This document shows, piece after piece, positions 1 to 64,000 of a DNA stretch of 64,000 bases. The notes under the pieces are model-generated. The model was not told the DNA's origin and made no database searches. It worked only from the letters and a program-made list of their open reading frames with translations. The first letter of the stretch is position 1, and every line of letters begins with the position of its first letter. The DNA is from Trichodelitschia bisporula (lineage: Eukaryota): contig ML996690.1 of NCBI GenBank assembly GCA_010356995.1, forward strand, positions 1,148,217 through 1,212,216. Direction: 5' to 3'. The position numbers and the translations under genes were made by a program.

Positions 1-344
1 AAAGCAGGGATGAGGCTGAAGCGTCGCAGGTATTGCAGGAGCGCTGGGCAAAGACCACACAAAGATAGCTCCAGCCATCCTGTTGATTGGGCGCGTCGCG
101 TGTGTCGATCGGTAATGACACCCTGATGGCTTCCATTACTCCGCATTTCTCTTGTTGAGCTTCAAACTCACCTTTGTACATCCGTACTGTGGACCTCGCC
201 GCCAGCCTTCTGCCTACCCCCTCGTCCAAACTATCAGCTCACATGGTGGTCGTGGGCGGCGATTAAGTTGAATCATTCTGCGGGCCTTGGAGCAGCTCTT
301 TACAGCTTGGCACCGACCACAGGCCTTTGCGACAGTAAGCCAGC

Positions 345-2457
345 ATGAACGAAAAGCCAAAGGAAGCCGTGAAGGCAGACCTCATCGTCGCCATTGACTA
401 TGGCATGACCTGTCCGTCCCCCAACCCCAATCCCAAACCCTCGCTGAACGCCTGCAGGCACAGGAGTCGCCTACGTCAACCGCACCCGAAGCGACAACAT
501 CCGGCACCTCCAACGCTGGCCCGGCCGCGCCCAAGCCAACGAGAACAAAGTCCCAACAGTCCTAGTATACAACAAAACCGCCGACCAAATGATAAACTGG
601 GGCTTCACCTCCGAAGCCAAGCACTCAGAGCAAAACAACCCCAACGAGCTGTACTGCGACTGGTTCAAGACCTTCCTCGACCCGGCCGTATTGCGCGCCG
701 CGCAAGCCCGCGACCCGGCGAACATACCCTCACAGGCGGATGTCGATCGCTGGACGCAGGACTACCTCCAGGCCCTCTACCAGCATGTCAAGTTCAAGCT
801 CAGCGCCGAGATGCCGGCGCATAAGCCGTGGTCGAGCGCGAAGGTCGAGTTCATTTTCAGCGTGCCGACGACGTGGTCGCCCCACCCGACGGTCGAGAAG
901 TTCCGCACCATTGCGACGCGGGCTGGGTTTGGCGAGTCACCGCTACATGCGGTGAAAGTGAGCTTGACGGAGGCGGAAGCCGCGGCTGTGTATACGTCCG
1001 TTGAGGCGCCTGGGCTTTTTTCTGCGGACGAAGTCGTACTTGTGTGCGATGCTGGCGGGGGCACGACGGATTTGACAATCATGCGGATTCAGAGCGTCGT
1101 AAATCAGCTGCTGTCGTTGAAGCAGCTGGATGTCGTGACGGGAAAGAATATCGGATCCGTCCGTATCGATGAGGCGTTTGAGGATCTCGTCCTTGCCCGC
1201 CTAGAAGCAGCCAATGAAGCCCAGAGCATAGGGCTGGACCTAGATATGGCGGCCTGGCAGATGATGAAGTCAGCGCAGTACCAGGACGCCAAATGCGACT
1301 TTGGCTCGCCAGACGATACAAACTTCTTCGTGCCCATCCAAGGCATCTCCACGGAACACACGAGCCCCCAATTCGGGATCCAGAACGGAAACATGTGCAT
1401 CTCGCTTTACGATCTGCAGACCTTATTCGACAAGCAAATCGAGCGACTCGTCACCCTCATCGACCAGCAGCTAGAAAACTTCCAGAAAAAATACTCGGCC
1501 GACAAAATCGCCCACCTCGTGCTTTCGGGCGGCCTAGGGAACTCGCCGTACGTCCAGAGCCTGCTTAAGGCGCGGTATGCCTTTGGGGCGAGTAAGTTTA
1601 CATGCGCGCAGAACGTCCAGGTCCACGTGGCGCCGGAACCGCAGCTTGCCGTGTGCAAAGGCCTGATTTCGCATCGGATGCGGGAGGTCATTGGAGATCC
1701 GGTTATCAAGCAGCTTTGCTGCCGCGCCTCGTACGGCACAGTCTGCAGGATTCTTTATGACAAGAGGAATCCGACCCATCAAGGTCTGAAGACTTGGAGA
1801 GATCCTCTGAACGGCAAAGAATATGTTGCGCAGGCTATAGCTTGGTTTATTAGGAAGGTATGCTTCCAGTTCGTTGACGTCCGTTGAGTATGGAGCTCAG
1901 AGTGAACAGGGACAACCGGTGGATGTGAAGAAGCCCATCGTACATTTATTCAACCGCAAACTGACACCGGGCGATCCGCGGCGAGCATTCCCGACGAGTG
2001 TGGTGGTCTCACATGTGGACTCGAGGCGGTTACCGATCCAAATAGATCATAGTAAGCAGATACCTCCAAAGTAGCGCAGTCAGGGCCTACTAACCCCTCT
2101 AGACGTCCAAATCCTTTGCGAAATTGTTTCGGATCTCTCCGGCGCGAACGAGGCGAAGTTTGTAAAGAAGTATCGTCACTGGTGGCGGTCGAGCGTCAAA
2201 TATTACAGAGTCGACTACCAGATTAAGGTGGTCGTTGGCCCAGCAGATCTGTGCTTCGAGCTTTGTAAGTTGCTTCCCAGGTTGCTACCAGTCCCCGGCG
2301 GGAGGATAGAAGTTGACGAGTATATCTTGAAGGGTTTGACGGTAAGAAGATGAGCGAGGACACGCCAATCCAGATCGAGTGGCACGACGGACCCATCGCT
2401 GAAATGGATGGAAATGGGCATGAATACCAGGGGCCGGCTGTTGCTGAACTATGGTGA
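345..2457 (+). CDS. Hsp70/actin-like ATPase domain protein (fungal HSPA12-like), 5 exons (approx. 345-411, 458-1857, 1910-2051, 2103-2264, 2333-2457)
   Basis: Splicing joins 'IVAIDYGMT|CTGVAY' (phosphate-1 motif). Also has 'FSVPTTW', 'LTEAEAAA', 'VCDAGGGTTD' and 'LSGGLGNSPYV'. GT..AG introns restore one continuous frame to TGA at 2455-2457. Confidence 0.9.
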
Positions 2458-2585
2458 TTCAACCGAAAGCGGGCATTGGACCGATATCAGCCTCTGCATT
2501 GATGGGGATTGGTTAGCGGGTACAACTGCAGATAGATTCGTTCGGACCGACTCGCCTAACTTTTTGTTACCCATTGACGTTACAT

Positions 2586-2735
2586 CGGCACGCTGATGGG
2601 AGCAGGGCTCGAGCACGCGCAACGGCAACTGTCTAAACTGAAGATTGAAGTTGAAGACGAAGAGAGGAAGAGAGGAAGAGACTCTCGAGACTTAGATATA
2701 CGATGCCAAGTATCCTCCTTTGCTCCTTCCATCTA
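2586..2735 (+). repeat. Dispersed repeat family, copy A
   Basis: 'gctgatgggagcagggctcgagcacgcgcaacggcaactgtctaaactgaagattgaagttgaagacgaagagaggaagagaggaagagactctcgagacttagata...atgccaagtatcct' aligns by eye with 43861-43996, and more weakly with 5101-5250 and 49958-50090. Confidence 0.85.
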
Positions 2736-2980
2736 TCATGCGCTCATTACATCATACCCCTTAGTATGCTCCTTCCTGCCATAACAATGCTCCTTCTATG
2801 TCTACACCACCCGCCGAACCAGTTCTAGGATACTCGCAACTGGATAGGGGAAGCAATTGAGCGTCACCAGTATCACACCCGTCGTCCACACGCTCCGATA
2901 GCATGATGCATTCAATCCATTTCCCTATAAAAGGTCCCAATTTTATCTACATACACTCCTGCCGCAATCCATCCACTACC

Positions 2981-3464
2981 CTAATCCAGCCCAGCACCAG
3001 CCAGCAACTGCGCCAGCGGGCCATCCGCCACGTCCGCCTGAGTGGCAGCACCCGTACCGGCACCAGCCGCACCGGCACCTCCAGCCGCACCGGCACCGGC
3101 ACCAGCACCAGCACCAGCCCCCGCCGCAGCGGCACCAGCCCCCGCCGCCCCAGCCGCACCAGCCGCCTTCTTCGCCTTCTTGCCCTTCTTGCCCTTCTTG
3201 CCCTTCTTGCCCTTGCCCTTCTTGCCCTTGCCAGCTGCAAAAATTAGCAAACAGTACCATAAACAAAGACACAGAGAGTTTACCAGCAGCAGCCGTGTTC
3301 CCGGTATTACCCGTGGTACCCGCAGCGGCGGCGGTGGTGTTGGTGAGCTGCCGCTCGACGAGGCGCGCGACGATGATGTCTGAGGAGTCGGCCTCGGGTG
3401 CGGGGACCGGCGAAGCGATGGCCAGGCTGGCGAGTGTGAGGGCGAGGAAAGTGGTCAGCTTCAT
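2981..3464 (-). CDS. Small secreted low-complexity protein with (GKK)n cationic tract and Ala/Gly repeat; exons 3464-3284 and 3234-2981
   Basis: Signal peptide MKLTTFLALTLASLAIASP and propeptide-like 'VPAPEAD...LVERQ'. Intron GTAAAC..CTAAT..CAG (3283-3235) joins in frame to 'GKGKKGKGKKGKKGKKGKKAKK'. A TATA-like TATAAT sits upstream at ~3638-3633. Confidence 0.8.
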
Positions 3465-5100
3465 TGTTGAGTGTGGGAGAGCGCTGCTCGTCCGTGTTCT
3501 AAATAAAAGTATAGAAGGAGTGTGCACAGCACTGAGAAGTGAAAGGACAGGCGGAAGGTCTGGACTGAACTGAGCTGATGGGCTGGTTTGGGTTGCTGGA
3601 TAATGACAAGATGCTGAGGACAAGGCAAGGCTATTATAGCCCCTCCTAACCCCGGGGGAGGCTCTCGGCCGATCAGCCTCGCCAACCGCCCAGTCCATCC
3701 ACAAAGCTTATCCCCTCCGCAACCCTCCACGCAGGGCGCGAGCCCGCCACGGGAGACGTGCCAGACTCACGCGGGATGCGTAACGGGGGTTTTGATCCGG
3801 GTCGGCGGAGCTAGCACGCGGTTGGACACATAATGTGTAGGGGAAACATGCTGCCAATACTCTCCGAAGTGCTGGCGCGACTGCTTGTCGTCCAGCCTAT
3901 AGTGCCCGCTGCGGGTCTTACATCGCGACGCGGGTGATGGGGGGAGATGTGTGGTGCCTGGGGCCAGGGCGAAACGTGCGTTTCAGCTTGGTATTAGGCT
4001 GGGCAGCACGGGGTGGGGTGAGTGTTTGGAGAGGGAAATGCTCATGCATGGAGGGTTGTTTTCGGGCTGGACGCGTGGATTTGGTGAGGATGGGCACTGG
4101 TGTTGGATGGGCGTTTTTTCGTAATGTTGATGGGATGGCGGATGGGGCGCGGGAGGGGCGGTTGTGGCGCGGCTGGGCGATGGCCGGGCGCGAGGGGATG
4201 CTGTTCCACGGAGTGACGACGCTCACAATTGTAAGGGATAGTTTTGTGAGGGACGCGGGAGATGATGATGCGACGTTGCTATTCATGCGTTGCTGTTGCT
4301 GTTCCTGCGTCAAGCGCTCCTGAGGTGGACATGTCCGCCGAGTTGTACTACGTAGTTCTAGTTCATCAATTGCTGGAACGCGCTGATGTCAAACAGGTTC
4401 ACCATGTCGACAGCAGGCTAAGTCGCCACGACGTCGGCACTCCAAACAGATACCAAGGTGCAGCGACGTCGACATCTCAAACAAATACCAAGGAACTACG
4501 ATGTTAGCAACAGGCTAGAAACGGGCGGAGAAGCAGCTAAGAAGATGGACGTTGTTGACCAAGATCTCGGCCCGCCGCACGATCGCCGCCTGTCAACACT
4601 TGAGCCTCCACGTGTGCCCGGCGCGGAAACGTCAGTGTTGGGGATTGAGTGGTGATCTGCCCGCTTCACTGGAGCGGTGATGGTGCTGCTGCGGTGACGG
4701 ACGAGCTGTCAGCGTTCAAAGCACTGACGGGAGAGATGTCTACCCGCAACGCATTTCCTTCCCCGGATGGGCAGTCAATGGCGAGGCCGCTTAGTCCTTC
4801 TATTGTCTGCGTTTTGCGTGTTTGAAAGATAAATGCGCCGAGGTCTTGGAGTTTACAGTATTACAGGTGACGTTCCTTGTGTTACGAAATCTCTGGTCAT
4901 ACCGCCTTGATGTTGATGGCTGTACTTGTCGATGCGTCCTGACTGGACTTCGGTTCGTTTCCTGCCCTGCTTGCATTCTATCAGCTTTGCCATTCTCCTC
5001 GCAATGGCCGCCTAGCATCACCACCAAATCGGCCATCCGCAAACATCCCAGACTTCACGCATTAGACCACCCACCGACATCAGCATCCCCAACGTCTACG

Positions 5101-5250
5101 CGAATGGAAGCATAGTCTTAGCACGCGCAAATTGGTTACGATGTGAAGTCAAGAGTCGATAAAAGTACGAAGAGAAGAAGAGAGTGAGGAGACGCTCGAA
5201 ACTAAATACATCATGATGCTAAGTATCCTCCTATGCTCCTTCCTCCCATC
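5101..5250 (+). repeat. Dispersed repeat family, copy B (degenerate)
   Basis: 'gaatggaagcatagtcttagcacgcgcaa...gaagagaagaagagagtgaggagacgctcgaaactaaatacatcatgatgctaagtatcctcctatgctccttcc' is colinear with copy A, including the 3' 'agtatcctcct.tgctccttcc'. Confidence 0.7.
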
Positions 5251-5336
5251 ATGTTCCTTCCATCCGACCCATCCACCCAGCCCGCAAAGCCCTTCAAATT
5301 TCTCAACCACCCTTTCCTTCCCATCAGTTCCAACTA

Positions 5337-5428
5337 TCCGATATGGTCTAGTGGTTAGGATCACCCGCTCTCATAGCAGAGTCCGCTTCGGCACCGGGTA
5401 GGCCCGGGTTCGATTCCCGGTATCGGAA
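5337..5428 (+). tRNA. tRNA-Glu(CTC) with 20-nt intron (5374-5393)
   Basis: Acceptor stem TCCGATA/TATCGGA and A-box TGGTCTAGTGG. Anticodon stem ACCCG/CGGGT with CT-CTC-A followed by an intron at the canonical 37/38 position. T-arm CCGGG-TTCGATT-CCCGG, and T-runs downstream (5440-5445, 5463-5469). Confidence 0.95.
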
Positions 5429-5766
5429 AATGAGATATATTTTTGGGCGTTGAAGATGTTGATTTTTTTGCTCTGGGAGAGTTGGTAGCAGTGCTTTTGG
5501 GAGGGGTCTCGTGTCAGGTGGGTGAGGAGAGACTGTAGGCTCGGGAGGTGCGCGACGAGTTGTGATATCGGTGAGCGCGTTGCCAGGAGGCTCCTATGTA
5601 CAGGAATTTTCGTCATCTACTCTGCGCTCGCTCGATAAGAGCTTCATACGGCTCGTGGGGTCAAATCCATATATGTACATGCACACCACATGACCACCAC
5701 AGCGGCGCCGATTAGGTCCAGCCGCGACTGAAGACATAAAGCATAACACACCACGGCCTCCTTTCC

Positions 5767-6457
5767 TCAACCTTGCGGTTGCGACCCCTCCTCCACCCCC
5801 TCCATCTCCCCATTCACCTTCCCCTCCTCACCCTCCCCCTCCCCACCTTCCCTCTTCCCATCCCCATTAACCCCTTCCCCCTCCTCATCCACCCCATCCA
5901 CCTCCTCCCCCTCCCCCTCCCCACCCCCAAACGCCCTCTCCAACTCCTCCACCTCCCTAAGCATAAACTCCACAACCTCCCCCCGATCATTCATCTCCGC
6001 CTCAAACACCGCATCATGTCCCGCCGCATTCAAAACCCCCGCATCCGCCCCATGGTCCAGCAACACCTTCACGACGGGCAGATGCCCGTTCAGCGCCGCC
6101 CAGTGCAGCGGCGTGTTGCCTGCGCGGTTCGGCGTGTTGACGTACTCCGGTGAGGGACATAGGGGCGCGGAGAGGAGCTGTGCAGCAAGATCTGCGGGAC
6201 GACAAATCAACACCTGTTTGAAGGGAAGGGGTACGGGAGCGAAGCTAACCGGCATGCCCGTTCGCACACGCATAGTGCAGCGGCGTATTCCCCGTCTCCG
6301 GATCCGTAGCCGCAAGGAGCACAACCCCAGGCGTGCTGCCGTGCTGTGCTGCCAGGGCCGCGAGGTAGGCAGCTAGATCGGTGGCTTCGCCGGCGCGCGC
6401 GCAGTAGAGGATTTCGGAGGTGTCGTCTTCGGTTAAGGGGAGGGATGTGGTGGCCAT
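5767..6457 (-). CDS. YAR1: Ankyrin-repeat protein Yar1 (Rps3 chaperone); intron 6249-6192
   Basis: 'LTEDDTSEILYCARAGE', two ankyrin cores 'GNTPLHYACANGH' and 'GNTPLHWAALNGH', then 'NAAGHDAVFEAE' and an acidic tail. Confidence 0.85.
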
Positions 6458-6819
6458 GATGTCACTGCGGCGCAGATATTGCGGTAAGAGGATGGCAGTG
6501 TGTATTGAGTGGGGAGTTGGGATAGGAGGATGAAGTGGTGATGCTGGTTTCGTAGTTGGGAGAAAGGTACAAAGTTTGATGTTGGAGGGGCGGAGACGCG
6601 CCGTTGTGATTATCGATAAGAGTTTTTGCTCTGATGCGGGGCGGAGGGATGACGGGCTTGGCTCAGCCCTATCGATATATGTGGCACGCGACGTCATGAG
6701 CAATGAGCTATCGCAAGCGTTCTACGGGAACTCGCTATGCAGAGTATGTACATTGCCCGACCAGGTTTACGGTGTACAGAGGACACTTTTCCCAAACGCC
6801 AATATGCGATGCCGAAAAC

Positions 6820-7940
6820 CTAAGAGCTCTCACTCCCCTCACTCCCCTCCCACTCCCCACCGCTCTCCACCTCCCTCCCAGCGCCATACACAAAAAATTG
6901 CACCAACACACCAACATCCAGCCCCAGCGTACCAAAGCTCCCCACCAACCAACTCGCATTAACAGCCACATACCGCAAATAAATCGCGCTCTTCTCCCCT
7001 GGCGTACACACCCCTTCCGCCTCCCTGCAGCTCCGCGCGGGATCATACGCCATGATACTAAGCACATACGTCAGATTCCCAACACACGCAAACAGGAAAA
7101 AGAGCATCGAGATGCCCTCCGTGCTCTTGCGCCGATAGTTGAGTAACAACTGCGGCACCCGGGATCCGAGATACAGCCCCGCGCATATCCACCCGAAGAC
7201 CTGGCCTAGCACGTTGAAGTGCAGCGTCGGGTCGTCGGCTGGTTCTGGGATAGGTGCCCTCGTCCCATCGGTGCTGAGATACCACCCCACCACTCCGGCG
7301 AAGCAGACGAGGCCTATGACGGCTAGGTTCTGGAGCAGCTGGTGCAGGGCCGAGGGCGGTGGGGGGGGTGGGTGCGGATCGCTGAGCGGTGTAACGGGGG
7401 AGAGATGCGTGCCGTCGACGGCGAGGATGTGTGCGCGCAGCGAGGAGGCGGAGGACCGGCGCTCGAGGCCGTTGTACGTCGCGATCGTGTGTGGGTCGGA
7501 GTGCCCGTTCGAATGCCCATTCCCAGATCCGGGCGGGAGGAGCGAAGTGCGTTCCGTAGGGCCCGTCGGCGTACGGACTTTGTCCTTCAGCGTAAAACCC
7601 TCGTAGTAGAACAACTGCCCCAGCAGCACCAGATCCGCAAGCGTGTAATACACCGCCAGTATAATCTGTCCACACCCATTAGCCTCCACCCCAACCAATT
7701 CTCCAACCCACTCACCATCGTCGGCAAAACCCCCTGCAACACCGCGCCCGCAATGTTAAACACATCGCCCGCGAGCCACACCACGATGAACACGACGCTC
7801 AGGCCCTCGGCGCTCTTCCTTCGGAAGTTCTCGACGATTTGCGGCGAGAAGACGACGACCCAGCAGGCGAGCGAGATGGACCCGCATATCCCGCTCAGGG
7901 CCGCGATGTCGAGGTTTAGGCCTTGCGCGGGGGGGTACAT
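6820..7940 (-). CDS. PQ-loop vacuolar cationic amino-acid transporter (Ypq1/PQLC2 family); intron 7715-7666
   Basis: Two PQ loops, 'CWVVVFSPQIVENFRRKSAEGLS' and 'YLGSRVPQLLLNYRRKSTEGIS', plus a C-terminal 'WLVGSFGTLGLD'. Confidence 0.92.
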
Positions 7941-8816
7941 GGTGATGAGTTTGGGTGGAACGCGGAGAAGTATGAGTAGGTGGCGGGGTGTGTAGAGATT
8001 GGCGAAGAGCTTCACGCGCGGGGTACCGAGTAGCGCAGCGTAGCGTAGCCGAAGCGATCAACTCTAAAACTAATCCCAAGTACTCCAAGCTCCTCCAATT
8101 CTGAGCCCCAGCTGAGATAACATTGGTCAATGTTCTTCCAAAAAATTCTCAAGCCCACACCTCACCCACATCCCCAACCAAGGTACAATTCCAACCGCGC
8201 GTCATCCCCCCCCCAGAAATTTTCACCCCTGCATGGAACCGCCCAGCCCGCCATCCCGTCCCCAAACACCGGAGGCCCGGGCAAACGGGGCGGCACGCGA
8301 ATTACCCCAGACTTTCGGGCCGGGCGGTTCTTGGGAGCGGGGAGAGCCCTGTTCTATTGCGGATTATCGGGCCGGCAGCGCGGATTTACGGGTTGCTCCT
8401 CGAGTCGTGGACTGGCTTTACTAGGTAACTGCTGCTGCGCCGCGGCTGCGGATTTTGTGACGAGCGGCGCGGATGCAGGAACGACTTGGCGAGCTGGTTG
8501 GGCGCCCCTGGTGAGGGGCGGGGAGTGCGAGTAAGGCTAATATTGAGGCGGACTGAGGAGGTGACTCGGAGATGGGAGCCCCTACTCCGTAATCAGCTAC
8601 CCTCTGAGCCGGACTGGGCCATATTCCGTCACGCATAACAGGCAAATCAAGGCACCCGCAGAGTAGCTATGAACCTCGTAATGAGTATCCTTATCCAAAG
8701 CTGCATTGCTGTTGTATTCATCCCGCATAACTCTTGCCTTGTAGAAGACCATCGCGGTCCATGCCATGCATAACACCCCGGTATCCTACCCCGTACCCGT
8801 CTGTAATGCATTACGA

Positions 8817-10456
8817 TCAAAAAACTGTACCGTCGGAGAGAATCATAATCGGGGGTTCGCGGGTGTTAGGTCGCGATACTTCGGCGATTTCGCGCCCGCC
8901 CTGAGGATGTCAGCATCTAGTAGCGTGCGATGTTAAGAGGCGGCATACCTTCCACGTCCCCGCCTCGAGCATTTGCGCCAGCGATAGCGCATCCGACCCA
9001 TGCAGTCCCAGCATGTAATTCACCTCGGCAAGCAGCTCGTCCAAGAAGCCCACCGTCACCGCTCGCCACTCGACAATAACGTCGTCGTCCGCCGTAAAGA
9101 GCGGCACAACCTCGACCTTCGGCTGGCCCTTCTCCTTCGCATTGGCGTGATACTGATCGATACCGCGCTGCGCGTCCTCCGGCTTGAGCGTCAGAAGCCC
9201 GGTATCGATCAGCAGGCCGCCATTGCGGTATTCAGGCAGGCCGGTCATCAGCTCCGCGCCCGCAAAATGTACGTTCAGCAGCTTGTTCATGGGCACCATG
9301 AGCGAGTAGGCCAGCCACTGCGTCAGCTTGTGGAACGGTACGATGTTTTCCCAGGGGTGTGCGGGGTGCGATGGCATAATCGAGAGCGGCCAGGCGTCGC
9401 CGATAGACACACCGTCGATCTTGGTGCGGGTTGCTGGCCAAATCGGGCCCAGGGAGTCCATGAGAATGTCCCAGAAAACAGGAACAGGCACAATGGGTAC
9501 CGATGACGCCTGCGTCGCCGGGTGGGATAGCAAGTAGTCTGCTTTGTTAGCAAATGTGTTAACCGACCGAACCAGACCTACCGAGCATATTCCCGGGCCT
9601 CGCGTCTTCGCCAAACACCTCAGTATTCCGCAGCGCCTCCGCAAGCCGTAGCAGTAGCCCGGTTCGACCCTCCAACCCGTCAATCGGGTTGTCTTCCGTG
9701 ACTTGCAGGCCCCTGGCTACGGCAGCCACGTTTAGGCGCGCCAGGCCGTTGCTATCCACCTGGCAAGGCTCTGCCTCGTTGCTGCTGAACATGCCCGCCT
9801 TGAACATCTCCAGACTGGCAACAGCCAGCCCCTCGCTACGCCGATAGATTCGCCCAGACTCCTTGCTCTTGTATTGCCATTTCATGCCCGCGCCGGCATC
9901 CAGCAGCACGGAGACCAGAAACAGGTCGATCAGCCGGCGTGTGCGTTCCTGCGCGTCCACCGAGCTCGGCCACGCAGCCATTAACTGGTCGACGCGCGGG
10001 CGGCCGCCGACATCGAAGTGCTGCCAGCGGCCGTGCGGGGGAATGGAGGTGTAGTCCGGGGCGTAGTCACGCTACGAGCGGTCAGTCGAACCCCGCACGG
10101 GGCACCCCGCAACCACGAAATCGCCCAATTGGCAGAAGTCAACATACCTTGATGATGGACACGACGTAGCTGGCCGTCTCGGAGAACTTGCTCATGTCGA
10201 TGATGAAGTGCTTGAGCTGGTTGGCCTTGGCCTTGTCCAGCACCAGTTTGCAGCGTTCGCGGACGGCATAGATGCTGCGGAGGTAGGCGGCGGGGTTGTG
10301 GGTTGGATCCGGGGCCTTGGGGAGGGGAATATTCGGTATGGTGGGAGATATGAGGCCGCCGTTCATGGTTCTCGTGGAAGATTTGGAGCTGGAGGAAGGG
10401 AGTTGGTCGGTTGGGGCGAGGACGGGCTTCGACGTTTTGCGGGAGAAGAGACGCAT
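8817..10456 (-). CDS. URC4: Uracil catabolism protein 4 / Urg3 (DUF1688), multi-exon
   Basis: 'YLRSIYAVRERC', 'IPPHGRWQHF', 'DLFLVSVLLDAGAG', 'RSEGLAVASL', 'FHKLTQWLAYSL', 'TGLPEYRNGGL' and C-terminal 'GGREIA...PPIMILSDGTVF*'. Confidence 0.92.
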
Positions 10457-12382
10457 GACGGCTACACCGGGCAGGCTTGTTTCCGAGGCACGCGACCGGG
10501 AACGGACGAGTAACGACGACTTTGTCAAGGAAACGGGACCGATTATGTGTAGAGCTGCCGAGCCGCACAGAGATAGGTCAACTGCAGCGATCTAATGCGA
10601 GAGGGATCCGCGCCAGACAATAACGACCGTTGGATGACAGTGGGGGGCCGCAATGCAAGCGAGAAAAACGAGTGTCTCAAGGCGCGTATCGAGTTGCTCA
10701 GAGGTGGTGGTCGCAGACACGCAGGATTCGAGCTGACAAGAAGAGACGAGGTTCTTTGACGTGCAGAAAAAGATGTGTCAAGACGAAGCAGGGGAAGAGG
10801 AGGGGGAGATGATGAAGAAGCAGAAGCGCTAGACGATATATGAAGAACCACCAACGACCCAGGCCCTTCTGAATAAACACCAACCCAGTCTAGGAAGCAG
10901 CTAGCAGTTCAACAAGCCAAAAGTAAGCCCCTTCCCTATTAATCTAGCAATGCCTCTCAGCGGGCGGCGGCTGCGCTTGCGGGAAAAGGAAAGCAAGTGA
11001 CGGTTGATGGGGATGTGGATAACGGCCGGGTCCACCCAGGGCTCAATTCCCCCCCTCCACAGGGGGAGGGGTGTACAGCATCTAGGCGAGAGAGGGGCAG
11101 TTAAATGGGATCTGTCATCCCCTGCCGTTTGCCGAGGGGCATGGTGTACTGTGTAGCGGGGAGAAGTGGGATGTGGGCTTTTTTTTGCTCTTGTTTAGAC
11201 TTGGGCTTGATGGGAGGGGAATTGGTGGGGAACAGGCGTGAGCGCTTTGACCGATTCGAAGCCGGATGCATCACCGGTGGATAGATGTGCTTTTCCCACT
11301 AGCGAGGTTGAACACGATGATATGAGATGCCCCTGGACGGGGACATGAAGAATGGACAATTGCAGCATGCGCCAGTGCACCAAAACCACATCGCAACGAC
11401 AGCTGACAGCTGCTGTGACAAAGGAACCGTCCCTCCATTCGGCTATATACCCGCGTCGATCCATTATTTGTTGAACACAGTTCTTGATGCGGTCTATATC
11501 GAGAAGCCTGGGCAACGGCTTGGACGGCTTGTGCCTGCAGGTGGGGCTGCAAGTTCTATCTTTCGGCTTCAAAAGGGGGCAGTTCGTGTGTAAGTTGGTA
11601 TAAAAGACCTTGTTTGCGGCCGCTTGGCCACACGCCATCGCTTGCGACCGTTTGATGTTGGTCGCTTCCGAGTTGTACCCGTTCCACACGTACACAAACT
11701 TCCCCGCTGGTCGGTAAGCGTTGATACGGAAAGATCAAGCCGGGCGCAGTGGCTGATTTTGCGTCCCCCTTATCCGGAGTGGCATGTGGTGCCGAAGCGG
11801 ATGAGTGAGCAGAATCGGGCCGTTGTCCTCCCCCTCCCAAGGCTGACGAGCTGCATGTTGCGCTCGATGGAGTGTTACCGAAGCAGCCTGTCTGGACACC
11901 TCCCGTTGTTCTTGCACTCTCTCCCTCTCTCTGCATCTTGCGTCTCTTCTCTCTGTCTCTCTCTCATCCTCAAAATCTGTTTCGACACCCGCACGGGCCA
12001 ACAAACGCCCATTTGTCCCTGAAATGTGGCGCATGGCGCATTTGCGTGGCTTGAACGCCATCAGACGGGAAGGCTGAGCACGGACCAAATTACCCCTTCT
12101 TTAGCGAGTCTGGGGCTGTCACGTGGATAGCGACATCCACGCCACATCTCGGGTCATCAAGCCACAACACTAGCCACAATAATTGATCCCCTTCTTCAGC
12201 CACACATACTGTTATCAGCCACACCGCCTGGGGGTGCCGTTCACGCACCATCAAACCACCCGCTACGTATCACCAACCTCTTAGCAACCCCCTCGCAACG
12301 GCTCTCTGCAAATCTCTGGCTTTCTTATGTCGCGAAACTGCAACCTTATTGTCACTATCCGTATCCCCCGATTCTGCTAGCA

Positions 12383-15222
12383 ATGGACGACCTTGCCGGC
12401 CTCGATTGGAACTTGAAGCCGTCCAACCCTCCCCCTCCGCAGCCGGTGACCAGCCCAGCATTCGCCCACCCCGCGCTTCGTCCTTCCCCCGCTCCCTCCA
12501 CCTCTGGTCGCTCCAGTCCCTTTGCGCCTCTTGTACCAGGAAATAATGCCTCTTCGTCCTCAAGACCCTTTAAACCTCCCGCCAAACCCCCCGCCGCCAC
12601 CGACAGCTTCGCCAGCCTGCTGTCCACCGGATCGAACAAGGCGTCAAACAACCTGTCGCTGCAGGAGCGCCAGAAGTTGTTGCTAGAGGAAAAGGCGAAG
12701 AAGGAGGCGGAACGTCGAAAGCAACTCGACGCGCAGTTCGGCGCGCAGCACAGCGCCTTTTGGGATGGTTTGGGACAGGGCCGCAGCGCGGCTTCGAGCG
12801 GTGCGTCCACGCCTGCTCCCGTGCCGGGCGCCAGAGGAACCCCTCCTGGACTCCATGGTGGCATAAGCAGGCCACCAGGTGTCTTGAACAACGGTACTGC
12901 GGGTCGCCATCCGTCAGACGACACTGATATTCTGGCCGCATTCAGTGCAGCAGCGCCAGTCGATGCCTCGAGTCACTTCCCGCCTCCACTGGCAGGTACT
13001 AGTGGCCGTAGCACGCCGGCCAGCCTCCCGCCGAAGTCGAGCACCCCAAATGCGCCCTTTCCCGGAGGGAGAAATGACCCTATGCAATTTGGTGACGATG
13101 ACGACCCATTTGGCCTCGGTGCACTACCCCAGAAGCCCGCGTCTCGGCAGCCAGCCCAGCCTCCCGCTGATGGCGACGATGACATACTCGGGTTACTCGC
13201 CAAGCCAGTCTCTGAGATCAAAAAGGCAGAGGTTAAACATGAGCCACCTGCGTCAGCGCCTCGTCGCCATGTAGAGGATTCGGACGACGAGGTTGACCCG
13301 CGTGACAAGGCTGTGGCGGCGATCGTAAATATGGGTTTCCCTGCAGACAAGGCGGTGGATGCTTTGATGCAGACTGAGAGCGGTGTGGACGTTCAGGCTG
13401 CGATTGGGATATTGCTTCAAGCTGCTCATGAAGAAGGGAAGCAAAGGTCACGTCAACGCGCCGCTCCTTCGCATGCACAGTCGCCTGCTGAAGAGACCGG
13501 TCGTCAACCAAAGCGAGGTGATTCTTCACGGCCGCCGTGGATGCGTGAAGAAGAGGACTCGGCACCATCAGCTTCTCGGGGCAGAGATAACAAGACACCT
13601 GTTTCAGAAAAAGACGTCTCCCAATACGCCCAGGATATTGGCGCCACACTCTTCAAGTCCGCCAACAGCTTATGGAAGACGAGCCAGAAAAAAGTACAGC
13701 GCGCTGTTGCTGAGTTCCAGCAGGAAGGTGACGGCAGCCAGCCCAAGTGGATGCGTGATGCCCAACTTCAGGAGGCGGCAGCTCGTCAGGCACAGAGCCA
13801 ACCCAAGGGCAAGGCACAGGCAGCTCCGATCAACATGACGGACGAAGCTATGATGCTCGAGTCAGGAGGCGCCCCGCCACCAAAGCCCCCTCGGAAACCA
13901 CAGCCGCCAGTTGCTCCCGGACTCTCGGACAGCTCTCGGAGTCACTCACCGTTGGCACGGTCCGCGAGGCATCTTACCCGCCAAGAGCTCGAGCTACAAA
14001 GCGAGCAAGTTTATATCAGCTCTGCGCGGCGTCGGAAGGCAGAACCGCCGGCAGCTGCGCCTGTTGCTCAGCCAGTTGTTCAAAAGGCTAGGTCCCCGCT
14101 CACATCACCTCCTCTCCATCCCAATAACCCCTTCGCGCCTAAACCTGCTCCGCCGAAGGCTCCCTCACCTGCTCCGCCGCGATCGGCGCCTATCCCAGTG
14201 AGACCCAAGGCACCGCCGCGCCAGATCCCTCCGGTTTCGCCTAGTGCACTTGCTACGTCTGCGTCGCATCGGCAAAAGGGTACGGAGGCTTTCAAGCGCG
14301 GCGACTATGACGCCGCACATACAGCCTACAGCGCATCACTCACGCCCCTACCGCCAACTCATCCGCTCGCCATCGTTGTACGCTGTAACCTCGCCCTCAC
14401 AACCATCAAGACGGGTGACCCGAAAGCGGCGGTGGTGCATGCTGACACTGTTCTCCAACTTATCGGTCCCGCAAAGGGCGAAGGCGAGAAGATTGTCATC
14501 GGAGGCAATGAGGGCGATAAAGAGATGAAAGAGTTCTACGGGAAAGCCTTAATGCGCAAAGCAGAAGCTCTCGAGCACCTCGAGCGCTGGACCGAAGCCG
14601 GCAATGTCTGGAGAGAAGCCGTCGAGGCCGGTGTCGGCGGCAGTGTCAGCATCCGTGGTCGGGAGCGATGCGAAAAAACAGCCGGGAAGCCCTCAAGCAA
14701 CGGCGCTACAACTAGGCCAGCTGCCGTGAAGCCGACTCCCAAAGCTCCCGCTAAGCCAGCTGTTCGATCAGCAGCAGTGCAGGCTGCCAGCGCGGCTGCT
14801 AGTGCGGCGGCGGTGCAGAAGCTTCGTGAGGCAAATGCTGCGGCGGAGAAGGCAGATGACGAGAAGTTCAGGCTGATGGATAGTATTGATGCGAAGATTG
14901 CGGGCTGGAGGGGCGGCAAGGCGGATAATCTACGCGCGCTGCTGGGGACGCTGGATAAGGTGCTGTGGGAGCAATCGGGGTGGAAGAAGGTGGGGATGCA
15001 AGATCTCGTCATGGCCAACAAGGTCAAGATTATCTACATGAAGGCGATTGCGAAGGTGCATCCTGATAAGGTTGGTCTGGTTTTCTGGTATGGGAACTCA
15101 CGATGCTGATGGTGTGATAGATTGCGCAGAACGCCACTACGGAACAGAAGATGATCAGTGCCGCTGTATTTAGCACGCTGAATGAGGCTTGGGACAAGTT
15201 CAAAAAGGACAATAACCTGTAG
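12383..15222 (+). CDS. SWA2: Auxilin-like clathrin-uncoating factor (UBA, TPR, C-terminal J domain); intron 15071-15120
   Basis: 'DDDPFGL' motif, UBA 'IVNMGFPADKAVDAL', TPR 'KGTEAFKRGDY' and J domain 'NLRALLGTL...YMKAIAKVHPDK|IAQNATTEQKMISAAVFSTLNEAWDKFK'. Confidence 0.92.
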
Positions 15223-15788
15223 GCGGTAGATTGAGGATGACGATATGACCGTTGACGAGACATGGGCTTTGTGCTGCATTTGAGCCTTGATATTGCCCGG
15301 CATCGTTTGGGAGCCAAACATCATAGATGCATACATGATATTCTGCCTTAATCTTTCCTTTGCTATGCTTTGCGATGCTCTGCTGTGCTCTCCGCCATTT
15401 TACATGTCTGATAACTGTGGTCAAACTGCAGTCTGCTACTGTAATTGTCAAGAAACAGCTGATCTAAGTTCTGGGGTCGTTGATAGTGATTGCCGAAAGC
15501 GGCATGGCGGTGATAGATTAGTTTTTCTTTCCCCGCGCAGGCCTAGTTCTAGAGTTCAACTTGCAACGGAGCACGCAGCGAAGGGGGCCGAAAGCATGAC
15601 CTGCAACGTCCTGCACCTCCATTGATTACGAAAGAGTACGAAAGATCGCCCCCCCCCCCCCCCCATTCATTGCTGCCGGCCTTTGCCATCGACATCTTGT
15701 CCTCGCCGTATCCCCAAGCGACGAGCTGAGATGTTTCCCTGCACCAGCAGCTCAACCCAACCCCGAGGTCACAGCGGTACATGAACCC

Positions 15789-18299
15789 ATGCGGAACCCC
15801 GTAGCCTGCGTGGCCTGCCGTTCGGCCAAGCGGCAAGTACGTACTTGTTAACTTCCTTATCTTCACGACAATCCTCCTAGTTCTACCCCTCTATATTTGC
15901 AAACCATCACCCGATTACCCCCCCACTTCGTTGCTGACATGCGCCGCTTCTCTAGTGCATCCACAATGATCGCCCGCCCTGTAAACGCTGCAAAGATCGC
16001 GCCGAGACATGCTACTTCCCGCCGCCGGGTACTTCGTCGCTGCACCGTCAGCCCAAGCCGCGGCGTACCAGCATGCGCGCCGGCGGCTTCTCGCCGCAGA
16101 GCGAGGCGGTCGATCGGCTAGGTCGCGGGCTGTCGCTGATGCTGAACTCTCCAGAGAAGGAGGACCCGCCCCGTGATTTGGCTACTATCGATCCCTTTGA
16201 CTTGTTCACCGATGAGGTCAAGAATAGCTTTTTGCGCTGCGCGTACAAGTGGTCGTTTAACCATATTCCCGGGCTACTGATGAGCGTGCGCAGCCGCACG
16301 TTAGATCGCGGGCTCATATGGGCCATTCTGGCGCTGGCTATCAGGTATGCACTTGTCGAGTATCAGCGGTCCGTTCTGACCCCCGCAGATTCTCCAACGA
16401 CGCACCACTCCACTTCAAGACCCCCATCGAAGCCAGCAATGCCTTCGCCGCCCACGCCCGCTCCATCCTCATCCCCGCCGTCGAGCAGCCAACCGTCGGC
16501 CACATCCAAGGCCTCCTGATGCTGACCGGCCACTCATGGGGCGCAGGTGAAGGCCGGAGCGCCTGGATCTACCTCGGCATGGCCCTGCGCATGGCACAAA
16601 TGATGCGTCTCTTCGAAGAACCCCCAACCGCACGCAACCGCGAGGAATTCGTCGCCGCAGAGGAGCGTCGCCGCACGGCGTGGACCTGCTTCCTGATGGA
16701 CAGCCTGCTCAGCGGGGGTAGGGGCCGGAAGCGCACTCTTACGGCTGACGATATCCGCCTGCAGCTCCCCTGCGACACGGATTACTTCCACTTCGGCGAG
16801 CGCGTGCGCTCGGAGCGGCTCGACGGTTCAGTGCTCCCAGATGAGGCGGCGGGGCCTGTCCATCCGTGCGGCATCATCGCGTCCAGCATGCGCGCCGCCG
16901 ACATCTGGGGTGTAGTTGCGCGGTGGGCGTGCGCGCCGGCCAGCGAGATGCAGCTGCCGTGGGAGCCGGCGAGCGAGTACCAGGTCATTTTGCAGAGCCT
17001 GGCGCGCTGGGAGGCCAGCCTGGGTCCGCGCCTGCGATACAGCATTTTCCTGCTGCATGCGCACAGTGCGGCGAATCAGGGCCAGGCCTACTGCTACATG
17101 CACAGCATCTACTTCATGTCGCTGATGTTTCTGCACCGCTCGCATCTGCCGCAGGTGCACGAGGCGGCGGGCGGGACGGCGCGGATGCGGCCCGGGGGTC
17201 CGGCGTTTGATGAGCAGTGGCGCGAGTGGCAGAGGCAGTCGAGGAGGGAGTTGCTGGTGGTTGCGGACCAGGTGTGTGATATGCTTGAGGAGATGCGCAG
17301 TTTTGGCCTGTTCTTCCTGCGTGGCCTTGTGCCTTGGATCGGGTTTACGATTTACACGGCCGTGGGGATTATGTTGTATTACTGCCACTTCCCGGACCCG
17401 GACGATGACTCGGATGTGATGAAGCGCGCGCAGAGGCGCGTCATGAATGGGATGGCGTTTTTGAAGGATATGCGTGGGTCGTGGCCTATGGCGGACACCT
17501 GGGTGAGTGCCGAGTAGCGATAGCTGCGGGGAACGGCTGCCGGCCATGAAGACACATGCTGACCCTGGAATTTTAGCGTGAAACCATCAAGCGCATGCAA
17601 GTCTTCTACGCAACCATCAAAACCAAAGGCGAGCAAAGCGTCTCCCATCACGAGCGCCGTGAAATGCACAGCGCGCTCGTCGACTACGGCGCGCTCCAGC
17701 CCAGCCCCGTCCAGGACGCAGCGAACTCGGCTGATTCGCCTGGGAGCAGCATTGAGGATGTAGGCCCGAGTGCGGTGGACGGGGTGGGAACGGTGGGAGG
17801 GGTTGGGACGGTGGCCGCGGGCCAGATGGTCGGGCCCAGCGGGATCGTGGTCGTGGATCCGACGGAGATCGGGCCTAAGCCGTTGGAAGGCAGTGTGGCA
17901 CGCGCCCTCCGCGACGAGACGAGCCCGCTCACAGCGCCGGACTTCCGCACGCCGCCTGCTATATCATCCACAACGAGTCCATCTAGTTTCTCGACTGGGT
18001 CGCCGGCTGCCCAGACCATGGGTGTTAGTCCCGCGGGGTCGATGCCCGAGGGTCTGCAGCAGCAGTATGCGCTTCAGCAGCAGCAACAGCAGCAGCAGCA
18101 GCAGATGCTGGAGATGGACGAGCAGGTGAGCGGGCAAGAGTCGCCGCCGATGGAAATCGATGGGAGCAGTTTTGATCTTCTGCCTGATTTTGAGATGTTT
18201 GATGTTAACCTTACGATTGATGCGGATATCGAGGCGGTGATGGCGGATGCGGCGCAGGGGTTTTGGGCGGATTTTCCGGGGGAGGTGGGGATGTATTAG
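15789..18299 (+). CDS. Zn(II)2Cys6 transcription factor with fungal-specific middle homology region; introns approx. 15837-15955, 16345-16389, 17503-17576
   Basis: Spliced binuclear cluster 'ACVACRSAKRQ|CIHNDRPPCKRCKDRAETC'. Middle region 'AWIYLGMALRMAQ...EERRRTAWTCFLMD'. PolyQ and an acidic/aromatic C-terminal tail typical of activation domains. The start codon is uncertain. Confidence 0.88.
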
Positions 18300-19109
18300 C
18301 GTCTTTCTGCCTGGTCATGGCCGGAATCCGGTGACGGTGAGGAGGCGAGGAGTGGGGGAGGAGGGAGAAATCGGCATTGGTGTGGTATACGACGGGGTTT
18401 TGGATGGGGCCATATGGCGGCGGTTTGGTAAATTACGTTTTTCGTAGGATTTTTCGGGCTATTTTGGCGCAGACGGGAACATTTAGATACCACGACACGG
18501 CCCCAATATTTAGGATATAATCCACTCTTCTTGTAGCCTTGTCGTGCCCCACTTTGCTGGCCCCCTCCCCCGCACGAGCGCCAGCGCGGCGGCAACTGCG
18601 GCGACGCGGCATGATGCGGCATCGCGGCGGCAGCGGCTAGTACCGTATTGGCGGGTGCATGAAAGGAAGACGTGGAGCAGGGCGTTCCGATTAACATGGA
18701 CATTCTTATTGGAGCCAGGAGGGTGGTTACGTTTGCTGGACTTTGTTAGGGGAGTGGAAGAGGTGGTGGGGGTGGGTTAGGGTTTGATGCTGGATATTGC
18801 TCCTGAGGTAGGGTCGGGGCGGGGGCCGCGCGGGCCTGCTGCCTTTTTGGACGGACGTGCTGCGGGTCGAGTTTTGAGTTGTATACCTCGGTGCTGAGTG
18901 AGTGTGGAGTGGGAGCATAGAGCATATGGAGGTGTTGGTTTGGAGGGCGGATGGCCCGGGGCGGGATTTTGGGGATTGCTGAAGGAGAAGGCTGGCGAGG
19001 CAATCGTCGGAAAAGCAGACGGCGTCACCACGTCCAGCTCTCAAGAATTAAGAATTAACCCGCCCGTATGCTAGCAAGGACGCCCCTCCAAAACCCCCGC
19101 TCCCCCAGT

Positions 19110-20719
19110 CTACAAACTCTCAATCTCCCCCCTCAACCACGCAAGATGTCTCCACGCCACAGCAGGCTGATACTGCGGCCCCATATGCCCGCTCTCATAC
19201 GTCTCGCCCCACATCAACCCGCGCTCATAATGCTGAATCCCCATATTGCCCTGTGCGGGGATATTAATCGGCGTCGCGGGCTTCTGACTAAACCCAAGAC
19301 TTCCACCCCAGGTCATGTTTTGAATGGAGAGAAGTGTGCCCTGCGTCATGATGATCATGTCGTAGTCGCCGTTCGCGACAAGGACGCGTTTTGTTGCGTC
19401 GATGACGCGGGGGAGGACGTATTGGATGGAGTCCGCGGAGAGATCGCCCTCGTTCTCCGGCCCGCCGCGCCCGACGAAGACGTTTTGATTCGAGCATTCG
19501 GTCCATTGCGAGGAGGCGGGCGCGTGCAGCGCGGCTTTGACGTCGGGGCGGTCGAAGTAATTCGTTTGTCCCCCAGCGCCGTCGGGGAATATATTGTCGG
19601 ACATGACGTCCTGCGGCGTGGGACACGTCTGGTTGATCTCGTACACGTTGAAGCACGGGTTCGCGCTTTGAGCCGCGCTATACGCTGTGTTGAAGATGTT
19701 GCACCCCGATTGCGTGCGCACGGGGGGTTGGAGGCCCTTAGCCGGGAAGGTGAGGTACGTATCCAAGAAGCGCTGGTACCCGCAGGACTGATGCAGGTTC
19801 GCAAGGCGATTCATTGTGCTAGTGCTGAACTTGAAGAAGTTGCTATTGGCCTTGATGAACGGGTAGGCGGGGACTTGTTGCTGGACGTAGTCGAACTGGC
19901 CGATGCACGGGTCGTACACGATAGCGCCGCTGAGGTTGAAGTTCACGGGGTCCTTTTTGTCGAGGATGGCGGAGGCGATGTAGGGCACGTAGCGGCCGGC
20001 GTAAGACTCGCCTGTCACGTAGATTTTGAAGTTGGAGATGCTGAAGGCTTTCATGAAGTTGCCGAGGAAGCCGACGAAGTCTCGCGCGATTTCTTCTTCG
20101 GTTTTTGCGGTGGGGGTGCCGGTTGTGTAGCCTGTGCCGACGGGTTGCTCGACCCTGAGATATTAGCGGCGTGTCGAGGTCTGCCGCTGTCAGGAACTTA
20201 CCAGAGCATGTTAGTAACGTTAACCCAACTCCACGGATTCTGAATCGGCGCCGGATCCCCCTCCCTCCACACATAAAGCCCATTCTCCTGAAAAAAGCCC
20301 TCGAGCGAACTACACCCCGGCCCACCATTCAACCAGATCGTAATCTCATCCACCGGCGCCCCAATCGTCGGCTGAAACACGAAAAACAGCTCCCGGCTGG
20401 TATCCCCCGTCTTAATCGGCATGCTGCCCGAGTAGAACTCGCCGAGCGTGAACGGCACGTCCGGCAGGCTGGTCACTTGGTACTCTGCACCCATCAGCCC
20501 CGCCCTTCCCTGCGCCGGGAATCACTCACGCTGTGTGGCATCGCTCAAGAACCGGTACTTCGCTGAAGCATCATCGCGCTCTTCCAGCTTCGCCTTCGTC
20601 TTCGCCTGCGCATTCAGCTTCGCAAACGGGCCCAGCTCAGAAGGCAGCGGGTTCGGCACCGCAACAGCCGCAGACGCAGCCGCTAGAAGCGCGATATGCA
20701 AGACGGAAGAGAAGAACAT
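19110..20719 (-). CDS. Secreted serine carboxypeptidase (peptidase S10), multi-exon
   Basis: Signal peptide [20 protein letters not shown]. Motifs '[14 protein letters not shown]', '[13 protein letters not shown]', catalytic 'GESYAG', 'NGDYD' and 'GHMGP'. Confidence 0.93.
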
Positions 20720-22087
20720 CGTAGATGGCGTGGGTGTCGTGGTCGTCCCTCCCTCCCGCCCACCCACACCCTCTTATACCACCTCGCTCCTTCCCTCTCC
20801 CACCCGTCCCGAGCTCCACACACCCAAAAGAAGAAGGTTCCACCGGCCTTCCGCGCCCGCGCCCCCCGCCCACGATCCACACCCCATTTGAGCCAGACGA
20901 ATGACACCGGACATAGCGTCCTTGTTCGCCGTACCCGGGAACAAGTTAAGCTCGGCGCAGGGCCCGCGCGGATCGCAATCACGGCTTCCTGTTCGGCGGG
21001 TTGGCGGGGCCTCGTCTTGGTGGGGGAGGGGCGGGACGACGCGTCGCGTGAGCGTGACGGGAGAATCCAAGGCACCGGCCTCCCCGACGAACCCGGGATG
21101 GGCGGGCGGCTCTCATCCACCTTCCCCGTTTCTGTGAAAGGCCCCGGGGGGGTGGTGACGGGATGAATGCGTTCTTTGCGATCGGCGCGGGGATCTAACG
21201 CTTTTCCCGGGGCTTGTCCGGGGATGCGTGGGATGTGCGGCCCGGGGCGGACGGTTAATGGCCAGGTTGGGCTGCCGGGGTCGTGATAGCGGCGATTCAT
21301 GCGCGGTTACTTGGTTTGATGCGGCGGGGAGGGTGGGCTGGGTTTGTTTCATTCGCGGGATGGAGATTGCCATTGTGTGTTGTGCGAAGATTTGACGGGT
21401 GCGTTGTACTAAGTACGGCATGTCACGTTGCAGCCGCGGGATCGTGCTGCCCGAGATACAGCGGGTGGAGTGAGGTGGATTGTGCATGTTTGCCTAAACG
21501 CGAGGGGAAAGCTTGCCCGTGCTTGTACCGTACCGATGTGGCCATCGGATAAGCTTTGATCAACGGTTGCGGGGTTAAAAATAGCGCAGTGATGGAAGGG
21601 AAGGTGGTTGTCGATATCGATGCGAAGTCATGGGCGTCATGCAGGAACCGGTCTCTCTGTAGACTGTGCGCATGGCGGGGCGCGCGCCACCCGCGGTCCA
21701 CGACGCCACGGCTGCACTCTTTTTCGACTTCCTATCTGGGCGGTGCCGAAGTGGGGGTTATTCCAGCATTTAAGGCAGGGTATTCAATGGTTATGTTTAG
21801 ACCATGGGACGAGGATAAGTCAGTTGAAGCTTGATTTCGTGATTGTCTACGAGGAGGATCTAAGAGAAGTAGGAAGGCAGGGTGTCTAGCCTTCAACAGC
21901 AGAGAGAGAGCGAGAAGAACGCATGCCAGATCAAGGTACGAAATCACGGAAACCAACGTAAGAACACTAGAAAAGGCCAGACAACCAAAAAATCAACGGG
22001 ATAAATGGAACCCCAACACCGCCCCCACACGGCCAGAGAGCTCTCAAACTCACACCAAAAAGACCAAATGGCTGGAACACCAACGCC

Positions 22088-24145
22088 TTACGTCGCCAAC
22101 GAGCTCTCAAACTCGCGCCAAATGCCTACAACCGCCTCCAAATGCTCAACCCGCATCTTGCCCTCCTCGGCCGTCGCCAACGTGCGCGCCGTATTCACCG
22201 CATTCGAAATCTCACGCCCGTTCATCGGCGCCTCCACCACGCGCTCGACCCACTCGTCACCGTCTATATCCAGCACCTCGGCCGGCACCTCCGCGAGCTT
22301 CTGGAACCAAAGCGCGCGACGGCGCTCCGCATCCGGCGACACGTACTGCAGCGCGAGATGAATGCGGCTGCGAATTGCAGGATCAAACACAGACACGCGG
22401 TTAGACGTCAGGAACAAAATACCCTGGAAATACTCCAGCTGGCGCAGAAACACGGCAACCAGGTTATTCTGCTCGAAGCGGTCGGGCCCGCTGTCGCGCG
22501 CCTCGAGGAAAACGTCTGCTTCGTCGATGAGCACGATGGCTTGCCAGGTGCTGGCGTAGGTGAGCAGTTTCTTGAGCTCGTGGCTGATTTGCACGCCCCA
22601 GGACCCCAGCTCGCCGGAAGAGATTTTGAGGAGCGGGCGCCGGGTCTGCTCGGCGGCGAGTTCGGCGGTGAGCGTCTTGCCTGCGCCGGGCGCGCCGTGG
22701 AGCAGAAAGATGAGTCCCTTGCCCTTGAGCGAGGCCTCGTCGCGCGCCTGGTCCGGGAAGCGGTGTGATGTGACGAGGGACTTGATCAGGCGGCGCTGGG
22801 CGAGCGGGAGGATGAGCTGTTCCATGGGATCGGGGCGCCAGGTGACGGGGCTGAAGTTGTCGACAAAGAACTTGCACCACAGCTTGAGCTCCATGCTGTA
22901 GCCGTAGATATAGGGCGGGCAGAGCAGCGGGTCGGCGTCGACGCTGGTGAAGCAGTTGGTGTCGCAGTTGAGCTTGCGGGTCTTGTCGTCTTCGCGGAAG
23001 GCGCAGCAGGATTCCTTCTGGTCGCGCATTTCCTCGACGAAGGTCTTGGGGTCGAGGACGACGCGCTCGCAGGCGGTCCGGGGGAGCCAGGTCCCGTCGT
23101 AGTTGGACCGCTCGTCGTAGAAGTCGAACGGCGGGGTCTTGAGGAAGAGGAATAGGCCGTCGTAATCGATGCTGTTGACACCGCGATACGTGAGGTACTT
23201 CTCGCCGCGGGCCGTCAGTCTTGCCTTGATCTCCTCCTGACTATCAAGCGGGAGGAACTTGAGCGGCACAATCGAGAACCCATTAATCTGCCCCGCATTC
23301 TCGCCCACAAACTCGCGCTTCTGGAAGATGTGCAGGTTCTCGCTCCCCGTGCCGATGTCCGCGCCGTCGCACGACGTGAATGCGCACGACAGCTCGAAAT
23401 ACTTCCCGTTGCACGGGTCCTCGTGATACCCGGTTTGCTGCAGGCGGTACAGCCGGTCCTGGCCATACTTCGAGTGGAGGAGCAGGTCACCGGGCCGGAA
23501 GACCATCCAGAGGTTCTTGAAGGCGCAGAGCCCGGAGTCGATGAGTTTCTCCGCGTCGCGGCCGTCGTCGCCGGCTTCGCAGGTCAGGAAGTGCAGCAGC
23601 AGGTCGATGTGCTCGCGGGTGGTGTCGTCAGCCTCGGCCTTAGCCTTGAAGTCCGACAGCTGCGAGCGGTGATGATAGAGCAGCTCAAACGGGCTCTCGT
23701 ATGTCGCTTGGGAGGAGAAATCGAGGGACTCAGATGGGTAGTACTCGACGACGGCCTTGAGCGTGGCCAGCAGCTGCGGCGAATTGATCTGCACAATCTT
23801 CTTCTCCTGCTTGCCCTTCTCGTTCAAGACCTGCTTGAGTACGATGGCGAATTGCTCGAAGGGCTTCTTCTCCAGGCTGCTCATGTACTTGTCCTTCTCG
23901 ATGACTTCGACATCTCCAGACTTGGTCCGCTCAACCAGCGCCTTGATCTCGCACACACTGCCCGTCAGCGCATCGTATCCGGGCTCCTCATCGGCCTTGG
24001 CCGGCTTGTCGGTGGCATCAGCAACATCAGCAGCCGTGACCTCCGTCAACTTCTCAGAGGTGTCGCTCAGGGCGACAGTGGGTTTCTCATCAGCCATATC
24101 GTCAGGCACAAGCGTCAGCAACACAGCGCCGAGAAATGAGAACAC
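22088..24145 (-). CDS. Fungal AAA+ ATPase with N-terminal DUF7025-like region (start may be MADEK at ~24097)
   Basis: Walker A 'LLHGAPGAGKT', Walker B 'VLIDEADVFL', 'FLRQLEYFQGILFLTSNR', 'DPAIRSRIH' and 'MNGREISN'. Confidence 0.9.
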   Translation of the reverse strand: MFSFLGAVLLTLVPDDMADEKPTVALSDTSEKLTEVTAADVADATDKPAKADEEPGYDALTGSVCEIKALVERTKSGDVEVIEKDKYMSSLEKKPFEQFAIVLKQVLNEKGKQEKKIVQINSPQLLATLKAVVEYYPSESLDFSSQATYESPFELLYHHRSQLSDFKAKAEADDTTREHIDLLLHFLTCEAGDDGRDAEKLIDSGLCAFKNLWMVFRPGDLLLHSKYGQDRLYRLQQTGYHEDPCNGKYFELSCAFTSCDGADIGTGSENLHIFQKREFVGENAGQINGFSIVPLKFLPLDSQEEIKARLTARGEKYLTYRGVNSIDYDGLFLFLKTPPFDFYDERSNYDGTWLPRTACERVVLDPKTFVEEMRDQKESCCAFREDDKTRKLNCDTNCFTSVDADPLLCPPYIYGYSMELKLWCKFFVDNFSPVTWRPDPMEQLILPLAQRRLIKSLVTSHRFPDQARDEASLKGKGLIFLLHGAPGAGKTLTAELAAEQTRRPLLKISSGELGSWGVQISHELKKLLTYASTWQAIVLIDEADVFLEARDSGPDRFEQNNLVAVFLRQLEYFQGILFLTSNRVSVFDPAIRSRIHLALQYVSPDAERRRALWFQKLAEVPAEVLDIDGDEWVERVVEAPMNGREISNAVNTARTLATAEEGKMRVEHLEAVVGIWREFESSLAT

Positions 24146-25091
24146 GAATAAATAAACGCAGTAAGCCGTGCTCGAAGATGGAAGCTGAATTCGAGTGTAG
24201 TCAAGAACGTCGTCAACAAGATTCTGCCTTCACCAAACACCGTCAAACCCTCACCCATATATATACTCATACCCCCCCGATTGCGCCCTTCTGCCTGGAC
24301 AAACATCCAGACCTAGCACCATGCATGATGGCCGCAGCCGCAGGAAGCTTAGCCCGGGCGGGCGCAGCTCGACGCAGTTCAGGGCGCGGAGTGACCGCCC
24401 CCCCACACGCGCGAGGACGAATCAGCTCCCCCGCACACATCTCTCCGGGCCCTAACCATCGGTCTCGCCCGCGGGCCACGATGCGGGGTGGATGTGGTGG
24501 GATGTGGTGGGCTAGTGGGGAGCAGGTGTGGCGGAGTGGGATTGCGGTGTCGGTGACGCCGGGCGAGGCCGCCCCGCACCTCAGCCAACGTAACCCGACG
24601 TCACCACGGCACGCAAGAAGGGCACCGCCAGGTTGGTGCAGGCTGCGACCCGCGATGCTGCCTATGTCATAACGGTGTCTTTGGTGATCTAGGCTGGAGT
24701 CTAGGATATTTGCTTCATTGATGTTATTTGGCGTTTGACCGGTACGTTGGTAGAGGCGGTAGCCTTACAGCGTACTTCGGACAGGCACGATAGGCTGCAG
24801 GGTGCGTGGGGCCTGTCGCCTGTATGATCTGACAGATGACCATTGCCCTTTGAGTGTTGGCATGCAGATGGTGAGGAATAGAGCAGAGAGGGGACCGATT
24901 AGCTCTGGCAAGGGACATCTTTACTTTGCCTGCTTCGATACTCTGCAGACGTTCCCAAACAGGCAATGACAGGCAATGTGCATCGCATCTGCATCGCATC
25001 TGCATCGCTTCCCTTTACAGAAATGCATCTCGCCTGCTTCATGCCAGCAACGACGGAAATAGTAGCTCGACAAAGCGGGGGATATTCTGAG

Positions 25092-25216
25092 GTCACTGAT
25101 TACCCGCAGGGCGCTGGCTGCCCGCAGTCACCGACTACCTGCACGTCACCGATTATCCGCATGTCATCGATTACCCGCAAGTCATCGACTACCTGCAGGC
25201 CACCAGCTACCCGCAA
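25092..25216 (+). repeat. 18-bp minisatellite, 7 units (consensus approx. GTCAYCGAYTACCYGCAN)
   Basis: Units read gtcactgattacccgcag / ggcgctggctgcccgca / gtcaccgactacctgcac / gtcaccgattatccgcat / gtcatcgattacccgcaa / gtcatcgactacctgcag / gccaccagctacccgcaa. Confidence 0.85.
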
Positions 25217-25267
25217 CAACGCAGCATCCCCATCTTCAGTATGCTGAGTACAGACACCGCGATTCCA

Positions 25268-26606
25268 CTACAACTTCCACCCCCTTTTCCTCGCTGCAAG
25301 CGTCTCGATCCTAACCGCCAAATCCTCCAAAATCTCCTCACTCCCCCCCCCCACAACCATCATCCTCAAGTCACGGGTAATCTGCTCAACCCTTCCACCA
25401 ACACCACCCCGCTGATACCCCACCCCCCCAAGCACCTGCTGAGCCTCACGCGCCGCCCGCTCCAGCGTCTGGCCCCCCATAACCTTCGCCAAGGCAATCC
25501 TGCCCGCAATCTCCTGTCCCTCCCAGCCCGTCTCGGAGCACTTAACATGGTATGCAATCTGCTCAAGCCACGCCCAATGCGCCTCGACGTCGCGCGCCAG
25601 CATCGCGAGCTTATGCCGTATGATTTGGTTCGCCGCGAGCGGGCGCCCGAACGTATGCCGTGTATGCGCATAGTTAAACGCGGTGGTGAGGCACTCGCGC
25701 GCCATGCGGTTGCACCCGACGGCCATGACGAAGCGCTCGCGGTTGAAGTTCGTCATTATGATTTTGAAGCCGGAGTTCTCGCGGCCCAAGAGATTGGAGA
25801 TCGGGACATGCACGTCTTCGAGGTCGACCCAGGAGGCGCCGCCGGCGGTTTGGCCGCTGTGGGGGATGCGCCGGTGGGTTATGCCGGGGGTTGAGAGGGG
25901 GATTACGAGCTGCATTGTTAGCCATTGGGTCTTTATGAGGCTGCGGGGAACATACCACGCTGATGCCGCCCATGCCCGGACCACCCGTGCGGACGGCAGT
26001 GGTCATATGCGTCGCCCACGGAATGCCGGTGATGAACTTCTTCGTCCCATTGACCACGTAATGCGTCCCATCCTCCGTCTTAACCGCTTTCGTCACAATA
26101 TTCGCCACATCCGATCCCGCCCCCGGCTCCGTAATCCCCAGACAAAAACTCGTCTCCCACGTAAACAATCCAGGGAGCCACTTCCGGCGCTGCTCCTCCG
26201 TGCCATAATGCACGACGGGCGGGGCGCCGATAACCGACGCGCCGGACAGAGACGTCATGACACCGCCGAGGGCCCGGCTTGTCTGATCCGTCATGAGCAG
26301 GAAGTGAAATGCATCGAGTTCGTCGACCGGAATGCCGGCTGGGTCGGGTAGGTCAGCGGGCCGGTATTCCTTCGGGATGTCGACGTGCGCGAAGCCGGAG
26401 CGCACCCATTTAAGCGCCTCCTCGCGTGGGGCACCACCGGCCGCTTCCCAGTCCAGCGAGTACGGGAGTATTTTCTCCTCGACGTAGGTGCGCAGCTCGT
26501 TGCGTAGTTTCCGGTGCGACGCGCTGTAGTACGGCGAGTGGATGTATTCGAAGGCGGGCTCGGCCCAGGGCGCGAGGCGGGCGGTATCGCGCTTGGAAGA
26601 TGCCAT
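25268..26606 (-). CDS. Acyl-CoA dehydrogenase, 2 exons
   Basis: 'CLGITEPGAGSDVA', 'VNGTKKFITG', 'GFKIIMTNFNRER', 'RHTFGRPL', 'QQVLGGVGY' and 'GGGSEEIL'. Intron at ~25955-25909. Confidence 0.93.
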
Positions 26607-27180
26607 TGCGGAGATTGGACTCAATGGCTGAAACCGTGGAGCGAGGGCGAGGCATGGTGAGGGGTTGAGTTGCTTATTGATTGCTGGTGCGGCCGATCAC
26701 GAGCTTGGTGCGGAGGTGATGCGGAGAAGTCTGGGGTTGCCGCGGCTGGGATGTGCGCGCATGGATATGTCATCCCGCACCACGGTGGGCTTCATGTACC
26801 TAGGTAACTGCCATTTGATTCGAAAGCAATTTGCTTGGTTTCTTGAGAGTTTCATGGGAAACAGTTGTTAGTCTACTCCAGGGTAGACACGATGACTTTC
26901 GGGATGCAGAACTTGCGATTTGGGAGGTTGGGTGCCCCAAAGCCATCAGGAAGCCACGTCCATGGGTAATTTAGTGTCAAGTTATTGATATCAAAGCCAC
27001 GAGAATATCACATTGGTCCTAAGCCTTGTAGCTTTAAAACCCCCTGACCTATCAAAGCGCATTGAATTCAAAATCCGAACCCGTAAAACGAAAGCAGTAA
27101 ACCATGGGTATCATATGCAATGCATGCCATCAGCACCATGCAATCGCAGTGAAAGGCAAAACCAGCAACATTCAGGACAT

Positions 27181-28304
27181 TCAACTATCCGCATCCACCG
27201 GCCGCTTCCGGTTTCCAATGTCCAAGTCGGCAAACCTAGGCCGCGCAAGGGCGATATTCACCCGGGCAGCATTGAATACATGTTCGGACGGCGGAATCGT
27301 GACGGCCAAGTTGGTGTTTTCCGTCAACCTCGTGATAAAAAACATGAAACGGCCAGTTTTGATCTGGAGCTCGGCAAAATTGGCGCTGCCGGCTGGGATG
27401 CCCGTGTGCTTACTATCACCGGTTAGTAAGGACCTACGACGGAGGAAGAAAACCTTACGCCAATGACTGCTTGTGCGTCTTCAAGATGCTTGAGATGCGC
27501 TCGAAGCGGTCAATGTACGGGTTGCTGGCCTCCACTCCCCGCGTAACATGCGTCACCATCAAACAGGTCGTCCGCTCGTACAGGATCAGCTCCCGCGCGT
27601 CAATGACCTCCGCCAGCATCTCCAGCAGATTTTCGATCGTGCTCGCGTTCGGGATGAGAAAGTAGATGACCTGCGTCCACGCCTTGTACAGGCTCTGGTC
27701 CCAGATACTCGTTGGGTAGAACTCGACAGTGTCTCGAAAGCCCTCGGAGGCAGACCGGATATACTCCGTGCGCTCCTCGAACGTCTGGGCTCGTCGACTG
27801 GCTTGGACGAGGTCCATCTTGTGGATGAGGCAGAAGACCTTTGCGCTCGGGGACCATTCTTGCAGGGCACGGATGATGTTGCTGTAGTTGACGACATCGG
27901 TATGAGGCTCTCGGGATTCGATGTCAAAGACAAATATGAGGACGGCCACGCTGCTGAATACGTGCGACCGTTGGTGAGTGAGGTAGTTCTCGACAAAGCC
28001 ATCCTGACTGGGGATCGTCAGAACGGGCACAAACAACCTCTAGGTTTCAAGGCGGCTCCATGCCTCTGGAGACTAACATTGCCATGAAACCGAGGACATC
28101 TTACCCTCCACAGTCCCACAGATTCAGGGTCAGGTTTCCCATGAACTTGATATTGCTATGCTCGACATCAATGGTCGCTGCTAGCCTGCGTACATCTTTG
28201 GCGACGTAGTTGCTGAAAACGATGGACCTCATCGACGATTTCCCCGCGCCACTTTTGCCCATCAGCAGCACCTTACGCTGCTTCTGGCGTTTGACCGAAC
28301 TCAT
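27181..28304 (-). CDS. GTR1: RagA/B-family GTPase Gtr1 (TORC1 signalling), 3 exons
   Basis: '[23 protein letters not shown]', 'ATIDVEHS', '[10 protein letters not shown]', 'HKMDL', '[12 protein letters not shown]' and '[10 protein letters not shown]'. Confidence 0.95.
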
Positions 28305-28531
28305 GACGAAGGAGTTGTTAGAAGGAATAAATTGATGACTACGAATGGCTGATGTTCCAGGACGACAAGCCCCCCCAGCCCCAATGCCAAGCATGCGGTG
28401 ATTGATGTCCGGAGCGGAACAACAATTTTTCGAGACGGCGCGTCGTGAAGCTCTGATGAAGGGTGGAAGCGTAATGGTACCACCATCTTTATTCAACTTC
28501 CCTACCTCTCTACTGCGAATTACTATCTCCC

Positions 28532-29374
28532 ATGGCGTCCCCCGCTGGCGACCATAACTCTTCTACCGACAGCCCCGCCCGTAGCGGCGCCGACGACAAA
28601 CACAACGGGCTGGGCGCCGAAGCGCAAAAAACTCCCCTCGACAGACAATCACCCGCTCCCGAACAAACACCCCAGGACAAAGTCGCCGCCCTGCCTTCCG
28701 AACCACCATTACCCAACGAAGAAGCACCACCCCCACTACCGGACGAAGCACCGCCACTGCCGGCCGAAGAGCCGCCGGATGACGGCTGGGAACCACTGTG
28801 GGATCCAAACGCGGGGGCATTCTACTTTTTCAACAGGTTCACCAAGGCATCACAGTGGGAGAACCCACGAATTCCGGAGGCGACCGCTGCGGTCGCCACA
28901 CCAGCCGTGGATGTCGGACCCCATGACCCGATAGCAGCCGAAGGATCCGGGCCTAGTGACGGCACGTCCTCGGAGCTCAAGCGCGGTCCGGCTGGAGGCT
29001 ACAACCCCGCGATCCACGGCGACTACGACCCCAATGCGGACTACGCGATTGAGGCGCATCCGGAAGACGAGGAGCGTACTGCAGCCCAGCAGGCCGATCC
29101 GAACGCCATCTACTCCTCCATTGGCGCGTTTAACCGCTTTACAGGCCGGTGGCAGGACGCGACCGTGAATCCGGACACGCACAACGATGAGAATAAGACG
29201 AAACGGCAGATGAGCGCATACTTTGACGTGGATGCTGCGGCCAATAGCCACGACGGACGCAGTCTCAAGGCCGAGCGGCAGGGCAAGAAGCTCAGTAAGG
29301 AGGAGGTTCGAGCATTCCGTGAGAAGCGGAGAGCGAAGAAGGAGGAGAAGCGGCGAGCATGGCTGCGAGACTAG
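28532..29374 (+). CDS. WW-domain protein with basic C-terminus
   Basis: WW domain '[30 protein letters not shown]'. Conserved-looking '[17 protein letters not shown]' and '[12 protein letters not shown]'. Single exon, divergent from GTR1 by ~230 bp. Confidence 0.85.
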
Positions 29375-31396
29375 ACCGTAGTGTAGATGGCGTTAGCTTT
29401 TGGTGTACGTTGTATTTTAGCCTGCATCTGTTAGTATGGGTACGGAGTTCTGCGTGTTATTACTTGCTGCGGAGCATGTTGCCTGTGGTCTAGGTTTCGG
29501 GGCAAAGCAATTTCGTACCGTCAACGTCCGCTGGTGAAATCAGTGACATAAGATATGGGGGGAGGGTTTGTGTGAGTGGAGGGTTCGCATAGTAGAGCAT
29601 TTACTAAGCGCCAGCTGCTGAAGGGAACCTTGTAGCCACGTTTCGTCCAGGGCAGAGTGGCTGTGCCGATGAGGACTGTGGCCACACAGTTTCAGCATCC
29701 AATCCTGGTCAGACAGGATACTCTGTTGTGTTCAATTTCTCGGTAACGGGTCATCCTAGGGTCAGTGACGACAACATCGGGTCTTGACGGCGGTTCGCTG
29801 TATCCCCGGCGGATAGCACATCATCCACTTCAAGGAATGGTTCGAACCCCGTCTGTTGTGACGTTCATTCGGCTCCTTAGATTGATCCTCAGAGATACGA
29901 CCTGGAATGATGTCTTGCGAAGCATCCCGTGCTGACACCTGCAAAAGGTAGAATCTGAAGCAGCATGTCAGCCAGGCAACCTGTCTTTTCACCACCGCAC
30001 GCCCGAGATGAACAGAGCGCCTCGGGAACAAATAGGTCTGTAAACCCGATTGGGCCCCAAGTCCACAGCACCAACACCACAAATCCGAGACGGCACCGGC
30101 CACGTATGTAGGTTGAGTGTCGCCCAACAACCACGGAATCTCTGTCATCGGTGCCATCCAGGAATTCTTCAAGCGGCCTTTGTCCCTGCAGATCTCCAGC
30201 TTGTGCTCCCATTTGTTAGCGCAGCCTTACCCATCAGATAAGCACTGCCATGGCTCTTGGCCGCGCAAAGCCAAGACGGTTAAAAAGCTTGACCATAATA
30301 TCGATATGAAGGGCGCTCGACTTCCGACATCATGCCATGCCATCATTGTGAATCTGCTTTGAGTATGCTTTGGAGGTGAAATGAAGAGCCATGACGTCTC
30401 ACAATATCGTGTTCGCATGTCTACTTGCCCATCAGAGAGACCATGGGTCTTAAAGTGCCGCGACCAGCATCGTTGCTGACCTCCGAGGCACTTTCCGCTC
30501 CCTAGTCTAGGGTTTCATCCCCTTCAACAACCCGCCATTTCACACCGTCGCCCTGCCAGAGTCGGCTCCGCACATTGAGCCACGTTGACCAAACACACGC
30601 CCGCGCATCGGGGAAGTGGTCAGGGCAAACAGCTCATAGGCCGCACCGCTCCTATCAGACGCAACCCCGCTCCCAACGCGGCAACACAGTCCCCATGCAT
30701 TTTGCATGCACTTGGCGCATACCAGCCTTCAGCCCCGCCGCAGATTGGTTGGTCTTCTGACGGCTGGTATGTGGCGCTCGTTACAAGGGCCGCGGTGTTT
30801 GTGTCAGTCAGACTGCCCTTTGCCAGCCCACTGCTGCCAGCTTGCTTGCTGCTAGGGCCGCGCAATCCGCGATTGTGAGGGTTGTGCCACGATGCGAGGC
30901 CTGGACCTGCGATATTGCGGGGAGACAGGGACAGGCCGCTAGCCCCAATGCCCCGCGGGGGAGGTGGTATCCCGCGGCACAGTGGGGCGCAACGACAGGA
31001 TAAGGGCCAACTGCGCCACGGATGGGGCCCGATGCGGGTGCATATTCACCGTCAATTGAGCTGCGCGAATTATGGGCGCAGGGCTAGATGAGGCATGACT
31101 TCCAGTTGCCTGGGTGGGCTGGCCGCATGCTATGGCTGTGCTGCTCCGATAGGCTTTTGCTGCAATATGCGCAGCCAGGGGGGTCTTCTCAGCTGAGAAG
31201 GGAGGAACGCCCAAGTGGCCCGCGTTCCTGCCGTCGGTTGGCTGTCCTACGTCCGAGGGACGTATTAAAGCTGCTGGCCCTCGTTCCTGCTGCCGCTGCT
31301 CTCAGTTTCCCCGCCTCTCCGCCCTCAAAATTATCGACTGCCACCAGTATCGCAAGCCTCACTGACTTTTATCTCAACACCTCACCTTAACGTCAT

Positions 31397-31452
31397 GTAA
31401 GGACTCCCAGCTGCCAATTGATTGTTCTTCGCTAATGACTATCGCTCTACAG
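31397..31452 (+). other. Putative 5'UTR intron of the CAAX-peptide gene
   Basis: Donor GTAAGG (31397), branch point GCTAAT (31431-31436) and acceptor CTACAG (ending 31452). Length is 56 bp and it ends 5 nt before the ATG. Confidence 0.75.
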
Positions 31453-31457
31453 TCAAA

Positions 31458-31580
31458 ATGCCTGGCAGCACCTCCTCCAGCATCGCCTCGGTCGTCAAGC
31501 CGAAGCCGATCAAGACCACGTGCGGCGAAGAATGCGATTGCTGCGGTATGGATGAGTCGTGCTGGTGCGTTGTCATGTAA
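31458..31580 (+). CDS. 40-aa Cys-rich peptide ending in a CAAX box (MPGSTSSSIASVVKPKPIKTTCGEECDCCGMDESCWCVVM); candidate prenylated peptide or pheromone-like precursor
   Basis: Strong fungal start context TCAAA-ATG directly after an intron acceptor. Codons end mostly in C or G, like neighbouring genes. Six Cys, and C-terminal CVVM-TAA. Below the size cut-off of the ORF track. Confidence 0.8.
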   Translation: MPGSTSSSIASVVKPKPIKTTCGEECDCCGMDESCWCVVM

Positions 31581-32055
31581 AGCCGCCGGAGGGACTGGCC
31601 AAACGAGGATGGAGCTATGGAGTTGGCGTCGTCGCACCGTGGAAGCAAACTGGTCGTGGCATGCCTGGGTCGTGATTGCTGCTCGTTCTGTTTACTCTTG
31701 AGCAAATCAAATCAACCTTTAGTTCTATACCACATCGCGTGTGCCAAAGTGAATCTAGCAGTGTAAACATTGATTGTCGTTCCTGTTCAAGCTTGGCTCT
31801 CGTCATGCTGCCGCGGAAGCGCGGGAGAGCTCGGTAACGCCATGTATTGGCGTCTTGGCCGACTTCATAAACATCCGCAGTGCCCGGTCACTGAGAGTTA
31901 TTGCGGTGCCATAGCACTATTTGCGTGAGGATTTCTGCCCGTCCCCTCGTGAAGATGTGAACGTGTCCCCATGCCAAGGCAACACCCTGATCCGTATCTG
32001 AGGCCAGCTGCACTGCCAAAGAGTTCACAACTGCCTCACAGGACGCGTGCCTTGT

Positions 32056-32583
32056 TCATCCAACCTTCTTACCATTCTCAATGATCATGTATTCATCGCT
32101 TGCTGTTCAGCATCGAAGGCCACTCAGGGTCGGATCTTGGGACTTACCCGACCATCATCCGCATCTGGCTCTCGTCCATGAAGTTGTCGTGGTCACTGGA
32201 CAGCAGCTTCGACTCGGGATCGTACAGGAACTGGGCAAAAGATTTGTAGTCCGGGAAATAAAAGGTGCAGATGGCATCGTAGTCCAAAAGAGGGGCTTTG
32301 CCCTTCAAGATATCTTGCATCGTGGTTCGATCTCGCTGTAGATGGTACGTCTGCGACGGGGTTTCAGTAGCCGTACTACGGGAGAGACATTCCAGGAGCA
32401 TACGAGACTGTAGCTAATGATATTATGCTTCAATAAAACAGGTGCGGCTCTTTGAGCGTGATGGTTGTTGTAATGCTCAATGAAGTCCTCATCGCTAATG
32501 TCCTCGCGCTTCTTCACGAGGATGGTGACCTTGGTAACCTTGCGGAAGCCGGCTGTGCCCGGATAGCCAGCCTCGAGGACCAT
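32056..32583 (-). CDS. EthD-family (dimeric alpha/beta barrel) protein, 3 exons
   Basis: 'KVTILVKKREDISDEDFIEHYNNHHA', 'LDYDAICTFYF' and 'LSSDHDNFMD'. Two GT..AG introns give the end 'MMVG|DEYMIIENGKKVG*'. Confidence 0.85.
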
Positions 32584-32996
32584 TTCGGCAGTGCTTCAAT
32601 AGTAGTAAATGGATGTTGACCACCAGGGTAGACAGGCTGAGGCTCAATACTGGTGTTTTCTGGACCATCAGGGTCAGTAACGACGGACGAACATGAGGGG
32701 GTGGTCCGTGCGCTTCCCCACAACATCCCATCCGTGCCGGGATATTATCGGCCACAATGTTGGGCTCATAGCGCATCTTCAATGCGTTTGTTGGCGATAG
32801 TCACTGAACAGCCCATAAGAGACACGTCTTGTCCTTTGATTGCTAGTGGACTCACCTCACTTTGTTCCTCTGCGTCTATACGTCCGCTTCCCACATCCAC
32901 CCCACACACCCCATCTTTGAGCCACCGTTTGGGTCACACGCGCTCTTTGGCTGGCGGGGCGCATTGTACCAACGCTACTCCCACCAGTGCCGTTGC

Positions 32997-35900
32997 ATGA
33001 TACTCTCGTCTATAGGAAGGAAGCGCGCCCTTGGCCATGTTTCCAGAACCAAATCGTTGAACCCTTCTCAAACCCTTTTACGGAGCTCGGACGTTCCCTC
33101 CCGTTGCCACATTTCGTGCTCGGCGGCGCAGGCTTCCTCTTGCCTGCGGCTCACTCAGCCTGCGATTCACCGGCACCGCAGCCTGCAGTTGCCTGATCTA
33201 CACCAACGGCCCTACATAGCCTTACGATCTGCACATACCTTTCCAACTACAACTATGGACGAACATTACAATTCTCTGCCCTCGCTGGAGAGACTGACAA
33301 TTGGAGACATGGAACGACCTGCGCTGGACGACCGCTCCTACAAAGTCATCACGCTGTCCAACAAACTGGAGGCACTTCTCATACGCGATGCTGACACGGA
33401 TAAGGCGAGCGCGGCGCTGGACGTGAATGTTGGGAGTTTCAGTGATGCGAAAGATCTGCCAGGCACGGCGCATGCGGTGGAGCATCTTCTTTTCATGGGA
33501 ACTGAAAAGGTGGGTTCTCTCTGAGACACTCCCTCTCTAGCCTCGTCCTAACACTGCGCAGTACCCAAAAGAGAACGAGTACCACCAGTACCTCACCTCG
33601 CATTCCGGACACTCGAACGCCTACACGGCCGGCACTTCGACAAACTACTACTTTGAAGTCGCGGCGTCATCCAGCAAGACATCTACCCCCACACCAGCAG
33701 ATGCGGAAGCAACGAACGACTCCCCACTCTATGGAGCGCTGGACAGATTTGCGCAGTTCTTCATTAAGCCGCTTTTCCTTGAGGATACACTTGACCGGGA
33801 GTTGCGTGCCGTGGATTCGGAGAACAAGAAGAACCTTCAGAGCGACAACTGGCGTCTGCACCAGCTGCACAAATCCCTTTCCAACCCCGCACATCCGTAT
33901 TGCCACTTTTCGACTGGTAACTACCAGACGCTCCACGATGAACCGCTGGCGCGAGGTGTGCGCATTCGCGATGAGTTCATCAAGTTTTACGACACGCATT
34001 ATTCTGCGAACCGTATGAAGCTTGTCGTCCTGGGCCGGGAGAGCCTGGAGCAGCTGGAAGCCTGGGTTCAAGAGCTCTTCGCCCCTGTTAAGAACAAGGA
34101 TCTGCCACGGAACCGATGGGACGGTGTGCCTCTCTACACCGACAAAGAGCTCTTAACTCAGCTGTTCGCGAAGCCGGTCTGCGACATGAAGACACTGGAT
34201 ATCTACTTTCCCTATCCGGATGAGGAACAGTACTACGAGTCGCAGCCTAGTCATTACCTTGGCCATTTGATTGGATATGAGGGACCGGGGAGCATCCTCG
34301 CGTATCTCAAGGGCAAGGGTTGGGTGACCGGTCTGGGGGCTGGGGCCTCGTCCCTCTGTCCTGGCTCCTCATACTACAGCATCACGATAAAGCTCACAGA
34401 GGAGGGCATCAAGCACTATCAGGAGATCACCGAGGTCGTGTTCCAGTACATTGCCATGTTGAGGGAAGCGCCGCCTCAGCAACAGTATCATGAAGAACTT
34501 AAGAAGATGAGCGAAGTCAACTTCCGCTTCAAGCAGAAGAGCCCGGCGAGCAAGACTACCAGTCGTCTTAGTGCTGTGATGCAGCGCCCGTACCCGCGGG
34601 ACCGCCTCTTGAGTGGGCCCAGCCTGGTGAGGAAGTTTGAACCGGAGGCTATCAAGAAGGGCCTGGAGTATCTGTCGCCAGACAACTTTCGGATCATCAT
34701 CACCAGCCAAGACTTCCCGGGTGACTGGGATCAAAAGGAGAAGTGGTACGGGACGGAGTATCGCTATGAGCGTATTCCAGATGAATTTTTGCAGCGCATC
34801 GTGAAGGCCGCCAACGCCGGTTCCAAAGAACGCGTGCCAGAGCTCCATCTACCGCATTCGAATGAGTTCATTCCAACCCGGCTGGAGGTCGAGAAGCGTG
34901 AAGTCGAGAAGCCGCTGAAAGCTCCCAAGCTTTTGAGGAATGATGATTTGGTGCGGGTCTGGTTCAAGAAGGATGATCAGTTCTGGGTCCCCAAGGCCAA
35001 TCTTTACGTCACTCTGCGAACGCCCCACGTTTCAACCACCCCCCGAAATTCGATGCTCACACAGCTGTATCATGCGTTGGTGCAAGATGCTCTTAATGAG
35101 TATGCATATGATGCTGAGGTTGCTGGTCTGGACTACTATATTTCCAGCAACTCTACGGGCCTCTCTGTCCATTTGGTGGGCTACAACGATAAGATGGCAG
35201 TGTTGCTCGAGAAGGTCATGCGGTCCATGAAGGAACTCGAGGTTCGGGACGACCGCTTCGTCGTGATCAAAGAGCGCCTTTTGCGAACCTACAAGAACTG
35301 GGAGTTTCAGCTGCCGTATTACCAAGTCGGTAACTATAGTAGGTGGCTGACGTCTGAGGCCGGATGGATTAACGAGCAATACCTCGCCGAGTTGCAACAC
35401 ATCTCTGCCGAGGAAGTCAGGTCGTTTTTCCCGCAACTGATCCACCAAATGCACATTGAGACTTTCGCTCATGGCAACGTTCACCGGGAAGACGCTCTTC
35501 GCTTCACCGATCTTGTCGAGTCCATTCTGCGCCCGCGCAAGTACCCTCCGTCGCAATGGCGTGTTCAACGCTCACTTATTTTGCCTCCGGGGAGCAACTT
35601 TGTTTACGAGCGCTTCCTCAAAGACCCAGCCAACATCAACCACTGCATTGAGTACAATCTCTACGTTGGCGACTACTGCGACCGTGTTCTCAAAGCCAAA
35701 GCCACCCTTTTTGGTCAAATCGCGGACGAACCGTGTTTCGACCAGCTCCGCACAAAGGAACAGCTTGGCTATGTTGTCTTCAGTGGAGTGCGGATGGGCT
35801 CTGCTAGCATACGCTGGCGCGTCCTCGTGCAGAGTGAGAAGCATCCGAAGTATCTTGAGGGGCGCATCGACGCGTTCCTCGCGGCTCTGGGGAAGCAGCT

Positions 35901-36625
35901 GAAGGAGATGACGCCGGAAAAGTTCCAGAAGCACAAGACGAGCCTGATCAACAAGCATCTGGAGCGCGACAAGAACCTGTCTCAGGAGTCTGGGCGGCTT
36001 TGGGGCCACATCACCTGCGAGTACTTCGACTTTGAGATTCGTAAGTTGCCACCTGATGGCGTTCTTGGCGGTTACTGATAGATTCGCAGAGGATACCAAT
36101 GTTTGCCATATCGAACAGACGACCCAGGAAGAAATCGTCCAGTTCTTCGAACAGTACATCTCGCCCGAGTCTTCTGAGCGCGCCAAGTTGTCCGTCCATT
36201 TGCTCGCCCAGGGCCTGCCCCATACCATCGCCGTGGACGACAAGTTACCCAAGCCCATCCCAGAGCTCCTCAACCTTCTCACCAAGTTCTTCGACACACA
36301 AGGTATCAAGGTGGACTCTGAGCTGCTGAAGCAGCGCCTTCACAGTGTGAACGCGGAGGGCCAGAATCTGGAGCCAATGGCACGGGCCGTTCTTTCGTAC
36401 CTTGTCGAAGACGCTAAGGTGCCCGAGGAGCAGGCGAAGGATGTGATGACGCAAGCTCTGGCGCTGATACCGGAGGCGAAGGAAGAGAACTTGACTGAAG
36501 GGACAGCCAAGACTGCAGTTCCAATTACAGACGTTCGCTCCTTCAAAGCGAGTCTCCCGGTCAGCCACGGGCCACAGCCAGTGAAGGATCTGAGCGAGTT
36601 TGAAGACATTGAAGCAAAGCTATAG
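32997..36625 (+). CDS. STE23: Insulysin / a-factor-processing metallopeptidase (M16A); second in-frame ATG at 33255; introns approx. 33510-33561 and 36041-36090
   Basis: Inverted zinc motif 'HAVEHLLFMGTEK|YPKENEY', plus 'RAVDSENKKNLQSD', 'HLIGYEGPGSIL', 'WFKKDDQFWVPK' and 'FDQLRTKEQLGYVVFSG'. Confidence 0.93.
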
Positions 36626-38365
36626 ATGTTATTTCGGACTTGCCGTACATCCGCATAGTAATGAAGATACGTAGCGTGTAGCCATCGACACAGACTGACA
36701 TCTGCGGTATGCTTGAAATGGATACGGTGATTACATTGGTGATCTTCGACGTTCCTCGACAAATTTTTGGAAGCTTCTGGCAATTCGCGGTACGTGTCTT
36801 TCTGTGCTTCCGGTCTTCACATTGACCCGTGAGTCGCGTACTGTCGGGATCCCCCGGGTCCCGTTATCGGAAGTCGGACCACGCTCCGTGGCACGACTGA
36901 CCTCATGGTTCTGACTTCATCCTCAAGCTCAACATCGCACGTCATAATTCCAATGCTGCCTGCCATAAGGAGCATCTCATCCTACGCCTCGTTCATGTAG
37001 CCCGCGCAGCAGTTTATCCGCTATCCTGTCATTTCTCGTGACAGGCCCAGATCAAACATCTGGCCCCATCATCGCCCCCGGATCAAGATCTCGCCGCCAT
37101 CTGCAGGATGACGAGCGACATCTGTAACCAGGAATCGATTGGAGCTGGTATTTCTGTGAAACGCAACCACGGCCTACCGTTGGACTGGACGAATGTCGGA
37201 TTCCGATTTTGCGCTCGCAGTTTAGATCCATGGCGCTAACCGCCGACGACCTACCGTTTTCCATCACGCCAACTGGGCCGCGTCAGAGTCCTTTCCCGAT
37301 CCTGACTGCGAATCAGGTCTAGCTGTGGGATAATAGTCCGCGGGGTTTAAGCGCGAAATAAGCAAGGGGACGTCTGCGGCGCATTTGCGACGTCAAGGCC
37401 CTCACATAAATAGAGGCGAGATCTTCCCGGCCACCCGAGTGATACCTGGACGAGATTTGGATGGCTCAGTGGCTACAGTGAGGCGCGGGCAATATCATTG
37501 TCACCGTATACGGCAACTGGATTTTGAAAGTGAGATTCGAAGTGTGATGGCTAGATCACATCTCCCTCTCGTCCGAGATTTCCGTGTTCATCTGGCGTCA
37601 TGATGCGTAATACCGCAGCCAAAGCTCCCCTCATCTTGCACAAGCATGGGAGCCCGCGTGGCCCATATTGCGGAGTCCTCCTTCCGGTTCAGCAAATACC
37701 TTGGAATAGAACTACATCCCACAGACGAAGCTTAGCGCAATTGGCAACTCACATCACGAACGAACTCCCTAGAACCACGCTGAGCTCCGAGCGCCGCCGC
37801 CAGCGGACATGAGCGTTCTCTTCGCACGGAGTGATGTCTGGGCCCGAGCGGCATCGGGACTTGCACGTTTCGTATATACCGTACCTCGACCCGTCACGCC
37901 TGGGCTGCGCTCCCGTCTCTACCGGGTATCCCACGCAGCCACCCGCTGCCGTTTCGTTTATGAGCCCTACAGAGACGAGGATGTGGGATTCCGCTGCCGG
38001 GGAATGCAAACAAGCGGCTCTTTAAGTTGAAACACGCAGCGCTGATAGGCCCCGGAAGGCAGAGGTACCCTCCCCTAAGGCAGGCCACGCCGTCCTTGAC
38101 AAAGCTTATCCAGCCCAGAAGACACTCGGATATACAGCATTTTCGGGGGCGGTGGATCCTTAATCTTGGGGGCGCGGCGACGGGGGCCGGGGTGCTCGCA
38201 ATCCAGCCTCGCCGCTCCGAAACGCAGCCGTGCTCATATTTAGGTCCCCGACGGCATTCGGTGGCAGCGGGGCGCATATCAGTATATCCTTTTTTCTTTT
38301 TCTCTCGTTTCGCTTCTCGACCCTCCTTGACGGAATTTTTCTTTTGTTTCTAAACTTTTGCAATC

Positions 38366-40324
38366 ATGCGTTCCATCCTCGTAGCTGGTCTCTACGTCGC
38401 ACTTGCGCTGGCCGCACCTGCACCCGCCCCCATCCCCATCGCCGCATTAGACGCCACAGAGACCACCGAAACATCCCAAGGAGCCGACGCCTGGCCCTGG
38501 GGTGGCAGTGGGAGCAGCAGCAATCGAAAGAACGGAGGCTCGAATCCGAACGGCGGTGGCCTTTTCGGCCTCGGCGGTAGCAGTCGCCCCAAACCGACCG
38601 GCTCGTCATGGCCCAGCTTGTTCGGCGGCGGGTCGAAGCCGTCGTCCTCCGGCGGTCTCTTCGGCGGCAGCAGCGGCGGCTCGCTCTTCGGCGGTAGCAA
38701 CGGTGGTTCTCTCTTCGGCGGGAGCAACAGCGGCGGCGGGCTAGGCGGCTTGCTTAAGGGCTGGCCGAAGCCGGGCGGAGACAGCTCGCCATCGCCACCG
38801 AAGGCGGAAGTCCCACCGCAACCCGAGGCCGCGGAGGCGCCGGCTACGGAGGCGGTCCCTGAAGTTGCGCCTGCGGTTGAGATTCCGAAGCCGGAGGCCG
38901 AGAGCGCGGCGCCGCCTAAGGCTGAGAGTCCGCCTGCGTCGGCTGAGGCTGAGCATAGCGCGCCGCCCAAGGCTGAAATCCCGCCAGCCTCGTTGGAATC
39001 CGAACACAGCGCGCCGCCGGCGGCAGATGCGGGAACTGGAACTGGTGTCCCGGAGCTGAATCTCACGCCTGAGCACTCGGGCGAGACGCTGCACGACTCG
39101 GCTGCGTCGCCCAAGGCCGAGGCGCCGGAGTCCACGAGCGAAACGCATCATGAATCCGCCGCGCCGCCCAAGACCGAAACGCCGAAAGCAGAAGCAAAGC
39201 CCAAGCCCGCGAAGAAGCCGCAGGAAGCACCAGTCTCCCGCGGCAAACTCTGGCAACCAAAAGTCGGCTCCAAATTCCAAATCATCCTGCACAACGTGCC
39301 GGATACCTCGCAGCCGCTCGAGCCGGTTGATGCCAAGATCTGGGACATCGATCTGTTCGACACCAGCAAAACCCATATCGGGAATCTGAAGAAGCGGGGG
39401 CTGAATGTGATTTGCTACTTCAGTGCGGGCACGAGCGAGGATTGGCGGCCGGATTATGCGCAGTTGAAGGCGTATGGGAGTGGGGATGTGTGCGATGATG
39501 CGAAGTGTACGTCCAAGTGGCAGGGGGAGCGGTGGCTGAATATTAAGAATGCGAAGAGTTGGAGTGTGCAGACGCCCACGCAGGAGTTGCCGCCGGTGTG
39601 GAGGGTTATGCGGACGAGGATAAAGATGGCGCATGAGAAAGGGTGTGATGCTATTGACCCGGACAATATGGGTATGTCTATCAATTTTACTACTAAGGAG
39701 CGAGGCTAATGACCGCCAGACGGCTTCGACAACAAAAACAGCTACAAGCTCACCGAAGCCGACTCCATCAACTTCATCAAATTCATGGCCGCGGAAGCCG
39801 CGCAGTACAACATGTCCACGGGCCTGAAGAACGCAATCGCCATCCTCCCCAAGGTCGAAGAATACGTCCAATTCGCAGTCAACGAGGAATGCGTCCAGAA
39901 CAAGGAATGCGGTGGATATCGCAAGTTCTTGAACTCTGGGAAGCCGGTCTTTCATATTGAGTATACGGCGGATGGGACTGCGAGCCGGGGAGGTAACGCG
40001 CTGTACCGCGATGTCGGGAGTGCGACGAAGAAGTATTGTAACCCCCTGGGTCCGACGGCCCGTTTCTCGACTATCATTAAGGGGAAGAGTTTGAATGGGA
40101 AGTATCTCTACTGCGATGGTAGCTTGCCAGGCCAGACGAAGACGGTGAAGGTGGAGGGTTCCGGTGGAGGATTGAATAAGAAGGGCGGCAAGTGGGCGGA
40201 GATGGACGAGGCGGAGGAGGTGTCTGGCGAAGAGGCGGGCGCGGAGGTTGGGCAGGTGCATGAAGCAGCAGAAACCGAAGAGCATGAGGAAGCCTGGGAG
40301 GCGGGCTCGGGAGACGAGGTGTAG
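38366..40324 (+). CDS. Secreted GH114 (endo-alpha-1,4-polygalactosaminidase-like) with long low-complexity N-terminus; intron approx. 39672-39718
   Basis: Signal peptide MRSILVAGLYVALALA. Motifs 'WQPKVGSKFQI', 'DIDLFD', 'VICYFSAGTSEDWRPD', 'KGCDAIDPDNM|DG', 'GLKNA', 'FAVNEEC' and 'KPVFHIEY'. Confidence 0.92.
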
Positions 40325-40990
40325 AGGCTTTGTGCATTTTGGAGGAGCCGGGAGTTACTTCATGTACATAACATTCACATTCTTCTTTCCCGCCTGCCAC
40401 ACGGCTTGACTTCGAGCCGCGCGGGCTGGCGGGTGGAGTTTACGGGACTGCTGGCGCCGGCAACAGCGTTTTTCCCGAGCATGATATCCGAGCAATGACT
40501 GAACGAGCGAAATGCATTTTCACTTCCCGAGTTGCCGTACTTACAACCTGTGACGTGCTACGCCTTCCAGATGCGGTACATAACTCCAGCGTCCGAGTGT
40601 ACGCAGATTGAGCCGTTTCAGCTGTACCCACACCGGGGATAGGATCCTGGTTGGCAAGGCTGTCCTAGCCTTGGGAATATCGGGGATCTCCACGGATATA
40701 TGATGGGCCAGGACTGCCTAGACCCAAGGACTAGGGTTAGGGGGTTAGGTCTGGCCAATAACAAATTTTGGAAGGAAAGTCTTTTTGGCGCCTGGTATTT
40801 GGGGAGCCTGGAGGAGATTCAGCGGAGGACGTGACTCACATGACCCAATCTAGATCATCTCCATGGGAGAGGTAGCAGCCGCAGCTTACACTACGCGCGT
40901 CACGAACGATATCCACGAAGCACAGGAGTACCAAAATCAGGCACAAGATATCTTCCATTCTAGTCCATCCAACTCAGCCCAACAACCCCC

Positions 40991-42900
40991 CTAAAGCGCC
41001 TTCTCAGCCCACTGCCTAAACCCACTCTTCTCTGGCTTCTCCACATCACTTCCCTCGACAGGAACACCATCAATCTCCATCGCATCAAAGATCTCATCCG
41101 GCAACACCGCCCTATCAATCATCGTCTCGTGCGGGGGCCAAATCTTCGATACGGCAAAGTAGACCAGGCCCGTCCCCGCCGTGCCCAAAAACCAACCAAA
41201 CTGGTACGGGTGGATCCCGACCCCGACGTCAATGTTGTTATTAATCCCGTTGACGAACCCGGGAAGGTTAGGGGCGACGCCGACGAGGAAGGCGCCGATG
41301 GCGCGCCAGTTTGTCCCCCAGGTGTAGCGGTAGATACCCTCCGGCCGGTAGAGTTGGAGGCAGTCGTATTTGCGGTGGTGGATTATGAAGAAGTCGAGGA
41401 CGATTATGATGGCACTGGGAGGGGGGGGGGGTTAGTGGGCTTAGGGAAGGGTTTTTTGGGGGGGGGCTTACATTGGCCCGAGGAAGATGGCGTACGCGGC
41501 CATGAAGTTGAGGAAGCTGCCTGCGGACGCGAGCACCTTCCACGGCACAAGGGCCCACGCCAGGAGTGCGCAGATCAGCTGTCCGCGGCGAATATTGATG
41601 TAGCTCGGGAACAGTGCCATGAGGTCATTCGCCGCGGATAGCGAGTTCGCGCTGATATTCACACCAAGCGAGGCGAAGGCAAAACTAAACGCAGCGAAGA
41701 AGCGACAACTCCGGTCCGTCCAGTTCGCAATCAGGTCCATAGGGTTCCACTGGATCTTACCGTAGCGCTCGGCGCCGGCGGAGGTGGCGCTGATGCCGAT
41801 GAAGGCGACGAAGGTGAAGACGATCGGGAGCATGGGGACGTACATCCATTGCCACTTGACGGAGACGCGGGAGTAGCGGCTGAAGTCGGCTTGGTTGACA
41901 GAGAGGGTGCAGAAGTTGCCGATCACGGAGGTGAGGCCGGCGAGATAGGCCCAGGAGTAAGCTGGGCCTGTGATGGTACTTTTCTGCGCCCAGAAGGACC
42001 CGCCGCCGTCCGTGGACACGAAGGCCCAGATTAGGATTGCGATCCAGGCGATGGGGACGATGATGCCCTTGGCTAGAAACATCCACCTCAAAGTATTGGG
42101 GTGCATGTACAGGAAGGGGAGCTGCGCGATCCAAAAGAGCAAGAAGCAGATCATGAGCTGCGTCGTTATGCCCTGGGACTCCGGGATGTGGTTCTTGAGC
42201 CGCAGGAAGGAGGGCCAAATGGCACCGAGCATGACTTGGGTGGCGGAGGCGCCGTTCATGGTTTGGATTGCGAACCAGAAGATGGCGAGGATGGCGCGCG
42301 AGATGATGGCTACGTAGGAGCCCCAGAAGCCCCAGCTGGCGCGGGCGAGGACGGGGAAGGGGGCGTGGTAGAGGACGCCCATTGCGCCTGTGGGTATGTT
42401 AGTGGAGCTCTCGGGCTGGGCTAAGTGACAGACGGCGTACCATTGAGGGCAATGACGATGGAAATCGTGAAGAAGCTAATGGCCACGATGCCAATTGACT
42501 CGCGCCAGGTCAGGCCGATGGCGATGATGCTGGACGCGAACTGCCATGTTGCGGTACTGTTTCTTAGCTACGCCTCAAGCATGTTCGCGGAGCTACTTAC
42601 TTCCAGGCGTCGGACTGCCAGTACGAAATAAGGGAGATTGCGGTCCATCTGTTCAAGATTGAGTTAGCAGACGTTCACGATCGCGTCCAGCCCGGTTACC
42701 CGGCAGACAGGCGATGAGCTCCCCTCCCGCCCACACCTTCTCCAGAGCAACCAAACAGTCGAGCAAACATACTTGCGCTTATGCCTTGGGACCGGATCCA
42801 AATCCTCATTTGTCCACCGATGATGTCCCTCCGCAAACGTGCTCTTCGGCTGCTCAACCCTGAGCTTCGGGGCCCTAAACTTAGGCGCTTGAAACTTCAT
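40991..42900 (-). CDS. NCS1-family nucleobase/allantoin permease (Fur-type), multi-exon
   Basis: 'RWTNEDLDPVP', 'YWQSDAW', 'FPVLARASWGFWG', 'NQADFSRY', 'NDLMALFPSYINIRRG', 'PWKVL' and 'NWRAIGAF'. Confidence 0.92.
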
Positions 42901-43018
42901 CCTGCCTTGACGAGCAACACGTTCACCCCTCCCCACCCCCGCGTCCCAACCCACAGATTATATCCCAGACTACGAGCCGACAACCAGGCGCGCGGAAAGG
43001 CCCGAATTCGCCGCTGCC

Positions 43019-43224
43019 GATAAGATAACGCCCGCGCGGTCAGCTTCCAGACCCCGCGGCCCAGATACCGAGCCCACGATGCACGCAAATGTCCAGCCGG
43101 GTTTATTCCCGTGTCTGCACAAGCGGCTCGCGTGGGCGTCTTGTGGCTGCGGGATGGGCGTGTGGGAGGTGGTGGGGGAGGTGGTGGAGGTCCGGGGTGC
43201 CCGTGATACGGCAGATAAGATATG
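43019..43224. promoter_or_regulatory. Tandem GATA sites upstream of the NCS1 permease (candidate AreA/NIT2 nitrogen-regulation elements)
   Basis: 'gataagataac' at 43019-43029 and 'cagataagata' at ~43212-43222, 120-320 bp upstream of the ATG. The function is inferred from known AreA control of nitrogen-source permeases. Confidence 0.5.
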
Positions 43225-43860
43225 CAGCCTCGCTGATCCTAGGCTGGATCGGGCATGTGGTCACTGCGTCTGCGTGGGCGGCATGCTGGCCGGACGGGGA
43301 ATATGCGACTAATATCTGTTGGAGCGAGGTTGTGTATCTCTGTGGCGAGTTTTGTGGTGAGCTGTTGTCAATATCGGCTTTGTGAGTGGCTGGGAAGCGA
43401 AGGTGATATTCCCCGATGCTTGAAGAGAGCAGTCGAATCTGAGGTCACAACTTGTTCCATTGTTTAAAGGGACCTCACCATTGGCGCGGGGTTCCATATA
43501 CAGATAACGCATGCGTCGAAGAAGTTAGTACAAGCGGAACAGCTGCGCAGTGGGAGTGTCATGATGTTGAAAGGCCTGGTTTCGCTAAGTCGCAGCGATA
43601 GCTTGAAATGCCTAATTTGTGAGCAACTGGACGTCAAGCAACTGGCGGCGGGATGATGGAAGCTATTGCTCCCCCACATTCTTCGGAGTACTTCCCCGCC
43701 ATAGCTCCCTCGCCCCGCTCGCAAGGGCCCCGCTATCAGCCATCACTAAACCCCGCGCCGGAATCTCGCCCCATCAGCATTTAGCTCGGACATTAGGCTA
43801 GCCGGAACCGTACTTTACAGAAGAATGGCGATGTTGAAAAGCTTCGGCTTCACGAAGTCG

Positions 43861-44130
43861 CATGCTGATGGGAGCAAGGCTCTAACACGTGCAACGGCAA
43901 CTGTGTGAACTGAAGATTGAAGTAGAAGACAAAGAGAGGAAGAGAGGAAGAGCCTCTCGAGACTTAAATACCAACGTACACTATGCCAAGTATCCTGGGA
44001 GGATACGTGGAAAGAAGTCCATTTAGACATGAGAGACCTCGCCGCTCATTTCTCTTCCTCTTTGTCTTTGCCCTTTCAATCATGCACTCGCGGTTCGACA
44101 GGTATGTCATGATGATGCTCTCATCAGCTC
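43861..44130. repeat. Dispersed repeat copy C plus an inverted degenerate copy, forming an imperfect palindrome of ~270 bp centred at ~43998
   Basis: Arms pair as gtatcct-ggg-aggatac at the centre, gattgaagtagaagacaaagagaggaagaga (43915-43945) with tctcttcctctttgtctttgccctttcaatc (44051-44081), and gctgatgggagca (43864-43876) with tgctctcatcagc (44116-44128). Confidence 0.8.
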
Positions 44131-44316
44131 TGGCTTCGCTATATCGCAGACGGCAGCTCGGATTTCCGAATTAGAACTAGGAAGTACTGGATATCGACAA
44201 TAGCGGTGGGATGCTTCCAGCTAGGTCTCCCCCCGCTATCACTCATCACCAACCCCCATATCAGAATCTGACATAGCTAGAATCCAGCTCCTCTCGCAAA
44301 CAGGCACCGTCCACCG

Positions 44317-46042
44317 CTACGCCCGCCCCACACTCGACCTCCTCCTCGCCTCCAACACAACCCTCTGAACCCCCTCCTCCACAATCGGGCCATGATACAC
44401 CTTCCTCGCGCGGACCCAATACCACACCCCACTGAGAATCATAATCCCCCCCGTAACCACAATCGAATAATTCATCGTATCCGGCTTAACCGGCGTCGCC
44501 GGCGGCCACACGCTCCAAAAGATGACGAAAACCATGTACGTGCACGCGTACACGTTGTTCAGCGTCCCGAACCAGCCGGGCAGGCGCCAGGGCCCCCAAA
44601 CAAGCCGCCTGTGCGCAAGGACGTCGAGTACCGCGCCCGCAACGGGCTCAACGCCTTTCTCTTCCCCCTCCACCGCAGTCTTCTCCGTCGTCTCCGGCTC
44701 CAACTCCTCCAGACTCCCATGCGGTGCAATCTCCCCCTTCAAGCGCCGCCAGAGCAAGAACCCACACGGCGCGAGATAACTCCCATAAAACCCCGTGATA
44801 GTCAGCGAAATGACGTCGTTAAACGCCGTGCTGCTCCCGATATAGATCACCGCCAACAACCCCGCAAACCCCGCCACAGTCACCAGCGCCACAACCGGAA
44901 CGCGGGTCCGACGACTCACGCGGCTCAGCACGCCAGAAAACGGCGTGCCATGGTCGCGCGCAAACGCCCACGTCATACGGCTGCTCGTCGTCGTGATGCC
45001 CAGCGCACACGCCCAAGTGACCACGAGCACTACGACCCCAAGCCCGATCGCCGGCCCCGCGGACCCCGTCGCATTGAGGAAGATCTGCAGGAAGGGAAAC
45101 CCGGTCTTGGTGTCTAGGACGCTGTCGACGTCGCCGAGGCTGTACAAAGTCGTGACCATCATCGCGAACCCGATTAGTCCGTTGACGATCATGGCGGCGC
45201 AGATGGCGCGCGGGATGTTCACGGCCGCGTTGGATACCTCCTCCGCCATGTGTACGCTGGCATCCGCGCCCACGAACGTCGCCACATTGCCCAGGAAGCC
45301 GACGCAGAAGCTGAGTCCCTGCGTGGGCCACCCCCCGCCGTTGCGCACCGTGGTCCACACACTCGCCGCGGAGCCCATATCCGCCGTACTCAGCAGCGTC
45401 GCCAGCACAGCCACAAACCCCGCAATATGCACCGCCATAATCCCAATCTCAAACCTTGGCAGCCACCCCGGGATGAAGACATTGATGGCGACGTTAACGA
45501 CCAGCACGGCCCAGGCCAGCAACGTGCTGTGCCAGCGCTGCGGCATGTAGCTCGCGTAGTTGAGCACCAGCAGGCCCTGCAGCATCTGCCCCGCGAACAT
45601 GGACTCGATGGCGACGGTTGCGATCCAGGCGAGGCTGGTCAGCCAGCCGATGACGTAGCTGAACGCTTTTTTGTAGCCGGGGGGCGCGAGCATGGCGACC
45701 CAGTAGTATTGCCCGCAGGCGATGGGGGCCATGGAGGCGAGTTCGGCGATGCAGGCATAGACGGATCTTGGGGGGGGGGTTAGTTAGTGTGTGTGGGTTA
45801 GGTGATTGGGAATTTGGGCGAGGGTGTAGGTACAAGGTAGACAGCCATGCGATCAGAAACCCATAAATCGCGCCGGCGGGCCCGCCGTTTTCGAGGGGCT
45901 CGGAGAAGAGCGCGAGGACGGTTTCCCAGGTTATGAGTTCGCAGATGGCGAAGGCGAAGAGGGACCAGAAGCCGAAGCGCCGTTTTAGAACTTGGGTTTT
46001 GCCTAGGAGGGCGAGGGTGTCGACGTCGGTTTCCAGCGCCAT
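44317..46042 (-). CDS. APC-superfamily amino-acid/choline/GABA permease; one intron near 45830-45766
   Basis: 'LKRRFGFWSL', 'NGGPAGAIYG', 'AELASMAPIACGQYYWV', 'GADASVHMAEEV', 'SSRMTWAFARDHGTPFS' and 'MNYSIVV'. Confidence 0.92.
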
Positions 46043-46734
46043 TGCGATTCTATTTTTTTTTTCAATCAAGAGCCGGGAAAAGGCGCGCAGTGAGGTGAGG
46101 AAAGGGTGGCTAGAGAAGATGGAAAACTGGCACTCGAGGCCATGCTGCTTTCAAGTACAAATTTGCGCCTCGCGAAAAGTGCGGGGTGGACTGGGCTGCT
46201 ACTACTTGTACTAGTTACTGCACGTTCGACGGGTGGTGACAGAAGCCGTGGGGTGCGGCGTGTTTTGCGGCGTGTTTTTCTTCCCCCGCGCGCCCCCCTC
46301 GTGCTCATCTGATCGGCAAGCGCGGGAAAGCAGGGTCAGAACGGGTTTGTCATGGTTTACAACTGCGTCGCGTGAGTGACCTTGGATCTGGGAAGATGCG
46401 GTCAGCGGTGGGATGGTGGGGGTGAGGGGATCGGCGGTTTGGTGCACAGCTGGGGATTGCCGGGATCTCGGGTAGCTGGTGGTGCCGATGGCCCAGTTCG
46501 GTGCGGATTTCGGGAAGGACAAGATACCAGATACGGAGAAAGCCAATTGCCTTATCACCCGGGATCTATTGCACCGATTCGGGCTAGTTTTTTTCTTCCT
46601 GTGTTTCCGAGGAGTTAGATGCAAGCTACGGGTATCGCGGCGGGAGCTTAGCGAAGCTTAGCAGGCTTAAGCATAATTTTTCCTGATAATCCGAATATAC
46701 GAAAGCACAGTACCCATCATCCAACACAACCCAT

Positions 46735-48106
46735 TTACAACGCAGGCGGCGCCGGCGGCGCCATGCCCTGCGGATTCATCCCCTTCGGCCCGCCCTGCCC
46801 CTTCGGTCCCTTCGGCGGCCCGCCCTTGCCAAAGAACCCGCCAAACAGCGCACCCAACGCATCCCCCAATGCGCCAAACGGATTCGGCGCGGCCTTGCAC
46901 CCGTCCGCCCCGCAGGTCGCCGCCGCCATAACACGGCGATTAGCGCTGGCATCAATGCCAAAGTTGGACCAGGCGAAGATGCCGTCCGCAAGCGTGTTGC
47001 CCAACAGCACGTACTCGACGACCGGGTCCGAACCCCCGGCGGATCCCTGCTGGACGAGGAAGTCTTGCGCATTGAGCATGCGCTGGTTTTTGTTTGTGCT
47101 GTAGGGGGGGATGGCGGAGACGGCGTCGAGGAGGGCTTGGTCGAAGTACAGTTGCCCGACGTGGGCGACGCGGCCGCCTGAGATGGTGTTGTTGGGGTTT
47201 ATGGTGACGTTGAGTTGGGTCATGACTTGGGAAGGGGGTTAGCTGGGTGCTCGCAAGGCTGGGTAAAAGGGGGGGGGGAGGATATGTACCATGGACATGG
47301 TTCGTACGCCCCATATAATGCCCCGGCATGACGGTCTGGAACACCACGGCGCCTTGCTTGTCGGACACCTGGATGCCGCGCAGAGCCTTGTTCTGCAGAT
47401 TGCTCGTGTCGGCGGCGTTGCCGTTGCCGAACCCACCGATGCCGCTGTACACGCCGCTGCTGTTGGCGTGCCAAAGGTCGACGGCGATGCCGGGCACGGG
47501 CGTGCAGGATTTCATGTCGATGATTTGCACGTCCAGGTGCAGGGCTACGCCGGGCTCCTTTTCGCGGATGTCGCGCCGGATGAACTCGCCGGCGATGTCT
47601 GGGGGATGTTAGAAGAAAGTGGTAATTGGCTGGTCGGCTGGGGGAACGCACAGTACGGCCCCTCCGTCACCTCGGGTGACAGAATCGTCGTCTTGTTCTG
47701 GCCGAGCAGCGCCCAATCGACGTCAAACCCGCTGCTCAGGCCGAGGCCCGGAATCTTCAAATCAGACTTGTGCGTCTTAGCCAGGGGCCCGGCCGTGACC
47801 TGGCGGGGGCGCAGGTGAGGCGCTACATTCATCAGCCTCGTCCATAGATCGCACATATGAGTAGACCAACGCACCATCCGGATCCAGCCCGCGCTTCTGC
47901 CGCAGGTGCCTTAGCATCTCGCGCCTCCGCTCAACCGTACGCTGCATCTCGCCGCGACTCGCCAGCTTCGACGCGCAGTGCACGAGATCCGATTTCTCCA
48001 GCGTGGCCATGTACGCCGCGCGCTCGCGCATCTCGGCCGTGCCATCGTGGCCGGGATGCGCGGCAGCCAGACCGGCACCCAGAACAAGCAGATTCAGAAG
48101 CACCAT
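46735..48106 (-). CDS. Secreted intradiol ring-cleavage dioxygenase-like protein, 4 exons
   Basis: Signal peptide followed by 'HPGHD'. Motifs 'LSPEVTEGPY', 'DLWHANSSGVYSG', 'LRGIQ', 'PGHYMGRTNHVH' and 'HVGQLYFDQ'. Confidence 0.9.
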
Positions 48107-49957
48107 TGCGTAGTAGTCCGAAAAAGGAGTGATCGAAAACGAGCGTGAGGTTCAGATCCAGCACCCGCAGCCTCGCGCCCCGCGGCTTTACATATGTCCC
48201 ACGCCATGCGCAGGGGTGCTCACCACGCGCAATAAACCAGTCTTTGCGCTTAGTACCCCGCGTACGCCTCGAGGCACCAACGCGTGCAATACAGGGCCGT
48301 CCTGGTCGGATGATCCGGGGGCGGAAGGCGTTCGGTAGGGCTCAGCATCTACCTCCCCCCCATAAACACACAGCGCAGTCTCCATTCGCACCGCGAAACT
48401 ATGAGCATAACGCCATCGGGCCCGGCCGCATAGGCAAGGCGGCAGGTTGCCCCGGCCTATCGTGAACCCGTCCGTTTACCACAAGGGCTTGCGAAGCGCT
48501 TGCCCGGAGCAGCGATACCTCCACGGAAAGTCGGGAATTCCGAGGGGGGGTAGGTCCCCGCGCGGAGGAGGGGTGGCGGGCGAGGCCGTCGGTGCCGAAC
48601 GCAGCTATGGGAAGCTAGACCAGGCACGCGCCATTGCCACGGATAGAGCGGTGCGGAGAATTAGGCGTTGGTTGCCCTGGCTGGGGGAGGCGAGGCTGTT
48701 GACGAGTTGTGTGGTGCGCGGGACGGCGGGAGAGGGCCAACGTCCAGGGCTTTTTGGGGGGCTTTCGGCATTTCCACAAGGAAGTTGGGTTTGCGATTCT
48801 CCCGTACTCATGATGCGATATGCTTTGGAAGAACGTTGGGGATGTGGTGAGGCGAGGCTCAGGTGATCGCAGGCTGAGGGTTGGGGTTAGGGCTCGCGGT
48901 GCCTGCGTCGGCTAGAGGCTGATCGGCGGCCAGCGCGGTTGGCGGTCGGGTTCGGCGCGGGTGTTCACCTTGGGAGCGGGTAAGAATAAGAGAGCGAAGG
49001 GAGAAAGCGGTTTGTTCAAAGAGAGTGGGGGTCGCCATGCATAGGAAGATCGACATGCCATGGCTCGTGGTGTGAGCCGCAGTCGTTACCCGGCAAGCAG
49101 CTTACCCAGCAGTCAGCCAGAGTCCAGCAGTCTCAACGAAAGAACACGCGCTCTGCTAGTTCTAGCTCCTCTGCTAGTTCTAGCTCCTCTTCTACTCTGA
49201 AACCAGTCTTTCGACGATATTCGCCCGTCACAAGCACATGTCATGGCGTCTGTCAAAGAATCTAACTATCACATTAGCTCAACAAGCAGCGCAGCCTCGT
49301 AGCGAAATGCATGCCGATCGCGCTCCGCCATCCATACTTATTACTCATTTTCTCCCATTCAATTGGCCCCTCAAAATGGCTTGTGCCCGTAGCAAAGCAT
49401 AAAATCTCCGTGCATAGTACCTCGCAGCACACCACCGCGTCCGCAGCAAGATTTTGCCGCTTCCGTTCAGCTGGGCAGCAACGCAGGAAGTATTCCGCTG
49501 CGATAAATAGGGTTCACATCAGATAAGGTTGGGGCCTTTCTGTATACTGCGCTAATGGTTCCCGGAGAGCTGGTAATTTGGCTGCTGTTCGTTGACGGTT
49601 GCCGATGAGGACTCAGTCATTGTCGGCCAGATTATTAGGGTCTTTTGCCCTGCGTCATTCCTCCAGCCTTTGCCATGTGATTGACGTTCGACGTTCAGAG
49701 TCGGGTGCAATTCCAGCCTCAGGAACTACTTTCTGAGGCCTAGGAACAATCCGATCGTTTCGTCGAAGCCTAGCAGACGAACTTGCTCTACTCGTCAAAC
49801 GTGCATGGACACCATCTTATCGCGGAGAAGACTCCTAGGTCTTTCAAGCACTAAACGTCCAAGACGCCATTGCTGTCAAGATTAGCCGCGTACGCTCTCT
49901 CAGCACGTTCTGATCATGCGACGAACCTTAAGAGCTAGCCGTCCCCCGACCTTGTAC

Positions 49958-50090
49958 CTAATGGAAGCAAAGATTGACGCGTGCGCAGGCTCCGGTATAT
50001 AGTGAATATTGAGAAAAAGACGAGGAAAGGAAGAGAGTCGAGAGGCTCACCAGAAATGGATTCACGATGTCCGCAGATGCTCCTTCAACC
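49958..50090 (+). repeat. Dispersed repeat family, copy D (most degenerate)
   Basis: 'ctaatggaagcaaag...tgaatattgagaaaaagacgaggaaaggaagagagtcgagag...acgatgt...tgctccttc' is colinear with copies A-C. Its 5' flank 'cgtcccccgaccttgtacctaatggaagca' resembles the copy B flank 'catccccaacgtctacgcgaatggaagca'. Confidence 0.5.
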
Positions 50091-50725
50091 ATTCGCACGT
50101 CATCGGGACCTGTCTCAGTCGTACGCACATTACGACATACTCGTAGTGCGACTTCCCTTGGGAAGCACCTTCCCCCAAGAGTGGTACGCACCAGACCACA
50201 CCGGGTACATGTAAAACTCATCAATTCTCTATCCAGCATGCCCACACCGCCGAAAGCAGAGACTTCATTGAAAGCACACCGCACAAAAAAACATACTCCC
50301 CCCAATGCCACCACCGCAACACCGCCGATACAGTAGAGTAAGCCCCAATACACCATCTCACCCCCTCCTTCCCAGCATCCCCGTCCAAAAAAAATGCTCT
50401 ACAGAGCCCTATACACAACTCAATCATAGTACCAGGCAATGCACTCTCAGTACCTGAAGCCAAAAACCAACAATACCAAGGACAATCCCCACCCACCGCG
50501 CGCCAGCACCTAAAAGCAACATAGCAAAAGGACGAGAAAAAAGGCCACATGCCATATGTAAACTATGCAGCGCACGAAACATGTCATGTTGGCGATCAGT
50601 GATACACTCCCACCAGCCCAGCCCAGTTCCCAGCTGCAGATTCCCAGTACGAAGTCTAGAGCCTCAGCTTGGCTTCCACCGTCCAGCTCCTCAATCAGGC
50701 TCCGCTAGAAAGCGATAAAGGCAGT

Positions 50726-52766
50726 CTACCGATCCCATGAATCGTCGTAATGGCTTGTCTTTGTCTCGGGCGTGGTAGACCAACTACGAAAATCAGACAC
50801 GGCTCTTTCAACAGTAACGAAAAAAAGGGAAACTTACATCCGCACCCGCCCGTCATCGCCGGCTGACGCAAATATACGCGGATTTTGGGGATGCCACGAT
50901 ACAGCATTGACGCAGCCCGAATCCACGGCCGTAAGTTCCTCAACGGGATGGCCCGTCGTGCGCCAGACGTAGATCTTCTTGTCTATTGCAGCCAAGATTA
51001 GCAACGCTCCATCTGGCACCACATCTGACAAGGGAAAAAGTGGACTTACCCTCACTCCCACTGACCACGAAGCCCTCATTCGCACCCCCAAACCCACTCC
51101 GAATCATGTAGTGCGTCTGCTTATGACCCTCAAAGGTCCGAACACACTCTCCAGTATCAATAACCAGGAGGCGAATGCGATTCGGGTTCATCCCAACAAG
51201 CATGTGCTTCGAATCGCTGGAAATCCGCACACTCGTCATCCTGAAATCGTCGAACTTGTACTCGCCGATCCTCTCCCGCGTAGGGAAATCATACACCAGA
51301 ATCCCCTTCTCGAGCAGCACGACGAGTCGCTGACCGTCAGGCGATAGACTAAGGTCAAAGACCCGAATCCGCTCTTTCCACTCAAATACGATCTCTTCAC
51401 TTCCATCGTCATTAATGGTCCACACACTGAGCGCCTTCGCCGAGTCCGTGGTGCCGATCACAAAGGTCTCGCCGTCGGGGGCCCATGCGGTAGCAGTGAC
51501 CGGCTGCTTGAACTCGGTGAGGTGGTGCAGGATCTCGCCGGTCTATGTATGTCAGAATCTGGAAATAAATAGGAATACGAAAACGTACATTGGCATCCCA
51601 GATCCGAGCATCGCATTCCGGCTCCTTTGTGCTTGTTAGTAGCTTCGAATCGTCCGGACTCCACGAAAGATAGCACACGCCCGCCTCGTGCCCATCTAGG
51701 CGGTGCAGAATTTCCCAGGTCTGAGTATCATAGATGAGAACCAGATGGTCCGCACTTGCGGTTGCGAGCTTAGAGCCGTCGTTCGAAAACGACAGAAACC
51801 ACACTTCGTCCGAATGATCCGCTAACTGCCGCACCGGGACTGTGGGGAAGCCGTCACGGGTGCAAGAATGGTCCGTGTACAGGGACGGTGATTCAACCGT
51901 ATTGTGGAAAAGGCAGTTCTGCATCCAGTGCGACTTGACTTCGCTGAGAAGGACGGCGAGCCGGTGCTCAGGGATCATGACACTGGGGGAGATGGATCCT
52001 GGAAAGTTAGAGAAGGCTCTTAGGGGACAAGGGAAGGGCAAACGTACTGGAGAGTTCGGAGAGCAGATGACGTCGTGACTGTCCAGCTGCTCCATCCCAG
52101 TTCGCTTGGGTTTTGAGGTCCTCGACGGATTGACACATCATAAGACTGTGCGAGTTAGAATGCGAAAGAAGAATGCGAAAGAACTGACCTCGAGAGTGCA
52201 TGTAACCGTGAAATGTCGCGATTCAACGGTGTCAGCTCTTGGCGAAGCACCATGAGTGCGGCTCCAAGATCTCGAAGCTCCAGGTACTCGAGGTACTTTT
52301 GCTGCCGCATCCAGAAGAGCATCTCTTCACGATTCGCTCCGTCCGCCAGTTTCAAACCACCACCATAGCCCCGATAATCCCATTCTCTGTACCCGGATGC
52401 CGCACGCTTCCCACTGCCTCCATCAAAACCAACTCCGCTGCCATCGAACCCCGTGCCGAAGAGCAACGCCTCCGCCTCTGGCCAATCTCCGTGGAGAACG
52501 GCATTCCTAAACGCCGCCACCGTTGGCCCCTCCAGCTCGTACCCGCTCTCGTGCCCCAGCGTCTGTGCCGCGTGGTCATATCCCAAGTCATTCAGGCTCT
52601 GAATGAGGATCCGCGTCACTTCCTCCCTGTCATGTCCGAACCATGTCTGTGACCGCAAGGCCGCCACCCCATTGCCGTTGGCCGACTTGTGCACGCCGTT
52701 TCGGCCGTTGGTCGCGCGGCGATCAACACCGTTGCCGACCTCGGAGTGGTCGCCCATCAGAATCAT
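50726..52766 (-). CDS. GID7: WDR26/Gid7-type LisH-CTLH-WD40 subunit of the GID/CTLH ligase, multi-exon
   Basis: 'GHDREEVTRILIQSLNDLGY', 'QQKYLEYLE', 'LRQELTPL', 'ISPSVMIPEHRL', 'HSDEVWFLSFSNDG', 'IRSGFGG' and 'FASAGDDGRVRI|W'. Confidence 0.88.
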
Positions 52767-54303
52767 GTCGGGAGGGGAGGGCGAGTGCGTGGGCGATTGC
52801 GAGCGGCGGCGCTTGGGGTGGCCTGTGACGGCGGCTGGCGGCGAGGGCGACCGCCGGCGTTTGAGCGTTGGAGAAGAGGGTGCGAAGGCGGGGGTTTCGG
52901 GAAGCGCGGCGGTGGAGGCGGTTGGGTTGAGTGGTGGTGCCAGGACGGCGTTTTACTGCTGTGTGTGTTGCTTTGAGGGGGCGGGCCCGGGCTCAAAGCT
53001 ACAGCATGAGCGGGTGCTCTGTGGTTCAGGTGGAGAGGAAGAGTCGTGAGGTTGGTGAGCTGCGGGGGGTCTCGGAGATGGCGGAATGCTAGAGGTTGAA
53101 GCCGGACGTAGCTGAGCGCAGTTGATATGTTGCAAAGCTGGAGAAGATCGATATGAGGGTGGTGAGAGTGAAAACTTGGTGGTATGGAGAGTCTGTGAAA
53201 GAAGATGAAGGTAAGAGGGTTGTTGGTGTTTCGTGGAGTGAGGTCGTCACGACTCACGGGGAGCGAGAGCTTGTCACTTCGTCCCAGTCTGGGCGCTGGC
53301 TGCTGGCGGCACTGCTGGCGCGCAGGGAGAGCCTATCAGAGACCCTGTGAGGAAGCGTGGGTAACGGCGATCTGCGGGCACGCAGAGAGGGGACCAGGGT
53401 GGGGAGGTGATGCAGATGAAGAGAGGCCAGAGTTACGGACAAAGTAGTTCCTATTGCGAAATAACAGAGTGAGGTAACAGAGTTCATGCGGCAAATGCTT
53501 GAGTTGCAAGGGGGGAGAGGAGACACAAAAGAGGCGGAGGATTGCTAGGCGAGGAGAGGTCTTGCTGATGAGGGAGGGGGTGGGGAAGGTGGAGGGGGAG
53601 ATGTTAGAGTTGCAGCAGGTGGCATGAAGGGGACAGGTGCATCTGACGCTTCTCAGCAATGCAAGCAGCAAGCCAGCAGGCGGGAAACTGCGCTATTCAC
53701 CCCGGCCTTGTAGTCAAGTGGCTTCTGGCTTTATCTCTCCCCAAGTACCTCCGTATATCCCACTCCTTCTTATCCACTCTTAGCCGCAAGACTCTCGCCA
53801 TACCAAACACTTTCCCGTCCTTATGACCGCCGAGTGACGCGCCATTCGCTGTCTCTCAGCACAACGGGTAACCTGCCACTCAATCACGGTTGCGCCACGC
53901 CATCTACGTGTCAATCACGAAATCAAACGCTGCGGGAATTGTTTTCTTTTGCTTAACACTCGTATGTATCCGTCAAAGAACCGAGACTCCTGTTGCATCA
54001 ACAGTTGCCATCGCGGTACTCAACCCCGACGCGTACCGCAAGGCACATGCTAACGACAACAAGAGTCCATGACAATGTGGATTAGGACAACACCCCGGAC
54101 AAACTTTTGTACAGTGGAAGAAACGAAGACGGATTGTCCCGTTCACTATCGCTCTCGTTCAAAGCATCTGCCATATTGCCGATGCCTAGGTAAGGTATCT
54201 CCTGAACCAGAAGACCGCCTATTCTTCTTCATCATCACCATTAGTATAGGATCCCGCAAAATTGCACGCATTAAAACACAACGCCGACCCAGGGGTATTT
54301 CCA

Positions 54304-55390
54304 CTAAGTACGGCGCTTCGGAGGGGGAGAGTCGCCATCGTCGTTCTTGCGCTTCGAGCTACGACCCGTGACGAGGGCACGGATGTCGACCTCCTCGTCG
54401 CTCTCGTCTTCGTCCTCTTCGAATTCGATCTCGGACATTTGCTCGTCGTCTCGTTCTTGAGCTGCGGCTTACAGGGTTACCGACGAAAAGCTTCATCACC
54501 CACAAAGACTTACTGAAATACTTGATCGCGTTCGGCCAGACATCATCGGCCAGCACCAGGGCTAGATCCTCGCCGTGCGGGCAGATCTCAATTTCGGCCT
54601 CAGCCTCGAAGTCCTCGTTCCACTCTGGCTCCTCGACCTTGTCGCCGCGCGCGCGGGCGGCCCGACGCTCCTGCTCCGCTTGGTTGCCCTTCTCCGCTTC
54701 ATCGGCACTGACGTACACCCGCTCAGACACGAATCCGAAGAGCGCGAAAAAGCCGACAGAGGTAGGATCCATCTTCTCGACCATCTCCAGCAGCGCCTTG
54801 TGCGCAGGCAGCTCCAGGCGCTGCTGGACAGTCGCCGTTAAGTTGGCCTTGCGCTCATCCCACGCACGCACCGCGGCATCCGTCAGGCCTTGAGTAAGAT
54901 CCTGGCCCTCTTTCCAGTTGATCTTGACGGGCTCGGATACAAGGCCAACCCAGCCGTCAGGTGAGCGACGGTAATGGAACTTCTTCTCCAGGACCGTGTC
55001 GCTAAACCACTCGTTCTCGGAGAAGGTGAGCTTCAGGGCAATGGAGCGTGGCGTCGCAGCGCATTCGAACCGCTCGATGCTGACACCCTTGAGGCACTCG
55101 GCAAAGAGCTCGCTGTCCGACGGCGTGATGTATTGGTCGAGTTCCGGAGGGGACTGCTCGAAGACGAGGGCCCAAAAGTTCGGGATCTTGTCGGTGAAGT
55201 CCTTGCGCTTCGCGTAGAGCGGCTTGGTCATTTCATACTGTTTTCGCACTGGGCAGTCAGCAGAGCCAGATAAAATTTGATAGAAGGGCATACTGATCTC
55301 GGTCTCGACATCGTCGAACTCATGCTCAAGCACGATAAGCTGCTCGTATGTGACGGGCGACGCCTCGATGGCGCCATTTGACGAAGACAT
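54304..55390 (-). CDS. Nucleosome assembly protein (NAP/SET/Vps75 family), 3 exons
   Basis: 'PLYAKRK', 'KIPNFWALVF', 'FSENEWF...LEKKF', 'VKINWKEG', 'DDVWPNAIKYF', then an acidic tail ending in an NLS-like 'PPPKRRT'. Confidence 0.88.
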
Positions 55391-56424
55391 TATGGACCTT
55401 CGGGTTGCAGATTGTGAAGGAAAATGAAGGTGCGGAAGAAATGCTTGTCGGTATTTTAAGCGCACCGGCGAGTGTTGGTGAACGGAAGTTTAGTTCTCCC
55501 AACCGTATAAGTGAAATGGTTGGGGCGCAACAAAAAACGATGTCGGTCCCCATTATCGATAAGCTTAGCGCGTGCCATCGAGGTTGTGGCTTGCTCAAAG
55601 CTGTGGCTTGACGATTGGGCGGGTGAGTGTGGGGACTTCCGCAATAATGGTGAATGGGGAAGCTTATCAATCGCTCTGCATGTTTTGGACGGATGGTGAA
55701 GAGGAAGACGATGCTGTTGTCTTTGTCGTAGCTGGCGGAATTTTGCAAGTCATCAGCTTCTCGCCATCCCCTTCTGCGCGTACCATGATGTATACCAGGT
55801 GTCTGCTGGAGTACATATATCATAAGTAAGTAGTAGGCTGAGTGTGAAGATCAGTGTCATCATAATTTGCCTCATTGTCGCCTGAGGCATGACTTTGCGC
55901 CTTGCGTTTGCGTTTGCGTTCTCGACTTCGGACGTTGACCGTGCAGCAGACAAACACCTCAAAAGCTTCGATTATCATCTTCAATCACGGATGTTTTACT
56001 CTACTACAACCCATCAATGATATGAACTCGCGGGTGTAGATATAGAAAGACATATCCCGCCCGAACCATGACCGCAAACCTGCACGTGAGCGCGGGGCTA
56101 GGACGAGCCGCTCCAAGGCTTGTGTTGTCAGCCGCAGACCCACCCACCCGTGCCCCCGAGCAGCCCCCCGTATTTTGACTTCCCGCCTGAGATAACCTGG
56201 GACCTTGAACCTTCCCGCAACAACCGCACTAAAGCAGACTCGGCCTCCAGGCAAACCTTGGGAATTCTTTTTGATCGTTTGTAGCACAATCTCGAAAGCG
56301 TAAATCCACTGTCGTCTGCCTAGCAGCTCCGAATACCCCCCTCCGCCACCGGCTCCTCCGCCACTTCCCCCACACAACCAACTACCCCGCCTCGCCACCC
56401 TCTTCTCCGCAACAAACAGTCACC

Positions 56425-58367
56425 ATGGAGGACGACCAAAAGCAGCGGCAGTTGTCCCAGGACCAGTACTTTGACACGGCCATCCGCGCGGTGCGCCAGA
56501 AGAAGCCGTTGCCGGAAATCGATTTCACGCTGCACACGATGGAGGATGGCACCAACGTGAGCACGCTGGACCGCGTCTGCAAGGGTAGGCTTTCAGCTTC
56601 AGCGTGATTGTACGGCCACTAACAGTCGCAGACGTGCAGGCACCTGCCTTCCACCCGCCGACGGACGAGCAATTTTGGAATGCGGACCGGTCGAAGCCGA
56701 ATTTGCAGTTCCTCAAGCAGCACTTCTACCGCGAGGGCCGCCTCACGCACGAGCAAGCGCTCTGGATCATCCGCGAAGGTACCAAGGTACTGCGCTCCGA
56801 GCCAAACCTGCTGGAGATGGACGCACCTATCACGGTGTGCGGTGACGTACACGGGCAGTACTATGATCTTATGAAGCTGTTCGAGGTTGGCGGTGACCCA
56901 GCTGAGACGCGCTACCTGTTCCTCGGGGATTATGTCGACCGCGGGTACTTTAGCATTGAGGTGAGTTTGCTCACTTACTTCAGCTAAGTCGAATCAAGCT
57001 GACTTCTTAGTGCGTGCTGTACCTCTGGGCTCTCAAGATCTGGTATCCGAACACACTGTGGTTGCTGCGCGGTAACCACGAGTGTCGCCACCTCACGGAT
57101 TACTTTACGTTCAAGCTCGAATGCAAGCACAAGTATTCGGAGGAGATCTACGAGGCGTGCATGGACTCGTTCTGCGCACTTCCTCTGGCTGCGGTCATGA
57201 ACAAGCAGTTTCTCTGCATCCACGGTGGTCTGAGCCCGGAGCTTCACACGCTGGAGGACCTCAAGAGCGTAAGTGCTGATTCAAAAGCCACCGAGCACTA
57301 CCAACCCTTCAGATTGACCGTTTCCGCGAGCCGCCGACGCATGGTCTGATGTGCGATATCTTGTGGGCCGATCCGCTCGAGGAGTTCGGTCAGGAGAAGA
57401 CGCAGGAGTTCTTTGTGCACAATCACGTGCGCGGCTGCTCGTACTTTTTCTCATATCCGGCGGCATGTGCCTTCCTGGAGAAGAACAACTTGCTGTCCAT
57501 CATTCGTGCCCACGAGGCGCAGGATGCCGGCTACAGGATGTACCGCAAGACGCGTACGACGGGCTTCCCCAGCGTCATGACCATCTTCAGCGCACCCAAC
57601 TACCTCGATGTGTACAACAACAAGGCGGCGGTCCTGAAATACGAGAATAATGTCATGAACATTCGGCAATTCAGTAGGTCACCCTTTTTATTACTGGAAC
57701 TGCGCTAACAGACAGATTGTACGCCTCATCCGTACTGGCTGCCCAACTTCATGGATGTTTTCACCTGGTCGCTGCCATTTGTCGGCGAGAAGATTACGGA
57801 CATGCTTATCGCCATCCTCAACACGTGCTCCAAGGAAGAGCTTGAAGATGATACCCCATCGTCGCTCATTTCCGGCCCTGCGTCGCCGCCGATCACTGGG
57901 CCGCTCGATCCCGAGAGCACAGAGTTCAAGCGGCGCGCTATCAAGAACAAGATCCTGGCCATTGGGCGCCTGTCGCGTGTCTTCCAGGTGCTGCGTGAGG
58001 AGTCTGAGCGTGTCACGGAGCTCAAGACGGCGTCGGGGGGACGTCTCCCTGCTGGAACTCTCATGCTGGGCGCCGAGGGCATCAAGCAAGCGATTCACAG
58101 CTTCGAAGATGCGCGCAAGGTGGATATACAGAATGAACGGCTGCCGCCGTCCCATGACGAGGTGCGTCGCTCGCATGATCTCTCCCGCTCTGAGGCGCTG
58201 GATCGCGCGAGTCGTGAAGCGGATAATGATCCTGAGGTACAGCGGATTGCGCGTCGCATCAGCTTGTGAGTAGTTTCCGCATTCATATTGATGATCTCGG
58301 TGCTAATAAATTCAGGTCTCAGGGCTCGAGCAGCCGCAGCCCTCGGCGGGCACCCGGGGGGGTGTAG
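56425..58367 (+). CDS. cnaA: Calcineurin catalytic subunit A (PP2B), 6 exons
   Basis: 'GDVHGQ', 'GDYVDRG', 'LRGNHE', 'FSAPNY', '[14 protein letters not shown]', CaM-binding '[15 protein letters not shown]' and autoinhibitory '[16 protein letters not shown]'. Confidence 0.97.
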
Positions 58368-58709
58368 GGTTGAGGTCTAGTAGGTCCAACGCCAACACGA
58401 GGCAAAAGTGAGCACGATACGGGGCGAGCGACGGACGGCGCGACGAGATGAGGGGCGGTTGGGCCATGTTTTCTGCTTCTTTCGGTAGTTAGCCAGTCCG
58501 GACAATTGATACCAGCGATAGGGTTGAATGATAAGTGGTTTTCTGCGTTGGAGCGGCGTGCCTTGTGACGTGTTTGTGCCCCTCGTGCCGCGCGTAGCTT
58601 GAGGTTGATGTCAAGGTGGCCCGTGCGCCTGACCTCATCTACGTCTCCGGGCAGCAAGAAAAAGGCCTTCCGCGAAATAACGACTCCACATCGCCATTTC
58701 ACTCTCCTT

Positions 58710-60773
58710 ATGCCGCTCCGCGTGAACCAGGCGCTTTACATCGCGCCCCGCGCACCGGCTTGCTCGGCATGTCGTGCTCAACGGGCAATTGCGCGACGGA
58801 GACCGGCGACGTCACCGGCCGACTGCACGATGAAGCTCACAGCGGGGTTTTCACGATCAATACGCACGGTCACGACTTCAGCCTCCAGTACAGCTAGACT
58901 TGCGACTCGCGATACGCCTCTCCGCTCCGCTCTCTCACGACGAACACCAACTGTCGCACCTCGCCACCCCACGTCGAGAACATACACGACCCCAACCCCA
59001 ACAAGTACAATCGGCCACCCGAGCACCAGCATACCCGCCCACCTCGAGCCCCTCTACACCGCCCTCGAACACCTCTCCCAAGCCGCAGCATCGTACACCC
59101 CGCTCCCAGCACTAGGTCTCGCGTTGCGCGCCCTCGAGACCGCGACACCGACGACGCGCATCGCGCTGCTGGGCTTCGGGCCTGGGGGAAGGGAAGCGGC
59201 GGCACAGGTCGCGCGACTACTTACTGCAGATCCGCTCAGTGAAGAAGGAGACTGGGAAGACTGGGTCGAGGATGCGGGGAGGGGGGGTAGGGCGGTGGTC
59301 ATACGGTGAGTCGGGCAGATTTGGTGTGTGGGTGTGGGCTAATGGGGTAGATATGGCAAGCCGGATCGGCCTGAGACGCCGAATCCGATATTAAGGACGA
59401 TGACCGTGCCGAGCCGCGCGCTGCAGAAAGGGAGGATTGAGTTACTCCTTGCGGAATTGCCACTCGCTGCGCGACCCGTGGAGGATCCGGCGGAGGCAAT
59501 TCTCACGCCGACGCTCATGTCCCCGAGAGGTGGGCGCGAGACGGTTGTTTTTCCCGTGCACAAGGCGGCGCTGGTAGGCCGTGGGCCCGGTGGGCTGGTC
59601 ACGTACGGGCGGTACACGGCAGCAGCGGGTACATCACTTCCAGCGGACCGGGTGAAGGTGCTCGTCGACCTCCCAGCAGCCTCCCCGTCCGAAGGCGAGG
59701 CTACCGCAATCGACATCATGCAGGCAGCTAAGGGCCTCGACGCAATCCGCGCCTCCGTAGCCCGCGCCCCGGACTTCGAGCGCGCGTGGGCGGCGTCGCA
59801 TATCGCTTCCGTGGCGGAGTGGCTCGAAGCCGGCACCGAGCCTTTAGAAGGCGGTCTCGCGCCCGCACACCGTGCGCTCGTCATCAGCGTGCTTACTTCT
59901 ACCGCCGCTTCGATAGCCCTAGACGCCACGCGCGCCGCGGCCAGTACTACCGCGCACTCCATTCCACAGTCTAAGCGCACCCATTTGCTTGCGGAACTCG
60001 AAACGTGGGCCGAAAAAGCGCACTCCGAGGTCCGTGATCTGGAAGGCGTTTTCAGAGGCCGCCTATGGGGGCGTGTAAAATGGTGGAAACTTTTTTGGCG
60101 TGCGGATGATGTTGGGGATACGGCGGGTGCTTTGGTAGGGAATGCGTTCCTGGCGGATGCGGAGCGGGGGGCTGTTTTTCTGGCGGGACGGGTGCGGGAG
60201 GCGGGATTGGTTAGGGGGGGGGAGTGGGAGGTTGAGGGGCCTCGTATGCCGAAGGCGCCGGAGGGGAAGACGGTGCCCGTGCCGCGGATTGCGGATTTGG
60301 TGAGGGTGGATTATGAGGGGATTGTGGAGGGGGTTGGGGGGGTGAGGATCGGGCCGTGGCCGGCGCATATTGCCCTCGCCAGGGAGGCGCTGCTCCGCAC
60401 CAGCGTGCCGGTGTTACAGGCAATGGCGCAGCGGATGCTGCTTCAGTGCCTTACGACTATTGGGGGGGCGGCGGGTTTGAGTGCCGCCGGGTATGTGGCT
60501 GGCTTCACGGGGTTTGAGGTTGGGGCTGTGGGGGCGCTTGGGGTTGTTATTGCGCTTAGGCGGTTGCAGAGGGGGTGGGAGGGGGTAAGGGCGGGATGGG
60601 AGGGCGAGGTTAGGGAGGAGGGGCGGAGGGCGGTGAGGGGGGTTGAGGGGGTTGTTAGGGGGGTTGTTATGCGTCCTGATCCCAGGTTGGTGGAGGGTGT
60701 GGAGGAGAGGAGGGTTGCGAGGGAGGCGCTGAGGGGGGTTGAAGACGCGTTGGGGCAATTTCGGGAGGACTAG
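58710..60773 (+). CDS. mmc1: Mmc1-like mitochondrial protein; intron approx. 59306-59351 (alternative start at 58830)
   Basis: Arg/Ser/Thr-rich presequence-like N-terminus, 'RLLTADPL', and 'WAEKAHSE...WGRVKWWKLFWRADDV' as I recall for the Mmc1 C-terminal region. Two C-terminal hydrophobic segments precede 'LRRLQRGWE'. Confidence 0.7.
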
Positions 60774-60834
60774 ACGGCAGGGGCTACTAGATACACACAC
60801 TCTAGATGCATGGGGCAGATGTACTTGTACATAT

Positions 60835-61753
60835 CTACGCTGCATACCCCCCTTCCGCTCCCACGCCCAGCGGGGCAAGTATCTTCTCCTGCACAACGCG
60901 GTTCGCAACCCCGCCGCCTTGTTCCAGGGCCAGCGCGCCGATGATGGCGTAGATGGTTTGCGTGACGACGACTTCTTGGCCTGAGCCGCGGAGATTCTCA
61001 GCCTAGGTTGCGCCAGCATTGTCAGCATGACACATATACACACACACGCTTATCACAAGGGAATGGGAATGGAACCCACCTTCTTCGGCCGCCACCGCAT
61101 CACACCCGTCACGCCATACGTATCCCCCAACTGCGCCAACCGCGTCTTATCTAGCACCCGCCGCTTCGCGCCCTGGGAAAGGTGTTCCAGCGGCGCGAGC
61201 GCGGGATGTGCGTAGGGCCGGCGGCCATGCGCGTCCGGTGCCCCCAACTCCACGCTCTCGGCTCCGGGTGCGAGGAGCGCGAGGCTCGTTTGCAGCTCTA
61301 CGATCCTTCGCCCTACACCCTCATTAGCCATGGTTCCGCCATCTCACCCCCCCCTCCCCCGGAGCCGGGGCACATACCGAGATAGCTCAAGCGATCATTA
61401 AACCCCCTCCTCCCCTGATCAAAGCTCTTATGCGTGACCGCCAGCCACTTCACCTCCTCGCTCAGGAGCCCCGCGCCGCCGGGACCCAGGAGGGAAGTGT
61501 ACATAGCGTCCAGCCGCGTGGGGTCGGTGTTTACGGCCCATTCGTTGTTTTTGGGCTTCGGGCGGACGCGGATGGGCATGCTCATGCGGGGGGGGGTTTG
61601 GGCCCAGCGGGGGAGGGGGGACGGGGTTGTGGTGCTGGGGGAGGAGGAGGATGGGACGATGGAGGAAGGGGGTGGGGTGCTGGTGTAGGCTCGTATGGCG
61701 GGGAGGCATTGTGGTAGCCGGCGCAGGGCGCGGAGGGGCGTGGGGGATGCCAT
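60835..61753 (-). CDS. MRPL15: Mitochondrial ribosomal protein mL57 (RNase III-like fold), 3 exons
   Basis: Presequence-like N-terminus. Motifs 'LSEEVKWLAVTHKSFDQGRRGFNDRLSYLG|RRIVELQ' and 'YAIIGALALEQGGGVANRVVQEKIL'. Confidence 0.88.
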
Positions 61754-61985
61754 GGTGGTGATGGGATGGGGAGGGTTGGTGGTGGTGATGCCGATGTGGT
61801 GTCGCGCGGCGAAACTTTTCGGAGGATCCGTGCGCAGGGCTGGGTCCACAATACGTACCCCTTGCGCGCAGCCGGGGGAAACACCACGACAAACATCTCG
61901 ACTTTCACCGCTAATTTGGATATCCGCAACGCACTCTATCGGTAGGTTCACGAGTATTCCAATTTCGTATGATTATTCTCTAAAT

Positions 61986-63542
61986 ATGGCTGCAGCTATG
62001 CTACCCTCCTCCCCTCCTCCTGTGTCTCCTTCTCTAGCTGCGGCCCTAACACGCGAACTCCCCGCGGGCACACGCCTCCGCGCATATCACCTCTCGTCCC
62101 CACCGACGCGCTGCGATCCGCTGTTCTCCCCGCCACCGGGGCAGAGGGGCGAGAAAACATACCTCGAGTCGCATTTCCTCGGCGTCACGACCACTTCCTC
62201 CACCACCACCACCCCTCCCTCACCCACTTCCCCCCCAGCCACCTCCGAGACCTTCATCCTCGCCCTGGAAGTCCAAATCTACACCACCACCCACCTAACC
62301 ACAATCTTCATCTCCAAAGCCGACAGCACAGGCTACGCACCACCACACCCGCGCGGCGCGTCATCACCGCTGCGGGGCATAGCTCGCGCGTTCATCGCGC
62401 ATCTAGTCCGGCACAGGCGGCGGCCGCACGTACCCCTGGTCGTGAGCCTGTTCGCGCGGGCGAGTGAGCAGTACCTGTTTCCTGGGAGTGTACGCAATGC
62501 GGGGAAGCATGTTAGTGATGATCGGCAGTTGATACGGTGGTGGTGTCGGGTGCTTGACCCTTTGGTGGCTTCCCCCCCAACCACCACAACTCCCAACTTC
62601 GCGAACGGCAGCGCCTCCGCCGTGAATGGCTCTATCACCCCAGCAGTGACAGCCTACCTCCTAATCCCCGGCATCGACAGCATATCCCCGTTCCTCCCCC
62701 CCTCCAGCCGGGGCCGCTGGGTCGCCGGCCACCCCCTCCTCACCCTAAACGCCACACCCCCCGCCCCGCCCCGCTGCCTCATCCCGCACTTCCCCGACGA
62801 CCCCAAAGCGCGTTTTCTAGACGAGTTAGACGCGGAACTACGTGGCTCGGATAGGGGTGTAGGGGATAGCCCGAGTAAGAAGGGCAGTGGAGCGTGGAGG
62901 AGTGTGCGCTCCTTGGACCAGTTCTGGGATGCGATGGCGTGTCGGCAGGAGTGTGCTGCCGGGAGGGTGGTCGGGTTTTTGTGGGTTGTTTTTGGGGTTG
63001 AAGGGGAGGGGAGGGAGGGAATGTCTTCACCTGATGCTGCGGCTGCGCGCCGCGCGCCGCGCACGCCGAGGCGCGAGGTGAAAACGAAGAGGAAGAGGAA
63101 GGGTGTTTTGGCGGGCCCGATCACGCCGCGCACACCGCGGATTAAGATGAGTGATGAGGACGCGGTCGCGCGCCGGCCGGCGCGCTCGAAGTACTACTAC
63201 TGGCCTGAGACGGGACGGGGCGAGATTGTGCTTGTGGCGGAGAAGTATAGGAAGGCGACGGAACGGTTGCTCACTGGGGATTATGGGACGAGGGAGCAGG
63301 CGGTGATTGCGACGGGGCAGTGGGTGGGTGCGGTGGGGGGGTTGGTGAGGAGGGGGTGGGGGGTTGATGTCCTGGGGGCGGGGGAGGGGGTGAGAGAGGG
63401 GGGGGAGGGCGGGGAGATTGGTGGGGGGAAGGTGAATGTGCTGGGTGTGAGGAAGAGGGGGGGGACGATGGGCGAGGGGGAGCAGGGGGCGAGGGTTAAT
63501 GTGCTTGGGGCGGGGTTGGTTAGGAAGAAGGTTAAGACTTGA
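61986..63542 (+). CDS. RTT109: Histone H3K56 acetyltransferase Rtt109
   Basis: 'IFISKADSTGY', 'SLFARASEQYLFPGS', 'KHVSDDRQLIRWW', 'IPHFPDDPKARFL' and 'FWDAMACRQEC'. Confidence 0.93.
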   Translation: MAAAMLPSSPPPVSPSLAAALTRELPAGTRLRAYHLSSPPTRCDPLFSPPPGQRGEKTYLESHFLGVTTTSSTTTTPPSPTSPPATSETFILALEVQIYTTTHLTTIFISKADSTGYAPPHPRGASSPLRGIARAFIAHLVRHRRRPHVPLVVSLFARASEQYLFPGSVRNAGKHVSDDRQLIRWWCRVLDPLVASPPTTTTPNFANGSASAVNGSITPAVTAYLLIPGIDSISPFLPPSSRGRWVAGHPLLTLNATPPAPPRCLIPHFPDDPKARFLDELDAELRGSDRGVGDSPSKKGSGAWRSVRSLDQFWDAMACRQECAAGRVVGFLWVVFGVEGEGREGMSSPDAAAARRAPRTPRREVKTKRKRKGVLAGPITPRTPRIKMSDEDAVARRPARSKYYYWPETGRGEIVLVAEKYRKATERLLTGDYGTREQAVIATGQWVGAVGGLVRRGWGVDVLGAGEGVREGGEGGEIGGGKVNVLGVRKRGGTMGEGEQGARVNVLGAGLVRKKVKT

Positions 63543-64000
63543 TGGCGTACCGCTCAGAGTATGGGTTTGAGCTGTGGACTGGAAAAACGGTTCAGAGCGC
63601 ATGGATATATGGCTTGTAATGGAAACACGGCAATGGGGTTTTTCGAAATGGGATCTGTGAGCGTTTGTGGATTGATAGGGTGTTCGGCACGGCGTTGGTC
63701 TTGCAGTCGGGGGTTTCTCATCATCTGGCCTGGTGTTTGTATGCTTGCAAGGGCAATAATTGCAATGGCAATCGGCTCTTCAATCGGTGTCTGTGAGCGT
63801 TTGGTGTAGTTTGACTTAGCGTCCTGTTCGTCCTGGTGTTGGTGTTGGATTTCGGGGAGTTGCGCGCTGGGCCTAGGCTACAAAAGGGAGGTTACCTAAC
63901 CTACCATCGCCTTTGCGTTCGGGGATTACGAGAAGGTTTTGCGGCTCCTAGTCTTCGAGTCCTGAGGTGAGATGTGCGGAGTCGCCGGTACTGTACACTG

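What the first reader, a model, noticed from the sequence alone, without database searches (positions are those of the whole stretch)
31458..31580. Unannotated 40-aa gene: a pheromone-like CAAX peptide carrying a metallothionein-like Cys cluster
Seen in sequence: ORF MPGSTSSSIASVVKPKPIKTTCGEECDCCGMDESCWCVVM*, with a strong start context (TCAAAATG), a canonical intron ending 5 nt upstream, and coding-like codon usage, in an otherwise gene-free 2.6-kb gap. Established: C-terminal CVVM is a CaaX prenylation signal. Ascomycete a-factor-like precursors (mfa-1/ppg2 type, as I recall) are short, begin MPS/T-rich and end in CaaX such as CVVM, but have essentially only the CaaX cysteine. Here five more Cys and four acidic residues form C-x3-C-x-C-C-x5-C-x-C. 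Inference: this may be an undescribed class of farnesylated micropeptide, either a disulfide- or metal-constrained lipopeptide signal, a membrane-anchored metal/redox sensor, or a multiply S-acylated peptide.
Basis: partly seen in the sequence, partly recalled or inferred. Interest (0 to 1): 0.88.

Follow-up and report, generated by a model that had tools for sequence, protein, structure and literature searches.

The report
Cysteine-rich CaaX peptide gene, putative a-factor family
This is a real, spliced and conserved fungal gene for a 40-residue cysteine-rich peptide with a lipid-attachment tail, and it belongs to a peptide family already proposed, but not proven, to be the missing "a-factor" mating pheromone of another fungal class.

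Summary
The ORF at 31458-31580 (+) is exactly as described. RNA-derived contigs from one sample cover it, and one contig removes the predicted 56-nt GT..AG intron 31397-31452.

It is a real protein-coding gene. phmmer found 14 true relatives among 15 hits in 1.84 billion representatives. Another 44 metagenome loci carry it, and all 44 have the stop directly after the CaaX box. pN/pS is 0.31 overall and 0.125 in the Cys-rich half.

Named members are Dothideomycete "hypothetical proteins" from Macrophomina, Phyllosticta, Pyrenophora, Alternaria, Plenodomus, Ascochyta and Stemphylium. The window itself is Trichodelitschia bisporula, where the peptide is not in the protein collection.

The class is not undescribed. 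Wilson et al. 2023 (PMC10569646) published the same design as the Leotiomycete "putative a-factor": an S/T-rich start, an ...SS(T)ISSIVKP motif, a Cys cluster and C[TV]VM. They call its function unclear.

The match to that family is by eye only, and I ran no statistical test. No paper I found extends it to Dothideomycetes. Two earlier notes of this scan reached the same verdict on other genomes.

Verdict: a new member of a known, uncharacterised kind. Whether it is a pheromone or a membrane or metal peptide stays open.

The parts
31263..31270 (+). TATA-like box TATTAAAG, 195 nt upstream of the ATG; probable core promoter
   Evidence: Sequence. Of 19 promoters from the window and relatives, 13 have a TATA-type box 195-252 nt before their ATG. 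The function is inferred.
30341..31396 (+). Transcribed upstream region or first (non-coding) exon. The 3' end at the splice donor (31396) is firm. The 5' end is uncertain, and the main start is probably near 31290-31300.
   Evidence: X1 contig runs 30341-31396 and then joins 31453. X2 contig covers 30288-31383. The region holds 18 ATGs, but none in the last 200 nt of the spliced leader.
31397..31452 (+). 5'-UTR intron, 56 nt, GTAAGG...CTAAT...CAG
   Evidence: Skipped in one X1 contig, with matching loose ends in X2. It removes two upstream ATGs. A donor+branch+acceptor candidate sits in the same place in 18 of 28 distinct loci, against 52 of 925 random control positions.
31458..31508 (+). N-terminal module, residues 1-17 (MPGSTSSSIASVVKPKP): S/T-rich, conserved M1, S7, K14, P15, P17
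   Evidence: Alignments A2 and A3. pN/pS is 0.549. The same ...SS(T)ISSIVKP motif appears in the Leotiomycete sequences printed, matched by eye.
31509..31520 (+). Variable hinge, residues 18-21 (IKTT). This is the only place with length variation; possible processing site (inferred).
   Evidence: Alignments.
31521..31565 (+). Cys/acidic module, residues 22-36 (CGEECDCCGMDESCW). Invariant C22, G23, E24, C26, C28, C29, G30, E33, C35.
   Evidence: pN/pS from the first Cys to the C-terminus (this module plus the CaaX box) is 0.125. 10 of 15 relatives have a seventh Cys where the window has M31.
31566..31577 (+). CaaX box CVVM (predicted farnesylation signal)
   Evidence: C37 is invariant and the last residue is M in 14 of 15 (Q in one). 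Prenylation itself is inferred from established CaaX biochemistry and was not tested.
31578..31580 (+). Stop codon TAA directly after the CaaX box
   Evidence: A stop is in the same place in 44 of 44 related loci.
31581..32098 (+). 3' UTR of unknown length; overlaps the 3' end of the convergent EthD-domain gene in the RNA contigs
   Evidence: Contigs run on from the ORF into the minus-strand EthD gene. Contigs cannot place a 3' end.

Best explanation
The locus is a two-exon gene of Trichodelitschia bisporula. Its 5'-UTR intron is spliced out just before a 40-codon ORF.

The product is a precursor of the cysteine-rich CaaX micropeptide family. This family is found across Dothideomycetes and was published for Leotiomycetes as the 'putative a-factor'.

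Shown here: transcription, splicing, purifying selection on the peptide, a fixed stop after CaaX, and family-wide invariant Cys, Gly and Glu positions.

Inferred from established CaaX biochemistry: C37 is farnesylated (X = M), VVM is removed by Ste24/Rce1-type proteases, and the new C-terminus is methylated by a Ste14-type enzyme.

Inferred from the conservation pattern: the acidic Cys module of about 16-19 residues is the functional part. The S/T-rich N-terminal module may be a recognition or pro-region, with cleavage in the variable hinge.

I consider an exported a-factor-type lipopeptide signal (a Ste3 ligand, or a derived non-mating signal) the single most likely role. In that case the Cys cluster would be held by disulfides or a metal.

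My odds: real prenylated-peptide gene of this family about 0.85; an a-factor-type extracellular signal about 0.4.
For: 1. Transcribed and spliced.

2. Coding.
- Variable columns by codon position are 19, 14 and 34 of 38.
- pN/pS is 0.308.
- 11 pairs have identical peptides but different DNA.
- The stop follows CaaX in 44 of 44 loci.
- The -3 base is A in 30 of 30 distinct loci.

3. Family. 14 true relatives among 15 phmmer hits. The profile search listed 9 proteins at E <= 10 (8 at E <= 6e-8, and P0026 at E 0.08), all with the motif. There are 44 metagenome loci. Named members come from two further Dothideomycete orders, Botryosphaeriales and Pleosporales (the order assignments are my recall).

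4. Same design as the published Leotiomycete family: S/T-rich start...SS(T)ISSIVKP, a Cys cluster, C[TV]VM.

5. Same ends as Sordariomycete a-factor precursors (MPST... and ...YCVVM), printed.

6. An aromatic residue sits directly before the CaaX Cys in 13 of 15 members (W 11, Y 2).

7. According to Wilson et al., no a-factor gene is known in filamentous ascomycetes outside Sordariomycetes apart from their candidate.

8. The next gene downstream is the Ste23 (a-pheromone-processing peptidase) orthologue. This is weak evidence, because none of the 44 related loci has a match to it within the up to 4 kb of flank held on each side.

9. Exact Ste12-type TGAAACA sites are more frequent upstream: 5 in 13.1 kb against 6 in 71.2 kb of control. 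They occur in only 4 of 19 loci.
Against: 1. The link to the Leotiomycete family rests on motif and architecture comparison by eye. phmmer and the profile search returned no Leotiomycete protein. I ran no direct alignment statistic, because those sequences exist only in a paper's supplement.

2. The GY motif used by Wilson et al. is absent in 15 of 15 members, and the Cys spacing differs between the two classes.

3. Against a classical pheromone:
[quoted passage not shown] - The authors themselves say several lines of evidence argue against a mating role.

4. The Cys module is nearly invariant across orders (pN/pS 0.125), which fits species recognition poorly.

5. No a-factor sequence in the sets I read carries six or seven conserved cysteines plus invariant acidic residues.

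6. The RNA evidence is one sample of one study, with unknown culture conditions.

7. Farnesylation, processing, export and receptor binding are all untested.
Confidence: 0.45

Rival explanations
1. It is not a pheromone. It is an intracellular micropeptide tethered to the cytosolic face of membranes by a farnesyl group on C37, plus S-acylation of nearby cysteines. The Cys/Glu cluster would bind Cu(I) or Zn(II), or sense redox state, like a membrane-anchored metallothionein. Under this reading the 'putative a-factor' label of the Leotiomycete family would be wrong.
For: - Six or seven cysteines and two glutamates are invariant or nearly so across orders. pN/pS is 0.125 in this half.
- C35-x-C37-aaX and the CC pair resemble the palmitoyl-Cys positions upstream of the CaaX in Ras-type tails (recalled, not tested).
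- AlphaFold finds no autonomous fold: pLDDT 52.9 and no secondary structure. That would fit a peptide that needs metal or lipid.
- The paper reports Leotiomycete homologues expressed independently of mating type and highly in sclerotia.
Against: - No metallothionein family matched any of 15 members, even at E <= 10, and none appeared in the PDB profile search.
- A conserved W/Y and five acidic residues are not what I recall of fungal metallothioneins.
- Cu- and Zn-responsive promoter motifs are not enriched. Ace1-type sites run at 0.84 per kb against 0.73 per kb in control, and no Zap1 sites were found.
- This reading does not explain the N-terminal S/T-rich module, which is conserved between classes and shares the MP.S start of known a-factor precursors.
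Confidence: 0.3
2. It is a secreted disulfide-knotted defence or toxin-like peptide, with the Cys spacing forming a cystine-knot-like core.
For: The only weak database resemblance is to spider ctenitoxins, which share the spacing C-x3-C-x-CCGC-x3-C-x-C. The PDB chain 8bwb_A scored E 0.1. Pfam D_CNTX matched 2 of 15 members, best E 0.022.
Against: - The scores are not significant.
- By eye, the 21 residues before the first Cys are S/T/K/P-rich and show no hydrophobic signal-peptide-like stretch.
- A C-terminal CaaX marks cytosolic prenylation, not the secretory pathway (established knowledge).
- AlphaFold predicts no fold.
Confidence: 0.04
3. It is a chance ORF, or merely a regulatory upstream ORF in a non-coding transcript, and the peptide has no function.
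For: Short ORFs are common: the window has 371 ATG-ORFs of 30-100 aa. Transcription extends about 1 kb upstream without a long ORF.
Against: - Strong synonymous bias.
- 44 of 44 stops in register.
- Invariant residues across at least three orders.
- A at -3 in 30 of 30 loci, and splicing that clears upstream ATGs from the leader.
Confidence: 0.02

Closest known systems
Leotiomycete 'putative a-factor pheromone' (Botrytis cinerea BCIN_13g03330 and homologues; Wilson, Coetzee, Wingfield & Wingfield 2023, PLoS One, PMC10569646)
   Same: - A short precursor ending in C[TVI]VM followed by a stop.
- An S/T-rich N-terminal part with an almost identical ...SS(T)ISSIVKP stretch.
- A variable spacer, then a cluster of five or six cysteines with conserved acidic residues before the CaaX.
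- Mostly unannotated, and expressed.
(Searches compared.)
   Different: - The Leotiomycete forms are longer (45-64 aa), mostly through an extra N-terminal MCTS...LVNRNG extension before the shared motif.
- Their Cys module is KC.EC-DG.E-CCC-IPIP-C. The module here is CGE.C.CCG(C).E.C.C.
- Their GY motif is absent here (0 of 15).
- Neither sequence search linked the two groups, so homology rests on architecture and motifs compared by eye.
Sordariomycete a-factor-type precursors (N. crassa mfa-1, S. macrospora ppg2, P. anserina; sequences printed from the paper's S2 file)
   Same: An MP(S/A)(T/S) start, an S/T-rich leader, a K-V-P / V-K-P element, an aromatic residue directly before the CaaX Cys, and a CVVM end.
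   Different: Those are 21-24 aa with a single Cys (the CaaX one). They have experimentally supported mating roles in some species (established knowledge, not tested here). This peptide is 40 aa with a conserved 6-7-Cys acidic module.
S. cerevisiae a-factor (MFA1/MFA2) biogenesis pathway
   Same: Precursor size class of 36-40 aa (recalled), a C-terminal CaaX, and the predicted pathway of farnesylation, AAX removal, methylation and N-terminal trimming. The Ste23 orthologue lies next door in this genome.
   Different: There is no sequence similarity beyond the CaaX. The yeast mature peptide has no extra cysteines. Processing, Ste6 export and Ste3 binding are untested here.
Fungal copper metallothioneins (for example the N. 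crassa 7-Cys Cu-MT; recalled)
   Same: Small size and 6-7 cysteines in C-x-C and CC arrangements within about 16 residues.
   Different: No HMM match: 0 of 15 members. This peptide has a conserved aromatic residue, many acidic residues, a CaaX tail and a conserved non-Cys N-terminal module.
Ras-type hypervariable tails with palmitoyl-Cys upstream of the CaaX (H-Ras, yeast Ras2; recalled)
   Same: A Cys two residues before the CaaX Cys (C35-W-C37) and a further CC pair, which could serve as a second lipidation signal.
   Different: There is no G domain; this is a free-standing micropeptide. The likeness is in how it might work, not in membership.

Membership tests
Cys-rich CaaX peptide family of Leotiomycetes ('putative a-factor', BCIN_13g03330 type) | Short ORF (<=100 aa) ending in CaaX/CpaX with the stop directly after it | tested here: met
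   40 aa, CVVM followed by a stop. The stop is in register in 44 of 44 related loci.
Cys-rich CaaX peptide family of Leotiomycetes ('putative a-factor', BCIN_13g03330 type) | S/T-rich N-terminal region with the ...SS(T)ISSIVKP stretch | tested here: met
   The consensus here is MPAS.ASSISSIVKPKP. The Leotiomycete sequences printed mostly carry PGSAASSTISSIVKP. The comparison was by eye, with no score.
Cys-rich CaaX peptide family of Leotiomycetes ('putative a-factor', BCIN_13g03330 type) | Cluster of cysteines with acidic residues upstream of the CaaX | tested here: met
   Present in both, but the spacing differs.
Cys-rich CaaX peptide family of Leotiomycetes ('putative a-factor', BCIN_13g03330 type) | GY motif near the C-terminus (87 of the Leotiomycete sequences, per the paper) | tested here: not met
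   0 of 15 members of A2 have GY. Instead, W or Y sits directly before the CaaX Cys in 13 of 15. The motif is not universal in Leotiomycetes either.
Cys-rich CaaX peptide family of Leotiomycetes ('putative a-factor', BCIN_13g03330 type) | Statistically significant sequence or profile similarity | tested here: inconclusive
   phmmer over 1.84 billion representatives and a word-indexed profile search returned only Dothideomycete-type members. I did not run a direct profile-profile test, because the Leotiomycete sequences are available only in a paper's supplement.
a-factor-type lipopeptide mating pheromone (functional class) | C-terminal CaaX on a short precursor | tested here: met
a-factor-type lipopeptide mating pheromone (functional class) | Farnesylated, carboxymethylated, N-terminally trimmed mature peptide exported by a Ste6-type transporter | not testable with these tools
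   Needs mass spectrometry and genetics.
a-factor-type lipopeptide mating pheromone (functional class) | Mating-type- or mating-dependent expression; activates the Ste3-type receptor | not testable with these tools
   Only one RNA sample of unknown condition is available. In Leotiomycetes the homologue was reported as not mating-type dependent. TGAAACA sites are modestly enriched but occur in 4 of 19 promoters.
Fungal metallothioneins | Match to a metallothionein profile | tested here: not met
   0 of 15 members matched at E <= 10. There is no metallothionein in the PDB profile search at E <= 10.
Fungal metallothioneins | Metal-thiolate cluster formation | not testable with these tools
   Needs metal titration of the peptide.
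Cystine-knot spider ctenitoxins (Pfam D_CNTX) | Significant profile match and a secretory signal peptide | tested here: not met
   Best E 0.022 (2 of 15 members) and E 0.1. By eye, no hydrophobic signal-peptide-like stretch in the 40-aa ORF.

The most novel reading that the evidence does not exclude
The family is not a mating pheromone at all. Instead it is a previously unrecognised kind of cell component found across several classes of filamentous ascomycetes.

It would be a free-standing micropeptide of about 40 residues, anchored to membranes by a farnesyl group plus acylated cysteines. Its invariant Cys/Glu cluster would bind a metal or sense redox state.

If so, the published 'putative a-factor' label would be wrong, and the true a-factor of Dothideomycetes and Leotiomycetes would still be missing.
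Probability: 0.3. Interest if true: 0.75.

Novelty: new member of a known kind. Interest (0 to 1): 0.5.

Why it matters
The a-factor-type pheromone gene has been missing from filamentous ascomycetes outside the Sordariomycetes. The only published candidate is the Leotiomycete family of 2023.

This window shows that a spliced, strongly conserved relative exists in Trichodelitschia and in many Dothideomycetes, including major crop pathogens such as Pyrenophora, Alternaria, Plenodomus, Ascochyta, Macrophomina and Phyllosticta. There it is annotated as hypothetical, mis-named or mis-modelled.

That gives the field a concrete gene to knock out and a peptide to synthesise, which would settle whether the family is a pheromone.

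The near-invariance of six or seven cysteines and two glutamates is unlike any a-factor sequence I read. Either answer would therefore be informative: a structurally constrained lipopeptide pheromone, or a lipid-anchored metal or redox micropeptide.

Tried and rejected
- Whole genome: none is held, so I could not look for paralogs, Ste3 or MAT genes. Within the window, only one locus fits the Cys-cluster pattern.
- RNA runs: no listed holder is on record as RNA. The two runs found are one sample and one study. Contig depths were not used to rank expression.
- Synteny: tblastn of all window ORFs of at least 50 aa in 22-42 kb against the 44 loci hit nothing besides the peptide locus itself. That includes three antisense hits at the same place. 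The Ste23, EthD and WW-domain neighbours are therefore not conserved within the flank held (up to 4 kb on each side).
Only contig-length coincidences remain.
- Pfam, PDB sequences and the ESM Atlas gave no family. The best Atlas score was 0.81, a 56-aa Ascomycota cluster, which is below the level that counts.
- AlphaFold on 27 unaltered sequences gave pLDDT 52.9. I ran no fold search because the model is too poor.
- Promoter motifs for Ste12, HMG-box, Ace1, Mac1, Zap1, STRE, Mcm1 and AP-1: nothing was decisive.
- Rfam: nothing at gathering score in 7 loci. In window 28000-34000 there was only a sub-threshold match to a bacterial sRNA family (osmY, 29.2 bits against 46.9), which I take as chance.
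- Literature: I found no paper on PTRG_09598. Bcin13g03330 appears only in Wilson et al.. No paper combined CaaX, metallothionein, farnesylated and fungal. The listings show no extension of the family to Dothideomycetes and no functional test. These were search listings only, and subscription journals are not covered.
- Complex prediction: not used. No partner is in hand, and an enzyme-substrate pair is a poor use of the job.

Full report
**1. The observation**

Window 31458-31580 (+) translates to MPGSTSSSIASVVKPKPIKTTCGEECDCCGMDESCWCVVM followed by a stop. The start context is TCAAAATG. The Cys pattern C-x3-C-x-C-C-x5-C-x-C-VVM is as stated. The cluster has five acidic residues, not four.

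The ORF alone is not remarkable. The window holds 371 ATG-ORFs of 30-100 aa, and 2 of them end in a CaaX-like box. Pfam finds nothing in the peptide.

**2. Transcription and splicing**

Two small public runs hold the stretch. They come from one sample and one study, and the tool only guesses that they are RNA. When laid on 29000-35000, their contigs skip three introns of the neighbouring genes, so they derive from RNA:
- 32098>32148 and 32350>32404 on the minus strand
- 33507>33560 on the plus strand

One X1 contig skips exactly 31397-31452 (56 nt, GT..AG on the plus strand). Loose ends in X2 show the same junction.

Splicing removes the two upstream ATGs that lie within 200 nt of the start. 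The spliced leader has none in its last 200 nt, and an in-frame stop lies 12 codons upstream.

Contigs also cover 30288/30341-31396, so the 'gene-free gap' is transcribed. A TATA-like box at 31263-31270 (-195) suggests that the main start is near 31290-31300, but contigs cannot show starts. Of the 19 promoters examined (the window plus 18 relatives), 13 have a TATA-type box 195-252 nt before their ATG.

**3. It is a conserved protein-coding gene**

Family size and membership:
- phmmer against 1.84 billion representative proteins gave 15 hits at E <= 0.001. Of these, 14 carry the same motif, and one 2155-aa protein is spurious.
- A scan of metagenome contigs gave 44 loci.
- In all 44, a stop codon directly follows the CaaX box. 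One locus (L029) has an internal stop.

Codon-level test on 29 distinct coding sequences (30 distinct, with L029 left out):
- Variable columns by codon position are 19, 14 and 34 of 38.
- Pooled pN/pS is 0.308: 0.549 in the N-terminal part and 0.125 from the first Cys to the C-terminus.
- 11 pairs encode identical peptides with 1-8 synonymous differences.

Other conserved features:
- The -3 base is A in 30 of 30 distinct loci.
- An intron candidate (donor, branch and acceptor) ends within 45 nt of the ATG in 18 of 28 distinct loci. The control rate is 52 of 925 random positions.
- Invariant residues in 27 unaltered sequences are M1, S7, K14, P15, P17, C22, G23, E24, C26, C28, C29, G30, E33, S34, C35, C37 and M40.
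- The only length-variable segment is the hinge between KP.P and the first Cys.
- 10 of 15 members have a seventh Cys where the window has M31.

**4. Who has it**

Named members:
- Macrophomina phaseolina
- Phyllosticta citricarpa, Pyrenophora tritici-repentis (PTRG_09598), P. teres, P. seminiperda, Plenodomus biglobosus and Ascochyta lentis
- Phyllosticta citribraziliensis
- Alternaria species and Stemphylium lycopersici

All are annotated as hypothetical, mis-named or mis-modelled:
- 'Gluconate 5-dehydrogenase', where the model is fused to, or named after, the next gene.
- The 66-aa Macrophomina model, which runs past the CaaX.

The window itself is Trichodelitschia bisporula (Phaeotrichales, Dothideomycetes). 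The long exon at 33562-36075 is 100% identical to that species' annotated Ste23. The peptide's exact sequence is not in the 15-billion-protein collection, which fits 'unannotated'.

A divergent subgroup (M[NK]STTSS...CGCV[VI]M) appears in soil metagenomes. A Ste23 protein that appears to lie on the same contig is closest to Tothia and Venturia, at about 73%. That subgroup is therefore probably also Dothideomycete.

**5. What it is**

Wilson et al. 2023 (PMC10569646) described a 'putative a-factor' in at least 111 of the Leotiomycete species they studied. I read sections 9, 21-23 and 27, passages elsewhere, and supplementary files S2, S3 and S10. The prototype is B. cinerea BCIN_13g03330. It is 45-64 aa long, has an S/T-rich N-terminus and mostly ends in CTVM.

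The sequences printed share three things with this family:
- the stretch PGS-AASS-(T)ISSIVKP, against MP[AG]S.ASSISSIVKP here
- a variable spacer
- a Cys-rich acidic module before the CaaX (KC.EC-DG.E-CCC-IPIP-C there, CGE.C.CCG(C).E.C.C here)

The shortest Leotiomycete form, from Antarctomyces, even starts with MPPS and contains CGE. I judge these to be one superfamily, at about 0.85.

This is a comparison by eye. The two sequence searches did not bridge the classes. The paper's GY motif is absent here (0 of 15). I did not run a direct profile comparison, because those sequences are only in a supplement.

The ends also match Sordariomycete a-factor precursors (MPST......YCVVM). W or Y sits directly before the CaaX Cys in 13 of 15 members.

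**6. How it probably works**

Inferred from established CaaX biochemistry: C37 is farnesylated, VVM is removed and the new C-terminus is methylated.

Inferred from the selection pattern: the C-terminal Cys/acidic module is the functional part, the hinge is a likely processing site, and the N-terminal module is a recognition or pro-region.

Whether the product leaves the cell is open.
- For an a-factor-type signal (about 0.4): the precursor design, the shared ends, the absence of any other candidate in this class, and weakly the Ste23 gene next door.
- Against: the paper's finding that the homologue is expressed independently of mating type and most highly in sclerotia, together with the authors' own doubts, and the near-invariance of the Cys module across orders.
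- The main rival (about 0.3) is a membrane-tethered, possibly multiply acylated, metal- or redox-active micropeptide. It has no metallothionein profile match (0 of 15) and no enrichment of Cu or Zn promoter motifs.

AlphaFold gives no fold, with pLDDT 52.9. This is neutral between the two readings.

A spider cystine-knot toxin shares the Cys spacing, but at non-significant scores. By eye, the ORF has no hydrophobic signal-peptide-like stretch.

**7. Novelty**

The kind is in print for Leotiomycetes, but it has not been functionally characterised. My searches found no paper extending it to Dothideomycetes and none testing it. These were listings only, and subscription journals are not covered. 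Two earlier notes of this scan reached the same family verdict on other genomes. I had reached the same verdict independently.

Verdict: a new member of a known kind, of moderate interest.

Noticed in passing
window 32997-36078 (+), intron 33508-33559: The next gene downstream on the same strand is the Ste23 orthologue. Its ORF region starts about 1.4 kb after the peptide's stop, and its Pfam-matched part starts about 1.7 kb after. It is an insulysin-type M16 peptidase annotated as 'a-pheromone processing metallopeptidase', 100% identical to T. bisporula's.

None of the 44 related loci has a match to it within the flank held (up to 4 kb on each side). However, two Ste23-type proteins list longest-contig lengths equal to contigs that carry family members: 109,755 (L028's contig) and 64,335 (P0011's contig, in a cluster named for Rasamsonia emersonii).

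This hints at loose linkage, and perhaps at a Eurotiomycete member. Neither is verified.
   Followed up: partly
window 30288-31396: A GC-rich stretch (0.59-0.64, against about 0.50-0.55 around it) upstream of the peptide gene is covered by RNA contigs but has no ORF over 100 aa. It could be a long alternative leader or a separate non-coding transcript.
   Followed up: no
window 32144-32660 (-): An EthD-domain gene lies convergent to the peptide gene. Its introns at 32099-32147 and 32351-32403 are confirmed by RNA contigs. The contigs run through both genes, so their 3' ends probably overlap.
   Followed up: partly
L022:3280-3620, L034:1850-2190, L037:3320-3660, L043:330-670, L015:3300-3640, L010:2830-3170, L032:3330-3670, L018:1-260: In Pleosporales-like relatives, the region about 690-400 nt upstream of the ATG holds short invariant blocks at fixed spacing: GCT[TG]AGCCAC twice, GTGAGGCA and TGAGGCGGTGC, and CCAAT twice. 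The spacers between them vary. This looks like a conserved cis-regulatory module, not an RNA gene (no Rfam match in the 7 of these loci scanned). The window has only degenerate traces, such as TGAGGCA at -369.
   Followed up: partly
L029:117-233: One metagenome copy has an in-frame stop at codon 16 (KP*P) in an otherwise intact gene. It is either a pseudogene or a sequencing error.
   Followed up: no
proteins P0004, P0007, P0008, P0009, P0017: Public gene models of this family are often wrong:
- The Macrophomina model reads past the CaaX (66 aa).
- The Stemphylium model is fused to the downstream short-chain dehydrogenase, and a 39-aa Pyrenophora peptide is named 'gluconate 5-dehydrogenase'.
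- The Phyllosticta models carry long unconserved N-terminal extensions and end in CVVQ or run on after CVA.
   Followed up: partly
window 31521-31571: The Cys spacing C-x3-C-x-CCGC-x3-C-x-C of the family matches a stretch of the spider toxin omega-ctenitoxin-Pn4a (PDB 8bwb_A), at E 0.1. I take this as chance or convergence.
   Followed up: yes
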